The position numbers were made by a program, and so were the translations under genes. Below, piece by piece: positions 1 to 44,914 of a stretch of DNA of 44,914 bases. Below the pieces are notes generated by a model, which saw only the letters and a program-made list of their open reading frames with translations, was not told where the DNA came from and did not search any database. The stretch spans positions 1-44,914 of IMG/VR virus record IMGVR_UViG_3300025356_000001. One strand, 5' to 3'. This DNA is from a virus. Lineage: Duplodnaviria; Caudoviricetes. Positions within the stretch are counted from its first letter, which is position 1. Each line of letters opens with the position of its first letter.

Positions 1-127
1 CCTTTACCGTCAGCACAGATTCAGAGGGCAACAATTACTTTGATACCGTCACGGGAATTGAAGCCGTATTGAAGGTGCTGGCAGTTGATCCTGACTACAT
101 GACTGGAGAGTTGGGCGATGTGATGCC
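1..127. repeat. Terminal direct repeat, left copy (circular assembly overlap)
   Basis: cctttaccgtcag...gatgtgatgcc (127 nt) is identical to 44788-44914. Confidence 0.97.
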
Positions 128-560
128 CGATTGGTATCCTTGGGATGAGGGTGGTCTTGGATGGTTGCCTCCGAACTATGTGGGGGATCTTCAGATCGTC
201 AGGCAGGGGAATGTTCCTGCCGCTCCTCTGCCGAGCGGCTCCACGGCAGACACCCAGCGTTATAGGGTGCTTGGTAAGATCCCAGAGAATCGGTCGATGT
301 ATTGTATCGTGCGGAGGGCTTATGTTCCTCTCGTTAACGATAGCGATTTGCTCATCCCTTCCAATAGGAATGCTTACCGCTATGGGATGCAAGCGTTTAA
401 CTACGAGAATGTGAACGAGCTTGAAAGGGCGCAGGTCTATTGGGACTATGCGTTTAAGTGTCTCAATGATGAGACTGCGAGCTTTGAGGATGGAGAGTTG
501 GCGCAGATTCAAATTCAAACCAAGGCATTTGCCCCTGGCATCATGCAGAACCTAGTGTAA
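1..560 (+). CDS. 3' part of a 237-aa gene spanning the circular junction (starts at 44634); probable virion head-tail adaptor or tail protein
   Basis: Frame is continuous from ATG 44634 (MASLTFAQAKTLLAPY...) through the overlap into ORF 69..560; function inferred only from position before internal-virion-type genes. Confidence 0.75.
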   Translation, partial: FTVSTDSEGNNYFDTVTGIEAVLKVLAVDPDYMTGELGDVMPDWYPWDEGGLGWLPPNYVGDLQIVRQGNVPAAPLPSGSTADTQRYRVLGKIPENRSMYCIVRRAYVPLVNDSDLLIPSNRNAYRYGMQAFNYENVNELERAQVYWDYAFKCLNDETASFEDGELAQIQIQTKAFAPGIMQNLV

Positions 561-563
561 TTT

Positions 564-1106
564 ATGGCAGAGTATAATCCATTTTCCAGCATCTACTCTC
601 AAACAGATTTTGGGAAGCAAGCATCTTCATATGCCACTACGGAAAATTTTGACATTTCCATGCCAGATGTTTTGAGTAGGGATCTTGGATTGTCTTCAAT
701 GCCTTTCCAATCTGCTGATGCGAGGAATACTGCACAAAAGAGCATGGCTCAAAGTGATTCGATGATGCGTCAGAGGGAAGACCTTCATAGCAAAGATTAT
801 TTTGGACAAGCTCTTGAAGCCATTACTTCTCTGAACAAGAAATTTGGAGTTGATACTGGTAGTGGCATACCTGTACCTGGAGAACGAGGCATCCGTCAGC
901 GCACTAGCGTTACTGGGCTTCCATACTACACCTTTAGGGCAACTCCTTCAGAATACAACACAATTGAAGGGCGCACCTATACTGGATCTCAAATTCCTAA
1001 AGAAACCCTTTCCTTTGGAATCTCTCCAGAGATGAAAGCATCACAAGCCGAGTTGCCCCGATTAAATGTTCCTGCAAAGGGATTGTTTGATACAAACATG
1101 GATTGA
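564..1106 (+). CDS. Hypothetical protein, probably virion-associated
   Basis: 180-aa ORF tightly packed between structural genes (3-nt and 1-nt gaps). Confidence 0.7.
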   Translation: MAEYNPFSSIYSQTDFGKQASSYATTENFDISMPDVLSRDLGLSSMPFQSADARNTAQKSMAQSDSMMRQREDLHSKDYFGQALEAITSLNKKFGVDTGSGIPVPGERGIRQRTSVTGLPYYTFRATPSEYNTIEGRTYTGSQIPKETLSFGISPEMKASQAELPRLNVPAKGLFDTNMD

Positions 1107-1107
1107 T

Positions 1108-2289
1108 ATGGCACAAGAAGATTCCTCTCGCACATTTTCCACAATCGCTCCTAGCAGGATCGCCCATAGCCCGTATGCTTCTTCCTATGCAAATCTTGCA
1201 GAGAACATAGGAGATCAATGGGTTGATTCCAATAAATTGCGGGATGTGATGGCTGTTGCTGGGTTTATTTCCCAGCAAGATCGTGCTGAACGAGAAGCAA
1301 AGCGCAATGCTTTTTATGAAGACCTCCGTAGTAGGGCAGAGCAAAGGGCGCAGGAAAGGGCAGATCGTTATGCCGCCAAGCAAGACTATCGGGAACATTT
1401 GATGGATCAAGCTGATCAGTTGATTGGCAAGATTGAAATGATTGACCCGATGCACGTTGATGCAAACAAGGCATTGCAGGAACTTCGATCATCGCAGAAC
1501 TTTGGTAGGCTCCTTGCCAACAGAGATACCCGTCAGGCCGTATTGGAAGCCTTTAAAAATAAGGCTAAAGAGCATGATGACATTTTAGGTGGGTTTATGC
1601 AGGAAGGGAAAACCAAGTATGGGTTTGCTCCTTCAATGGGTGAGATTCCCCTCAAGGCAGATCGCACCTTTGACACAGAGAAGTTTTATTCCACCACGCT
1701 TCCTTCTCTTGGACAGCAGATGCAACAGAAGGCGCAACAGACATATGAGGCTACAGCGACCCCAGAAGGAAGGGTTAAGTATGCCGAGTATAATGAGTAT
1801 GGTTATCCTGTGGCAAAGTTTGTTGCCGCTCCTAAAATTAAACCTGTAAAACCAGAGGATATAAAAAAGGAATTTAAGACTACATATGGCGCACCAGTAG
1901 AATCTTTGTCCATGCAGTTTGGAACAAAACCCGTTAAGGGAGGAATTTCTGTTATTCGTGGATCATTTGAAGATGGAGAATTTAAACCATCTGAATCTGG
2001 AGATACAGTTCAAGTTGTTGATGCAAGCAAGGGAATGAGTAAAAAAGTTATTCACAATATTCCCTATGAGCAGTTTGAGTCATTCAGATCAAAAGTCCAA
2101 GGGGTGAATGCTCCATCTCAAATAATCTCTACTCCAGAAGGAGTTGATATTTCTTCTCCGATTGGAGTTCAATCTGGGTCTTTTCCTCAATTAAGACAAC
2201 CAACTCTCTTGCCTTCACCAACACCAGAAGCTACAACTGATGCCTCGCCCTCACCCGCGCCTATGCCGTTGGGCGACATCTTTAAGTAG
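1108..2289 (+). CDS. Probable internal virion (ejection-type) protein
   Basis: Start moved to ATG 1108 (TGA-t-ATG coupling); charged helical protein directly upstream of the giant ORF. Confidence 0.65.
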   Translation: MAQEDSSRTFSTIAPSRIAHSPYASSYANLAENIGDQWVDSNKLRDVMAVAGFISQQDRAEREAKRNAFYEDLRSRAEQRAQERADRYAAKQDYREHLMDQADQLIGKIEMIDPMHVDANKALQELRSSQNFGRLLANRDTRQAVLEAFKNKAKEHDDILGGFMQEGKTKYGFAPSMGEIPLKADRTFDTEKFYSTTLPSLGQQMQQKAQQTYEATATPEGRVKYAEYNEYGYPVAKFVAAPKIKPVKPEDIKKEFKTTYGAPVESLSMQFGTKPVKGGISVIRGSFEDGEFKPSESGDTVQVVDASKGMSKKVIHNIPYEQFESFRSKVQGVNAPSQIISTPEGVDISSPIGVQSGSFPQLRQPTLLPSPTPEATTDASPSPAPMPLGDIFK

Positions 2290-2291
2290 CC

Positions 2292-5200
2292 ATGCCTTTT
2301 AATTCAGATTCACTAGCACAAGCTAGAAGCCAAGGATACACAGATGATCAGATTTATGACCACTTGGCTCAATCTGACGAACGATTTCGCGTGGCAAAAC
2401 AAAATGGGTATTCCCTTGATGATGTTGCCGCGCATTTAAGTAAAACAAAAGGAGGTGAACAAAATGAAGATCAAATCAGGAATCAGCCACAAGCCGACCA
2501 AGAAGGCAATGCACGACGAGTACCCGACCAACAAGGCACGGATGGAAACCGCCAAGGGTTACAAGCCGATGTGCAGTTGCGTCCCCAAGACCAAGGCCAG
2601 CGTGAACGCAATGACCAAGCCTATCTAACCAATGAAGGACAAACCAAAGATGCCCAAGGAGGAATCCAAGGGGCGAAAGCAGGGCAAGGCATGGAAGGCC
2701 AAGTCCCTGCGCGGAACCAAGAGGAAGTAGCAACGGGGAGTGTTCAACCCACCCCCGAAGGAAACTTCTTTCAGAGAGCTTATTCTAAAGCTCTGGCAAA
2801 TCCCAAACAAGCCGCTGAAGTGGCTATTGGGTCTGTGGCGCAGGGAGCGATTGAAATGGCGGCTGGCGGAAAGCTGGCGCAACTTGCGGCAGAATACACC
2901 CCTGGCCCTTGGTATGCAAAAACGGCGGCGGGAGTTGGTGCGTTTATTGGAGGGCAAAAGCTGACCGACTATCTCCTCCGAACGGCAGATAAATATCTTT
3001 CTTCTGACGAGCTTAAACGAGCGCAAGCAGATCAACCGGAGCTTGCAGAAATGGGTCAGATATTGGCGATGGCCCCGCAGGGAGTTGAATCACTTGGAAA
3101 TCTTGGCAAGGCATTTTCTGCCACCATGACCAAGGATGGAGCAACTAAAGCCGCCAAGGAGCTTGCTGGCAAGCTGGCTATTGGTGCTGGTGCTGGCGCG
3201 GCAGTTGGTGAAGTGGCAAGCGGATTCAAGCAAGACACAAAAGAAGCCGTTGAGAATGCCATCTTTGGTGCGATTTTATCTGGATACCATGAGGGGAAGA
3301 TTGCAAAAGCAGGGCTACCCGAAACTGCAAAGGTGGCGGCAGAAACAAAGCCAGATGATGTTATTGCCAAGGAGCAAGCTCCTAAATTTGAAGAAGCTCC
3401 CGCCAAGACAATCACGCTAGAGCCTATTGCTCCAGAAATTCCTATTGAAGAAAAACCCGCTGAAGCTCCCACTGAAGCACAACCCCAACCCACATATGCC
3501 CCTGAAGTCAGGAAAATCAAAGAAGGTCGTCAGCCAGAATATCCGCAAGGAGATGAAGGCAGGCAAGCCGCAGAAGCAGGCCGTGGCTATCGCGCTGAAG
3601 AAGGCGGGATTAAGCCGGAAGAAATAGCCGTTCCAGAGGGAGCTAGGGTTGCCGCCGCCGCATACCTAGCTCCTGATGGTAACATTTACGAAGGGCCAGA
3701 TCACCTTGCGGCTATGCAGAAAGCCAAAGATTCTGGAGCAATCACGCAAGCTGAGATTGACCAAAAGGAATTACCAAAGGATCGTAACACGGAGGAGTTT
3801 GGATATTCTGTGACTTTGCCAGATGGAACTCGCACAACAACTACCCGTGAGTTTGGTGGCAAGATTGCCAAGGCATCTGGTCAGGCCAAGGTTGAAGAAT
3901 ATCAATTTGGAGATAAAGCTCATAGCAATGAGATGACCAAAGATGATTTCCCAGAGGAAGCTCCGAAGAAACGAATCGGCCCTGGAGCCGCAGGAATCCG
4001 TGAGTTTGAATTAAGAGACATCCAGCAAGGAGCAGAAATCATCAAGGGATATAAAGACCAGACCAATGAGGTTATGCCCTATGAGGACTGGAAACGAAAT
4101 TTCTCCACAACCATAGAAGAAGGGAAGTATTCAGAAGATCAACTCAAGGAGTTCTATGACCAGTCTGTAAAGGTGTCCGATGAAGCATCTAAAGGGAAAT
4201 CTATTCCAGAAGCAGTTCGCCAGCTTGATTTGCCAATCAAAAAAACAGAATCAAAAACATCCCTTGCAAATGCAAAAATTGATGAAGATAGAGTGAATCG
4301 TGGTCGTCCAAGGTTGATGGATGTTTCCAGAAAGGGCAGAGAGCAAAGCTGGGATAATGCCATGTATAAAATGGATGAAGATCCTACTTATCAATATAGG
4401 CTTATATCGGAATTGTCTAAAAAGCCAAGAGCCGCAAACGACGAAGAACACGCTGTCATTGAACATTATCTGATTACCAAGAAGAATGAGCGTGATCAGA
4501 TTTTGGATAAACTATCTCAAGGAGATCTTTCGCCAGAAGAACAATCTGATTTAAGGCAGAAGTATGTTGATCTTGATGATCAAGTTTATGGCATAGAAGC
4601 ACTTTCAAAAGCCACTGGAACAGAAACAGCAAGAGGACTTGCCTATCGTGCCAACCTTCGTAATAACGATTTTTCTTTGGATTCAATGCGAACCCAAGTG
4701 AGGGCAGCAAAGAATGGCGAGAAACTTACTGAGGAGGATGAATCCAAACTCAAGAACTTGAGTGATGAGATCAAGAAGAATGACGATGAAGTTGATCGCA
4801 TCCAAAAGGAAGACAAGGAAAAGTTCTCTGAAGAGGACACTAAGGATTTTATTGATACTGCAAAAAAAGGAAGCAAGAAGCGAAAAGAAAAGGAATCTCC
4901 TGACGATGCATTGGCTAGATTAAAAACTATTGCAGAGGGAAGGATGGATGATTATCCCAAGCTGGCTTCCACTATCCGAAAGATTGCGATTGCCTTTGTG
5001 GACAAGGGTATCACAGAACGAGAGCCGCTTCTGGATGCCGTTCATGGATTCTTGAAGGATGAGGTTGGTATGCCTGAGTCTTGGACTAGGCAGGAAACAA
5101 GTGATGCAATCTGCCAATACGGAATTTTCCGAACTCTCAATCAAGATGCTACGATGGTAGCATTCAGAAAAATCAATGGTCAGTTATTGGAGCTTGGGAA

Positions 5201-7508
5201 ACGCAAGGACATTCTTGCTCTCCAAGCACCTAAAAAGACTGGCATGGAGAGGGCAAAGCAAGATGTTGAGGCTAGAAACATAGCTAGAGAGAATCGAAAG
5301 CTGATTAAGAAATACAACATTAAGACTGAAGATCCTACTAGTCAGCTTGCAGGGGCATTGGAGGGAGCAAAGAATAAACTCAAGAACGAAATTGAGGATC
5401 TAACGGCTCGCATTAAAAGTGGAGAGCAAGCTCCTTCTCGTGCTGATGCGCCAACGGATGCGGAGATTGCATCTCTTAAAGAGCTTCGTGACTCTCTAAA
5501 AACTCAATTTGAGATTATTTATGGCAAGCCAGAGAAGGCCGCTCCATCATATGAAGAGCAAGTTACGGCAACCGAAAAGGCATACACAAAGCTGATTGAG
5601 AAAAAGAAAGAGCTTCTTGCCAACCAGGGCGTTACTGATCTTACCCCTAAAAAGCCAGAGGTTACTAGTCCAAAGATTGAATCGCAGAAAGCGGAGATTG
5701 AACAACTCAATGCAGAGTTAAAAGCATTGCGTTCTGCTGATGCATCAAGGAATGAGCAACTAAAACTTGATTCAATCAATCGACAGATTGAAGCCAAGAA
5801 GAGGCAGATACAAGATCAAGTTGTTACCAAAAAGGGAGAGAAATATGATGTTGCAAGCCTTGAGCGCACTCAAGCAATCAAAGAGCTGGAGGCATTAAGA
5901 AACCAGATTAAGTCACAAGATTGGTACATAGCCGCTCGTCAGCAAGCCGCTATTGACTCATATGTGGCTAGACAGAATAAGATTGCCAATGAGTATTTGC
6001 GCCGTATTGAGGAAGAGGATTTTGCTCCTCGTCAGAAAACAGAGCGTGTGTTGAACTCTAGAGAGATTGAAGCAAAGGCAAAGGCAGAACAAGCTCGCGC
6101 AAAGTTCCAGAAAGAACTAGCCGCATATAATTACAAGAACCGAACCAAAGAACAGAAGGTGCTAGACTTTGTAGTAAACTTTTCTAGGGCCACAATGCTT
6201 TCTCATATTACTACACTTACAAAGCTAACTGCGGCATCAGTTGAAATTGCGGCATTAAAGCCACTAAAAGCTACTGTTGGTTATGCGTGGAGAGTATTGC
6301 CTCCTGTGAATGAAATTGCAAAACTCTCTCCGCTTGAGGGAGGCGGAAAGCCATCAGAAGATGTAAAGTTGTTTGTAAATGGAATTGTAGAAGGAATTAA
6401 AGATTTCCCTAATGTTGTTAAATCTGGTCAAACCAAGATTGATGCCATGATGAAGGAAAAGACTCGTATTGATAACAGCATTCTTCAATACTTTGGTCAT
6501 CTTCATAAAGCAATGAAAGCTCCTGTTTTTACAGGAGAATTTAAAACATCTTTGGGAAGATATTTGAATTGGATGGAGAAGCAAGGGATGGACATCCATG
6601 ATCCTGTAAATCAAAAGACAGCAATGGATGCGGCATATCAGAGCGCACAGAGGAGCATTTTCTCTGAAGACAACGCTCTTGTTAATTTTATTAACACTCA
6701 AATTTCTATTGGTAAAAAGAGCAATAGCCGAGGGGTAAGATTGGCTTCTTATGCACTACAATTTAACATTCCTATTGTAAAAATCCCAACAAACATTATT
6801 AAACAAGTATTTGAGGCTCAATTTGGAACTGCAATAGCAGGAGCTAAAATTGCAAAGGCAATGGTAAAGGGAATGGATACACTTTCTCCTATGGAGGCAG
6901 ATACAATTATGCGCCAGCTAAAGGTTGGAAGTATTGGTCTTGCTATGGTTGCCTTTGGTGCTATGCGTCCAGATATGTTTGGTGGATTCCATCTTCCTGG
7001 GATAACGCAAGATGATGAAGATGTTCCTGCTGGTGGAGCAAATCTTTTTGGAATAAAAGTTCCTCGTATCGCGTTTGACAATCCACTTCTTATTGCCGCT
7101 CAAGTTGGAGCAACAGCTAGGAAATACTGGGATGCTAAATCTGGAGAATATGGTTACACGGGAGAAGAAGCCGTGGATTTTGGCATGGCAATGCTGGCAT
7201 CTGAATATGCCCTTGTAAAAGAAACTCCATTGCTTTCTCTTCCAAGAAACATAGAGCAGACAATGAATGTTGAGCGTACTCCAGAAAACCTTGGTGGATT
7301 GATTGCAGATCGAATACCTGGCCCAGTTCAAGACATGGCAAAGGCATTTGATACAGAGGAAGATGGAACTCTTCCAACTCTTAAAGCCTTGATTGGAATC
7401 AATAAAGACATTATTAAGAGAAAGCCAGATGGTTCTCCTCCAGAACGATTCTTGCAAACCATTGAAAAGAATCTTCCTTATTTGAGAAAACAAGTACCAG
7501 AAAAATAA
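2292..7508 (+). CDS. Giant internal virion / DNA-ejection-type polyvalent protein (1738 aa)
   Basis: N-terminal duplicated motif ARSQGYTDDQIYDHL / AKQNGYSLDDVAAHL, Ala/Gly-rich hydrophobic segments, long coiled coils; architecture typical of podovirus ejection proteins (inference). Confidence 0.7.
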   Translation: MPFNSDSLAQARSQGYTDDQIYDHLAQSDERFRVAKQNGYSLDDVAAHLSKTKGGEQNEDQIRNQPQADQEGNARRVPDQQGTDGNRQGLQADVQLRPQDQGQRERNDQAYLTNEGQTKDAQGGIQGAKAGQGMEGQVPARNQEEVATGSVQPTPEGNFFQRAYSKALANPKQAAEVAIGSVAQGAIEMAAGGKLAQLAAEYTPGPWYAKTAAGVGAFIGGQKLTDYLLRTADKYLSSDELKRAQADQPELAEMGQILAMAPQGVESLGNLGKAFSATMTKDGATKAAKELAGKLAIGAGAGAAVGEVASGFKQDTKEAVENAIFGAILSGYHEGKIAKAGLPETAKVAAETKPDDVIAKEQAPKFEEAPAKTITLEPIAPEIPIEEKPAEAPTEAQPQPTYAPEVRKIKEGRQPEYPQGDEGRQAAEAGRGYRAEEGGIKPEEIAVPEGARVAAAAYLAPDGNIYEGPDHLAAMQKAKDSGAITQAEIDQKELPKDRNTEEFGYSVTLPDGTRTTTTREFGGKIAKASGQAKVEEYQFGDKAHSNEMTKDDFPEEAPKKRIGPGAAGIREFELRDIQQGAEIIKGYKDQTNEVMPYEDWKRNFSTTIEEGKYSEDQLKEFYDQSVKVSDEASKGKSIPEAVRQLDLPIKKTESKTSLANAKIDEDRVNRGRPRLMDVSRKGREQSWDNAMYKMDEDPTYQYRLISELSKKPRAANDEEHAVIEHYLITKKNERDQILDKLSQGDLSPEEQSDLRQKYVDLDDQVYGIEALSKATGTETARGLAYRANLRNNDFSLDSMRTQVRAAKNGEKLTEEDESKLKNLSDEIKKNDDEVDRIQKEDKEKFSEEDTKDFIDTAKKGSKKRKEKESPDDALARLKTIAEGRMDDYPKLASTIRKIAIAFVDKGITEREPLLDAVHGFLKDEVGMPESWTRQETSDAICQYGIFRTLNQDATMVAFRKINGQLLELGKRKDILALQAPKKTGMERAKQDVEARNIARENRKLIKKYNIKTEDPTSQLAGALEGAKNKLKNEIEDLTARIKSGEQAPSRADAPTDAEIASLKELRDSLKTQFEIIYGKPEKAAPSYEEQVTATEKAYTKLIEKKKELLANQGVTDLTPKKPEVTSPKIESQKAEIEQLNAELKALRSADASRNEQLKLDSINRQIEAKKRQIQDQVVTKKGEKYDVASLERTQAIKELEALRNQIKSQDWYIAARQQAAIDSYVARQNKIANEYLRRIEEEDFAPRQKTERVLNSREIEAKAKAEQARAKFQKELAAYNYKNRTKEQKVLDFVVNFSRATMLSHITTLTKLTAASVEIAALKPLKATVGYAWRVLPPVNEIAKLSPLEGGGKPSEDVKLFVNGIVEGIKDFPNVVKSGQTKIDAMMKEKTRIDNSILQYFGHLHKAMKAPVFTGEFKTSLGRYLNWMEKQGMDIHDPVNQKTAMDAAYQSAQRSIFSEDNALVNFINTQISIGKKSNSRGVRLASYALQFNIPIVKIPTNIIKQVFEAQFGTAIAGAKIAKAMVKGMDTLSPMEADTIMRQLKVGSIGLAMVAFGAMRPDMFGGFHLPGITQDDEDVPAGGANLFGIKVPRIAFDNPLLIAAQVGATARKYWDAKSGEYGYTGEEAVDFGMAMLASEYALVKETPLLSLPRNIEQTMNVERTPENLGGLIADRIPGPVQDMAKAFDTEEDGTLPTLKALIGINKDIIKRKPDGSPPERFLQTIEKNLPYLRKQVPEK
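2464..2628 (+). CDS. Nested +1-frame Lys-rich 54-aa protein MKIKSGISHKPTKKAMHDEYPTNKARMETAKGYKPMCSCVPKTKASVNAMTKPI
   Basis: Near-perfect SD AAAGGAGGTGA at 2448-2458, 5 nt before ATG 2464; open to TAA 2628. Confidence 0.5.
   Translation: MKIKSGISHKPTKKAMHDEYPTNKARMETAKGYKPMCSCVPKTKASVNAMTKPI
2632..2730 (+). CDS. Nested +1-frame 32-aa basic peptide MKDKPKMPKEESKGRKQGKAWKAKSLRGTKRK
   Basis: ATG 3 nt after the stop of the previous nested ORF, same frame; 14 of 32 residues K/R. Confidence 0.45.
   Translation: MKDKPKMPKEESKGRKQGKAWKAKSLRGTKRK
3496..3627 (+). CDS. Nested +1-frame 43-aa basic protein MPLKSGKSKKVVSQNIRKEMKAGKPQKQAVAIALKKAGLSRKK
   Basis: Resembles a small phage protein type I recall as stand-alone genes (MPLKxGxS...NI.xEM.AGKPQKQAVAIAL); A/C-rich leader aaccccaacccacat like other genes here. 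Confidence 0.7.
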   Translation: MPLKSGKSKKVVSQNIRKEMKAGKPQKQAVAIALKKAGLSRKK

Positions 7509-8746
7509 TGGCAACTTCCAAACAGCCCAAGCAACCAGCTTTCCCGCACCCTCCCCTAGAGGTGGGTGTGGCGCAGTATCCTACACCCCTTGTCCCGAAC
7601 TACAATGACAAGAAGGGTGGATGGTCAATCAATGACCAAGGTCATATCATCCTTGTTGAGAAGATCAGCATTGAGAAGGGCAACTTCACACCCCTTCCTC
7701 TGGATGGAACCATCACCTACACAGGCAGGGATGCAAACAAGTGGCCTTCCACGCTTTACCTTGTAGCTGAAAAGCCTACCCAAGATAGCGAGTATTGCTT
7801 CCGCTATTGGGCAAATGATCGTTCTATAACCTCCCAGAATCTCTGGAACTACAACATTGCGTATTCCTCGGAGGATGTTACTGCGCCCATTTATACGCGA
7901 TCCTACATCGTTCCTCGCGCATCCTACGATCCCAATAACTTCCTTGGCACAGATCCGCTAAACGCATCTAGCTCGTTTGTGAAGCTCCAGATGGCAGAGT
8001 TGCCAGAGGATAACCCGCTTGCGTCTAGGTATGTGGCGGTGCAAGCCGTGTATGAGACGCTCCCTGGCCCAACCCTTACGGGCTACCAGTATGACCCTGA
8101 CCTCAATCTCGTCATCACCAATACCAAGCAAACGCTTGCCGCGCCTACTACTGCGCCCACTCTTCCTGACGATGGATTGATCTCTTCAAGGGATGAGCCT
8201 CTTGATAAGTGGAGGACGGTGCGTATTCAGAGTAGGATTTCTGCACTTCCTACAGCTAGGGTGGAATACAAGACTGGTTCTTATGGATCTCCCAATCTTC
8301 TGACTGGATTTGCCAATACGGTCTTCACATTCCCAGACGGGCAGATTCAATACAACGTGACTCCCGTAATGAGGGCAAAGCGGAGTTATCAGACTGCTTT
8401 CAAATACGAGACATCGTATCAGTATGGGCAACCATCAGAGCCTTCCTACACGCTCTTTGATCCCCTAGCAATCAACGTCTATTACGACGGGTATTTCTTT
8501 AAGGTGAATATCCCTGATTGCTTGACTGACCCAAACTTGAGCATCAACTTCTCAACTGGCATCAATACGCCAGCCGCCGCTTACTACGGCCCGATCAATG
8601 AAACCTACAATGTTCCTGTTACTTCAGTTCATGCTTCTACCTATAAAGACACATTAGTTGGAACATACCAGCTTATTTCATACGAGGTTGACTACTGGAA
8701 AGCAAACATCTGGAGAGTTTCCAAGCAGTCAGTATTGCTGAAGTGA
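7508..8746 (+). CDS. Probable tail/virion structural protein (412 aa)
   Basis: TAATG overlap with the giant ORF; Thr/Pro/Tyr-rich, beta-type composition. Confidence 0.65.
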   Translation: MATSKQPKQPAFPHPPLEVGVAQYPTPLVPNYNDKKGGWSINDQGHIILVEKISIEKGNFTPLPLDGTITYTGRDANKWPSTLYLVAEKPTQDSEYCFRYWANDRSITSQNLWNYNIAYSSEDVTAPIYTRSYIVPRASYDPNNFLGTDPLNASSSFVKLQMAELPEDNPLASRYVAVQAVYETLPGPTLTGYQYDPDLNLVITNTKQTLAAPTTAPTLPDDGLISSRDEPLDKWRTVRIQSRISALPTARVEYKTGSYGSPNLLTGFANTVFTFPDGQIQYNVTPVMRAKRSYQTAFKYETSYQYGQPSEPSYTLFDPLAINVYYDGYFFKVNIPDCLTDPNLSINFSTGINTPAAAYYGPINETYNVPVTSVHASTYKDTLVGTYQLISYEVDYWKANIWRVSKQSVLLK

Positions 8747-8747
8747 T

Positions 8748-9341
8748 ATGGCTGAAGAGATTTCCTTCCAAGGGTTTGGGCCAATAACAAAGCCTAAAAC
8801 TGCATTTGCAGAAGGCTTTGGTATTGATAGCTCTTTTGCTCCTTCATGGACTACGGAGCCTAAACTCCGTCAGAATAGCAATCAAAATGCTAGAGCAATT
8901 TTCCAGCCTTTTGAGGTAATTAGGAAATATATCAGCGGTCAGTTGAGCTATGGAGTTGCTTATTATTCAGAGCTTCGATCTAACTTTATTGATTCCACCT
9001 CTACAGTCACAGTTACTGGATTACTTTCGAGCAACTATCCAACCGACACAGATGCAGGATGGGTTAATGCAATGCCAGGAGATACCGCATATCTTGAGCT
9101 TGCAATTGCTTCTAATGCAATCACAAGCGCAACCATGAAGATTGATGGTAACTACGCTGGTGGAATAGGCGTGAGTGGTGGCGACATTGAGTATGACGGA
9201 TCAAACAATCAAACCTATGCTAGAAAGCTGATCGCAGAAATCAATGCAGATGGCACAGTTCATCAGTATTGCTTTAACAATCTTGGGTGTGTTAATATGT
9301 GCGTCAATGGTGTTGCTTGTATTATCCCAATAACAATTTAA
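8748..9341 (+). CDS. Probable tail protein
   Basis: 197-aa ORF coupled by TGA-t-ATG; C-terminal CVNGV motif recalls the CVDGV end of the 13942 protein. Confidence 0.6.
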   Translation: MAEEISFQGFGPITKPKTAFAEGFGIDSSFAPSWTTEPKLRQNSNQNARAIFQPFEVIRKYISGQLSYGVAYYSELRSNFIDSTSTVTVTGLLSSNYPTDTDAGWVNAMPGDTAYLELAIASNAITSATMKIDGNYAGGIGVSGGDIEYDGSNNQTYARKLIAEINADGTVHQYCFNNLGCVNMCVNGVACIIPITI

Positions 9342-9342
9342 T

Positions 9343-10134
9343 ATGTCTCAAGTATCAAGTTTTGGGTTTTTCCCGTTTTGCGCCGTCGTTCCTGATATTC
9401 CGTCTTTTGGGCCTGGAACTGAATTCCCTATTGGTTTAACTTTTGAAGAATTATTTTATCTTTATTGGAAAGTTAAAACAATTAAATTTGAAACATCTGA
9501 AAATTTATCTGTTTCTAATTCTGTATATAATGAAATAGTATTACCGCCGCCATTCCCAGATGCTAACATTTATGACCCAACTGATTTGTCTGGTGGATAT
9601 TCAAAATCTTCTTCATTTGATCGGCAATCAACCAGCAATGAAGCTGGATTAGTTTGCCCTAAACCATTTACCTACTCTTTCACAGATGATCTTTCAGCGA
9701 CTTCCATCACAATATCTTTTGACCAAGTGTATGTTGTGAAGGGAACTCCAGATTTATATTATATTCCCATTGTTGTTTCTTCAGCTTTCCATGCCTCTTT
9801 TGGAGGAGATTTAAGCGGATTAGATCAGATAAATAGATTATTGAGTTTTGCTACTTGGCCTAATATCAATTACGTTGATGGTGGTGGATCATGCTCTATT
9901 GATTTATTTGGAACCGGCCCAAAGACTATTACCATGGGATTAACTGGAATTAATTTGTATCAAACAAATCAACCATATACGGGATATTTTACATACAAGC
10001 CAGACAAGCCTTTCTTCTATATCAATGGAGATGATGCAAACCCTCCATTCACAGAAAAGGCTTACTCTTTTGATGCAACTGCTACGACAAGCCTTTCAAT
10101 CACAGTTGATGCAACTTGGCCCTATAATCCTTGA
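9343..10134 (+). CDS. Hypothetical virion-associated protein, AT-rich gene
   Basis: 263-aa ORF coupled by TAA-t-ATG; visibly more AT-rich than its neighbours. Confidence 0.6.
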   Translation: MSQVSSFGFFPFCAVVPDIPSFGPGTEFPIGLTFEELFYLYWKVKTIKFETSENLSVSNSVYNEIVLPPPFPDANIYDPTDLSGGYSKSSSFDRQSTSNEAGLVCPKPFTYSFTDDLSATSITISFDQVYVVKGTPDLYYIPIVVSSAFHASFGGDLSGLDQINRLLSFATWPNINYVDGGGSCSIDLFGTGPKTITMGLTGINLYQTNQPYTGYFTYKPDKPFFYINGDDANPPFTEKAYSFDATATTSLSITVDATWPYNP

Positions 10135-10174
10135 CCTAAAACTTGACTAGAAGTAGTCTCACGACATTGAAAAT

Positions 10175-11152
10175 ATGATCGTAGCTATCTCATACCACCA
10201 AGGAGACCAGCCTCTTATGGTTCGCTGGGCAAACAGGGTAAAGCAATTTGGCCCTTATCTCAACCATGAGATCATCGTGTCTCCTTGCCACGGAGCAAAC
10301 ACGGACAAGATCCTACTCCCTCTTCAGAACTGCTTCCGCAAGGTTCATGTGGTTCCCTCTGGTCATACTGAAAAGGGATGGCCCATATCTTGCAATCGCG
10401 CATTCCAAAACATCTGCTGGCATTCCATGCTGACCACCCGTCAGCCATTCCTCTTCATGGAGCCTGACGCAGTTCCTCTTTGCGAGGGATGGATTGATCA
10501 GATTGAGGAGGAGTATCGGAATTGCGGTCGCCCATTCATGGGAGACTTTGTGGATCTGACTTCTTCTGACGTAGAGGGTATTGATCATATGAGTGGCATT
10601 GCCGTGTATGATTGGAATCTATCCATCACCGCTCCTCGACTCTTTAACTGCAACAATGGAAAGGAAGAGTTTGCTTGGGATATCTTCGCCGCCTCCGACA
10701 TTCTGCCCAAGATGCACCGCACCAATCTCATCCAGCACGATTGGAACAGATATAGGAAGCAAGCTGTGGATGCCTCTTGCGTGAGGCCAGGGGCGGTAAT
10801 CTATCACCCAGACAAGCAGGGCGTTTTACTCAATGATGGTCTTGCTGGCCCTTTGAATAGTGTGCAGGGAGAGCCTGCAACGGGTGCGCCTGCGAGCGTT
10901 TCCTCATTTAAACACGAAGGGTCAGCCTCAATTTCCAATGAAGAAAAACCGCAAATACAATCTGAAGAAGCCCCGCAAGATCAACAAGCCATCCTCATTG
11001 AGCGGTTCAATTCAATCCTTATCTCCGCAGGAAGTGACTCAAGACTCAAGCGACAAGTCAAGCAGTCCCTCATCCAAAGCGGATGGATCAAAGCCCCCAA
11101 AAAAGGAAAGCGTACTGGAAAAAAAGTTTCGACTCCTGTGGGGGTTGCTTAA
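10175..11152 (+). CDS. Glycosyltransferase-like (GT-A-like) protein
   Basis: N-terminal strand MIVAISYH, GWP..CN, FLFMEPDAVP (DxD-equivalent), HMSGIAVY, WD, IYHPDK; C-terminal ~90 aa low-complexity. Confidence 0.55.
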   Translation: MIVAISYHQGDQPLMVRWANRVKQFGPYLNHEIIVSPCHGANTDKILLPLQNCFRKVHVVPSGHTEKGWPISCNRAFQNICWHSMLTTRQPFLFMEPDAVPLCEGWIDQIEEEYRNCGRPFMGDFVDLTSSDVEGIDHMSGIAVYDWNLSITAPRLFNCNNGKEEFAWDIFAASDILPKMHRTNLIQHDWNRYRKQAVDASCVRPGAVIYHPDKQGVLLNDGLAGPLNSVQGEPATGAPASVSSFKHEGSASISNEEKPQIQSEEAPQDQQAILIERFNSILISAGSDSRLKRQVKQSLIQSGWIKAPKKGKRTGKKVSTPVGVA

Positions 11153-11429
11153 CGGGCCAGAGCTAGTTCAAGAGCATCGCTTCCATCCAGTCCGTAAATG
11201 GCGGTTTGACTTTGCTCATCTTGAGTCCAAGGTGGCAGTTGAACTGCAAGGAGGTATTTGGAGTGGGGGAAGGCATGGTCGCGGCTACGGAATCGTGGGA
11301 GACTATGAGAAGCTGAATGAGGCGCAGTTCTGTGGGTGGAACGTGATTCAGCTTTCTGCAAAACAAATCACGCTAGAGAACGTGGAGAAGATTCATGGAT
11401 TGATTAAGAGTAGATCATTGACAGAATAG
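10938..11429 (+). CDS. Vsr/DUF559-like PD-(D/E)XK endonuclease
   Basis: EHRFHPVRKWRFDFA...VAVELQGG...GRH...D.EK.N.A...GW motif set; start uncertain, overlaps the GT gene in +1 frame. Confidence 0.8.
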   Translation: MKKNRKYNLKKPRKINKPSSLSGSIQSLSPQEVTQDSSDKSSSPSSKADGSKPPKKESVLEKKFRLLWGLLNGPELVQEHRFHPVRKWRFDFAHLESKVAVELQGGIWSGGRHGRGYGIVGDYEKLNEAQFCGWNVIQLSAKQITLENVEKIHGLIKSRSLTE

Positions 11430-11445
11430 ATCATTGATGCAATCT
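11418..11445 (+). promoter_or_regulatory. Putative sigma70-like promoter, probably leaderless, for the HNH gene
   Basis: TTGACA-N16-CAATCT-N7-ATG(11453). Confidence 0.5.
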
Positions 11446-11452
11446 TGTAGGC

Positions 11453-12076
11453 ATGGAAAAGAAATACAAGCGCGGTGATGTGAGAGAAGATGGCATGGTG
11501 TTTCGTAACTATACCTGCCGTGGAGAAGAGTGGTGGGTAACTCCAGAAGCCTTTGCGGAGTTTAAGGAAGCCGATAAAAGGAGAGCAAGGGAATACAAGG
11601 CTCGTCATCCAGACAGGGTTAAACAAACCATCAAGAATTGGAATCTTAAAAACCCTGGCAGAACAGCACAACTTGCAAAGGAGTGGAGACAGAAAAATAA
11701 AGAATATGTGAATTCTGTTTCTAGAGATTGGAAGAAAAAGAATCCAGAAAAAGTAAAAGAAATGATTCAGAATAGGATCACAAAAGATAAAGAGTCTTGG
11801 CTTGTTGAAAGAAGAATGGCTAGAGCAAAGAGGCGAGCATTGTTAAAAGAGCGATTACATCCAGAACATAATTTTGAGATAGAAAAAATTTTGTCTCAAC
11901 AATGCAAAAGACTTTATAATAGGTTTGGTATTAAGTTTGAAGTAGATCATATTGTTCCTTTGGATAAAGGAGGATGGCATCATCATTTAAATTTACACGT
12001 TATTCCAATGGTATGGAACAGAAGGAAACACACTAAAGATACAAGCATACTTCCAGATTGTTGGACAGAAAGATAA
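11453..12076 (+). CDS. HNH endonuclease (homing-type)
   Basis: EVDHIVPL..GG.H...NL.VIP..WNRRK; N-terminal KRGDVREDG and basic W-K-x-N-P repeats; AT-rich. Confidence 0.9.
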   Translation: MEKKYKRGDVREDGMVFRNYTCRGEEWWVTPEAFAEFKEADKRRAREYKARHPDRVKQTIKNWNLKNPGRTAQLAKEWRQKNKEYVNSVSRDWKKKNPEKVKEMIQNRITKDKESWLVERRMARAKRRALLKERLHPEHNFEIEKILSQQCKRLYNRFGIKFEVDHIVPLDKGGWHHHLNLHVIPMVWNRRKHTKDTSILPDCWTER

Positions 12077-12085
12077 AATATATCA

Positions 12086-12114
12086 TTGACAGCGGCGTTT
12101 AGTTGATAGTAATT
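12086..12114 (+). promoter_or_regulatory. Putative promoter for the capsid gene
   Basis: TTGACA-N17-GTAATT; the same spacing and hexamer recur at 44594-44622. Confidence 0.45.
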
Positions 12115-12128
12115 ACCAATTTAGCGCA

Positions 12129-12236
12129 ACGGGCATAGTCCGTGTGGGTAGGCGCGACCCCACAAGAATCCGGCGTTAAAATCCAAGGTGTCGCTGGTCT
12201 TGGAAAAAAGACAGAAAGGAGCATTCTGCTCTTTTC
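12129..12236 (+). ncRNA. Structured 5' leader of the capsid gene (four hairpins)
   Basis: ACGGGC/GTCCGT, TGTGGG/CCCACA, TCCAAGG/TCTTGGA and GAAAGGAGCA/TGCTCTTTTC stems, with G-U pairs on the + strand. Confidence 0.45.
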
Positions 12237-12260
12237 ACAAACCACATTATTTTAGTAAAT

Positions 12261-13505
12261 ATGTCCTCAACTATCTCATGTTCAACAGTTAATGATATCT
12301 TTGAAAGGGAAACGAATAGATTCAACGTCGACATCTACGAGCGTTACTCAGTTGACGGCCCTTGGGGTCGCCTCGTCCGTGTTGGCAAGTTCCCCCTCGG
12401 AATGGGTACGACCCTGACGGAAGTCACGGTTGAGCGCGTTCTCTCTGGTAACTTCGAAAACACCTGGTCGAACGTCTCTACTTCGTCTGGCCTCGGCAAT
12501 CCTAACAATGTTACTGGTTGCAATCCTGTTCCTAACAGCCTCGCGTTTGGTCAGACCCTTCGCACTTGGCAGTTGCAGACCCAGAGCTATCAGACTCCTT
12601 GCATCTGCTTGGACGATCTGAAGACTGCGTTCCAGATTGAGGCTCAGGTTGGCAAGACTGTCGATCAGCTTACCCAGTTGACCAAGACCGTCCTTGATAA
12701 CCGCCGCCGCGCAGAGTTCCTCCGTATCGCTGGCAAGCTCGTTGCTGGTGATGTGAGCCAGACTGTTTATCAGTCCGCTACCATCAACGGCACGACCGTT
12801 CCTAACGCTCTGTACAACAGCGCGACTGGCAACGCAATCCCAGCTCCTACCGCCAAGCTCTCGCAGGATCTCCTTGATGTTCTGCGTGTTCAGCTTATCC
12901 GCGATGGTGCTGGTCACAATGCCCTCGGTAAGGAGAATGGCGTTCCCGTCCTCGGTCTGATCACCAGCCCTGAGACGAGCCGCGATCTGCTCCGTAACAA
13001 CGCTGATCTCCGTCAGGACATCCGCTATGCCACCCCTAGCGAGCTTATCGCTCCTCTCGGTGTCGAGCGTTCGTTCGCTGGGTTCTACCACATGATTGAT
13101 CTGGAGCTTCCCCGCTTCACGTTCAGCGGCAACAACTGGCAACAGGTTTATCCCTACATCCAGTCTGCCACCTCTAACGGCTACACTTGGGAGGTTAACC
13201 CCGCCTATAACGTCGCCCCCTACGAGGTTTCGTACATCTTCCACCCCGATGTGTACGAGGAGAGCGTTCAGCAGGTTGGCCCGAACATCCCTGGTGCGCC
13301 GTTTGATGACTATCCGTACTACTACAGCGGACAGTTCTTCTGGCTCAACATCCGTGATGCCGTGAACAACCCGCTCGGTAAGATCGGTCGCTGGCTGGCA
13401 ATCTTCCAGTCTGGTAGCCGCCCGATTGCTCCTTATCTCGGTCGCGCTGTGATCCACAAGCGTTGCCCGTATGATCTGAGCTTCGCTGGTTGCTCTTACT
13501 CCTAA
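12261..13505 (+). CDS. Major capsid protein (probable)
   Basis: 414 aa; strong C/T third-position codon bias (high expression) giving a long antisense shadow ORF; own promoter, leader and strong terminator. Confidence 0.8.
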   Translation: MSSTISCSTVNDIFERETNRFNVDIYERYSVDGPWGRLVRVGKFPLGMGTTLTEVTVERVLSGNFENTWSNVSTSSGLGNPNNVTGCNPVPNSLAFGQTLRTWQLQTQSYQTPCICLDDLKTAFQIEAQVGKTVDQLTQLTKTVLDNRRRAEFLRIAGKLVAGDVSQTVYQSATINGTTVPNALYNSATGNAIPAPTAKLSQDLLDVLRVQLIRDGAGHNALGKENGVPVLGLITSPETSRDLLRNNADLRQDIRYATPSELIAPLGVERSFAGFYHMIDLELPRFTFSGNNWQQVYPYIQSATSNGYTWEVNPAYNVAPYEVSYIFHPDVYEESVQQVGPNIPGAPFDDYPYYYSGQFFWLNIRDAVNNPLGKIGRWLAIFQSGSRPIAPYLGRAVIHKRCPYDLSFAGCSYS

Positions 13506-13526
13506 TAGAGTAGCCTGACTCAAAGG

Positions 13527-13564
13527 AAGCCCCATCAGAGAAATCTGGTGGGGCTTTTCTTTTT
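13527..13564 (+). terminator. Rho-independent terminator
   Basis: AAGCCCCATCAGA-GAAA-TCTGGTGGGGCTT followed by a T-rich tract. Confidence 0.9.
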
Positions 13565-13567
13565 CAG

Positions 13568-13597
13568 TTGACTGAATTATCTAAAAAAATCAATACT
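13568..13597 (+). promoter_or_regulatory. Putative leaderless promoter
   Basis: TTGACT-N18-AATACT-N7-ATG(13605). Confidence 0.5.
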
Positions 13598-13604
13598 GAA
13601 GATT

Positions 13605-13940
13605 ATGCCAGCCGCCGCCGTTTTTAATATTAGAATTGACCAAAATTCTGATTTTTTGGGGACTGCTTCTATTGAAGAGGATATATCATATTGCAATCTT
13701 TATTCCCAGATTCGTGAGTCTGGAGTTTCGCCTATACTTGCATCATTCCACACTCAAATTACAGATGGGCCAAATGGAGGATTCCAATTCTCTCTTACTG
13801 CCGCACAAACGCTTGCTCTTCCCGTAACCACTAGTAATTACCCTTTATACTATGATATTCTTCTTGTGCGTCCGAATGGCACAAAAACAAGGGTGATTAT
13901 GGGGTCGGTAACTGTTACTCAAGAAATTACAAGAATTTGA
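13605..13940 (+). CDS. Small fibre-anchoring/adaptor protein (BppU-N-like)
   Basis: F.I.IDQ..DF...SQIR...G.F.FSLTAAQT.AL....YYDILL....G..TRV..G.VTV pattern common upstream of fibre genes. Confidence 0.65.
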   Translation: MPAAAVFNIRIDQNSDFLGTASIEEDISYCNLYSQIRESGVSPILASFHTQITDGPNGGFQFSLTAAQTLALPVTTSNYPLYYDILLVRPNGTKTRVIMGSVTVTQEITRI

Positions 13941-13941
13941 T

Positions 13942-15924
13942 ATGTCTGATATTGATCTGACAACAAGAGTAGAATATCTGCAAGGAGCGCAAGGGGAATC
14001 TGGATATGTAATGTTATCTGGTCATGGCGCACCAGCGGCCTCATTGGGTGCTGTAGGTAATTTCTATATCAATACTGATACAAATGAAACATACGGCCCC
14101 AAAACTGCGGAAGGGTGGGGTTCTGCATCTGCCAATGTTCAGATTGGACTTCAAGGCGCACAAGGGCCGCGAGGATTGCAGGGGCCACAGGGCTTACAAG
14201 GGCCACCTATGGATCTGTGCCATCAGCCAGATACTTGCAACTTCGGAACAGCAGATTGTAATGCACCCTTGGCAGTAAGTATTGACCAAAGAACTTCAAG
14301 GCATCTACAAGCATTATTCGATAATTTTAGTGCTTGTAATGTTAATATTCCTACTATAGACCAATGCGCTCACCCACACATTAACGACACGCTTGCTTCA
14401 TTTAACGCATTTTTTACAAGGTTGCTTGATTTATTGAACTGCTCTAATCAAGGCTCATCTTGTAAATTTTCTGAAGCAGTAGAAAGAAAAATAAACAAAT
14501 ACATATCCAAAATTATTTATCGTGCATACTGCGGGGGTAATGGTAGCCTTGATCCCAATAGCAATAATTATGGAACAAGTGATACTGCAAGCCTTGAGTG
14601 TATTGGAGACCACACATTGCTTGAATCATTGGCAGAAGAATTAAAAACATTCATACAAGAAGAAGCTGTTCTTAAAGGTATCAGAAATGCTAGTGCAACA
14701 GTTAAGGGAGTAATAAATGGAATATGCTCTGGTTCTTTTGATGCAAATTCAATATCTAATTCAACATTAGGTTTACCATCAGGCTCTAGTTGCTTAACTT
14801 CCGATCAAATATCAGAGATTGTTTCCATTGGTGGTGATTTGTTTAGCACACTTCAAACATATTCTACAAACTTAAAAGCCGTTCTTACTGGCGGTGCTGA
14901 TTGCGGTTCTATACACGCATTTATTGGTGAGGTTTTGGGTTCTGGATTTGAAATTTCTGGAGGAGGTTGCACAGTTAAATTAAATAACCGATATTTTGAA
15001 ATTGAAGCGAATGGTTGCAATGCGTATATCGGATTAGATAAAATTGAATTAAATTGTGAGGGGAATCAGTTGCTTGCTGATTTTTCTGGTATTGTTTTAA
15101 CTCTTTCATCTGGAGCATTTATTTCATTAAAGCCAGAAGGAGTTGAGGTGGATGATGGACAAGGGAATTTCATCAAGGCATATCCATCTAGCATTACTAT
15201 TCAAAATGATGCTGGAACCAATGTTGTTGTTTCCCCAACAAGCATTAAAGCCACATCTTCTGATGGAGGAAGTGCAGAAATTAATTCGCAAGGTCATGTG
15301 GCACTTTCTACTACTGGTGAAAACTCAATAGAGTTTAATGACGATAATCTCAAGATAGTAAATAACAATTCTGAAATTACTATCAATTCAGAAGAAGTTA
15401 AAATAGATTCTACGCATCCTATTAACATAAAAAGCGATGAATTAAATATTGATGCTGGATCAACAAAAATTGAAGTAAAATCCGCTGATGGCGTTTCTGT
15501 TAAAAAAGGAGGAACAACTGCCACAATTGATTCAGATGGCGTTTCTGTTAAAAAAGAAACAATAAATACATCTATTGGTGGAGAAGGACTTAAATATAAA
15601 GATACTTCAATAGATACAACAATAACGCTGGATCATACTGGCTTATCTTCTTCTACGCCTGTTGGTTATGTTTATTTAACTACGAATCCAATAGAGGATC
15701 GCCCGACTATTGGGATGACCCTTATAGATCAACAAGGGGATAAATGTGATGTTTTCCCGCAGACTATCACCATGAAAGATGGCGATAGTGGGGAGACTAT
15801 GGTTCTTGATGTTCCTAAAAAAGGAGGGGATGGAGATCGGGTGAGCGCAAAATGGCGTGAAATTGCTGTGTGCGTCGATGGAGTTGCCAAACACGCTATG
15901 GTTTTGATGTCTGAACCATATTGA
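13942..15924 (+). CDS. Fibre/spike protein with collagen-like repeat, Cys-rich middle and beta-repeat C-terminus
   Basis: G.GAP...G..G.FYINT....YGPK....W motif, GLQGAQGPRGLQGPQGLQGPP, many Cys, short beta-strand repeats. Confidence 0.7.
   Translation: MSDIDLTTRVEYLQGAQGESGYVMLSGHGAPAASLGAVGNFYINTDTNETYGPKTAEGWGSASANVQIGLQGAQGPRGLQGPQGLQGPPMDLCHQPDTCNFGTADCNAPLAVSIDQRTSRHLQALFDNFSACNVNIPTIDQCAHPHINDTLASFNAFFTRLLDLLNCSNQGSSCKFSEAVERKINKYISKIIYRAYCGGNGSLDPNSNNYGTSDTASLECIGDHTLLESLAEELKTFIQEEAVLKGIRNASATVKGVINGICSGSFDANSISNSTLGLPSGSSCLTSDQISEIVSIGGDLFSTLQTYSTNLKAVLTGGADCGSIHAFIGEVLGSGFEISGGGCTVKLNNRYFEIEANGCNAYIGLDKIELNCEGNQLLADFSGIVLTLSSGAFISLKPEGVEVDDGQGNFIKAYPSSITIQNDAGTNVVVSPTSIKATSSDGGSAEINSQGHVALSTTGENSIEFNDDNLKIVNNNSEITINSEEVKIDSTHPINIKSDELNIDAGSTKIEVKSADGVSVKKGGTTATIDSDGVSVKKETINTSIGGEGLKYKDTSIDTTITLDHTGLSSSTPVGYVYLTTNPIEDRPTIGMTLIDQQGDKCDVFPQTITMKDGDSGETMVLDVPKKGGDGDRVSAKWREIAVCVDGVAKHAMVLMSEPY
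15487..15556 (+). repeat. 22-bp direct repeat inside the fibre gene (DGVSVKK twice)
   Basis: GATGGCGTTTCTGTTAAAAAAG at 15487-15508 and 15535-15556. Confidence 0.85.
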
Positions 15925-15930
15925 TTCCTA

Positions 15931-15959
15931 TTGACACAAAAATTAAAAAAAATAATACT
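15931..15959 (+). promoter_or_regulatory. Putative leaderless promoter
   Basis: TTGACA-N17-AATACT-N7-ATG(15967). Confidence 0.55.
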
Positions 15960-15966
15960 ACGCATT

Positions 15967-16260
15967 ATGGCACTTTCTTTTTCCATTCCCAAAGATTATA
16001 ATGTTCCATCTGGCGTTAAGGAGGGCGTAGAGTTCTCTGACATCGCCACCTTTAAGTTTGAAGGCAACGAAATGATGCTTCTCACTATCGGTGAGGACAA
16101 GACTCCTGTGCTGTCCCGCGATGTTAAGGATGAGAAGCAGAAGCCCAAGGGAGCTAAAGCCGCCGTCAAGGAACAGCTTGCCGCTATGGAGGACAAGAAG
16201 GGTTCTGCGGAGATGGAAGATTCTGGAGAACAATACGCAGAGGGTGGCGAGGAGGAGTAA
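15967..16260 (+). CDS. Hypothetical acidic protein (97 aa)
   Basis: Start at ATG 15967 (MALSFSIPKD); the TTG start in the track is the -35 box. Confidence 0.75.
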   Translation: MALSFSIPKDYNVPSGVKEGVEFSDIATFKFEGNEMMLLTIGEDKTPVLSRDVKDEKQKPKGAKAAVKEQLAAMEDKKGSAEMEDSGEQYAEGGEEE

Positions 16261-16263
16261 TCC

Positions 16264-16707
16264 GTGTCTGGCTACGACTTCTATCAGCCAGTAGTAGCCA
16301 ACCCCAATGATGGGGAGAATATTACTCTGTGCAAGATCCTTGATGGTATTGCGGCATTAAGTCCTACGGTAAACAACAATCTTTTACCATATACAAGGGT
16401 TAGCACGGCAAGCACGAATGCCACTAATGTTAAAGCATCTGGTGGCAAGGTGTATAACTTTATTGCTACCAATATTGCCAATCAAACTAGGTATGTGAAG
16501 TTCTATGATAAGGCTACCACGCCAAATCCTGCTTCTGATTCGCCAGATTATATTATCCCCCTCCAGAATGGACAGACCATCACTCTAGCCCTTGGAGTTA
16601 GTCCTTTTATTTTTCATAATGGAATCAGCTTTGCAATAGTAACATCTGCAACTAATGATGGAGCAGTTGGAGCAGGAGATGTGGTGTTGAGCTTTAGTTG
16701 GGCATAA
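16264..16707 (+). CDS. Probable virion decoration/fibre protein
   Basis: ASTNAT.VKAS.G.VY...N....RYVKFYDKAT.P jelly-roll-like domain; N-terminus shared with 16748..16984. Confidence 0.65.
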   Translation: MSGYDFYQPVVANPNDGENITLCKILDGIAALSPTVNNNLLPYTRVSTASTNATNVKASGGKVYNFIATNIANQTRYVKFYDKATTPNPASDSPDYIIPLQNGQTITLALGVSPFIFHNGISFAIVTSATNDGAVGAGDVVLSFSWA

Positions 16708-16747
16708 ATCCATTGCGTGAAATAATAATCCACAATATACAAACAAT

Positions 16748-16984
16748 ATGAGCTTTCCTTCTGTTTATAATCCGTCTGTTTCAAATCCAGCAGATCAAGA
16801 GAATATCTCTCTTGCCAAGATCCTTGATGTCGTTAGTGGCGTGGGATATGACTACGAGCTTTCTAATTTTGTTGCCGCTGACAAGCCTGGGACTGTGGTG
16901 ATCAAGAATGGAGGCGAGGTTCTCAAAACCCTCACGCTCTCCTACGACGGATCGAACAACCTCACTTCCATCGTCCGTAGCTAA
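16748..16984 (+). CDS. Small virion protein
   Basis: N-terminal motif shared with the 16264 ORF; C-terminal KTLTLSYDGSNNLTSIVRS typical of small fibre-associated proteins. Confidence 0.65.
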   Translation: MSFPSVYNPSVSNPADQENISLAKILDVVSGVGYDYELSNFVAADKPGTVVIKNGGEVLKTLTLSYDGSNNLTSIVRS

Positions 16985-19305
16985 TGGCTCTTACCGATAA
17001 CATTCTAGCTTACTGGAACCTTAACGATGATGGTTCTGGAAACGTGAGTCTAGTTGACGATACTGGTAATGGATATACGCTCACCAATAACAATGGGGCC
17101 ACCCTTGCCACAGGAAAGATTGATGGATGCGCTTCTTTATCTGCTAGTCTTGACACATATCTAAATAGCGCAGGATTTAGTGGATCTTCTGGATTTTCTT
17201 TTAGTTGCTGGATAAATGCAACTGATTATGGAACTGGGGGTTATTCAGATATTTCGGGTTATATTGTAGATGCTCGTCCATGCACTTCACTTGGATTTTC
17301 AAACTCTGGAAACCTGTATGTTGGGAATCCATCTTCAGAATATCCAATTACTCCAGTTCCTCTTAACGAGTGGGTTCATTTAGTTGTTACTGCATCTTCT
17401 ACAGAAACCAAAGTTTATCAAAATGGATCTCTAATTATTACTGCTGGAGGTGCAACTTCTTTTGACGTATCATCTATTTTCTTGGGATGCCCGTCAGACA
17501 ATACTGGAGGGGATTTTCATTTTAATGGTTTGATTGATGAGGTTGGAACTTGGAGTCGCGCTCTTTCCGCAACCGAAGTCTATAATCTATACTACAACGG
17601 AACTGGCAACACTTATCCTTTCAGTAAGACACCGATTGCGATTCCTCTTTCCGATGGCTGCAAGGCATATTGGAATCTGAATGATGATGGTTTTGGGAAT
17701 GTTTCGTTGGTTGATTCTACGGGTAATGGATACGCACTTTCCAATCCAAATGGAGTTACTCTTGGAACTGGAATTATTTCTGGGGACGCTGTTTTTAATC
17801 CTGTTAATCAGCAATACTTAGGGCCAGTTACACTTGGCTTACAAAATCAATTTTCTGTTTCTTTTTGGGCAAAATGGAATGGATCAACAACTGGAAACAA
17901 TCAAGTTCTTTACACTTCCCCAAATGATCTAGGTTTTCAATCAGCCATAACTACTTCTGGAAATTTTCTTTATGCTTATTGGTCAACTGGAGGCGTTGAT
18001 ATAGATACAGGGTATTCTGTAGATAATAATTGGCATAATTATGTTTTAACAAAAACAACAAATGGAGATTTGACAGTTTATGTTGATGGTTCTGTAATCA
18101 ATACAAACAATATCGGTCAAGGTGGCTTGAGTGGATTTGGAACTCAATTAGGGTCACAGCCATCACCTTCTCTTGCCTATTATTTTGACGGGCAAATTGA
18201 CGAGGTGGGAACATGGGATCGCGTTCTTTCTCAATCTGAAGTAACAAAACTTTACAATAATGGATCTGGAATAACCTATCCATTTACAACGCTTTATTAC
18301 AATAATGCACAATCTGATGGAGATTGGGGAAACCTTTTAAACTGGTGGCAGGACTCTGGATTTACCATCCAAGCTACAGCACTTCCAGATAACACCACGC
18401 CAATTAATCTTTACAACCAAGTAACGCAAAACACGCAGGGAGCAAATCAATGCTTTTGTGCATCTGCTTTTTTCTGGTCTGCTGATTTCGCATACGGACT
18501 AACGCTTCAATCAACTGGAGTAGTCAATATGCAGGGATCTTCAATCATGGCTGGAGCTACTACAGATAGTGTTTCTATGCATGATTCCTCAACCCTAACC
18601 GATGTTTCGGTTGTTGATGGAAATGTTACCATGAGGGATAGTTCTAGGGCTTTTGGAACTGTCGTTGGTAATGCCACAATTTATTATGACAACGGAAATG
18701 GTCAGTATCCGATTGGCGGAACGGTTGGAGGAACTGTAACTTATCTTGGGTGGCCAGCCATTAGCCCTCAATGGTTTAACGATAAAGTAACAGGTGGAGG
18801 CAATGATGGCGACTTCTCCAATAAGGCTAATTGGTGGACTAGCAATACTTATTCTGTTCGACCAATCAATGCCGAGGGAACTCAAGAGCTTCCAGATGCC
18901 TCCACGGATGTCTTTATTGCGCCGAATACTGGAATTGTTGCCAATAGCGGAACTGCTAATCCAACGATTAACAGCGTAACAGCAAATGACTCAAATATCC
19001 AAAACATTTCTATTACAGCAACCAATGGTTTTTTATTCTCTGGAAATGAGGGCGTAGCAAATGCAGTTCTGTACGGTAATGTTATCTTTCAAGATACGGC
19101 ATACAACGATCATGCCGTCATCCAAGGAAAGGCAACCTACAAATCTGCCGCATCCCTGCAATACTCATGGGGCCAAAACTCACTTGGGAATGTTAATGCT
19201 GGAATGTATAATGGATCAACCGCATTTGAGGTTAACATCTCTGGCGGAGGGGCTGGAAATTTTATTTCTCGCTTGCTTCACCTTCCTTGGTTTATTAACA
19301 TCTAA
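16984..19305 (+). CDS. Tandem LamG/concanavalin A-like lectin-domain fibre or adhesin (773 aa)
   Basis: Two repeats AYWNLNDDG.GNVSLVD.TGNGY...W.H.V.T...Y..G...F.G.IDEVGTW.R.LS..EV..LY; two DGD..N..NWW modules. Confidence 0.88.
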   Translation: MALTDNILAYWNLNDDGSGNVSLVDDTGNGYTLTNNNGATLATGKIDGCASLSASLDTYLNSAGFSGSSGFSFSCWINATDYGTGGYSDISGYIVDARPCTSLGFSNSGNLYVGNPSSEYPITPVPLNEWVHLVVTASSTETKVYQNGSLIITAGGATSFDVSSIFLGCPSDNTGGDFHFNGLIDEVGTWSRALSATEVYNLYYNGTGNTYPFSKTPIAIPLSDGCKAYWNLNDDGFGNVSLVDSTGNGYALSNPNGVTLGTGIISGDAVFNPVNQQYLGPVTLGLQNQFSVSFWAKWNGSTTGNNQVLYTSPNDLGFQSAITTSGNFLYAYWSTGGVDIDTGYSVDNNWHNYVLTKTTNGDLTVYVDGSVINTNNIGQGGLSGFGTQLGSQPSPSLAYYFDGQIDEVGTWDRVLSQSEVTKLYNNGSGITYPFTTLYYNNAQSDGDWGNLLNWWQDSGFTIQATALPDNTTPINLYNQVTQNTQGANQCFCASAFFWSADFAYGLTLQSTGVVNMQGSSIMAGATTDSVSMHDSSTLTDVSVVDGNVTMRDSSRAFGTVVGNATIYYDNGNGQYPIGGTVGGTVTYLGWPAISPQWFNDKVTGGGNDGDFSNKANWWTSNTYSVRPINAEGTQELPDASTDVFIAPNTGIVANSGTANPTINSVTANDSNIQNISITATNGFLFSGNEGVANAVLYGNVIFQDTAYNDHAVIQGKATYKSAASLQYSWGQNSLGNVNAGMYNGSTAFEVNISGGGAGNFISRLLHLPWFINI

Positions 19306-19310
19306 CAACC

Positions 19311-19631
19311 ATGATTGCACTATCTTCTCCCATCACTATTTCCCCAAAGCCTGTTCATGGAAAGCCTATAAAGCCTACCACGCTTACCAGCATTGACTAC
19401 AGCGTGAACTACGATAACTCACAGCAACAGGCAACGGCTCGTATTAAGGGAGTAAATGTGAACCTTCTGCTCTGGAATCAGCATACTACTCCTCCTTATT
19501 CTTCGGTTGGTCAGTTTTCTGATGCAGACACGGACGCTCGTGTTAGTGAACTTCTGAATGTGAAGGGTGGAAATACTGCGATTGAGAAGGCAATTCTTGC
19601 TCTGTTCCCCGCACAGCCAAAATCAGTCTAG
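19311..19631 (+). CDS. Hypothetical protein
   Basis: 106-aa ORF in a packed operon. Confidence 0.65.
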   Translation: MIALSSPITISPKPVHGKPIKPTTLTSIDYSVNYDNSQQQATARIKGVNVNLLLWNQHTTPPYSSVGQFSDADTDARVSELLNVKGGNTAIEKAILALFPAQPKSV

Positions 19632-19633
19632 CC

Positions 19634-19837
19634 ATGATGCACCACTTTGATACCGCCGCTACTGGAGCAATAGGGTTTACTGCCCCTGTTGCCGCCGCCG
19701 CGATTAGCCTTGATCCCATGCTGGATCTTGAGCTTCGTGTGGCTTCCCTTATTATCGGTATCCTTGTGGGGATTGCCTCGTTTTCAAAGTTGATCTACGA
19801 CATCTGGGCTGACCACAAAGCCCGTAGCAAGAAATGA
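19634..19837 (+). CDS. Small membrane protein, holin candidate
   Basis: Hydrophobic VASLIIGILVGIASF, basic C-tail, dual Met start, first gene of the lysis cluster. Confidence 0.55.
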   Translation: MMHHFDTAATGAIGFTAPVAAAAISLDPMLDLELRVASLIIGILVGIASFSKLIYDIWADHKARSKK

Positions 19838-20202
19838 AAGTTCTACGAATCATTGCGGGATGTGCAATGATCTGTGTAGTCGGATGCGCTCATCATGAAG
19901 ATCATTTCACTCCTCCATCAAGCGTGGAAGTCCAGCGTAATGTGGCTAGGGTTGCTCCTTTCGTTCGTCCCGAAGGCAAAGCGGCCTACATCGACCTTGA
20001 GAAGTCGCTCGCGGATTACCAAGCAAAGGTGGAGAAGCAAACGGAGCTACTCGCCAAAGCAGAGAAAGATGCGCTCTACTGGCACGAAAAGCAGGAGAAA
20101 GCCCTAAAGGAACTCTGGATCTGGAGGGGCATTGCGATTGCCTCCATCCTCGCAGTAGTCGGATATATTGGAATTAAGACGGCATGGCGATTCGCACTCT
20201 GA
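19834..20202 (+). CDS. Lipoprotein with C-terminal TM helix: unimolecular spanin candidate
   Basis: Signal MKVLRIIAGCAMICVVG-C, coiled-coil middle, C-terminal TM WRGIAIASILAVVGYIGI. Confidence 0.65.
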   Translation: MKVLRIIAGCAMICVVGCAHHEDHFTPPSSVEVQRNVARVAPFVRPEGKAAYIDLEKSLADYQAKVEKQTELLAKAEKDALYWHEKQEKALKELWIWRGIAIASILAVVGYIGIKTAWRFAL

Positions 20203-20549
20203 TTGAAAAGAAGTTGTCTCAACGCCCTCTTGAGTCGAAGAAGGCACAATACGCCCTCATTGCGGCTAGTTCTGTGCTGGTTGTGTTTGGCGTTTCTGCT
20301 TTTCTTATTCTCTCACATTCCGAACAGGCTAAAGAGATCGTTGAACTCGCCAACCTCGTTGTCCTCTTCTTCGGAGCTTTGGTCACAACCCTAATCACGG
20401 GACAGGCTTGTATGGATTGGAAGGCTATGTCTGCCCTTCAGCACATTGACGAGGACGAGAAGATTGACTCCAACGCCGAGGCTCCTGACGTGGAGGTGAA
20501 GAATATCAGACTTCCACGCCCTCGCTACTACGATGACGAGCAGGTTTAA
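20184..20549 (+). CDS. Two-TM membrane protein, holin/antiholin candidate
   Basis: Two hydrophobic helices; directly upstream of the endolysin. Confidence 0.6.
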   Translation: MAIRTLIEKKLSQRPLESKKAQYALIAASSVLVVFGVSAFLILSHSEQAKEIVELANLVVLFFGALVTTLITGQACMDWKAMSALQHIDEDEKIDSNAEAPDVEVKNIRLPRPRYYDDEQV

Positions 20550-20961
20550 GAATGTGATCATCCCTTGGTTGTTTGACCATGAGGGAAGGGAATACGAGAA
20601 CGACAAAGATGATCCAGGGGGAGCCACCCGATATGGCATTGACCAACGCTCTCATCCAAACGTGGACATCAAGAATCTTACCGAGGAGAAGGCTACAGAA
20701 ATCTACTGGAACGAGTGGTTGAGAGACGGGTGCGATCATCTTCAGAGTCCTCTCGACTGGCTTTACTTTGATAGTGCGGTGAATTGTGGGATTGGACGAG
20801 CGCAGTCATTTTTGAATGATTCTGAAAGAGATCCAAAGAAATATCAAGATGCCCGTAGAGGCTTTTATAATCGGCTTGCAGAGGCGAAACCAAAACTCAA
20901 AAAGTTCTTAAAAGGATGGTTGGCGAGGGTTGATGACTTGAGCAGAGTAGCTGGCGTGTGA
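20533..20961 (+). CDS. Endolysin, glycoside hydrolase family 108
   Basis: HEG.Y.ND.DDPGGATRYGI...Y...W...FD.AVN.G...R..FY.......KF.KGW..R. Confidence 0.92.
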   Translation: MTSRFKNVIIPWLFDHEGREYENDKDDPGGATRYGIDQRSHPNVDIKNLTEEKATEIYWNEWLRDGCDHLQSPLDWLYFDSAVNCGIGRAQSFLNDSERDPKKYQDARRGFYNRLAEAKPKLKKFLKGWLARVDDLSRVAGV

Positions 20962-21044
20962 CCTCGCGTTGCTCGGAGGGTAGCGACTGATTTTTTTCAT
21001 AGTCAAGCCTAAAATGGGTCAATGAAAATTTTTTATTTTGGTGC

Positions 21045-21073
21045 TTGCATACCCATGATCGCTGGATAATTCT
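21045..21073 (+). promoter_or_regulatory. Putative promoter for the recombination/early-middle operon
   Basis: AT-rich upstream tract, then TTGCAT-N17-AATTCT before ATG 21083. Confidence 0.4.
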
Positions 21074-21082
21074 CGCATCGCT

Positions 21083-21289
21083 ATGAGCAAACCAACTACA
21101 ACCAAAACCAACAAAACCAATGACCGCAAGACCTACAATGAAGCCATCATTGCAGACCTCCTTGATTCACTCCTTGCATCCCGACAAGCAACGCGAGAGC
21201 TTGCAGAAAGCGTGGATGCTTGGAAAGTCACCACGATTGTTTTCAGCGTTGTCTCAATCATCGCGCTGTTCACAGCCCTCCTCAAATGA
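21083..21289 (+). CDS. Small protein with C-terminal TM helix
   Basis: WKVTTIVFSVVSIIALFTALLK tail anchor. Confidence 0.65.
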   Translation: MSKPTTTKTNKTNDRKTYNEAIIADLLDSLLASRQATRELAESVDAWKVTTIVFSVVSIIALFTALLK

Positions 21290-21429
21290 GCGCACCAGCA
21301 TCAGCCCCGATGTCTCCAGAGGAGAAGATTCAGCTTCTTCTTGAGACCCTGGAATCCATCCGAGCATCACTAGACGAAACAATTTCCTATATCGACGATT
21401 CGATGATTGAAGCGGACGATAGGGGATAA
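21286..21429 (+). CDS. Small acidic hypothetical protein (47 aa)
   Basis: ATGA overlap with the previous gene; MSAPASAPMSPEEKIQLLLE... Confidence 0.55.
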   Translation: MSAPASAPMSPEEKIQLLLETLESIRASLDETISYIDDSMIEADDRG

Positions 21430-21441
21430 ACCAAAACAACA

Positions 21442-21747
21442 ATGAAAAACATACTGATAAAAAATGCCATGATTCTTTGGGACGATAAGACCAAGGAGGT
21501 TATGGTTGTGCAACATCCTCCAAAAAATAAGGAGGGAAATCATTTGCCTATGTCCGACGGAGCCTGTTGGAGTCATTGGCGAAATCATACAACTGAAGAA
21601 CAAATTGCCATGCTTTACAGAATCGGAATGATTCTTGCATTGAATTTTGATATTCCCACCGAAACAATCCATGAAGCATTTTGTAATGTTGTGGATTACA
21701 GGGAACACATGAGTGATTACATGCCTTCCATAAAAATTATTCACTAA
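21442..21747 (+). CDS. Hypothetical protein
   Basis: A/C-rich leader accaaaacaaca; 101 aa. Confidence 0.7.
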   Translation: MKNILIKNAMILWDDKTKEVMVVQHPPKNKEGNHLPMSDGACWSHWRNHTTEEQIAMLYRIGMILALNFDIPTETIHEAFCNVVDYREHMSDYMPSIKIIH

Positions 21748-21757
21748 GCCAACAACA

Positions 21758-21910
21758 ATGAAAAAAAACACCAAGTCAGTTGAACCAGAAATCGTCCACC
21801 CTATTGAACTCAAAATCAATTGGGGATGGCAAGTTGAGGCGGCGGTTTATTCAGTAATTGCCAATGCCATCCTTGCAATCGCAACCCTTATCACGCTTCT
21901 TTGCAAATGA
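21758..21910 (+). CDS. 50-aa protein with C-terminal TM helix (not in the track)
   Basis: MKKNTKSVEPEIVHPIELKINWGWQVEAAVYSVIANAILAIATLITLLCK; leader ccaacaaca; ATGA overlap with erf. Confidence 0.6.
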   Translation: MKKNTKSVEPEIVHPIELKINWGWQVEAAVYSVIANAILAIATLITLLCK

Positions 21911-22647
21911 GCATTGAGTTCACAGACACGACGGAGCAGAACCAGAAACTTTCCGAGGCTTTGGTAAAGGCGGTTGGAGAGCTTTCCAATGTGGCAAAGA
22001 CTGCCGCTAACCCGTATTTCAAGAGCAAGTATGCTCCTTTGGATGCGATCATTGATGCTACCCGTCCCGTCCTTGCAAAGCATGGATTGGCGGTAATCCA
22101 AGAGCCTCTGTTCATGGAGGGAACCGCTGGAGTAGAGACAACCATCATTCACAAGGAAGGTGGGCAGAAGTCATCCACGCTCCTTCTTCCGCTAAAGGAT
22201 CAGTCCCCGCAGGGAGTGGGAAGTGCCATTACCTACGCTCGTCGTTATGCCCTAGCCGCTGTGCTGGGTATTGCTTCAGAGGATGATGATGACGGAAACA
22301 TCTCAACTGGTCTTGCAAAGAAGCAGGAGCCAGCCCCAGCAAAGTCTCCTGTCAGGGAGGTCAGTAAGGAGGAAGCGAAAGCTACGGCAACTTGGAAGAA
22401 CGTGGAGATCACCAACATCCGAGAGATCCAAGGAAAGAAGAGTACGTTCTTCTGCATTGAGTTTGACGGCAAGGCCGAGGCTCTCACGTTTGACAAGAAG
22501 CTCTACGCTACTGCTACTGACCTTGCTCTCGTTAAGGTTGACGCTGGAGTAGCCCCTGGCAAGAACGATCCATCAAAGTGGCAGTTGATTAGCCTAGCTC
22601 CTACTGCTGGAGCCAAGGCAAACATCACACCCGATGAAAAAGCCTAA
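21907..22647 (+). CDS. erf: ERF-family single-strand annealing protein
   Basis: K...NPYFKSKYA.LD.I......L.KHGL...Q...PQG.GSAITYARRYAL..VLGIA..DDDGN. Confidence 0.93.
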   Translation: MSIEFTDTTEQNQKLSEALVKAVGELSNVAKTAANPYFKSKYAPLDAIIDATRPVLAKHGLAVIQEPLFMEGTAGVETTIIHKEGGQKSSTLLLPLKDQSPQGVGSAITYARRYALAAVLGIASEDDDDGNISTGLAKKQEPAPAKSPVREVSKEEAKATATWKNVEITNIREIQGKKSTFFCIEFDGKAEALTFDKKLYATATDLALVKVDAGVAPGKNDPSKWQLISLAPTAGAKANITPDEKA

Positions 22648-23407
22648 AGCAAAGGCAAGGGGGGCGAAAGCCCCCCATATTGCCACTAAATATGAACGCT
22701 TCCTTGCAGTATCCTGTAGTCATGGCAAATACGCTGATCCTACTGCAATATCTGCCGTTCTCAAAATGCGAGATAAGTGGAAGCCAGAAATCTGTGTTCA
22801 TTTGGGCGATTGGTGCGATACCACAGCCTTTAGGTCAGGTGCGGCTGGAAGTTCAGACGAATCAGAACCAGTTGCCCCAGACATTGATGGAGGCATTGCT
22901 TTCCTGCGAGAGCTACGACCAACTCACGTTCTTGATGGAAACCATGAGGATCGAATCCCTAGATTACTCAATTCAAATAACGCCCTCGTCGCATATGCCG
23001 CCCAGCAAGCAACAAACTTTATTGATGAGTCTTTTATCAAAATGGGTTGCCGCCGCATCCCGTATAACGGAGTGTTTCAGCAACTTGTTTTCGGTGATGT
23101 TACCTTCACGCACGGGACTATCTATAACGAAAATAGCGCAAGAGATATGGCAGAGATGTATGGAGGCAAGGTCATCTTTGGACACACTCATAGAGCGCAG
23201 ATCGGAGAGGGTCGAACGCTCAAGGAAAGCACAGGCTATTGCGTGGGGACGCTTACGCGCCGAGGTGAGATGGATTATGCAAAAGCAAGGCGAGCAACCT
23301 TTGGCTGGAGACAAGGACTTGTCTTCGGAGAGATCGGGCCTAAAGACTCCGCAGTCTGGCTTATAACCCGTGCAGAGTTCCAGAATGAATGGAGGTTGCC
23401 AATATGA
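22634..23407 (+). CDS. Calcineurin-like metallophosphoesterase
   Basis: SCSHG (variant of DxH), HLGDWCD, GNHEDR, FTHG, GHTHR. Confidence 0.88.
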   Translation: MKKPKAKARGAKAPHIATKYERFLAVSCSHGKYADPTAISAVLKMRDKWKPEICVHLGDWCDTTAFRSGAAGSSDESEPVAPDIDGGIAFLRELRPTHVLDGNHEDRIPRLLNSNNALVAYAAQQATNFIDESFIKMGCRRIPYNGVFQQLVFGDVTFTHGTIYNENSARDMAEMYGGKVIFGHTHRAQIGEGRTLKESTGYCVGTLTRRGEMDYAKARRATFGWRQGLVFGEIGPKDSAVWLITRAEFQNEWRLPI

Positions 23408-23646
23408 GCGCGAACCAATGGGCTTCTGTTATCGCCAAAAGCATCAAGATGCGGGAGGATGTAATTCCAAAGGGATTCTATTCTCGCAAGCAACTACAGA
23501 AAATATGGAAGGTGAGCAAGGGGGAGGCAAACGCAAGATTGCGTGATCTCATCAATCAAAACATTGTTGAAAAGAAAACCTTTAAAATCCAAGACTCTAG
23601 GGGCGTTTGCCCCGTATTACACTACAAAATCAAATGCACAAACTAG
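23404..23646 (+). CDS. Small basic protein, possibly winged-helix DNA-binding
   Basis: ATGA-coupled; P.GFYSRKQLQ.IW.VS...A..RL pattern. Confidence 0.55.
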   Translation: MSANQWASVIAKSIKMREDVIPKGFYSRKQLQKIWKVSKGEANARLRDLINQNIVEKKTFKIQDSRGVCPVLHYKIKCTN

Positions 23647-23840
23647 CCAACGAATATACCATTGAACCTGACTTCAGCATCCTTGCTGGCCCTTATTCTT
23701 CCATCATCCATCAAGAGATGAAGTGGATGGAGAATGTGATTACCGACATGAAGGCTGGAAATATCGAATATCGTGTTACTGCTAACGGCGCAGATCTCTA
23801 CGTCGAACGCAAGGGCATGATTGTAACCAAGCGTAAATGA
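23634..23840 (+). CDS. Hypothetical protein
   Basis: ATG 23634 (MHKLANEY), packed operon. Confidence 0.6.
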   Translation: MHKLANEYTIEPDFSILAGPYSSIIHQEMKWMENVITDMKAGNIEYRVTANGADLYVERKGMIVTKRK

Positions 23841-23914
23841 TCAACTCATTCACCATCTTTATCTTTGCTGTGGTGGCCCTCTGGATCATCACGGAAATGT
23901 TTAGACCACGATGA
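23837..23914 (+). CDS. 25-aa single-TM peptide MINSFTIFIFAVVALWIITEMFRPR (not in the track)
   Basis: ATGA overlaps at both ends, exactly filling the gap. Confidence 0.55.
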   Translation: MINSFTIFIFAVVALWIITEMFRPR

Positions 23915-24189
23915 AATTCAAATTACTTGGACGAGTCGAGATCAATGGGCAAAAATGGCAAGTAGGCTATGGACACCCAGGATTCACCGATGGACAAATG
24001 GACGATGGAGTCTGCGACTACAGCAAGCGCAGGATCACCATCAATCGTGGATGCTCTCGCAGTCTCTTGTCTGTGCTGGCGCATGAAGCAATCCATGCTC
24101 GCCTACCTGACCTATCAGAAGAATCTGTTAATGAAACAGGAGAACTTATTAGTAAAATATATGATCTCTTTTCCGAGCAATCTACCTGA
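23911..24189 (+). CDS. Small zincin-like HEXXH metallopeptidase-domain protein
   Basis: G.CDY..R.I.I......LLSVLAHEAIHA...DLSEE.V. Confidence 0.75.
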   Translation: MKFKLLGRVEINGQKWQVGYGHPGFTDGQMDDGVCDYSKRRITINRGCSRSLLSVLAHEAIHARLPDLSEESVNETGELISKIYDLFSEQST

Positions 24190-24236
24190 CAATGAAGACG
24201 ATGACATCCCTTGGCACGACGAAAGCCCCGAAGAAT

Positions 24237-24452
24237 ATGATTAACTCCGCAGACTTTTTTAACGAGTGGTGGGATACCTATGGCATCCGAACCTTCAGCA
24301 AGAATCATGGAACAGCAGATGGGCATAGGGAATACATGAGCATGGCATTCCAAGCTGGATACCATGCCTGTCTTGCCAATGATCGCGGCTACCAAGAACT
24401 CAAGGAGCAGAACCAACGGCTCAAGGATGAGCTTAACTGCCGACTCACATGA
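24237..24452 (+). CDS. Hypothetical protein
   Basis: MINSADFFNEWW...AFQAGY; start uncertain. Confidence 0.6.
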   Translation: MINSADFFNEWWDTYGIRTFSKNHGTADGHREYMSMAFQAGYHACLANDRGYQELKEQNQRLKDELNCRLT

Positions 24453-24541
24453 GCGCAGGAAAAGGAGATGCGCCTCGCCCTGTAAAGGGAGATGATTATC
24501 GCAAGAACTACGATTCCATATTTAATAAAAAGAAGAAATGA
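24449..24541 (+). CDS. 30-aa peptide MSAGKGDAPRPVKGDDYRKNYDSIFNKKKK (not in the track)
   Basis: ATGA overlaps at both ends; GKG..PRP...Y..NYD.IF pattern recalled from small phage proteins. Confidence 0.65.
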   Translation: MSAGKGDAPRPVKGDDYRKNYDSIFNKKKK

Positions 24542-25200
24542 GTATCCTAAAGCTATCTAGGGAGGATCAAGTCCCTCCAGGCAATTACCGATTCACCGTC
24601 CCAGAGACAGGCTATCGCATTGCCGACATCCACACACTACAGGAGCTTTACGATAAGGTAGAGCAACACTACCAAGATAACAATATTCCCCTCCCTGACC
24701 AATGGAAAGAGTTGGTGGTAGATCAACTCTGCCGCCAACTCCCAGAGGGGTGGTGCTATTACTCTGATGGGAAGGAATATAAGGGCAACGCATCTCTGCT
24801 ATCCTTTGACAATATCCTCAAGGGAATTACTAGCCTATCTGCACTAGCTACAGAGGCGGCATCTGGAGGTGATCCGTTTGTTGATCAGAATGAGGCAGAG
24901 GAGAGGGCTAAGATTTGTGCCAGATGTTATTACAATCAAAAGAGTAGCTTCTGTATGGGATGCGGAGGAGCTAGAGTGATATTAGATATGGTTGGTAAAG
25001 TGAAGGGACAGAGGAAAACCAATGTGGATTATATGCTCCAGAACTGCGGGATATGCGGTTGTCGTAATGATGCTATTGTTCATGTCAAGAAAAATATCTT
25101 GCTAAAAGGCGAGAAAGAAGAGACAACTAACAAGCGTCCAGATTGGTGTTGGCTTAAAGCCGATAACTTATCTGAAGCATCCTCTCAACTGCATCTATGA
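24538..25200 (+). CDS. Cys-rich putative Zn-binding protein upstream of portal
   Basis: CARC, CMGC, CGICGC motifs, PDWCW. Confidence 0.7.
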   Translation: MSILKLSREDQVPPGNYRFTVPETGYRIADIHTLQELYDKVEQHYQDNNIPLPDQWKELVVDQLCRQLPEGWCYYSDGKEYKGNASLLSFDNILKGITSLSALATEAASGGDPFVDQNEAEERAKICARCYYNQKSSFCMGCGGARVILDMVGKVKGQRKTNVDYMLQNCGICGCRNDAIVHVKKNILLKGEKEETTNKRPDWCWLKADNLSEASSQLHL

Positions 25201-27422
25201 CAAATAATACCAATCAGCCATACGGCCTCCTAGACCTCGACGAGAATGAAGTACCGAAAACGAGGGTGCAGGATGCTGGTTCTGCTAGGGCAATGCTCTA
25301 TACGCTGATTGATGATGATCAACTCGCCTCTTATCGTAGGGCGCAGATCCAAGGTCAGATTGACGGCAACGCTCCCTTTAACGATACCCAACTTAAAGAG
25401 ATGGGCCAGGGAGATCGGATCAATGTGAATTGGGGTCATGCTGAAGCCAAGGTTGAGGCGGCAGTCATCCCTTACTTCGACATCCTCACATCTGTTGGTA
25501 GCTATGCCACCGTCAAGACCAAGTATGGTAAGGACATGGGCAAGCGCGAGGAGTGGTCTCGTATCCTCACAGAAGAATTTCACAGGCTCTTAGATAAGAC
25601 AAATCCTAACTTTATCTTACAACATCAGGTCGCCCACAAGCAGTTGGTCATTCATGGTCAGGCTTGTATGTTCTGGGGTGATGCTATGGACTTTAGGGCA
25701 AAGGCAGTTGAGCCTTGGCAGTTGATCGTCCCCAAGGGCAGTACGGTCGATTGGCAGAACTGGGAGTTCTGTTATGTGCTGGACGATATGTACACGGAGG
25801 AACTCTACCGATACATTGAGAACGAGGAAGCGGCTTCCCGTGGAGGATGGGATGTTGAGGAGTGCAAGGAAGCCATCATGCAAGCCAAGATTGACGAGCA
25901 GGATCAACGCCGTCCTTGGGAGTGGTATCAGAAGGAGTTCAAGAACAACGCCCTGTACTACTCATATGCCAAGAGCAAGATTATCAAAGCCGCCCATATG
26001 TATGTGCGTGAATATGATGGTCGCATTTCTCATTATGTCTTTGATCGTCTGAACTCCACAGAGTTCCTCTGCAAGCGCGAGTCCTGCTACAAAAACTTCA
26101 GCAATGCCTTCACGATCTTTCTGAATGGCGTGGGTAATGGATTCTATCATGGCGTGAGAGGGCTGGGTCAGAAAGTTTACAAGTACGCACAGGCTATGGA
26201 TCGCATCAACAACGCTCTCCTTGAGGGAGTGATTGTGGATTCTGCTGTGATGATCCAGCCGCAGAGTGCCAAGGATGCCGAGTCGCTGAAGACCGTTCAG
26301 ATTGGGCCTTATCGCATTCTCCCCCCTGGCATGAACTTCGTGCAGGTAGGAACCACCTCCAAGCTGGGTGGAGCCATGCAGGTCGCCCAGATGTTCCAAG
26401 GTCAGGAGAGCGATGACATTGGTAGCTTCATGCCTTCCGTTGCTGGAGGACGCAAGAAGAGCAATAAGGAAGTTGAGGCAGAGATTGGCGAGAAAAGCCG
26501 CCTCACCAACACCCGCGCTGAAATCTATCTCCAAGCCCTAGACACTCATTATCGTGAAGTCTATCGCCGCGCTTCTAATCCCAACATTGTTGAGGAAGAT
26601 CATGGTGGCCCAGAGGCACTTGCCTTCCAAGAGGCTTGCATGAATCGCGGAGTTCCTGCCGCCGCTCTTCTGGATATTGATTCTGTCAAGGCTACCCGTA
26701 GCATTGGTCAGGGAAGCTCTGCCGCCCGTATGCAAGCGATGGAACTTATCGGTCAATATCTGCCCCAGCTTCCAGAGAGCAACCGCAAGCGGGTTATCAA
26801 TGCCAACATTGCCGCTATCGCTGGTCAGACTGGTGTTGAGACGTTTGGTATCCCCGACGAGGACAAGCCAGAGGGTAGCGATCTTTCGATTGCCTCCCTT
26901 GAGAACAATGCGTTTGCGTCTGGTGGTCAGGTGCTTATTGATCCCGATCAGAATCACTTTGTTCATCTCACCGTTCACCTTCAGTATTGCGGTGGGATCG
27001 TTCAAGCAGTTCAGCAACAGCAGGAAGATCCTCGCAAGGCGGCAGTTACCATGCAAGCGGCTATCCCGCACATCCTCACCCACCTCAAGTATCTTGAGGA
27101 AGACCCGACCCGTAAGGAGCAGTTTGATAATCTCAATGAGCAGACCAGCGAGTTGATGAAGATTGCCGATCAGTTGAATAAGCTGGCAGAGCAGATGAAT
27201 GAGCAGGAGCAAGCCCAACAAGGTCAGCAGGGAGCGCAAGATCCCAAGATGGCGGTGGCACAGAATAAGATCATGCTGGATCGCGCCAAGTTCCAGAATG
27301 ACGCACAGATCAAGCAAGCCAAGGCTCAACATCAGATGATGCTCCAAGATCGGAAAACGGCCCAAAAATTGATGATTGACAAGGTTAAGACGGCAAGTAA
27401 GTATTCAAGCATCGCCCCCTAG
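25197..27422 (+). CDS. Portal protein (probable, P22/T7-like long type)
   Basis: 741 aa, helical, Gln-rich coiled-coil C-terminus; R..N..L..V.....V pattern; clustered with scaffold and TerL. Confidence 0.75.
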   Translation: MTNNTNQPYGLLDLDENEVPKTRVQDAGSARAMLYTLIDDDQLASYRRAQIQGQIDGNAPFNDTQLKEMGQGDRINVNWGHAEAKVEAAVIPYFDILTSVGSYATVKTKYGKDMGKREEWSRILTEEFHRLLDKTNPNFILQHQVAHKQLVIHGQACMFWGDAMDFRAKAVEPWQLIVPKGSTVDWQNWEFCYVLDDMYTEELYRYIENEEAASRGGWDVEECKEAIMQAKIDEQDQRRPWEWYQKEFKNNALYYSYAKSKIIKAAHMYVREYDGRISHYVFDRLNSTEFLCKRESCYKNFSNAFTIFLNGVGNGFYHGVRGLGQKVYKYAQAMDRINNALLEGVIVDSAVMIQPQSAKDAESLKTVQIGPYRILPPGMNFVQVGTTSKLGGAMQVAQMFQGQESDDIGSFMPSVAGGRKKSNKEVEAEIGEKSRLTNTRAEIYLQALDTHYREVYRRASNPNIVEEDHGGPEALAFQEACMNRGVPAAALLDIDSVKATRSIGQGSSAARMQAMELIGQYLPQLPESNRKRVINANIAAIAGQTGVETFGIPDEDKPEGSDLSIASLENNAFASGGQVLIDPDQNHFVHLTVHLQYCGGIVQAVQQQQEDPRKAAVTMQAAIPHILTHLKYLEEDPTRKEQFDNLNEQTSELMKIADQLNKLAEQMNEQEQAQQGQQGAQDPKMAVAQNKIMLDRAKFQNDAQIKQAKAQHQMMLQDRKTAQKLMIDKVKTASKYSSIAP

Positions 27423-27446
27423 CGTCCCCAAAAAACAAAACCAAAA

Positions 27447-27782
27447 ATGAAAACCGAATGCGGGAGTAATGACCCCGCCACGATAGAACAGCTTCGCAAT
27501 CGCGTAGCATCACTCACCGCTGTAATCTACAGCGCGATCAACGAGGATACATCATCTCTCGCATCTCGTTATATGCAGGAGAAGATGGAACGACTAAACG
27601 CACCTAACGTGGAGAAGATCGGAAGGCAGGAAATGCTGGAAGAAGTTATCTCACTCGTTTACGAGCGTTACTTTATGTACAACCGCACATTCCACGGAGC
27701 CGATTCAGAGCGCACAGCGCAGTTCAAGAATCTGATTCACGACCTTCGTGAGATGCAAGCACAGGAGATGAATGATGAGTAG
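27447..27782 (+). CDS. Hypothetical protein
   Basis: A/C-rich leader caaaaaaacaaaaccaaaa; 111 aa. Confidence 0.7.
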   Translation: MKTECGSNDPATIEQLRNRVASLTAVIYSAINEDTSSLASRYMQEKMERLNAPNVEKIGRQEMLEEVISLVYERYFMYNRTFHGADSERTAQFKNLIHDLREMQAQEMNDE

Positions 27783-29055
27783 GTGTTTGGTGATAGATCA
27801 CGGTCTTTTTTCGGCATTCGCAGAGCGATTGGCAGAAGAGCATGAGGTGAGGTACTTCGTTCCTTTCAACGAGAAGTCATTCCCGATCCCTGGCCCTGCT
27901 TTTATTGGAGAGGGACTCAAGGGAGTGGAGCGAGTCAATAGCTGGGAGGAAAACCTAGATGTGGACTTCGTTGTGATTCCCGATGTGGGATTCATGTATT
28001 TGGCAGAGCATATCCGATCCCTTGGCATTCCCGTGTGGGCGGCTGGTCTTGGAGAGAAGCTGGAAGTGCAGAGGTGGAGGGCAAAGGAAACCATGAGGGA
28101 GCTTGGGCTTCCTGTGGGTAAATGCGCTCTCGTTACTGGCATGACTGCCCTGCGTGAGTACCTTGAGAACAATGATGAAGTGTATGTCAAAATAAGTGGC
28201 TTCCGAGGATTGGCTGAAACCTTCTATGCCCCTACATGGAAGCTGGCAGAGCCTCGCGTAAACGAGTTGTGGGACGCTCTAGGCGGTCTTTGCAACATCT
28301 TCCCGTTCATCATAGAGCATAAGGTGGAAAGCGTTGTAGAGGCTGGATATGACGGATTCTGCATTGACGGCAAATATCCCTCCACTTGCTTGACTGGCGT
28401 GGAAGTGAAGGACTGCGGCTATGTGGGATGCGTGAGGGACTACGCTGATCTTTCCGAGCCTGTTAAGATCGTCAACGAAAAGCTGGCTCCTTTTATGGAG
28501 GAGGCCAAGTATCGTCAATGGTTCAGCACCGAGATCAGAGTCACCGATGAGGGAACGCCTTATCTGATTGATCTTACTACCCGTTGCCCTGCACCTCCTT
28601 CTGCCCTTGTGTGGGAGATGGTAGATAACGTGGGAGAGATAGTGGAAGCTGGAGCTAACGGAATTTTGGTAGATCCAAAATGGAGAGCCAAGTATGGTGC
28701 GCTTGCTATCATCAAGTCCTCATTTGCAGAGGAGCGATCCCTGCCAGTAGCCGTTGATCCCAAGGTGGAGCGGTGGATCAAGTGGCGTAATGCTTGCCGC
28801 ATTGAGGATACTACCTACATCATTCCTACGCTGGGTGTGAGGATGTGCGAGGTGGGAGACTGCATTGGCATTGGCGACACGATGGAAGAGGCTATCCAGA
28901 ACTGCCAAGAACACGCTGAAGGAGTGAAGGGGTTTGATGTAAAGGTCAATACTGACGCTCTGCCAGCGGCATTAAAAGAGATTGAAAACGCAGAGGAGAA
29001 TGACATCATCTTCACCGATGATAAGCTCCCTAAAATGAAAGACCTACTAGACTAA
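27772..29055 (+). CDS. ATP-grasp ligase, distantly PurD (GAR synthetase)-like
   Basis: Rossmann-like N-terminus, LG.PVW.A...EKLE..RW.AK..M..LGLP, YVKIS, FIIEHKV...VE.G.DG, PYLIDLT.R. Confidence 0.78.
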   Translation: MMSRCLVIDHGLFSAFAERLAEEHEVRYFVPFNEKSFPIPGPAFIGEGLKGVERVNSWEENLDVDFVVIPDVGFMYLAEHIRSLGIPVWAAGLGEKLEVQRWRAKETMRELGLPVGKCALVTGMTALREYLENNDEVYVKISGFRGLAETFYAPTWKLAEPRVNELWDALGGLCNIFPFIIEHKVESVVEAGYDGFCIDGKYPSTCLTGVEVKDCGYVGCVRDYADLSEPVKIVNEKLAPFMEEAKYRQWFSTEIRVTDEGTPYLIDLTTRCPAPPSALVWEMVDNVGEIVEAGANGILVDPKWRAKYGALAIIKSSFAEERSLPVAVDPKVERWIKWRNACRIEDTTYIIPTLGVRMCEVGDCIGIGDTMEEAIQNCQEHAEGVKGFDVKVNTDALPAALKEIENAEENDIIFTDDKLPKMKDLLD

Positions 29056-29056
29056 T

Positions 29057-29335
29057 ATGACACTAACTGATTGGAGATCCAATGTGGATCTGGCGATTGA
29101 GCTAAAGAAGCTCCTTGATAACCCTGTAATGAAACACGCTATAGCTGTCGTTGACGGCTTGAGCATGGCGAAAACTCTAGGCAATGGGGCTGGCCTTATC
29201 CAGCAAGCAAACAATGCTCACGTTCTCTTTGGCTATGATTCTGGAAGGGCATCAGCTATCAGCGATCTCTTCATCCTAGCCGAAGTACCAGAGGAGCAAG
29301 TCAACATTGAGCCTACCTACACCAGCGAATTTTAA
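29057..29335 (+). CDS. Small head-assembly-associated protein
   Basis: 92 aa between ATP-grasp and scaffold; G..SG....I..L pattern like small proteins that follow portals (inference). Confidence 0.55.
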   Translation: MTLTDWRSNVDLAIELKKLLDNPVMKHAIAVVDGLSMAKTLGNGAGLIQQANNAHVLFGYDSGRASAISDLFILAEVPEEQVNIEPTYTSEF

Positions 29336-29338
29336 CAT

Positions 29339-30541
29339 ATGGACACACCAACCCCAACCACACCCGTAGCAACCATCCCCGCTGAACCGATCCCTGCGAC
29401 TCCTATGGAGCGTCCTAGCGATCTGTCCCAGCTATCGCGTCAACTAAAGAACAAGCCCAATCTGCCAAAGGTAGATTACAAGAACCTCGCAGAGCTTCCT
29501 GACGTGGGAACGAAAGAGGTTGCTCCTACCCCTGCTGGCATTGACGTAGTTCCAGAGACATCTGTGCAGGATTTCCTCAAGAGCATTGAGGAGAAGAAGA
29601 ATACTGGCCCTATTGAGGAAGCCCCCAAGGAGGAAGCCAAGGTTGAGGCTCCTGCTGATAGCCTGGATCTTTCTGATCTTGATCTTTCCAAGGAGCCAGA
29701 GGCAATCACCGAGGAGAAGCCTAAGAAGAAGAGCAAGGAGGATAACCTTGCAGAGCTTCGCAAGAAGGCAGAGGCCGCAGAGTTTGAGATCAAGAGCCGT
29801 GATGAGAAGCTGGCTGAATACCAGAAGAGGGCAGAGGAGCTAGAGGCAGAGCTTGAGAGGACTGCGTTTGAGCGTAGCCCCAAGTTCCGCGATAAGTTCC
29901 AAGCTCCCTATGAGTCGGCTATTGCCAAGGCTACCGAGTGGGCTAACGAGTATGCCGCTGACCCTGCTATTGCAGAGAAGGCTTTGTCGCTGAAGGGCAA
30001 GGAGCGTATTGAGTTTATCGACGAGAACTTCGGAGGAGGTGCGGCATCTGCCCAATTCCTATCCCTCATCAATGACGCTGACAGCAAGCGCGGTGCGCTT
30101 GAGGCGGCTATGGTGAATCATCGTGAGACTGCTTCCACTCTTGTGCAGGAGGAGGAGAAGACTCGCCAGCAGACTACCGAGAAGATCAACAAGAACTTTG
30201 AGCGAGTTGCCAATCACCTCGCCAGCAAGTCTGACTTCTTCCGCAAGGGAGATGATGAGGATCATAACAAGGTGGTGGATGAGCGTATCGCGGCGGCTAG
30301 GAACATCCTTATGGGGACTGCTTCCGAGAACGACATGATGGTCACTCCGTTCCTTGCGGTGATTGCCAAGGATGCGGTTGCCGAGAATGCCAAGCTCAAA
30401 GCAGAGCTTGCTAAATACAAGGCTCGCGTTGCTCAAGACACTGCGGTCAGCCCATCGCCAAGGCGCGGAACTAGCGAGATCAACGAGACTACCGGCAAGC
30501 CCAAGGGGGCAATGGATTCTATTCGATCCTACTTCCGATAA
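29339..30541 (+). CDS. Scaffolding protein (probable)
   Basis: Pro/Glu-rich disordered N-terminus, long coiled coil, basic amphipathic C-terminal helix AMDSIRSYFR. Confidence 0.7.
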   Translation: MDTPTPTTPVATIPAEPIPATPMERPSDLSQLSRQLKNKPNLPKVDYKNLAELPDVGTKEVAPTPAGIDVVPETSVQDFLKSIEEKKNTGPIEEAPKEEAKVEAPADSLDLSDLDLSKEPEAITEEKPKKKSKEDNLAELRKKAEAAEFEIKSRDEKLAEYQKRAEELEAELERTAFERSPKFRDKFQAPYESAIAKATEWANEYAADPAIAEKALSLKGKERIEFIDENFGGGAASAQFLSLINDADSKRGALEAAMVNHRETASTLVQEEEKTRQQTTEKINKNFERVANHLASKSDFFRKGDDEDHNKVVDERIAAARNILMGTASENDMMVTPFLAVIAKDAVAENAKLKAELAKYKARVAQDTAVSPSPRRGTSEINETTGKPKGAMDSIRSYFR

Positions 30542-32230
30542 ATGAAGCTCCAGACCTACGGGCTGGACTTGAGTGCATTTCCAAAGGCAACGCAACTAGA
30601 GGTTGAGTTGCTGATGGTGAAAGATCCCGATCCAAGTCGCTTCAGCGGCTTGAGTCGGGGTCAGCATATCAAGCACGTTATCCATATGCTATGGCCTTGG
30701 GTCATGGATGGATGGAATGACTGGTCAGAGCTTTGTCTCTGGGCTTGGACAAACTATAAGGAGATCGGGACTACTGGATGCGGAGCCGCTGGAAAGACAT
30801 TCACATTCTCGTTAATTTCTACGATTGAGTATTTGGCTTGCCCTATGGCAACCCGTGTTGCGCTCACATCAACGACAGTTCCTAGCTTGAGAGGCCGTGT
30901 ATGGAGTGAAGTGATGAACTTCATGCGCCCAGTTTATCCTTTGTTTGGGTTGAACATAGTTGATTCTCAAACCAAGATTCAATTTCAGAAAGGGGATGAC
31001 CGACATTCAATTATCGGTCTAGCAGTTGATAGCGGGGCTGTAGAACAAGCGGTTGGTAAATTGCAGGGCTTCCACCCATCACGGACTATTATCTGCGTTG
31101 ACGAAGCCCCGCAGAGTCCCCCTGCTGTTTTCGATGCAAGATTCAATCTTTCTATTGGTGCAGATTTCTATCGCTTTGTGGCAATCGGAAACGCCAGCAG
31201 TCAATATGATGCACATGGAAGGTTCTGTGAACCAAAGGGAGGATGGTCAACCATCACGGCAGACTATGAATCATGGGAAACTAAGACTGGTATTTGTATT
31301 CACTTTGATGGGCTAAAGTCCCCGAATGTCAAGCGCGGTAAAATCATCTTTCCAAAGTTATTCTCTCAAGATGACATAGATGCTTGCCGAGCCAACTATG
31401 GAGAGAACTCTCTTCAATGGTGGAGCTATGTGAGGGGGTTCTGGCCTCCTAGCGGCGTTAGAAACACAGTTGTTGATGCGGCTACCATCCAAGAAGGAAA
31501 GGCATCAGACAAGGCAATATGGGCGGGTGGAGGGCTAATGCAAGTAGCGGCTCTTGACCCTGCATTCACAACAGATGGCGATGATTGTGTTCTGCGATTT
31601 GGCATGATTGGAAAGACTGTTGATGGTGATACTGTTCTAATGATTACAGAGACTCACAAGATCATCATTGAAGAAAGGGTGGATTATCCTGCATTCTTTC
31701 AGATTGCGGATAGGGTGATTGAAAAACTCAATCAAAAGCGCATAGAGCCAGAATGTTTTGCTCTTGACTCTACTGGAGGAGGAGCAGGACTTGCGGACAT
31801 CATAAGCCAGCGTTGGAAGAATGGATTCCATCGCGTGACCTTTGGAGGATACGCAACCGAAGACAAAGTGAGCGTAGAAGATGAGAAGACAGGCAAAGAG
31901 CTTTATTACAACAGGGTCACTCAACTTTGGTTCAATGTGCGCCAAATGATTGTTGGAAACAAACTTCGTGGACTAGACGAGGACACGGCGCGAGAGCTTT
32001 CTACTCGCCTATACTCGCTGAAGAAGGAAAAGATTTGCGTTGAGAGTAAGAAAGAAATGAAGGCAAGAACAAGCGGCAACAGTCCAGATAGAGCAGATGC
32101 CTTGGCTCTTCTTGTGGAGGTGTTTGTCAGGAACTACGGCATACAAGGGACTAGCGAAACAAATCAGCAAATGGAAGAAGATTGGGATAGCTTTGTTAGC
32201 CAAAATACGCTAGAGTCCTCATATGACTGA
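30542..32230 (+). CDS. terL: Terminase large subunit
   Basis: Walker A GCGAAGKT, Walker B ICVDEA, coupling motif IGNA, nuclease ALDPA and SPDRADA. Confidence 0.93.
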   Translation: MKLQTYGLDLSAFPKATQLEVELLMVKDPDPSRFSGLSRGQHIKHVIHMLWPWVMDGWNDWSELCLWAWTNYKEIGTTGCGAAGKTFTFSLISTIEYLACPMATRVALTSTTVPSLRGRVWSEVMNFMRPVYPLFGLNIVDSQTKIQFQKGDDRHSIIGLAVDSGAVEQAVGKLQGFHPSRTIICVDEAPQSPPAVFDARFNLSIGADFYRFVAIGNASSQYDAHGRFCEPKGGWSTITADYESWETKTGICIHFDGLKSPNVKRGKIIFPKLFSQDDIDACRANYGENSLQWWSYVRGFWPPSGVRNTVVDAATIQEGKASDKAIWAGGGLMQVAALDPAFTTDGDDCVLRFGMIGKTVDGDTVLMITETHKIIIEERVDYPAFFQIADRVIEKLNQKRIEPECFALDSTGGGAGLADIISQRWKNGFHRVTFGGYATEDKVSVEDEKTGKELYYNRVTQLWFNVRQMIVGNKLRGLDEDTARELSTRLYSLKKEKICVESKKEMKARTSGNSPDRADALALLVEVFVRNYGIQGTSETNQQMEEDWDSFVSQNTLESSYD

Positions 32231-32804
32231 CACAATTCACCGAGATAGAGAATCACTTGAAGGACACAGATTTGGACGCTTGCTTGTTTTGAAGCGCGGC
32301 AGGAAAGATCACAAAGGAAAATATTACTGGCTATGCCGATGTGATTGCGGAGTAGAAAAAGAAATCATGGGATACGCATTAAAGCGTGGACAAAAAAGTT
32401 GCAACTGCTTGTGGAAAGAAAACCGCTCTGGGAAAACGCATGGCATGAGCAAGAGCAGAGAATACATTCATTGGAGGGGGATGCTCAATCGTTGCTCACC
32501 AAATATAAAACATCCTTGCAAGAAAGACTACGCTGATCGCGGCATCAAGGTTTGCGAACGATGGAAAGGAAAAGATGGATTCTTGAATTTCCTTGCAGAC
32601 GTTGGCCCAAAGCCAAGCCCCAATCATTCCATAGACCGCATAGATGTGAATGGAGATTACGAGCCGAGCAATGTCCGATGGGCTACACAACGAGATCAAG
32701 TGGCAAATCGGAGGAAGTATGTATCCATAGATCAATACAGCGAGGCAGAGCTTTTTGCAGAGGTCGCTAGAAGGGGCTTAAAAATTTCTTCAAAAAAAGA
32801 TTGA
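32223..32804 (+). CDS. HNH-type homing endonuclease
   Basis: G.RFGRL.V...WLC.CDCG...SC.C...THGMS...Y..W..M..RC...RGIKVCERW...SIDRIDVNGDYEP.N.RWAT. Confidence 0.9.
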   Translation: MTDTIHRDRESLEGHRFGRLLVLKRGRKDHKGKYYWLCRCDCGVEKEIMGYALKRGQKSCNCLWKENRSGKTHGMSKSREYIHWRGMLNRCSPNIKHPCKKDYADRGIKVCERWKGKDGFLNFLADVGPKPSPNHSIDRIDVNGDYEPSNVRWATQRDQVANRRKYVSIDQYSEAELFAEVARRGLKISSKKD

Positions 32805-32856
32805 CCAGCTTTTTCATTCTGCTACGACTCGTAGCTGAACCAGAGGCAATGGCCTC
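32801..32856 (+). promoter_or_regulatory. Putative promoter with palindromic operator and leader hairpin
   Basis: TTGACC 32801; palindrome GCTACGA-C-TCGTAGC 32821-32835 over the -10 zone; hairpin GAGGC-aatg-GCCTC. Confidence 0.5.
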
Positions 32857-32873
32857 GCAACCCACATAAAACA

Positions 32874-33071
32874 ATGAGAAGACCCCGACCATTCGGACAA
32901 ACGCATTCATGTGAATGCGGCAAGGACACGGAGATTGTAGTGTATCCCTACATCCCAGCGATCACCTCGCATCAATACGAGGACAACGAGGAAGCAGAAG
33001 GCGGCTACTGCGATCCAGAGGAATGCCCAGAGTGCGGATGCGGAATTGATTACGAGGACTACGCAGAATGA
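32874..33071 (+). CDS. Small Zn-ribbon-like protein
   Basis: CECG ... CPECG; A/C-rich leader. Confidence 0.65.
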   Translation: MRRPRPFGQTHSCECGKDTEIVVYPYIPAITSHQYEDNEEAEGGYCDPEECPECGCGIDYEDYAE

Positions 33072-34396
33072 ACCATGTGGATACTACCTCACCCATTACA
33101 CACATCAGCCTTTGTGCAGGATACGGAGGCATTGATCTCGGACTTAAACGAGCAATCCCAAATCTGCGCACAATCGCTTTTAGTGAGATCGAAGCCTTCG
33201 CCGTTGCGAACTTGGTCAGCAAAATGGAAGCGGGACTCTTGGACTGCGCTCCTGTCTGGACGGATCTTAAAACCTTCCCTTGGGACGAGTTTCGTGGAAA
33301 GGTGGACATCCTTTCTGGAGGCTTCCCTTGCCAGCCATTCAGTTGTGCAGGAAAGCGAAATGGAGATGAAGATCCCCGCCACCTCTTCCCGTACATTCTG
33401 GACGGCATTGGAAGATGCAGACCTTCCATTGTTTTCCTTGAAAATGTTGAAGGAATCCTCTCCGCAAAACTCTCTGGAGACAACTGGAGAGATCCAGCGG
33501 GAACGCCAGTTTTGCTCCATGTCCTCCGGGAGTTGGAACGAGTGGGTTACAAAGCAACGGCAGGAGTATTCAGCGCGAGTGAAGTCGGTGCGCCTCACCA
33601 ACGCAAACGAGTCTTCATCATGGCCCACAATACGAACAAGCGAATACAAGGATGTGGGGCCGGTGGGGTCAAAGAGTCACAATCATATGCTAGGGAAGCA
33701 TTATCTTTGTGCAGTAGTAACGCAGGAGGCGACGAGATTAGCTTGGCCCACACCAGAAGCATTTGTGCAGAGAGGGCCAATCAAGACAGAGCTAACGCAA
33801 GCGGGGTTTGTGAGCTATCATGGAGATCAGAAATACGGAGCGAAGCTATCGGATGCAGTAACTTGTGGCCTAGCCGACCAGGGCAACCTCAATACAAGTG
33901 GGAGCCGCCAAGAGTCGTGGGCAACGCCTCGGACTCATCAAGGGGACAATCCATCAGAACATCAGAGAAGAAGTCCGAATATTGCAGTAATGGTGAAAAC
34001 AGAAGACAACACAAATCAATCAGGCAAACTGAACCCTCGGTGGGTGGAAACCCTAATGGGACTTCCCGTGGGGTGGGTCATGCCGAGTTGTCAGAACCCG
34101 ATCACCCCGCAGGGGGATGCAAGTCCGAGTCATGGGACGGAAAGTTGGGAAACCCCAATAGCTATGGACGGGAAAAGCTCCATAGCAAGTCGGGATGCCG
34201 CCATGAAGGAGAACGAGAGAACGGGGGGGAATGTTCGCTTGAGTGGGCAAGTTCTTATTCAGACCTCTACATCTCCTGTGACAATCGAACCGACGAACTC
34301 CGACTCCTCGGAAACGGAGTCGTCCCCGCCACAGCAGCACTCGCATTCAGAACTCTTCTAAAACAATTAACCAACACACAACAATGCAATCAGTAA
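33068..34396 (+). CDS. C5 DNA cytosine methyltransferase, main (alpha) frame: motifs I-VIII and X
   Basis: SLCAGYGG (I), GGFPCQPFS (IV), ENVEG (VI), PHQRKRVF (VIII), LRLLGNGVVP (X); no motif IX in this frame. Confidence 0.92.
   Translation: MNHVDTTSPITHISLCAGYGGIDLGLKRAIPNLRTIAFSEIEAFAVANLVSKMEAGLLDCAPVWTDLKTFPWDEFRGKVDILSGGFPCQPFSCAGKRNGDEDPRHLFPYILDGIGRCRPSIVFLENVEGILSAKLSGDNWRDPAGTPVLLHVLRELERVGYKATAGVFSASEVGAPHQRKRVFIMAHNTNKRIQGCGAGGVKESQSYAREALSLCSSNAGGDEISLAHTRSICAERANQDRANASGVCELSWRSEIRSEAIGCSNLWPSRPGQPQYKWEPPRVVGNASDSSRGQSIRTSEKKSEYCSNGENRRQHKSIRQTEPSVGGNPNGTSRGVGHAELSEPDHPAGGCKSESWDGKLGNPNSYGREKLHSKSGCRHEGERENGGECSLEWASSYSDLYISCDNRTDELRLLGNGVVPATAALAFRTLLKQLTNTQQCNQ
33075..34361 (+). 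CDS. Overlapping +1-frame (beta) polypeptide with TRD-like W-x-T-P units and motif IX
   Basis: 428 codons without a stop; WPTI 33621, WPTP 33744, WATP 33918, LNPRWVETLMGLPVGW 34029-34076, WETP 34146. Confidence 0.75.
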   Translation: MWILPHPLHTSAFVQDTEALISDLNEQSQICAQSLLVRSKPSPLRTWSAKWKRDSWTALLSGRILKPSLGTSFVERWTSFLEASLASHSVVQESEMEMKIPATSSRTFWTALEDADLPLFSLKMLKESSPQNSLETTGEIQRERQFCSMSSGSWNEWVTKQRQEYSARVKSVRLTNANESSSWPTIRTSEYKDVGPVGSKSHNHMLGKHYLCAVVTQEATRLAWPTPEAFVQRGPIKTELTQAGFVSYHGDQKYGAKLSDAVTCGLADQGNLNTSGSRQESWATPRTHQGDNPSEHQRRSPNIAVMVKTEDNTNQSGKLNPRWVETLMGLPVGWVMPSCQNPITPQGDASPSHGTESWETPIAMDGKSSIASRDAAMKENERTGGNVRLSGQVLIQTSTSPVTIEPTNSDSSETESSPPQQHSHSELF

Positions 34397-35079
34397 AACT
34401 AGACCGACACAAAGAGCATCAGAAGTATTTCTTGTCTGATGGAACGCAAGTCCCTGGAGGATCTACGATCAGCAAGATCGGAGACGATGCAGGGGCACTT
34501 ATCCATTGGGCTTGGAAACTAGGATGCGAGGGCAAGAACTACCGCGACGTATCAAAGGAGGCTTGCGACATTGGTACGCTGGCTCACTTCTACATCGAAT
34601 GCTTCCTCAACAACCAAGTAGCCGATCTCTCCGACTACACGCAGGAGGAGCGGGATAAGGCTCTTGTGTGCTACCATAAGTTTCTTGAATGGTGGGAGAC
34701 GCAAGACCTTCAGGTCGTAGCCACGGAGATCCAGCTAGTCAACGAGGCGTATCGCTACGGAGGAACGATTGATCTTATCGCAAGACGCAAATTGGGAAAT
34801 GCTGTTCTGTTAGATTTCAAGACCAGCAAGAAGATCAGCGACTCATACTGGCGGCAAGCGGCAGGTTATGCGGCCTTGTGGGAGGCAAGTAACCCTAATG
34901 ATAGAATTACTAATCACGCGATTGTCCGTATCGGCAAGGAGGATGAGAACGATTTCGAGATAGTCTGGAAGGATGATCTCTCAAAGGAATGGGTGGTATT
35001 CCAGAAGCAAGTTGATCTCTATTGGGCGATGAAGGCCGCAAAGCCAGAGCCGAAGCCCCGTGGGAGGAAGAAGAAGTGA
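34384..35079 (+). CDS. PD-(D/E)XK exonuclease (Cas4/RecB-like)
   Basis: GT.AH..IE, E..L....YGGTIDL, LLDFKTS, Q..GY. Confidence 0.88.
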   Translation: MQSVKLDRHKEHQKYFLSDGTQVPGGSTISKIGDDAGALIHWAWKLGCEGKNYRDVSKEACDIGTLAHFYIECFLNNQVADLSDYTQEERDKALVCYHKFLEWWETQDLQVVATEIQLVNEAYRYGGTIDLIARRKLGNAVLLDFKTSKKISDSYWRQAAGYAALWEASNPNDRITNHAIVRIGKEDENDFEIVWKDDLSKEWVVFQKQVDLYWAMKAAKPEPKPRGRKKK

Positions 35080-36368
35080 GTCTTCCAGCCAACCTAGACG
35101 CAGAGAGGGCATTCCTTTCATCTGCCCTCCAGAATCCCTCCATCCTTGATATACACGCTGATCATCTAAAGCCCACTCTCTTCCATCATCCTGCTCATAA
35201 AAACCTCTTTAAGGGGCTTTTAAACCTCTGGAAAGAGGGCAAGAGCGTTGATCTGATTACCATCAGCGAGTGGCTAGAGGCGAACAATCTCATGCCAGAT
35301 TGCGGTGGTGCATCCGAGGTGGCGGCGATATACTCCCATGTCCCGACATCCCATAACCATGAGGAGTATTTCAACATCATTCGTCACTATCACACGGCGC
35401 GTTTGGCTATTGCTGGAGCAGAGCGTATTATTGATTCAGCCCGTAATCCTGTAGTGAATGGGGAGCTATCCGAGACTGTGCAGAAAGCCCTAGTAGCGAT
35501 TGCGTCAGAAGCGGAGTCAGGAACCAAGATTGAGTCTATTGGCGAGGCTACTACCCGCCGTCTCAACGAGTATGAGGAGATGGTGAAGAACAAGGGGAAG
35601 CTCATGGGACTCACCTATGGCTTCCCTGCGCTTGACGAACACACAGGAGGCATGAGGCCAGGGCAACTCATCGTCATTGGCGCACCGACCAAGGGCGGAA
35701 AGACCGCTCTCGCTCTCAATATAGCCCAGCGAACTGCCGATGCAGGGAATGCCGTGGGAGTATTCAGCTTGGAGATGAGTAGCGGAGAGATGGTAGATCG
35801 ACTCGTTGCCTCGCTCACAGGCGTGGACATATCCGTGTTGTCCAAGAATCCTAGCAAGGAGGAGATGGGGAAGATTGCTTTCGGAGTGGGGCAGGTTGGG
35901 AAACTGCCCATCTGGATACGCGATGAGTCATCCATCAATCCGCTTCAAATCATGGCGGCGGCTCGACGCATGGTAGCCACTCATGGCGTGAAGGTCATCG
36001 TATTTGACTATATCCAGCTTGCCATGCCTACAAATGCCAAGGACTCCCGTGAGCGTCAGGTAGCAGAGGTAAGCCGATGTCTCAAGCTCGTAGCCAAGGA
36101 GCTAGGGATTACCATCCTCGCTCTCTGCCAGCTTAATCGCAACGGAACCGCCCGTGAATCTGATGCTATCCAGCACGACTGCGATATGTTTTTGGTCATC
36201 CGATACCAAGAGGCAGAGGAAGATCAAAAGAAAAAGCAAGACCCTGATGAGGTAGGATATTGGCTTGACATCCGACTCGCTAGGAATTGTAGTAGAACAT
36301 CTTTCCCGCTAATCTTCCAGCCGCAATACCTGCGGTTTGAGGAGCGAGAAGTAACAACACACCAATGA
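35076..36368 (+). CDS. dnaB: DnaB-like replicative helicase
   Basis: LP.NLDAE, Walker A GAPTKGGKT, FSLEMS, VFDYIQL, LK.VAKEL...ILALCQLNR, RESDAIQHDCD; GTG start overlapping the upstream TGA. Confidence 0.95.
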   Translation: MSLPANLDAERAFLSSALQNPSILDIHADHLKPTLFHHPAHKNLFKGLLNLWKEGKSVDLITISEWLEANNLMPDCGGASEVAAIYSHVPTSHNHEEYFNIIRHYHTARLAIAGAERIIDSARNPVVNGELSETVQKALVAIASEAESGTKIESIGEATTRRLNEYEEMVKNKGKLMGLTYGFPALDEHTGGMRPGQLIVIGAPTKGGKTALALNIAQRTADAGNAVGVFSLEMSSGEMVDRLVASLTGVDISVLSKNPSKEEMGKIAFGVGQVGKLPIWIRDESSINPLQIMAAARRMVATHGVKVIVFDYIQLAMPTNAKDSRERQVAEVSRCLKLVAKELGITILALCQLNRNGTARESDAIQHDCDMFLVIRYQEAEEDQKKKQDPDEVGYWLDIRLARNCSRTSFPLIFQPQYLRFEEREVTTHQ

Positions 36369-36637
36369 GCAACTACGACAACACAAACAGCGGAGCCGCC
36401 TTTGAGCGCGACAACGCAAACCCGAAGGCTCCCAAGTGGAGCGGCCCTCTCGACGTAGAGGGTAAGCAGTACGAGATAAGCATCTGGGAGAAGACCAGCA
36501 AGGCAGGAAGCGCATTCTTGTCTATCAAGATCGGCCCTCCTCGTGAGAAGAAAGGCGGCAATAGCTTCAACGCCCACAACAAGGCGAAGGGCAATGGCTA
36601 CCAGCCTCAGTCAGACGATTCGGATATTGACTTTTAG
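36365..36637 (+). CDS. SSB-like OB-fold protein
   Basis: YDNTNSG..F.....K.P.W.G.LDVEG..Y.IS.W...FLS; acidic tail DDSDIDF. Confidence 0.75.
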   Translation: MSNYDNTNSGAAFERDNANPKAPKWSGPLDVEGKQYEISIWEKTSKAGSAFLSIKIGPPREKKGGNSFNAHNKAKGNGYQPQSDDSDIDF

Positions 36638-36643
36638 AAAATT

Positions 36644-36789
36644 TGCGGAATAGCAGTCGGAGGAGAACTCCGAAGCGGGTGCTTCATGTTGAGCTTCCCT
36701 TGTCGAACACCGCATCAATTTAAACGGAATCGTGTTGGGCGTGATGAAAATCACGGGATGGGGAAACATCCTCCAATATAGTTCCGTTT
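36644..36789 (+). ncRNA. Two tandem branched (three-way-junction) RNA structures
   Basis: 36722-36789: ~17-bp outer stem with G-U pairs enclosing CGTGAT-GAAA-ATCACG and GGATG-gggaaa-CATCC; 36644-36714: TGCGG/CCGCA enclosing TCGGAG/CTCCGA and a second arm. Confidence 0.55.
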
Positions 36790-36794
36790 TTTTG

Positions 36795-36848
36795 TTGACA
36801 CTCATCAAGAATCTGAAAGACTCGCCTCCAGAGCATACAACCATGCTC
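36795..36848 (+). promoter_or_regulatory. Putative promoter plus leader hairpin
   Basis: TTGACA-N16-AAGACT; GAGCAT-acaacc-ATGCTC before an A/C-rich leader and ATG 36860. Confidence 0.5.
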
Positions 36849-36859
36849 GTACAACAAAA

Positions 36860-37135
36860 ATGAAAACAACACTCCGTCAAGCCGCCAGCCTCGTAGCGTC
36901 CTACGATGCTATGTTCAAATGCGCTATCAAACAGGCCGAGCATCATGGTCTCGCAGAGATCCGTATCAGCACCGCTCGTGCGCGATCCCTCTACAATGAC
37001 CTTGTAATACTTGAGAAGGCATTATGCGAACCTCCTACGCCCCGCACATCCACGTTTGGATTCAATCGCCTTGACGCTATCTTCAGCGAACAGGATCGCG
37101 TGATGAACGAAGCCATGAGCAAGATGGGACTATGA
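36860..37135 (+). CDS. Hypothetical protein
   Basis: 91 aa, leader acaacaaaa. Confidence 0.7.
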   Translation: MKTTLRQAASLVASYDAMFKCAIKQAEHHGLAEIRISTARARSLYNDLVILEKALCEPPTPRTSTFGFNRLDAIFSEQDRVMNEAMSKMGL

Positions 37136-37350
37136 TCATCCTAGTCGCCGCATCTGCCATTGGAGCATTGATCTTGTCCTACGGACTAGGAGCCTATCTG
37201 GTTGCCGAGTATGTCAGGAAGAAGACCGAACGAAGCATTGCCGTGTTCTACCGCGATCAACCGCTGGAATGCACGATGATGCTAAACAAGATCTCCCTTG
37301 AGGAAACCAAGAAGGAAATCGCAAGACAAAAATTTCAAAATGGCAATTAA
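37132..37350 (+). CDS. Small membrane-anchored protein
   Basis: N-terminal hydrophobic helix; ATGA overlap. Confidence 0.65.
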   Translation: MIILVAASAIGALILSYGLGAYLVAEYVRKKTERSIAVFYRDQPLECTMMLNKISLEETKKEIARQKFQNGN

Positions 37351-37392
37351 CTACCTAAAGCTAGTAAAACCGATTTACCACACACCAATAGT

Positions 37393-38082
37393 ATGTCAAC
37401 GAAAGCAGACAATTCTCCAATGACAACGATCAATGACAACGAGGTTGCCACGCCATCAAATCTGCCAATGCTAACCTCACAATCCAATTCAGTAGAGCTT
37501 TACCATGCTCTGTGTGATGCAACTGTTAATTGTAGCAAGGCATTGGACGCTTGCAGAGATTACCGAAAAGAACTTGACGACAAGAACAACGAGGTCGCAA
37601 GGCTCCGTGAGATAAATCTTGGTATTGATCTCCGAAGAATCTTTGAAATTGCAGAGTGGCTTGCTAGCCGAGCGATAGTTCTGGAAAAAACCGACAAGGA
37701 AACGCTTCCAAAATTGAGGGCTGAACTTGCAGAACTGAAAGCCCGACTCGCCCCCGCGCCAGAGGAACCATGCCCTCACGCTCATATTATCGGATGGTGT
37801 CATCAATGCGGGAAAATGTCTGGAAGAAAGAAAGCCCCCGCTCCAGAGGAAACTCAAGACGGGGCAACGATGGACGAGTGGTATGGAGGCTTTTCAAAGA
37901 TCGAAAGTACGGAACTAGACAACGATGTTGCAAAACTTAAAGAGATGGTCATGGATGCCGCAAAGCGTGGTCACGAGATGGCCTTTCATTGGAAAGAGCG
38001 AGCAGAGAAAGCCGAGGCGATCATCAAGCAACTTCACCATTTCGCAGGCATCATCGAAGGATTTCAAAACTCAACCAAATGA
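37393..38082 (+). CDS. Mosaic hypothetical protein with repeated junction motifs
   Basis: N(E/D)VA three times, APAPEE twice, C.H...CHQC insert. Confidence 0.65.
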   Translation: MSTKADNSPMTTINDNEVATPSNLPMLTSQSNSVELYHALCDATVNCSKALDACRDYRKELDDKNNEVARLREINLGIDLRRIFEIAEWLASRAIVLEKTDKETLPKLRAELAELKARLAPAPEEPCPHAHIIGWCHQCGKMSGRKKAPAPEETQDGATMDEWYGGFSKIESTELDNDVAKLKEMVMDAAKRGHEMAFHWKERAEKAEAIIKQLHHFAGIIEGFQNSTK

Positions 38083-38267
38083 ACACAACATTCAACACAA
38101 CCAAGATCAGCACGATCATGGACGAAGAAGATACAATCAACGACCTCCGCGCTGAGTTTGACATGATGCTCCGCACCCTAGAGATCATCAAACACCTCAA
38201 CAGCAGGGGCAAAACGCTCAAGATCGACGAAGAAATCACAGCAATCCTATCCCACTACAACCGATGA
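38079..38267 (+). CDS. Hypothetical protein
   Basis: ATGA overlaps at both ends. Confidence 0.6.
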   Translation: MNTTFNTTKISTIMDEEDTINDLRAEFDMMLRTLEIIKHLNSRGKTLKIDEEITAILSHYNR

Positions 38268-38503
38268 AAAAACTAATCGCATTGGCCCTAATTGCCAGCG
38301 CATCCGCTCAAGAGGCGGTTGTCTGGCCCTACACGCTCCCTGCAACAGGCAACAACGATGCCGCCGCGCAACTCGCCATTGCCCAGGAGCAGCTGGAAGT
38401 GCAGAGGCGCATGGAAAGAGAGCTTGAATATCAACGCTGGAAGGCTCACATGGAAGAGCTAACCCGTCCCGCAACCGATCACTACTTCACCACTCACCCC
38501 TAA
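38264..38503 (+). CDS. Small secreted protein
   Basis: Signal peptide MKKLIALALIASASA-Q. Confidence 0.7.
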   Translation: MKKLIALALIASASAQEAVVWPYTLPATGNNDAAAQLAIAQEQLEVQRRMERELEYQRWKAHMEELTRPATDHYFTTHP

Positions 38504-38507
38504 CCTA

Positions 38508-38720
38508 ATGAAAACAAAACACACCAACCCAAGTCAGTCAGCCCGAATCTACAAGCATCTTGTCTCTGGCAAGAGCCTTACTGCTATCCAAGCCCTCGAT
38601 AAGTTCGGGTGCTTCCGACTAGCCGCAAGGATCGCAGAACTCAAGCGCATGGGATTCCGTATCAAAACCACCACCAAAACCAACAAGCAGGGCAAACGCT
38701 TTGCCTCTTACTCAATCTAA
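38508..38720 (+). CDS. Winged helix-turn-helix protein
   Basis: SQ.ARI..HL..GKSLT..QAL..FGCFRLAARI.EL...G..I....ASY. Confidence 0.85.
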   Translation: MKTKHTNPSQSARIYKHLVSGKSLTAIQALDKFGCFRLAARIAELKRMGFRIKTTTKTNKQGKRFASYSI

Positions 38721-38721
38721 T

Positions 38722-39045
38722 ATGATCATCAACGACAACCCCATAGAGTTTAAGTTCCCTATTAAAGCCGATGCCGACCGAATCGTGGATGCCGATGGGC
38801 TGGAAATTTGTTCCATCTCGCCTCTCTGCTCTCCCGAAGAAGCGATTCGCTGGGCAAAGTTCCTTGCTGGATCATTCCAAGCCTACGCATTCCTCGACGG
38901 GATCAAGCAAATCCTCGTTGCCGCAGGAGGGCATGACCAAGAGACGCACGAAAAAGGTGCGCCTTGCATGATCTGCGATATTGATGACTTCTTTGATGAG
39001 GTCATTAACGAGCCTAAAAAGCCCTCTAGCATCATCACAGATTGA
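38722..39045 (+). CDS. Hypothetical protein
   Basis: TAA-t-ATG start at 38722; IVDADG.EIC, H...C..C. Confidence 0.65.
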   Translation: MIINDNPIEFKFPIKADADRIVDADGLEICSISPLCSPEEAIRWAKFLAGSFQAYAFLDGIKQILVAAGGHDQETHEKGAPCMICDIDDFFDEVINEPKKPSSIITD

Positions 39046-39190
39046 TCTGGAGCGATCCTAGACTGCTTAACTTCCTCCTGCTCTTCATCTACGCTTTAAA
39101 CGCGATTAGATGGGGGGTGGCGAGGAGTTGGCAGGATAGCCTATATTGGGCATCTGCTTTTGCCCTGACCATCAGCATAACATTCCGCAA

Positions 39191-39358
39191 ATGAGCGACA
39201 AAAGCGAACGAAGTCACCTATCTCCTCGCATGAAGGAGATGCAACGCCGCATTGATTCGGCCTCTCCTAACAGAACTGGAGCGGTCTCTAAATCTTATCA
39301 AGAAGGCTGGGACAGGATTTTCAAAAACAAAGTTAAATCTTCTAAAAAAGTGCTATAA
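39191..39358 (+). CDS. Small basic protein ending in YQEGWDRIF
   Basis: ATG 39191; C-terminal motif resembles that of the 24449 peptide. Confidence 0.55.
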   Translation: MSDKSERSHLSPRMKEMQRRIDSASPNRTGAVSKSYQEGWDRIFKNKVKSSKKVL

Positions 39359-39359
39359 A

Positions 39360-39629
39360 ATGGCAAAGAATCGCAACTATATTCCCCACAACGAACATCG
39401 TCACGTTGAGACTCGGCGCACCGATGAGGACTGGGAAAATTACCTATGGAAGCTCTCTAAAACCGTCGGAGATGCTTGCGACCGCTTCTTCGTGTCGCGG
39501 GGGATGACTCCTGGCTCCGTAGAAGTGCGGACAGAAGCATGGAAAAGGAGGAACGAAGTAATTAGTGATGTTAGTGCCATGAAATCACCTATTAAAACGG
39601 ACTCTAAACCTACGGAAAATGCGGCATGA
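39360..39629 (+). CDS. Hypothetical protein
   Basis: TAA-a-ATG start at 39360. Confidence 0.55.
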   Translation: MAKNRNYIPHNEHRHVETRRTDEDWENYLWKLSKTVGDACDRFFVSRGMTPGSVEVRTEAWKRRNEVISDVSAMKSPIKTDSKPTENAA

Positions 39630-39653
39630 AATTACCTATTAAAAAGACCTATT
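39578..39653. repeat. 20-bp direct repeats (iteron-like)
   Basis: CATGAAAT(C/T)ACCTATTAAAA at 39578-39597 and 39625-39644; partial ACCTATT at 39647. Confidence 0.75.
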
Positions 39654-39696
39654 CGTGATGAGTAATTAGCTGGCGCATTAAATCGCCGCACGAAGT

Positions 39697-39731
39697 AAGG
39701 CGGGAGGGGAAGCGATCCTCTCCCGCCTTTT
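39697..39731. terminator. Terminator hairpin between convergent operons
   Basis: AAGGCGGGAGGGGA-agcga-TCCTCTCCCGCCTT-TT. Confidence 0.75.
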
Positions 39732-39737
39732 CCGTTT

Positions 39738-39959
39738 CTAGTATATGGGAAGCCTGATCGTTCGCGCCTTCATTAAATCAGGCTCCAAATCTTTCCAACT
39801 CATCCAACCTAACAAATACCCCGCAACCTTCCAACGAGTCACGGGTTCAAGATTGAATCGCCTGGCCTGTTCCGATAAATCAAAAATAGAGAAGTGCCTT
39901 GCGGCCTGTTTTGCGTCTCTCTTTCTGGCGTGAAGTAGGAGAAGATCCACGGGGGTCAT
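39738..39959 (-). CDS. Hypothetical protein (leftward island)
   Basis: 73 aa, ATGA-coupled to the upstream minus gene. Confidence 0.6.
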   Translation of the reverse strand: MTPVDLLLLHARKRDAKQAARHFSIFDLSEQARRFNLEPVTRWKVAGYLLGWMSWKDLEPDLMKARTIRLPIY

Positions 39960-40117
39960 GCGTCGGGATGGTTATCGTTAAAAGCCTTGCGTGCTAGTTC
40001 AATCAATACCTTCCCCTCTTCTTCTGTGAGTCCCCTATGCTCGGCAAATAAAGCCGGGGAAAGGTAGTTATTGCGCCAGTCAAGATATTCCTGCGCCAGT
40101 TTTTCTCTCGTGATCAT
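39956..40117 (-). CDS. 53-aa protein MITREKLAQEYLDWRNNYLSPALFAEHRGLTEEEGKVLIELARKAFNDNHPDA (not in the track)
   Basis: ATGA overlaps at both ends; YLDW.NNYL...FAEH.GL pattern recalled from small phage proteins. Confidence 0.7.
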   Translation of the reverse strand: MITREKLAQEYLDWRNNYLSPALFAEHRGLTEEEGKVLIELARKAFNDNHPDA

Positions 40118-40335
40118 CTTTCCCCCTTTCTGTGATCGCCTTGCAGGGCTTCATTCATTCGGAAATCTACTTCATTAAGTAACTCTTCCCATGCTACCCA
40201 CTCCCGGTGGTCTGGGCTGTAACTTTCGATCTCTTGCGCGAATCGCTCACATAATTGAAAAGCGATCATCCTTGCTTTTTGCGCATATTCTCTTTCCCTG
40301 TACGGGTTCACGATTTCTCTTTCGGTGTTTGTCAT
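40114..40335 (-). CDS. Hypothetical protein
   Basis: Preceded by GCACTACATAAAAAGAA leader. Confidence 0.7.
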   Translation of the reverse strand: MTNTEREIVNPYREREYAQKARMIAFQLCERFAQEIESYSPDHREWVAWEELLNEVDFRMNEALQGDHRKGER

Positions 40336-40426
40336 TTCTTTTTATGTAGTGCCGAGAAATCCCCCGGCAGGATCAGGAGGTTTTCCCCTGACTTCTCCCC
40401 TCCCTTGCGGAAGGGGAGCTTGTCAA
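40336..40426 (-). promoter_or_regulatory. Repeated intergenic module, copy 2 (hairpins plus GCACTACA leader)
   Basis: CTCCCCTTCC-GCAA-GGGAGGGGAG; TCAGGGG-AAAA-CCTCCTGA; TGCCGGG..CTCGGCA; GCACTACATAAAAA. Confidence 0.6.
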
Positions 40427-40500
40427 AGGATCACCAGGGCAAGCCAAAAGGCGGCAAGGATGAGGGAAAAGACAAGGAAATCGGATAGAATGGTTTTCAT
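40423..40500 (-). CDS. 25-aa single-TM peptide MKTILSDFLVFSLILAAFWLALVIL (not in the track)
   Basis: SD AAAGGAG upstream on the minus strand. Confidence 0.55.
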   Translation of the reverse strand: MKTILSDFLVFSLILAAFWLALVIL

Positions 40501-40520
40501 TTTATGATTCTCCTTTGCTT

Positions 40521-40973
40521 TTAGTAATCCTGAAGTGCCTCTTTGATTTCTTCCACGGCTTCACGAGAAAAGGTCTTTCTGATATTCTTACCATTCTCGC
40601 AGCATGCAAAATAAATCGCCTCCGCTTTGCGCGAGTCTTCATCATACCCGAAACAGGCGCACCAATCATAAAAAGACTGGTCTAATGCTTCCCCGTCCAT
40701 GATGAGGGAATAAAGGACTCCTGCCGCCTTTGGGAAAACTGGCTTCATGTCGCCTTTCTTGTTCATTTTCCTGAGTCCCGTCCCTGTTTTGTAATCCGTG
40801 GAAAAGACATTACCCCATGACCCGAAGGAAACTCTCCATGCGTCATGTTTCCATTCTTTCTTTCCGTCTCTCTCTACCGCTTCCCCTGAATATGTCACTG
40901 CGTAACTGATGCCATGCTTTTCTAGGATTGCATCAACGGCTTTTTCCTGCGTGTTTTCTGTTTCTGTTGTCAT
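40521..40973 (-). CDS. Hypothetical early-type protein (150 aa)
   Basis: Start ATG 40973 after GCACTACAAAAAACAAAACAAC; Y.TG.G, VLYSL..D....F.DWC..FGYD.DSRKA..IY..C pattern. Confidence 0.75.
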   Translation of the reverse strand: MTTETENTQEKAVDAILEKHGISYAVTYSGEAVERDGKKEWKHDAWRVSFGSWGNVFSTDYKTGTGLRKMNKKGDMKPVFPKAAGVLYSLIMDGEALDQSFYDWCACFGYDEDSRKAEAIYFACCENGKNIRKTFSREAVEEIKEALQDY

Positions 40974-41062
40974 GTTGTTTTGTTTTTTGTAGTGCGCTAG
41001 GTTCCCCCTAGCTGGGCCTGATCTTGTGAGCAGATTGCTTCCCCCCCGAGAGGGGGAAGGGT
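40974..41062 (-). promoter_or_regulatory. Repeated intergenic module, copy 1
   Basis: CTTCCCCCT-CTCG-GGGGGGAAG; GCTAGG-GGGAA-CCTAGC; GCACTACAAAAAA. Confidence 0.6.
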
Positions 41063-41068
41063 ATCTAA

Positions 41069-41314
41069 TCACCAGTTTCCTGTTATTCTTTTGATGATAT
41101 CAACGGCCTCTTGTTCGCTCGTGCAATCATCAGCTTCTACCCTTCCCGCTTGCCATGCTTTCCCGGTTTTTTTGTTCACAGGATAGCTAACCACATAAAA
41201 CCCGCCTCTCTGTTGATGCTTTGCGGCGAAATAAGCGCGATCCTCTACGGGGTCAATCTCCCCGTGAAAGTAAAACTGAGCAACCCACTTGTTTTTTGGT
41301 AGTATGTTTTCCAC
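41069..41314 (-). CDS. Hypothetical protein, first gene of the leftward island
   Basis: Likely GTG start at 41314 after TACAAAAAACAAA leader. Confidence 0.55.
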   Translation of the reverse strand: MENILPKNKWVAQFYFHGEIDPVEDRAYFAAKHQQRGGFYVVSYPVNKKTGKAWQAGRVEADDCTSEQEAVDIIKRITGNW

Positions 41315-41359
41315 TTTGTTTTTTGTATCAGCTCGGCGGTATTGCCTCACCTGCAAATC

Positions 41360-41387
41360 ACACTAGCCAAATCACTTTTCCGATCAA
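41360..41387 (-). promoter_or_regulatory. Putative promoter of the leftward island
   Basis: Minus strand TTGATC-N16-TAGTGT, overlapped by three GTGATT repeats. Confidence 0.45.
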
Positions 41388-41711
41388 TCACCAATTTTCA
41401 CCCCACCCCATTTCCAACCCTTCCAACTATCGTGTCACCCATTGTCTGACACGCTCCAAGCCTGATAAAATCAAGGCGCGCAAACCCTCGCCAATTTATC
41501 AACAACAAATCAAAAAAAGTTTCAGCATGGCAAAATATCCCTGCTTTCTATCACTTGCATCGCCTTGTAAGACACGCCAGAAATCACCCTATGTCACCAT
41601 ACCAGCGACCCAATAAAAACCCGCTGGCGGGGCGTATAGACCCCCTCTTTTTGTTCATTTTTGAATGAACTAGCTTGTCACCGTTGTTTCCATCATGTAA
41701 AAGAGAAAACC

Positions 41712-42188
41712 ATGCCAGCGACAAAATATGATTGGGAAGCCATCGAGCTTCATTACAACACAACAGGAAGAGACTTTGCAACAACAGCCAAGGCAATGGG
41801 GATTCCGAAAAATACTCTGATCGTCCGTGCTACTCGCAAAGGATGGAAGACACCAGGCAATGCTGTCAGGAAGATTGAGGAGGGGAGAGAAGAACTAAAG
41901 GAGATGACACCTCACCTTGTCACCATGAATCCCGTGGAAGCTGTGAAGGCTACGATTGAGGAACAACGCGACAAGTTCATCGGGGGAATCTCCTCCGGCC
42001 TATCTCGCGCCGCCGAAGAGATCGGGAGGATGGACGCTGGTGCAATCATCGCAGGCTCCAGGGAGATCAAGTCACTCACCGACTCAGCTCGTGTAATATA
42101 TAACTTAGGAGGCGAAACTTCATCAGCATCCGTATCAATTAACCTTCTAAACATGGACGCTTCTTCCCTGCTTTCTGTAAGTCGTTGA
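41712..42188 (+). CDS. Terminase small subunit (probable)
   Basis: N-terminal HTH YDWEAIELHY...A...GI...TL..RA.R.GW, helical oligomerisation region, beta-type C-terminus VSINLL. Confidence 0.7.
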   Translation: MPATKYDWEAIELHYNTTGRDFATTAKAMGIPKNTLIVRATRKGWKTPGNAVRKIEEGREELKEMTPHLVTMNPVEAVKATIEEQRDKFIGGISSGLSRAAEEIGRMDAGAIIAGSREIKSLTDSARVIYNLGGETSSASVSINLLNMDASSLLSVSR

Positions 42189-42424
42189 TAATCAACGAGC
42201 ATCACTATTCATTATTAACAATTATCTGAAGTTATAGAGATTCCGTCTCTATTGGCCCAGAAATGAAAAAGAATGCTTTAATTTTCCAGGGTAGCTTGAC
42301 GTGCACCCCCCTCGACGCGAGAAGTTTCGCCGTCGTGTTCGCGAGAAAACCTCTATACAAATTTTCCTAAAAATCCCCAAGTGACAGAACATAGTTCTGA
42401 CAAATATCTGTATAAACGTAAAAC

Positions 42425-42640
42425 CTACTTGCGTTTTTTCTGATATGCAGGAGGATGCGCTCTCCCGTACAGCGATTGGCATCGCTTTTCATCTGGAAGC
42501 ATCTGCGTATGAATACGGAGACGCATAGCGTATTCTGGGTCTAGTTGACCTGCTATGGTTCCGCAATCTTGACCTTGTTCTATGAGGTAGATTGCTTGAG
42601 ATAGGAGGGATGATTGATTTCCGTGGTAGTTGGTTTTCAT
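42425..42640 (-). CDS. Hypothetical protein (71 aa)
   Basis: A-rich leader aaaaacaata-ATG; minus-strand promoter upstream at 42905-42933. Confidence 0.5.
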   Translation of the reverse strand: MKTNYHGNQSSLLSQAIYLIEQGQDCGTIAGQLDPEYAMRLRIHTQMLPDEKRCQSLYGRAHPPAYQKKRK

Positions 42641-42904
42641 TATTGTTTTTATCAATTGCGCTCGGCTGGCTTGGGGCCGCCGCGCTTGATTATATTAAAG
42701 CATCTCTGGCATAAAAAAGAAAAGAAGAATTAGAAAGAAACAACCCCCCTAGTCCCCCCATGCTTGGAGGAAAGAAAGGTCAAGAAGAAAAGGGAATCCC
42801 TTGATCCAGAAGGGGAGGCCGTTTTGTCTGCGGCATCGCCTACTTTATAGGGTCATGTGGTACGCATTCACACCCACCCATCAGTTCTTTGGGAGAACGA
42901 GAAG

Positions 42905-42936
42905 ATATTGCCATATGGGATGATGTGTGTCAAGAT
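42905..42936. promoter_or_regulatory. Overlapping divergent promoters
   Basis: Plus: TTGCCA-N17-CAAGAT-N7-GTG(42944); minus: TTGACA-N17-CAATAT. Confidence 0.5.
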
Positions 42937-42943
42937 CCCTGCC

Positions 42944-43591
42944 GTGAAAATTCTTGATAATGGAATAGCTGTGATTGAAGGGGATACGCATATCTCTAGG
43001 TGGGTGGAGATGGAGGGGAGACTTGACCACGACCAGAACTCATTGCCAATCATCCTTGAGCATATCAAGGAAGGGGATTGGGTGGTGGATGCTGGGGCTT
43101 TTATCGGGGATCATACAAGAGCTTATCTGGATAGGGTGAAAGACTCTGGTCGAGTCTTTGCCTTTGAGCCAAACCCAGAGGCATTTAAGTGCTTGGTGCA
43201 TAACTGCCCAGAAGCTCGCTGTGAGCCTTTTGGGTTGTCTGACCTTGATGGTAGTGCTGGATTGCTTGTTAACCCCAATAGCGGGGCTTCTAGGCTCTAC
43301 GATGGGGATTCTATTGTGGTTGTGAAGCTGGATGATTACGAGTTGCCGCAGTTGAATTTCTTGAAACTAGATGTGGAAGGGTGGGAGCTAAAGGCTTTGA
43401 GGGGAGCGGAATCCATTATTGAAAAGCATCGACCTGTCATGTGGATAGAGATAAACAAGGGAGCCTTGGCTGAACAAGGAGCTGAGCCAAAAGATGTGAT
43501 GAGATTTCTTTTTGATTACGATTATGACTTTAGCCCCTACCCAGAAGAGGGTGGGCCTCAATACGATCTTCTCTGTATACCATGCAAGTAG
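42944..43591 (+). CDS. FkbM-family SAM-dependent methyltransferase
   Basis: VVDAGAFIG.HT, VFAFEPNP, GLSD, LDD...FLKLDVEG.E..AL.GA...I....PV..IE. Confidence 0.92.
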   Translation: MKILDNGIAVIEGDTHISRWVEMEGRLDHDQNSLPIILEHIKEGDWVVDAGAFIGDHTRAYLDRVKDSGRVFAFEPNPEAFKCLVHNCPEARCEPFGLSDLDGSAGLLVNPNSGASRLYDGDSIVVVKLDDYELPQLNFLKLDVEGWELKALRGAESIIEKHRPVMWIEINKGALAEQGAEPKDVMRFLFDYDYDFSPYPEEGGPQYDLLCIPCK

Positions 43592-44271
43592 ACATCTTTA
43601 TCCGTAGCTGGCATGGCGACTTTAATTGGCTTGAGTATTGCTTGAGATCAATCAAGAAGTATGCGAAAGGCTTTCACAAGATTCATGTCTGCATCCCGAT
43701 TCAAGACTATCCATTATTGCCTGATGTGGGTGGGGTGGAAGTGCATCTGGTTGAGCGTTGGGATGACGATTATATTGGGCAACAGAATGACAAGCTCCAT
43801 GCCGATTGGTATTGCAGGAGTCCTTATATCTTGGTGATGGATAGTGATTGCGTGTTCACTCAAGAAGTCAGCCCTGCCGACTTCTTTCGTGAGGGGAATC
43901 CTGTTTGGTTGTATGAATCAGTTCCTCACGACCAGTCTCCTTGGTATCCGATCACGCAAGAGGCTATCAAGTCCATGCCAGAGTTTGAGTTTATGAGGCG
44001 GCATCCTTTTGTGTTTACGAGGCAGTCGCTTCGAGACTTTAGAGACTTCATGTTCAACTGCCATCAAGAAGACATCTCACAATGGCTCAAGAAGCGTCCT
44101 AAAGGCCGTTTTAGCGAGTTTAATGCGTTTGGGGCATGGGCGTATCGGAATTACTACAAACACTTCGCTTGGCTCCATCCTAGCGAGATGGAGACGTATG
44201 TGATGCAGAAGTGGTCATGGGGCGGGTTGTCTGGCGAGATAAAAGAGGAATTGGAAAAGATCCTAGCCTAG
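43582..44271 (+). CDS. Glycosyltransferase-like (GT-A fold) protein
   Basis: VDIFIRS...D..WL.YCLRSI.KY, Y.GQQ..KL.A, ILVMDSDC.F (DxD), FSEFN..G. Confidence 0.75.
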   Translation: MQVDIFIRSWHGDFNWLEYCLRSIKKYAKGFHKIHVCIPIQDYPLLPDVGGVEVHLVERWDDDYIGQQNDKLHADWYCRSPYILVMDSDCVFTQEVSPADFFREGNPVWLYESVPHDQSPWYPITQEAIKSMPEFEFMRRHPFVFTRQSLRDFRDFMFNCHQEDISQWLKKRPKGRFSEFNAFGAWAYRNYYKHFAWLHPSEMETYVMQKWSWGGLSGEIKEELEKILA

Positions 44272-44300
44272 TTCCTTGGCATGGGGTAGAAGGGGGAAGC

Positions 44301-44588
44301 ATGGCAAAGAAGCGCACAACCAAGCCGGTAAAGGCAATCCCCGTTAAGGAGGAAACTCGTGTTATTGATGCTGTGCAACAACTTCGTAATATGGGGGCAG
44401 AACATTTTGATGTGGGTGTGATTCTTTTATCCACAGAGGTAGAGGGCAAAACTACTTTTCATTCTGTTCATTGGGGAAATGAATTTGCCGCAAAAGCAAT
44501 AGTGAACAACTATGTTGAAAATATTATGGAAGATTGCAATGAGGACTGGGAGGGAGAATGGGGAGATGATTGCGAGGAAGAAGATTAA
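44301..44588 (+). CDS. Hypothetical protein with basic N-terminus and very acidic C-terminus
   Basis: ATG 44301 (MAKKRTTKPV); ends EDWEGEWGDDCEEED. Confidence 0.65.
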   Translation: MAKKRTTKPVKAIPVKEETRVIDAVQQLRNMGAEHFDVGVILLSTEVEGKTTFHSVHWGNEFAAKAIVNNYVENIMEDCNEDWEGEWGDDCEEED

Positions 44589-44593
44589 ATCAG

Positions 44594-44622
44594 TTGACTT
44601 CTTTTGAGATAGTAGGGTAATT
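44594..44622 (+). promoter_or_regulatory. Putative promoter of the virion operon
   Basis: TTGACT-N17-GTAATT, as before the capsid gene; ATG 44634 follows after 11 nt. Confidence 0.45.
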
Positions 44623-44633
44623 ATTAGCCGATC

Positions 44634-44914
44634 ATGGCTTCCCTCACGTTCGCACAGGCTAAAACTCTTTTAGCTCCCTATATCTCTTCTGTAGGGCCGA
44701 CTGATCCTGTAGTTGCGGCGGCAATCAATTTTGTCAATGAGAGGTTTATTTCCTCTGGGCAGTTTAGGGGGAATAGGTTTATTCATTCCTTTACCGTCAG
44801 CACAGATTCAGAGGGCAACAATTACTTTGATACCGTCACGGGAATTGAAGCCGTATTGAAGGTGCTGGCAGTTGATCCTGACTACATGACTGGAGAGTTG
44901 GGCGATGTGATGCC
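44634..44914 (+). CDS. 5' part of the junction-spanning 237-aa gene (continues at 128..560)
   Basis: MASLTFAQAKTLLAPYISSVGPTDPVVAAAINFVNERFISSGQF... open to the window end, in frame with 69..560. Confidence 0.8.
   Translation, partial: MASLTFAQAKTLLAPYISSVGPTDPVVAAAINFVNERFISSGQFRGNRFIHSFTVSTDSEGNNYFDTVTGIEAVLKVLAVDPDYMTGELGDVM
44788..44914. repeat. Terminal direct repeat, right copy
   Basis: Identical to 1-127. Confidence 0.97.

Follow-up and report, generated by a model that had tools for sequence, protein, structure and literature searches.

Does a 43-codon reading frame inside a 1738-codon virus gene encode a protein in its own right, and did that protein arise where it now lies or reach the site from elsewhere? 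The frame sits in a complete virus record of 44,914 bases from freshwater metagenomes, referred to here as the window. A first-pass annotation had described the frame as a small basic phage protein overprinted within a putative ejection protein. We consider it probable that it is a conserved gene of an old family, lodged in a linker of the giant gene and likely started internally, and that its product is an accessory protein predicted to be packaged in the head, where it likely contacts DNA. The features discussed below are collected in Table 1.

Table 1. Positions of the nested genes, their upstream signals and the host segments in the window
Feature	Position	Strand	Remarks
Host ORF, 1738 aa	2292..7508	+	No family match; candidate giant internal protein of the virion (ejection type)
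Host N-terminal domain (codons 1-49)	2292..2438	+	Control; purifying selection in host frame
Shine-Dalgarno site AAGGAGGTG of ORF A	2449..2457	+	Within host codons K-G-G-E
Nested ORF A, 54 aa	2464..2628	+	+1 frame; conserved in relatives, weaker selection
Nested ORF B, 32 aa	2632..2730	+	+1 frame; starts 3 nt past the ORF A stop
A/C-rich leader without Shine-Dalgarno site	3471..3495	+	Presumed role in initiation
Nested 43-aa basic gene, PHROG 2423 family	3496..3627	+	+1 frame of the giant ORF 2292-7508
Host-frame domain starting R-x-x-A-A-A-Y	3645..3869	+	Follows the slot directly and anchors it on the right; control for the host frame

The nested genes and the frame that holds them

The nested gene translates exactly as first reported, into 43 residues followed by a TAG stop, with 14 lysine or arginine residues against one acidic residue (net charge +13). 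It occupies host codons 402-445 and is a complete ORF within a longer ORF of the same strand, in a different frame. Its basicity, offered earlier as a sign of a gene, is no evidence by itself because the +1 frame of the giant gene outside the three nested genes already contains 20% K/R and 5.6% D/E. The nesting is not an assembly artefact or a chimera, since the stretch recurs, with 0-1 differences, on contigs of three other runs. These are X3 (2955-4200, one difference), X6 (3277-4119, one difference) and X5 (3515-4147, no difference), the last of which begins just within the nested gene. There was no RNA dataset among the listed carriers of the stretch.

The leader is A/C-rich and contains no Shine-Dalgarno match upstream of 3496. 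As the first-pass annotation had noted, A/C-rich leaders are usual in this phage, and of 40 further ORF starts inspected in the window the majority have no Shine-Dalgarno site. The ATG at 3496 is the only one of the giant gene's 80 +1-frame ATGs without a G in the 15 nt upstream. The first part of the leader is common to L147, L157, L163 and L165, where it precedes a different nested gene. A search for sigma-70 promoter-like sites in 2000-4200 found none (1.6 expected). The predicted structure of the peptide is a two-helix hairpin (helices 9-21 and 26-37, pLDDT 88.8) that resembles predicted structures of PHROG 2423 family members (TM 0.8-0.93). Among 48,161 chains the best fold match reached Z 4.4, which is uninformative for a 43-residue hairpin, and a sequence search for solved relatives returned 0/177,635 at E<=10. 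An embedded o-spanin of the Rz1 type was rejected, as the peptide has no cysteine and no hydrophobic signal.

The gene is also nested in the +1 frame of six other distinct giants (L110, L117, L118, L123/L126, L125 and L155). A pattern combining the gene with a downstream host motif gave 16 hits, seven nested and nine non-nested. L110 and L155 were found without this pattern, and L117, L118 and L125 recurred in a scan for ORF B. The closest giant overall, L081, shares about 70% identity across most of its length and has no PHROG 2423 gene. All seven nested copies have 43 codons, from M-P-L-K to the stop. Across these codons pN/pS, which as an uncorrected proportion pooled over related pairs gives the direction and not the exact strength of selection, comes to 0.27 for the +1 frame against 1.47 for the host frame. 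The copies share on average 79% identity in the +1 frame and 51% in the host frame, and the variable columns at +1 codon positions 1, 2 and 3 number 16, 13 and 35 of 43. The window and L155 copies agree at 36/43 residues in the +1 frame and at 18/43 in the host frame, and 22 of their 35 differences fall at +1 third positions. A clade of five nested members shows the same pattern when taken alone. Domains of the host behave as controls: host codons 1-49 (five sequences) have a pN/pS of 0.29 in the host frame against 1.74 in the +1 frame, and the domain adjoining the nested gene has 43, 35 and 61 variable columns of 65 by host codon position. Selection preserves the +1 protein sequence at the nested gene, and the host frame is merely kept free of stops. 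This is the opposite of a conserved host segment beside an unconserved +1 peptide, which had been named beforehand as the outcome that would tell against the gene.

The host frame is open across the nested gene in 7/7 nested loci, and such openness is rare by default. Among the best 80 of 588 viral loci found with the peptide, 18 have an open host-phase frame across the first 38 codons, among them only 1 of the 40 with less than 50% GC. A host-frame stop arises where one codon closes with T and the next opens with AA, AG or GA. A stop-making T occurs at 0/85 risk positions in the nested copies against 128/445 in the 40 low-GC loci, a contrast whose Fisher value of 7e-12 overstates the case because an open frame requires zero and the copies share ancestry. 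Just 5 of the best 80 of 588 loci are open in the remaining same-strand frame, and the phase common to all the nested genes is therefore largely set by the code.

Read in the host frame, the nested segments are low-complexity linkers rich in E, Q, P and G. A protein search with the host segment gave two matches among 60 candidates of similar length. P0122 and P0123, with 71% and 58% host-frame likeness, were not counted, as both are known from proteins only and P0122 has no viral locus. A pattern search gave a single hit, a chance match within a portal gene. The search with the host-frame translation was dominated by a lineage with an overlapping ORF of about 100 aa, described below, and does not amount to a survey of giants.

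The two other nested frames, ORFs A and B, differ in their signals. GGAGGT precedes ORF A in 12/12 family loci examined; it also precedes ORF B in 10/12 family loci and is absent there in the window. Gly-Gly is written GGAGGT in 20/45 cases within the first 200 host codons against 6/91 elsewhere. In 11 loci, pN/pS is 0.66 (+1) against 1.19 (host) for ORF A, and 0.32 against 1.92 for the last 19 codons of ORF B. Among 16 +1-frame ATG ORFs of at least 25 aa, only the three nested genes are stop-free in at least 5 of 22 relatives (9, 22 and 5 of 22). The other 13, conserved in only 0-3 of 22, were rejected. All three nested genes are under selection and recur in the family, which bears out the earlier suggestion that the giant gene systematically hosts small basic proteins in this one frame. 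Neither ORF A nor ORF B turned up as a free-standing gene, and 23/23 hits of the ORF B pattern, which was derived from nested copies, lie in giant-gene context. PHROG gave no match for ORFs A and B of the window and nothing better than E 0.018 for the copies in relatives; Pfam and NCBIfam gave no match for either. Most genes of this phage have no Shine-Dalgarno site, and the strongest one among the 43 starts examined (564-44634) is that of the hidden ORF A.

The host ORF has no match above noise in Pfam, PHROG or NCBIfam. Its N-terminal repeat matches L095 (E 7e-5), a protein that elsewhere along its length matches the "DNA ejection protein" phrog_26400, and the relatives L092 and L102 match the DarB-like phrog_10089 (E 8e-6 and 5e-7). 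In the structural region at 564-7508, three genes in a row increase in size (180, about 393 and 1738 aa), and the host is the last and largest of them, an order comparable to T7 gp14-16. Gene position and the weak matches of relatives hint that the host may be an ejection-type protein. Compared across the window and L081-L168, the giant proteins are mosaics whose N-terminal repeat, middle and C-terminal parts have been exchanged independently. The block of Shine-Dalgarno site, ORF A and ORF B is retained.

The PHROG 2423 family outside the giants

The peptide matches the PHROG 2423 profile with residues 1-43 against positions 1-43 of 52 (E 1e-18, profile search). A protein search returned 1700 of 1714 candidates at E<=0.01, the best 84-86% identical, and 456 of 50,697 phage records match. 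Pfam (E<=0.05) and NCBIfam searches assigned no family. Membership of DUF6496 (PF20106) was rejected on the lack of a Pfam match at E<=0.05; its only trace is a look-alike cluster in the Atlas, ranked 24th, with DUF6496 in 38% of its members. Of the 588 viral loci found with the peptide the best 80 were kept, and none of these lies in a giant gene. Free-standing copies occur in cultured phages as RSB1 gp47, phiCbK D865_gp338, Thalassomonas BA3_0020, GAP52 D858_gp115, Pa193 gp21 and SCUT-S1 ORF22. The earlier statement that this type of peptide occurs as an independent small gene in many phages was correct, and the stand-alone homologs whose lack was to have counted against the gene exist.

The cultured members share with the nested gene a full-length profile match, a similar model and a late-gene context. 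Those inspected are free-standing or N-terminally fused, whereas the nested gene lies wholly out of frame within its host. The domain forms the N-terminus of the head maturation proteases BcepB1A gp26 and AP22 gp28. It is also N-terminal in longer proteins such as an ORF of about 390 aa from L129:5001 onward, and it heads BFVD matches of 532-554 aa that are named Nudix-domain protein or prohead serine protease. Of 138 ORFs neighbouring free-standing copies, 114 were scanned and 24, mostly near-duplicates, were dropped; 78/114 have a PHROG match, and the best match is to head and packaging in about 35/114 (hand count).

Two homologs, both from Pbunaviruses, have been detected in virions. SCUT-S1 ORF22 and Pa193 gp21 both match PHROG 2423 (E 1e-28); the former was tied to the published protein by gene number and size, the latter by coordinates. 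PMC6521218 reports ORF22 in virion ghosts with seven peptides and 77% coverage (Table 1), and the supplement of PMC11456595 lists Pa193 gp21 in virions with a Mascot score of 288. Both homologs are 68 aa long, less basic than the nested peptide and 55% identical to it over 33 aa. The SCUT-S1 particles of PMC6521218 were DNA-emptied ghosts in which ORF22 remained with the shell, and because of this retention capsid binding fits ORF22 at least as well as DNA binding does.

Free-standing copies often lie in runs of further minute, lysine-rich ORFs, of which several types recur. Such ORFs are found near the match in 28 of the best 80 of 588 loci, a few of them being upstream starts of the same gene. 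Loci with runs are L008, L015, L016, L019, L026, L035, L038, L039, L048-L050, L052, L061-L063, L069 and L071.

A swappable slot in the giant genes

A second family of small basic genes also nests in the giants. Its members are 41-48-aa proteins with the motif Q-V-x-Y-L-L-S, without a PHROG match and often with a GTG start when nested; they show no evident likeness to the PHROG 2423 gene. Nested copies are found at L091:7706-7837 and in L147, L157, L163-L165, L140, L144, L166-L168 and L184, and free-standing ones in L171-L183 and L185-L191 (20/26 loci of one search). In eight nested loci, pN/pS is 0.19 in the +1 frame against 2.44 in the host frame.

L147 and L157 have the left leader and right flank of the window, yet hold the second family inside, with a GTG start, and ORFs A and B of L147 are 81% and 97% identical to those of the window. 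Some relatives join the flanks directly: in L161 the anchors are 35 codons apart, whereas the window has 112 codons there. We call the site a swappable slot; its occupants have been exchanged between shared flanks.

After near-identical sequences had been merged (L123 and L126 by hand), 26 family giants were counted. Four distant proteins sharing the N-terminal repeat only were set aside, as were L166 and L167, giants without ORF B in both of which the second family is nested. Seven of the 26 carry the PHROG 2423 gene, ten an intact and three a decayed second-family gene, six neither and none both. The 17 giants retrieved by the ORF B pattern alone divide into four with PHROG 2423, six with an intact and two with a decayed second-family gene, five with neither and none with both. 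Zero overlap among these 17 has a probability of 0.053 under independence, which is no more than suggestive of mutual exclusivity, and any exclusivity may be positional. The second family lies directly ahead of the R-x-x-A-A-A-Y domain in only 5/10 intact cases; it lies about 110-200 codons upstream of this anchor in 4/10, and the anchor was not found in 1/10. The decayed copies (L081 host codons 737-758, L101 544-565 and L102 892-932), two truncated and one with an internal stop, persist as host linker, and nested genes can therefore survive as relics.

Whole-record searches of four complete relatives with the nested gene found exactly one PHROG 2423 copy and no second-family gene in each. 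The window likewise has one PHROG 2423 copy and no second-family gene. Four empty-slot records that are 95-100% complete have no PHROG 2423 gene, so the gene is accessory and dispensable in the family. Three of the four were tested for the second family and have none. Cultured phages gave no match to the first 603 aa of the host or to the second family. It is likely that the giant gene serves as a vehicle for small, interchangeable virion proteins, which gene-calling programs are prone to overlook.

In a tree of 86 short genes, five nested copies form one clade (99/96 support) and the window copy stands apart. A single origin of the nested copies is not rejected by this tree, which does not include L155 (AU p 0.128). 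Over 38 residues the window peptide matches the free-standing L001 at 34 and the five nested copies at 25-29.

Origin, mechanism and rival explanations

The nested gene is an old one that was captured; it did not arise through de novo overprinting. Birth in place was rejected on the contrast between 1700 protein relatives and 456 phage records for the peptide and 2/60 for the host segment. The earlier term "overprinted" thus holds for the nesting and fails for the birth: the nested frame is old and widespread, and the host segment is novel.

We propose that ribosomes would start at 3496 on the late mRNA of the giant protein, aided by the presumably unstructured A/C-rich leader without a Shine-Dalgarno site, as for most genes of this phage. 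The product would be a component of the virion, like the two detected free-standing homologs, and packaging in the head is suggested by these homologs together with the protease fusions. Judged by its charge, size and gene neighbourhood, it may bind DNA or acidic surfaces within the head. Recombination in the shared flanks would be the route by which small basic genes are inserted, swapped and deleted. Insertion would be tolerated because reading a Lys-rich gene one base back yields a spacer rich in E, Q and G, provided that the gene brings no host-frame stops. Insertion or replacement by recombination is indicated by the conservation of host parts on both sides of codon 402 and by the different gene that relatives hold between the same flanks. 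Recombination into a tolerant linker is the most likely explanation for the swaps and the empty slots.

The first-pass annotation favoured a different route, in which stop loss in an upstream gene let its frame run over the small gene and fuse with the gene beyond. We regard such read-through or fusion as unlikely to account for the nesting, although traces of it can be pointed to. In a separate lineage, an ORF of about 100 aa lies in the same phase over almost all of the PHROG 2423 gene (L007:4829-5140, L008, L009, L013, L019, L026, L041, L048, L061 and L076; proteins P0125-P0244), and it is possible that this is a read-through intermediate. The frame one base back is open over the whole gene in 6 of the best 80 of 588 loci. 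The longest such frame, 557 codons in L080:2-1672, runs from upstream sequence through the small gene into downstream sequence, possibly by chance because the locus is GC-rich. In L001 a free-standing copy lies 256 nt past a "DNA transfer protein" ORF, and PMC6139136 proposes stop loss as one route to embedded spanins. The fit is nevertheless poor, as the gene sits at codon 402 of 1738 between conserved flanks that hold a different occupant in relatives. No split host was seen among the family giants examined, and read-through alone explains neither two dissimilar families in the same flanks nor the empty slot of L161 unless exchange followed. It is possible for the first capture, as an ancient fusion across an intervening small gene.

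Among the remaining alternatives, translation with a role in the infected cell and not in the head, through binding of RNA, ribosomes or host DNA, would suit a dispensable gene whose free-standing copies also adjoin lysis genes, terminase genes and tRNA clusters and whose model has no informative fold match. We nevertheless hold this improbable, given two homologs in purified virions (PMC6521218 and PMC11456595) and the fusion of the domain to head proteases. It is very improbable that 3496-3627 is an untranslated relic of a recent insertion surviving as linker DNA: +1 synonymous sites have diverged among the nested copies (pS 0.59), yet protein, start and length are retained, and both the differences from L155 and the five-member clade show the selective pattern given above. 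What speaks for a relic is that the window copy, unlike ORF A, has no Shine-Dalgarno site, that decayed nested genes are found in L081, L101 and L102, and that the peptide is nearer to free-standing L001 than to the five nested copies, as expected of a recent insertion. Least credible of all is a programmed +1 frameshift that would make the peptide the C-terminal tail of a shortened host protein. The 25 codons of open +1 frame upstream in the window and the fusions of the domain elsewhere would allow it, but the open length upstream varies from 3 to 80 codons across the seven copies, similarity begins exactly at the Met as in the free-standing genes, and the fusions examined have the domain at the N-terminus.

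Of the systems described, Rz1 in the +1 frame of a flexible linker of lambda Rz comes nearest. Like Rz1, the captured gene is small and lies in the +1 frame over a tolerant linker of a larger gene. Rz/Rz1, by contrast, is a fixed interacting pair near the host C-terminus, while here there are three genes per host and the occupant of the slot is exchanged; the product also has no lipobox or spanin role. PMC6139136 derives embedded spanins from separated genes and reports no spanin family with both embedded and separated members, whereas PHROG 2423 combines nested, overlapped, fused and free states in one family. Overprinting, as defined in PMC8227390, creates the inner protein anew. The nested gene shares dual coding with it, one disordered frame relieving the constraint, but in overprinting the nested frame is the new and restricted one, and at 3496-3627 the nested frame is widespread and the host reading novel and unconstrained.

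Gene E within gene D of phiX174 is an example of viral overprinting. The T4 internal proteins IPI-IPIII are small, basic, dispensable head-internal proteins that vary between related phages and are encoded by free-standing genes. The nested product is likewise small and basic and its gene dispensable and variable, a likeness by description. A literature search that reached few subscription journals found no paper describing the nested-slot layout.

The locus is a clear case of overlap arising from capture of an existing gene and not from de novo birth; states in which the gene is free, fused or partly overlapped can be compared with others in which it is nested, swapped or decayed. Embedded genes in linkers were already known from spanins, and the swappable slot is the new part. 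Phage annotations can miss conserved genes within the largest ORFs, and certain stretches of low complexity in giant virion proteins exist as a side effect of coding in a second frame. A large family without assigned function (1700 clusters) is tied to the phage head. The giant internal virion genes of these freshwater phages may be expression cassettes, in which tolerant linkers carry +1 start signals, dissimilar families of small basic head proteins are inserted, swapped and lost, and the "acidic linkers" are largely the out-of-frame shadow of DNA-packing peptides made along with the giant protein; we put forward this wider reading tentatively, as something close to an even chance but short of it.

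Some minor observations concern the surroundings of these genes. The ORF of about 100 aa in the overlapped lineage sits between head-morphogenesis and scaffold genes, where gene callers list the long ORF. The upstream part of the L080 frame reads as a putative terminase-like sequence. At 42857-44271, the window encodes a methyltransferase of the FkbM type; the gene after it has weak, sub-threshold matches to DUF6492 and Stealth, and the pair could be involved in glycan modification.
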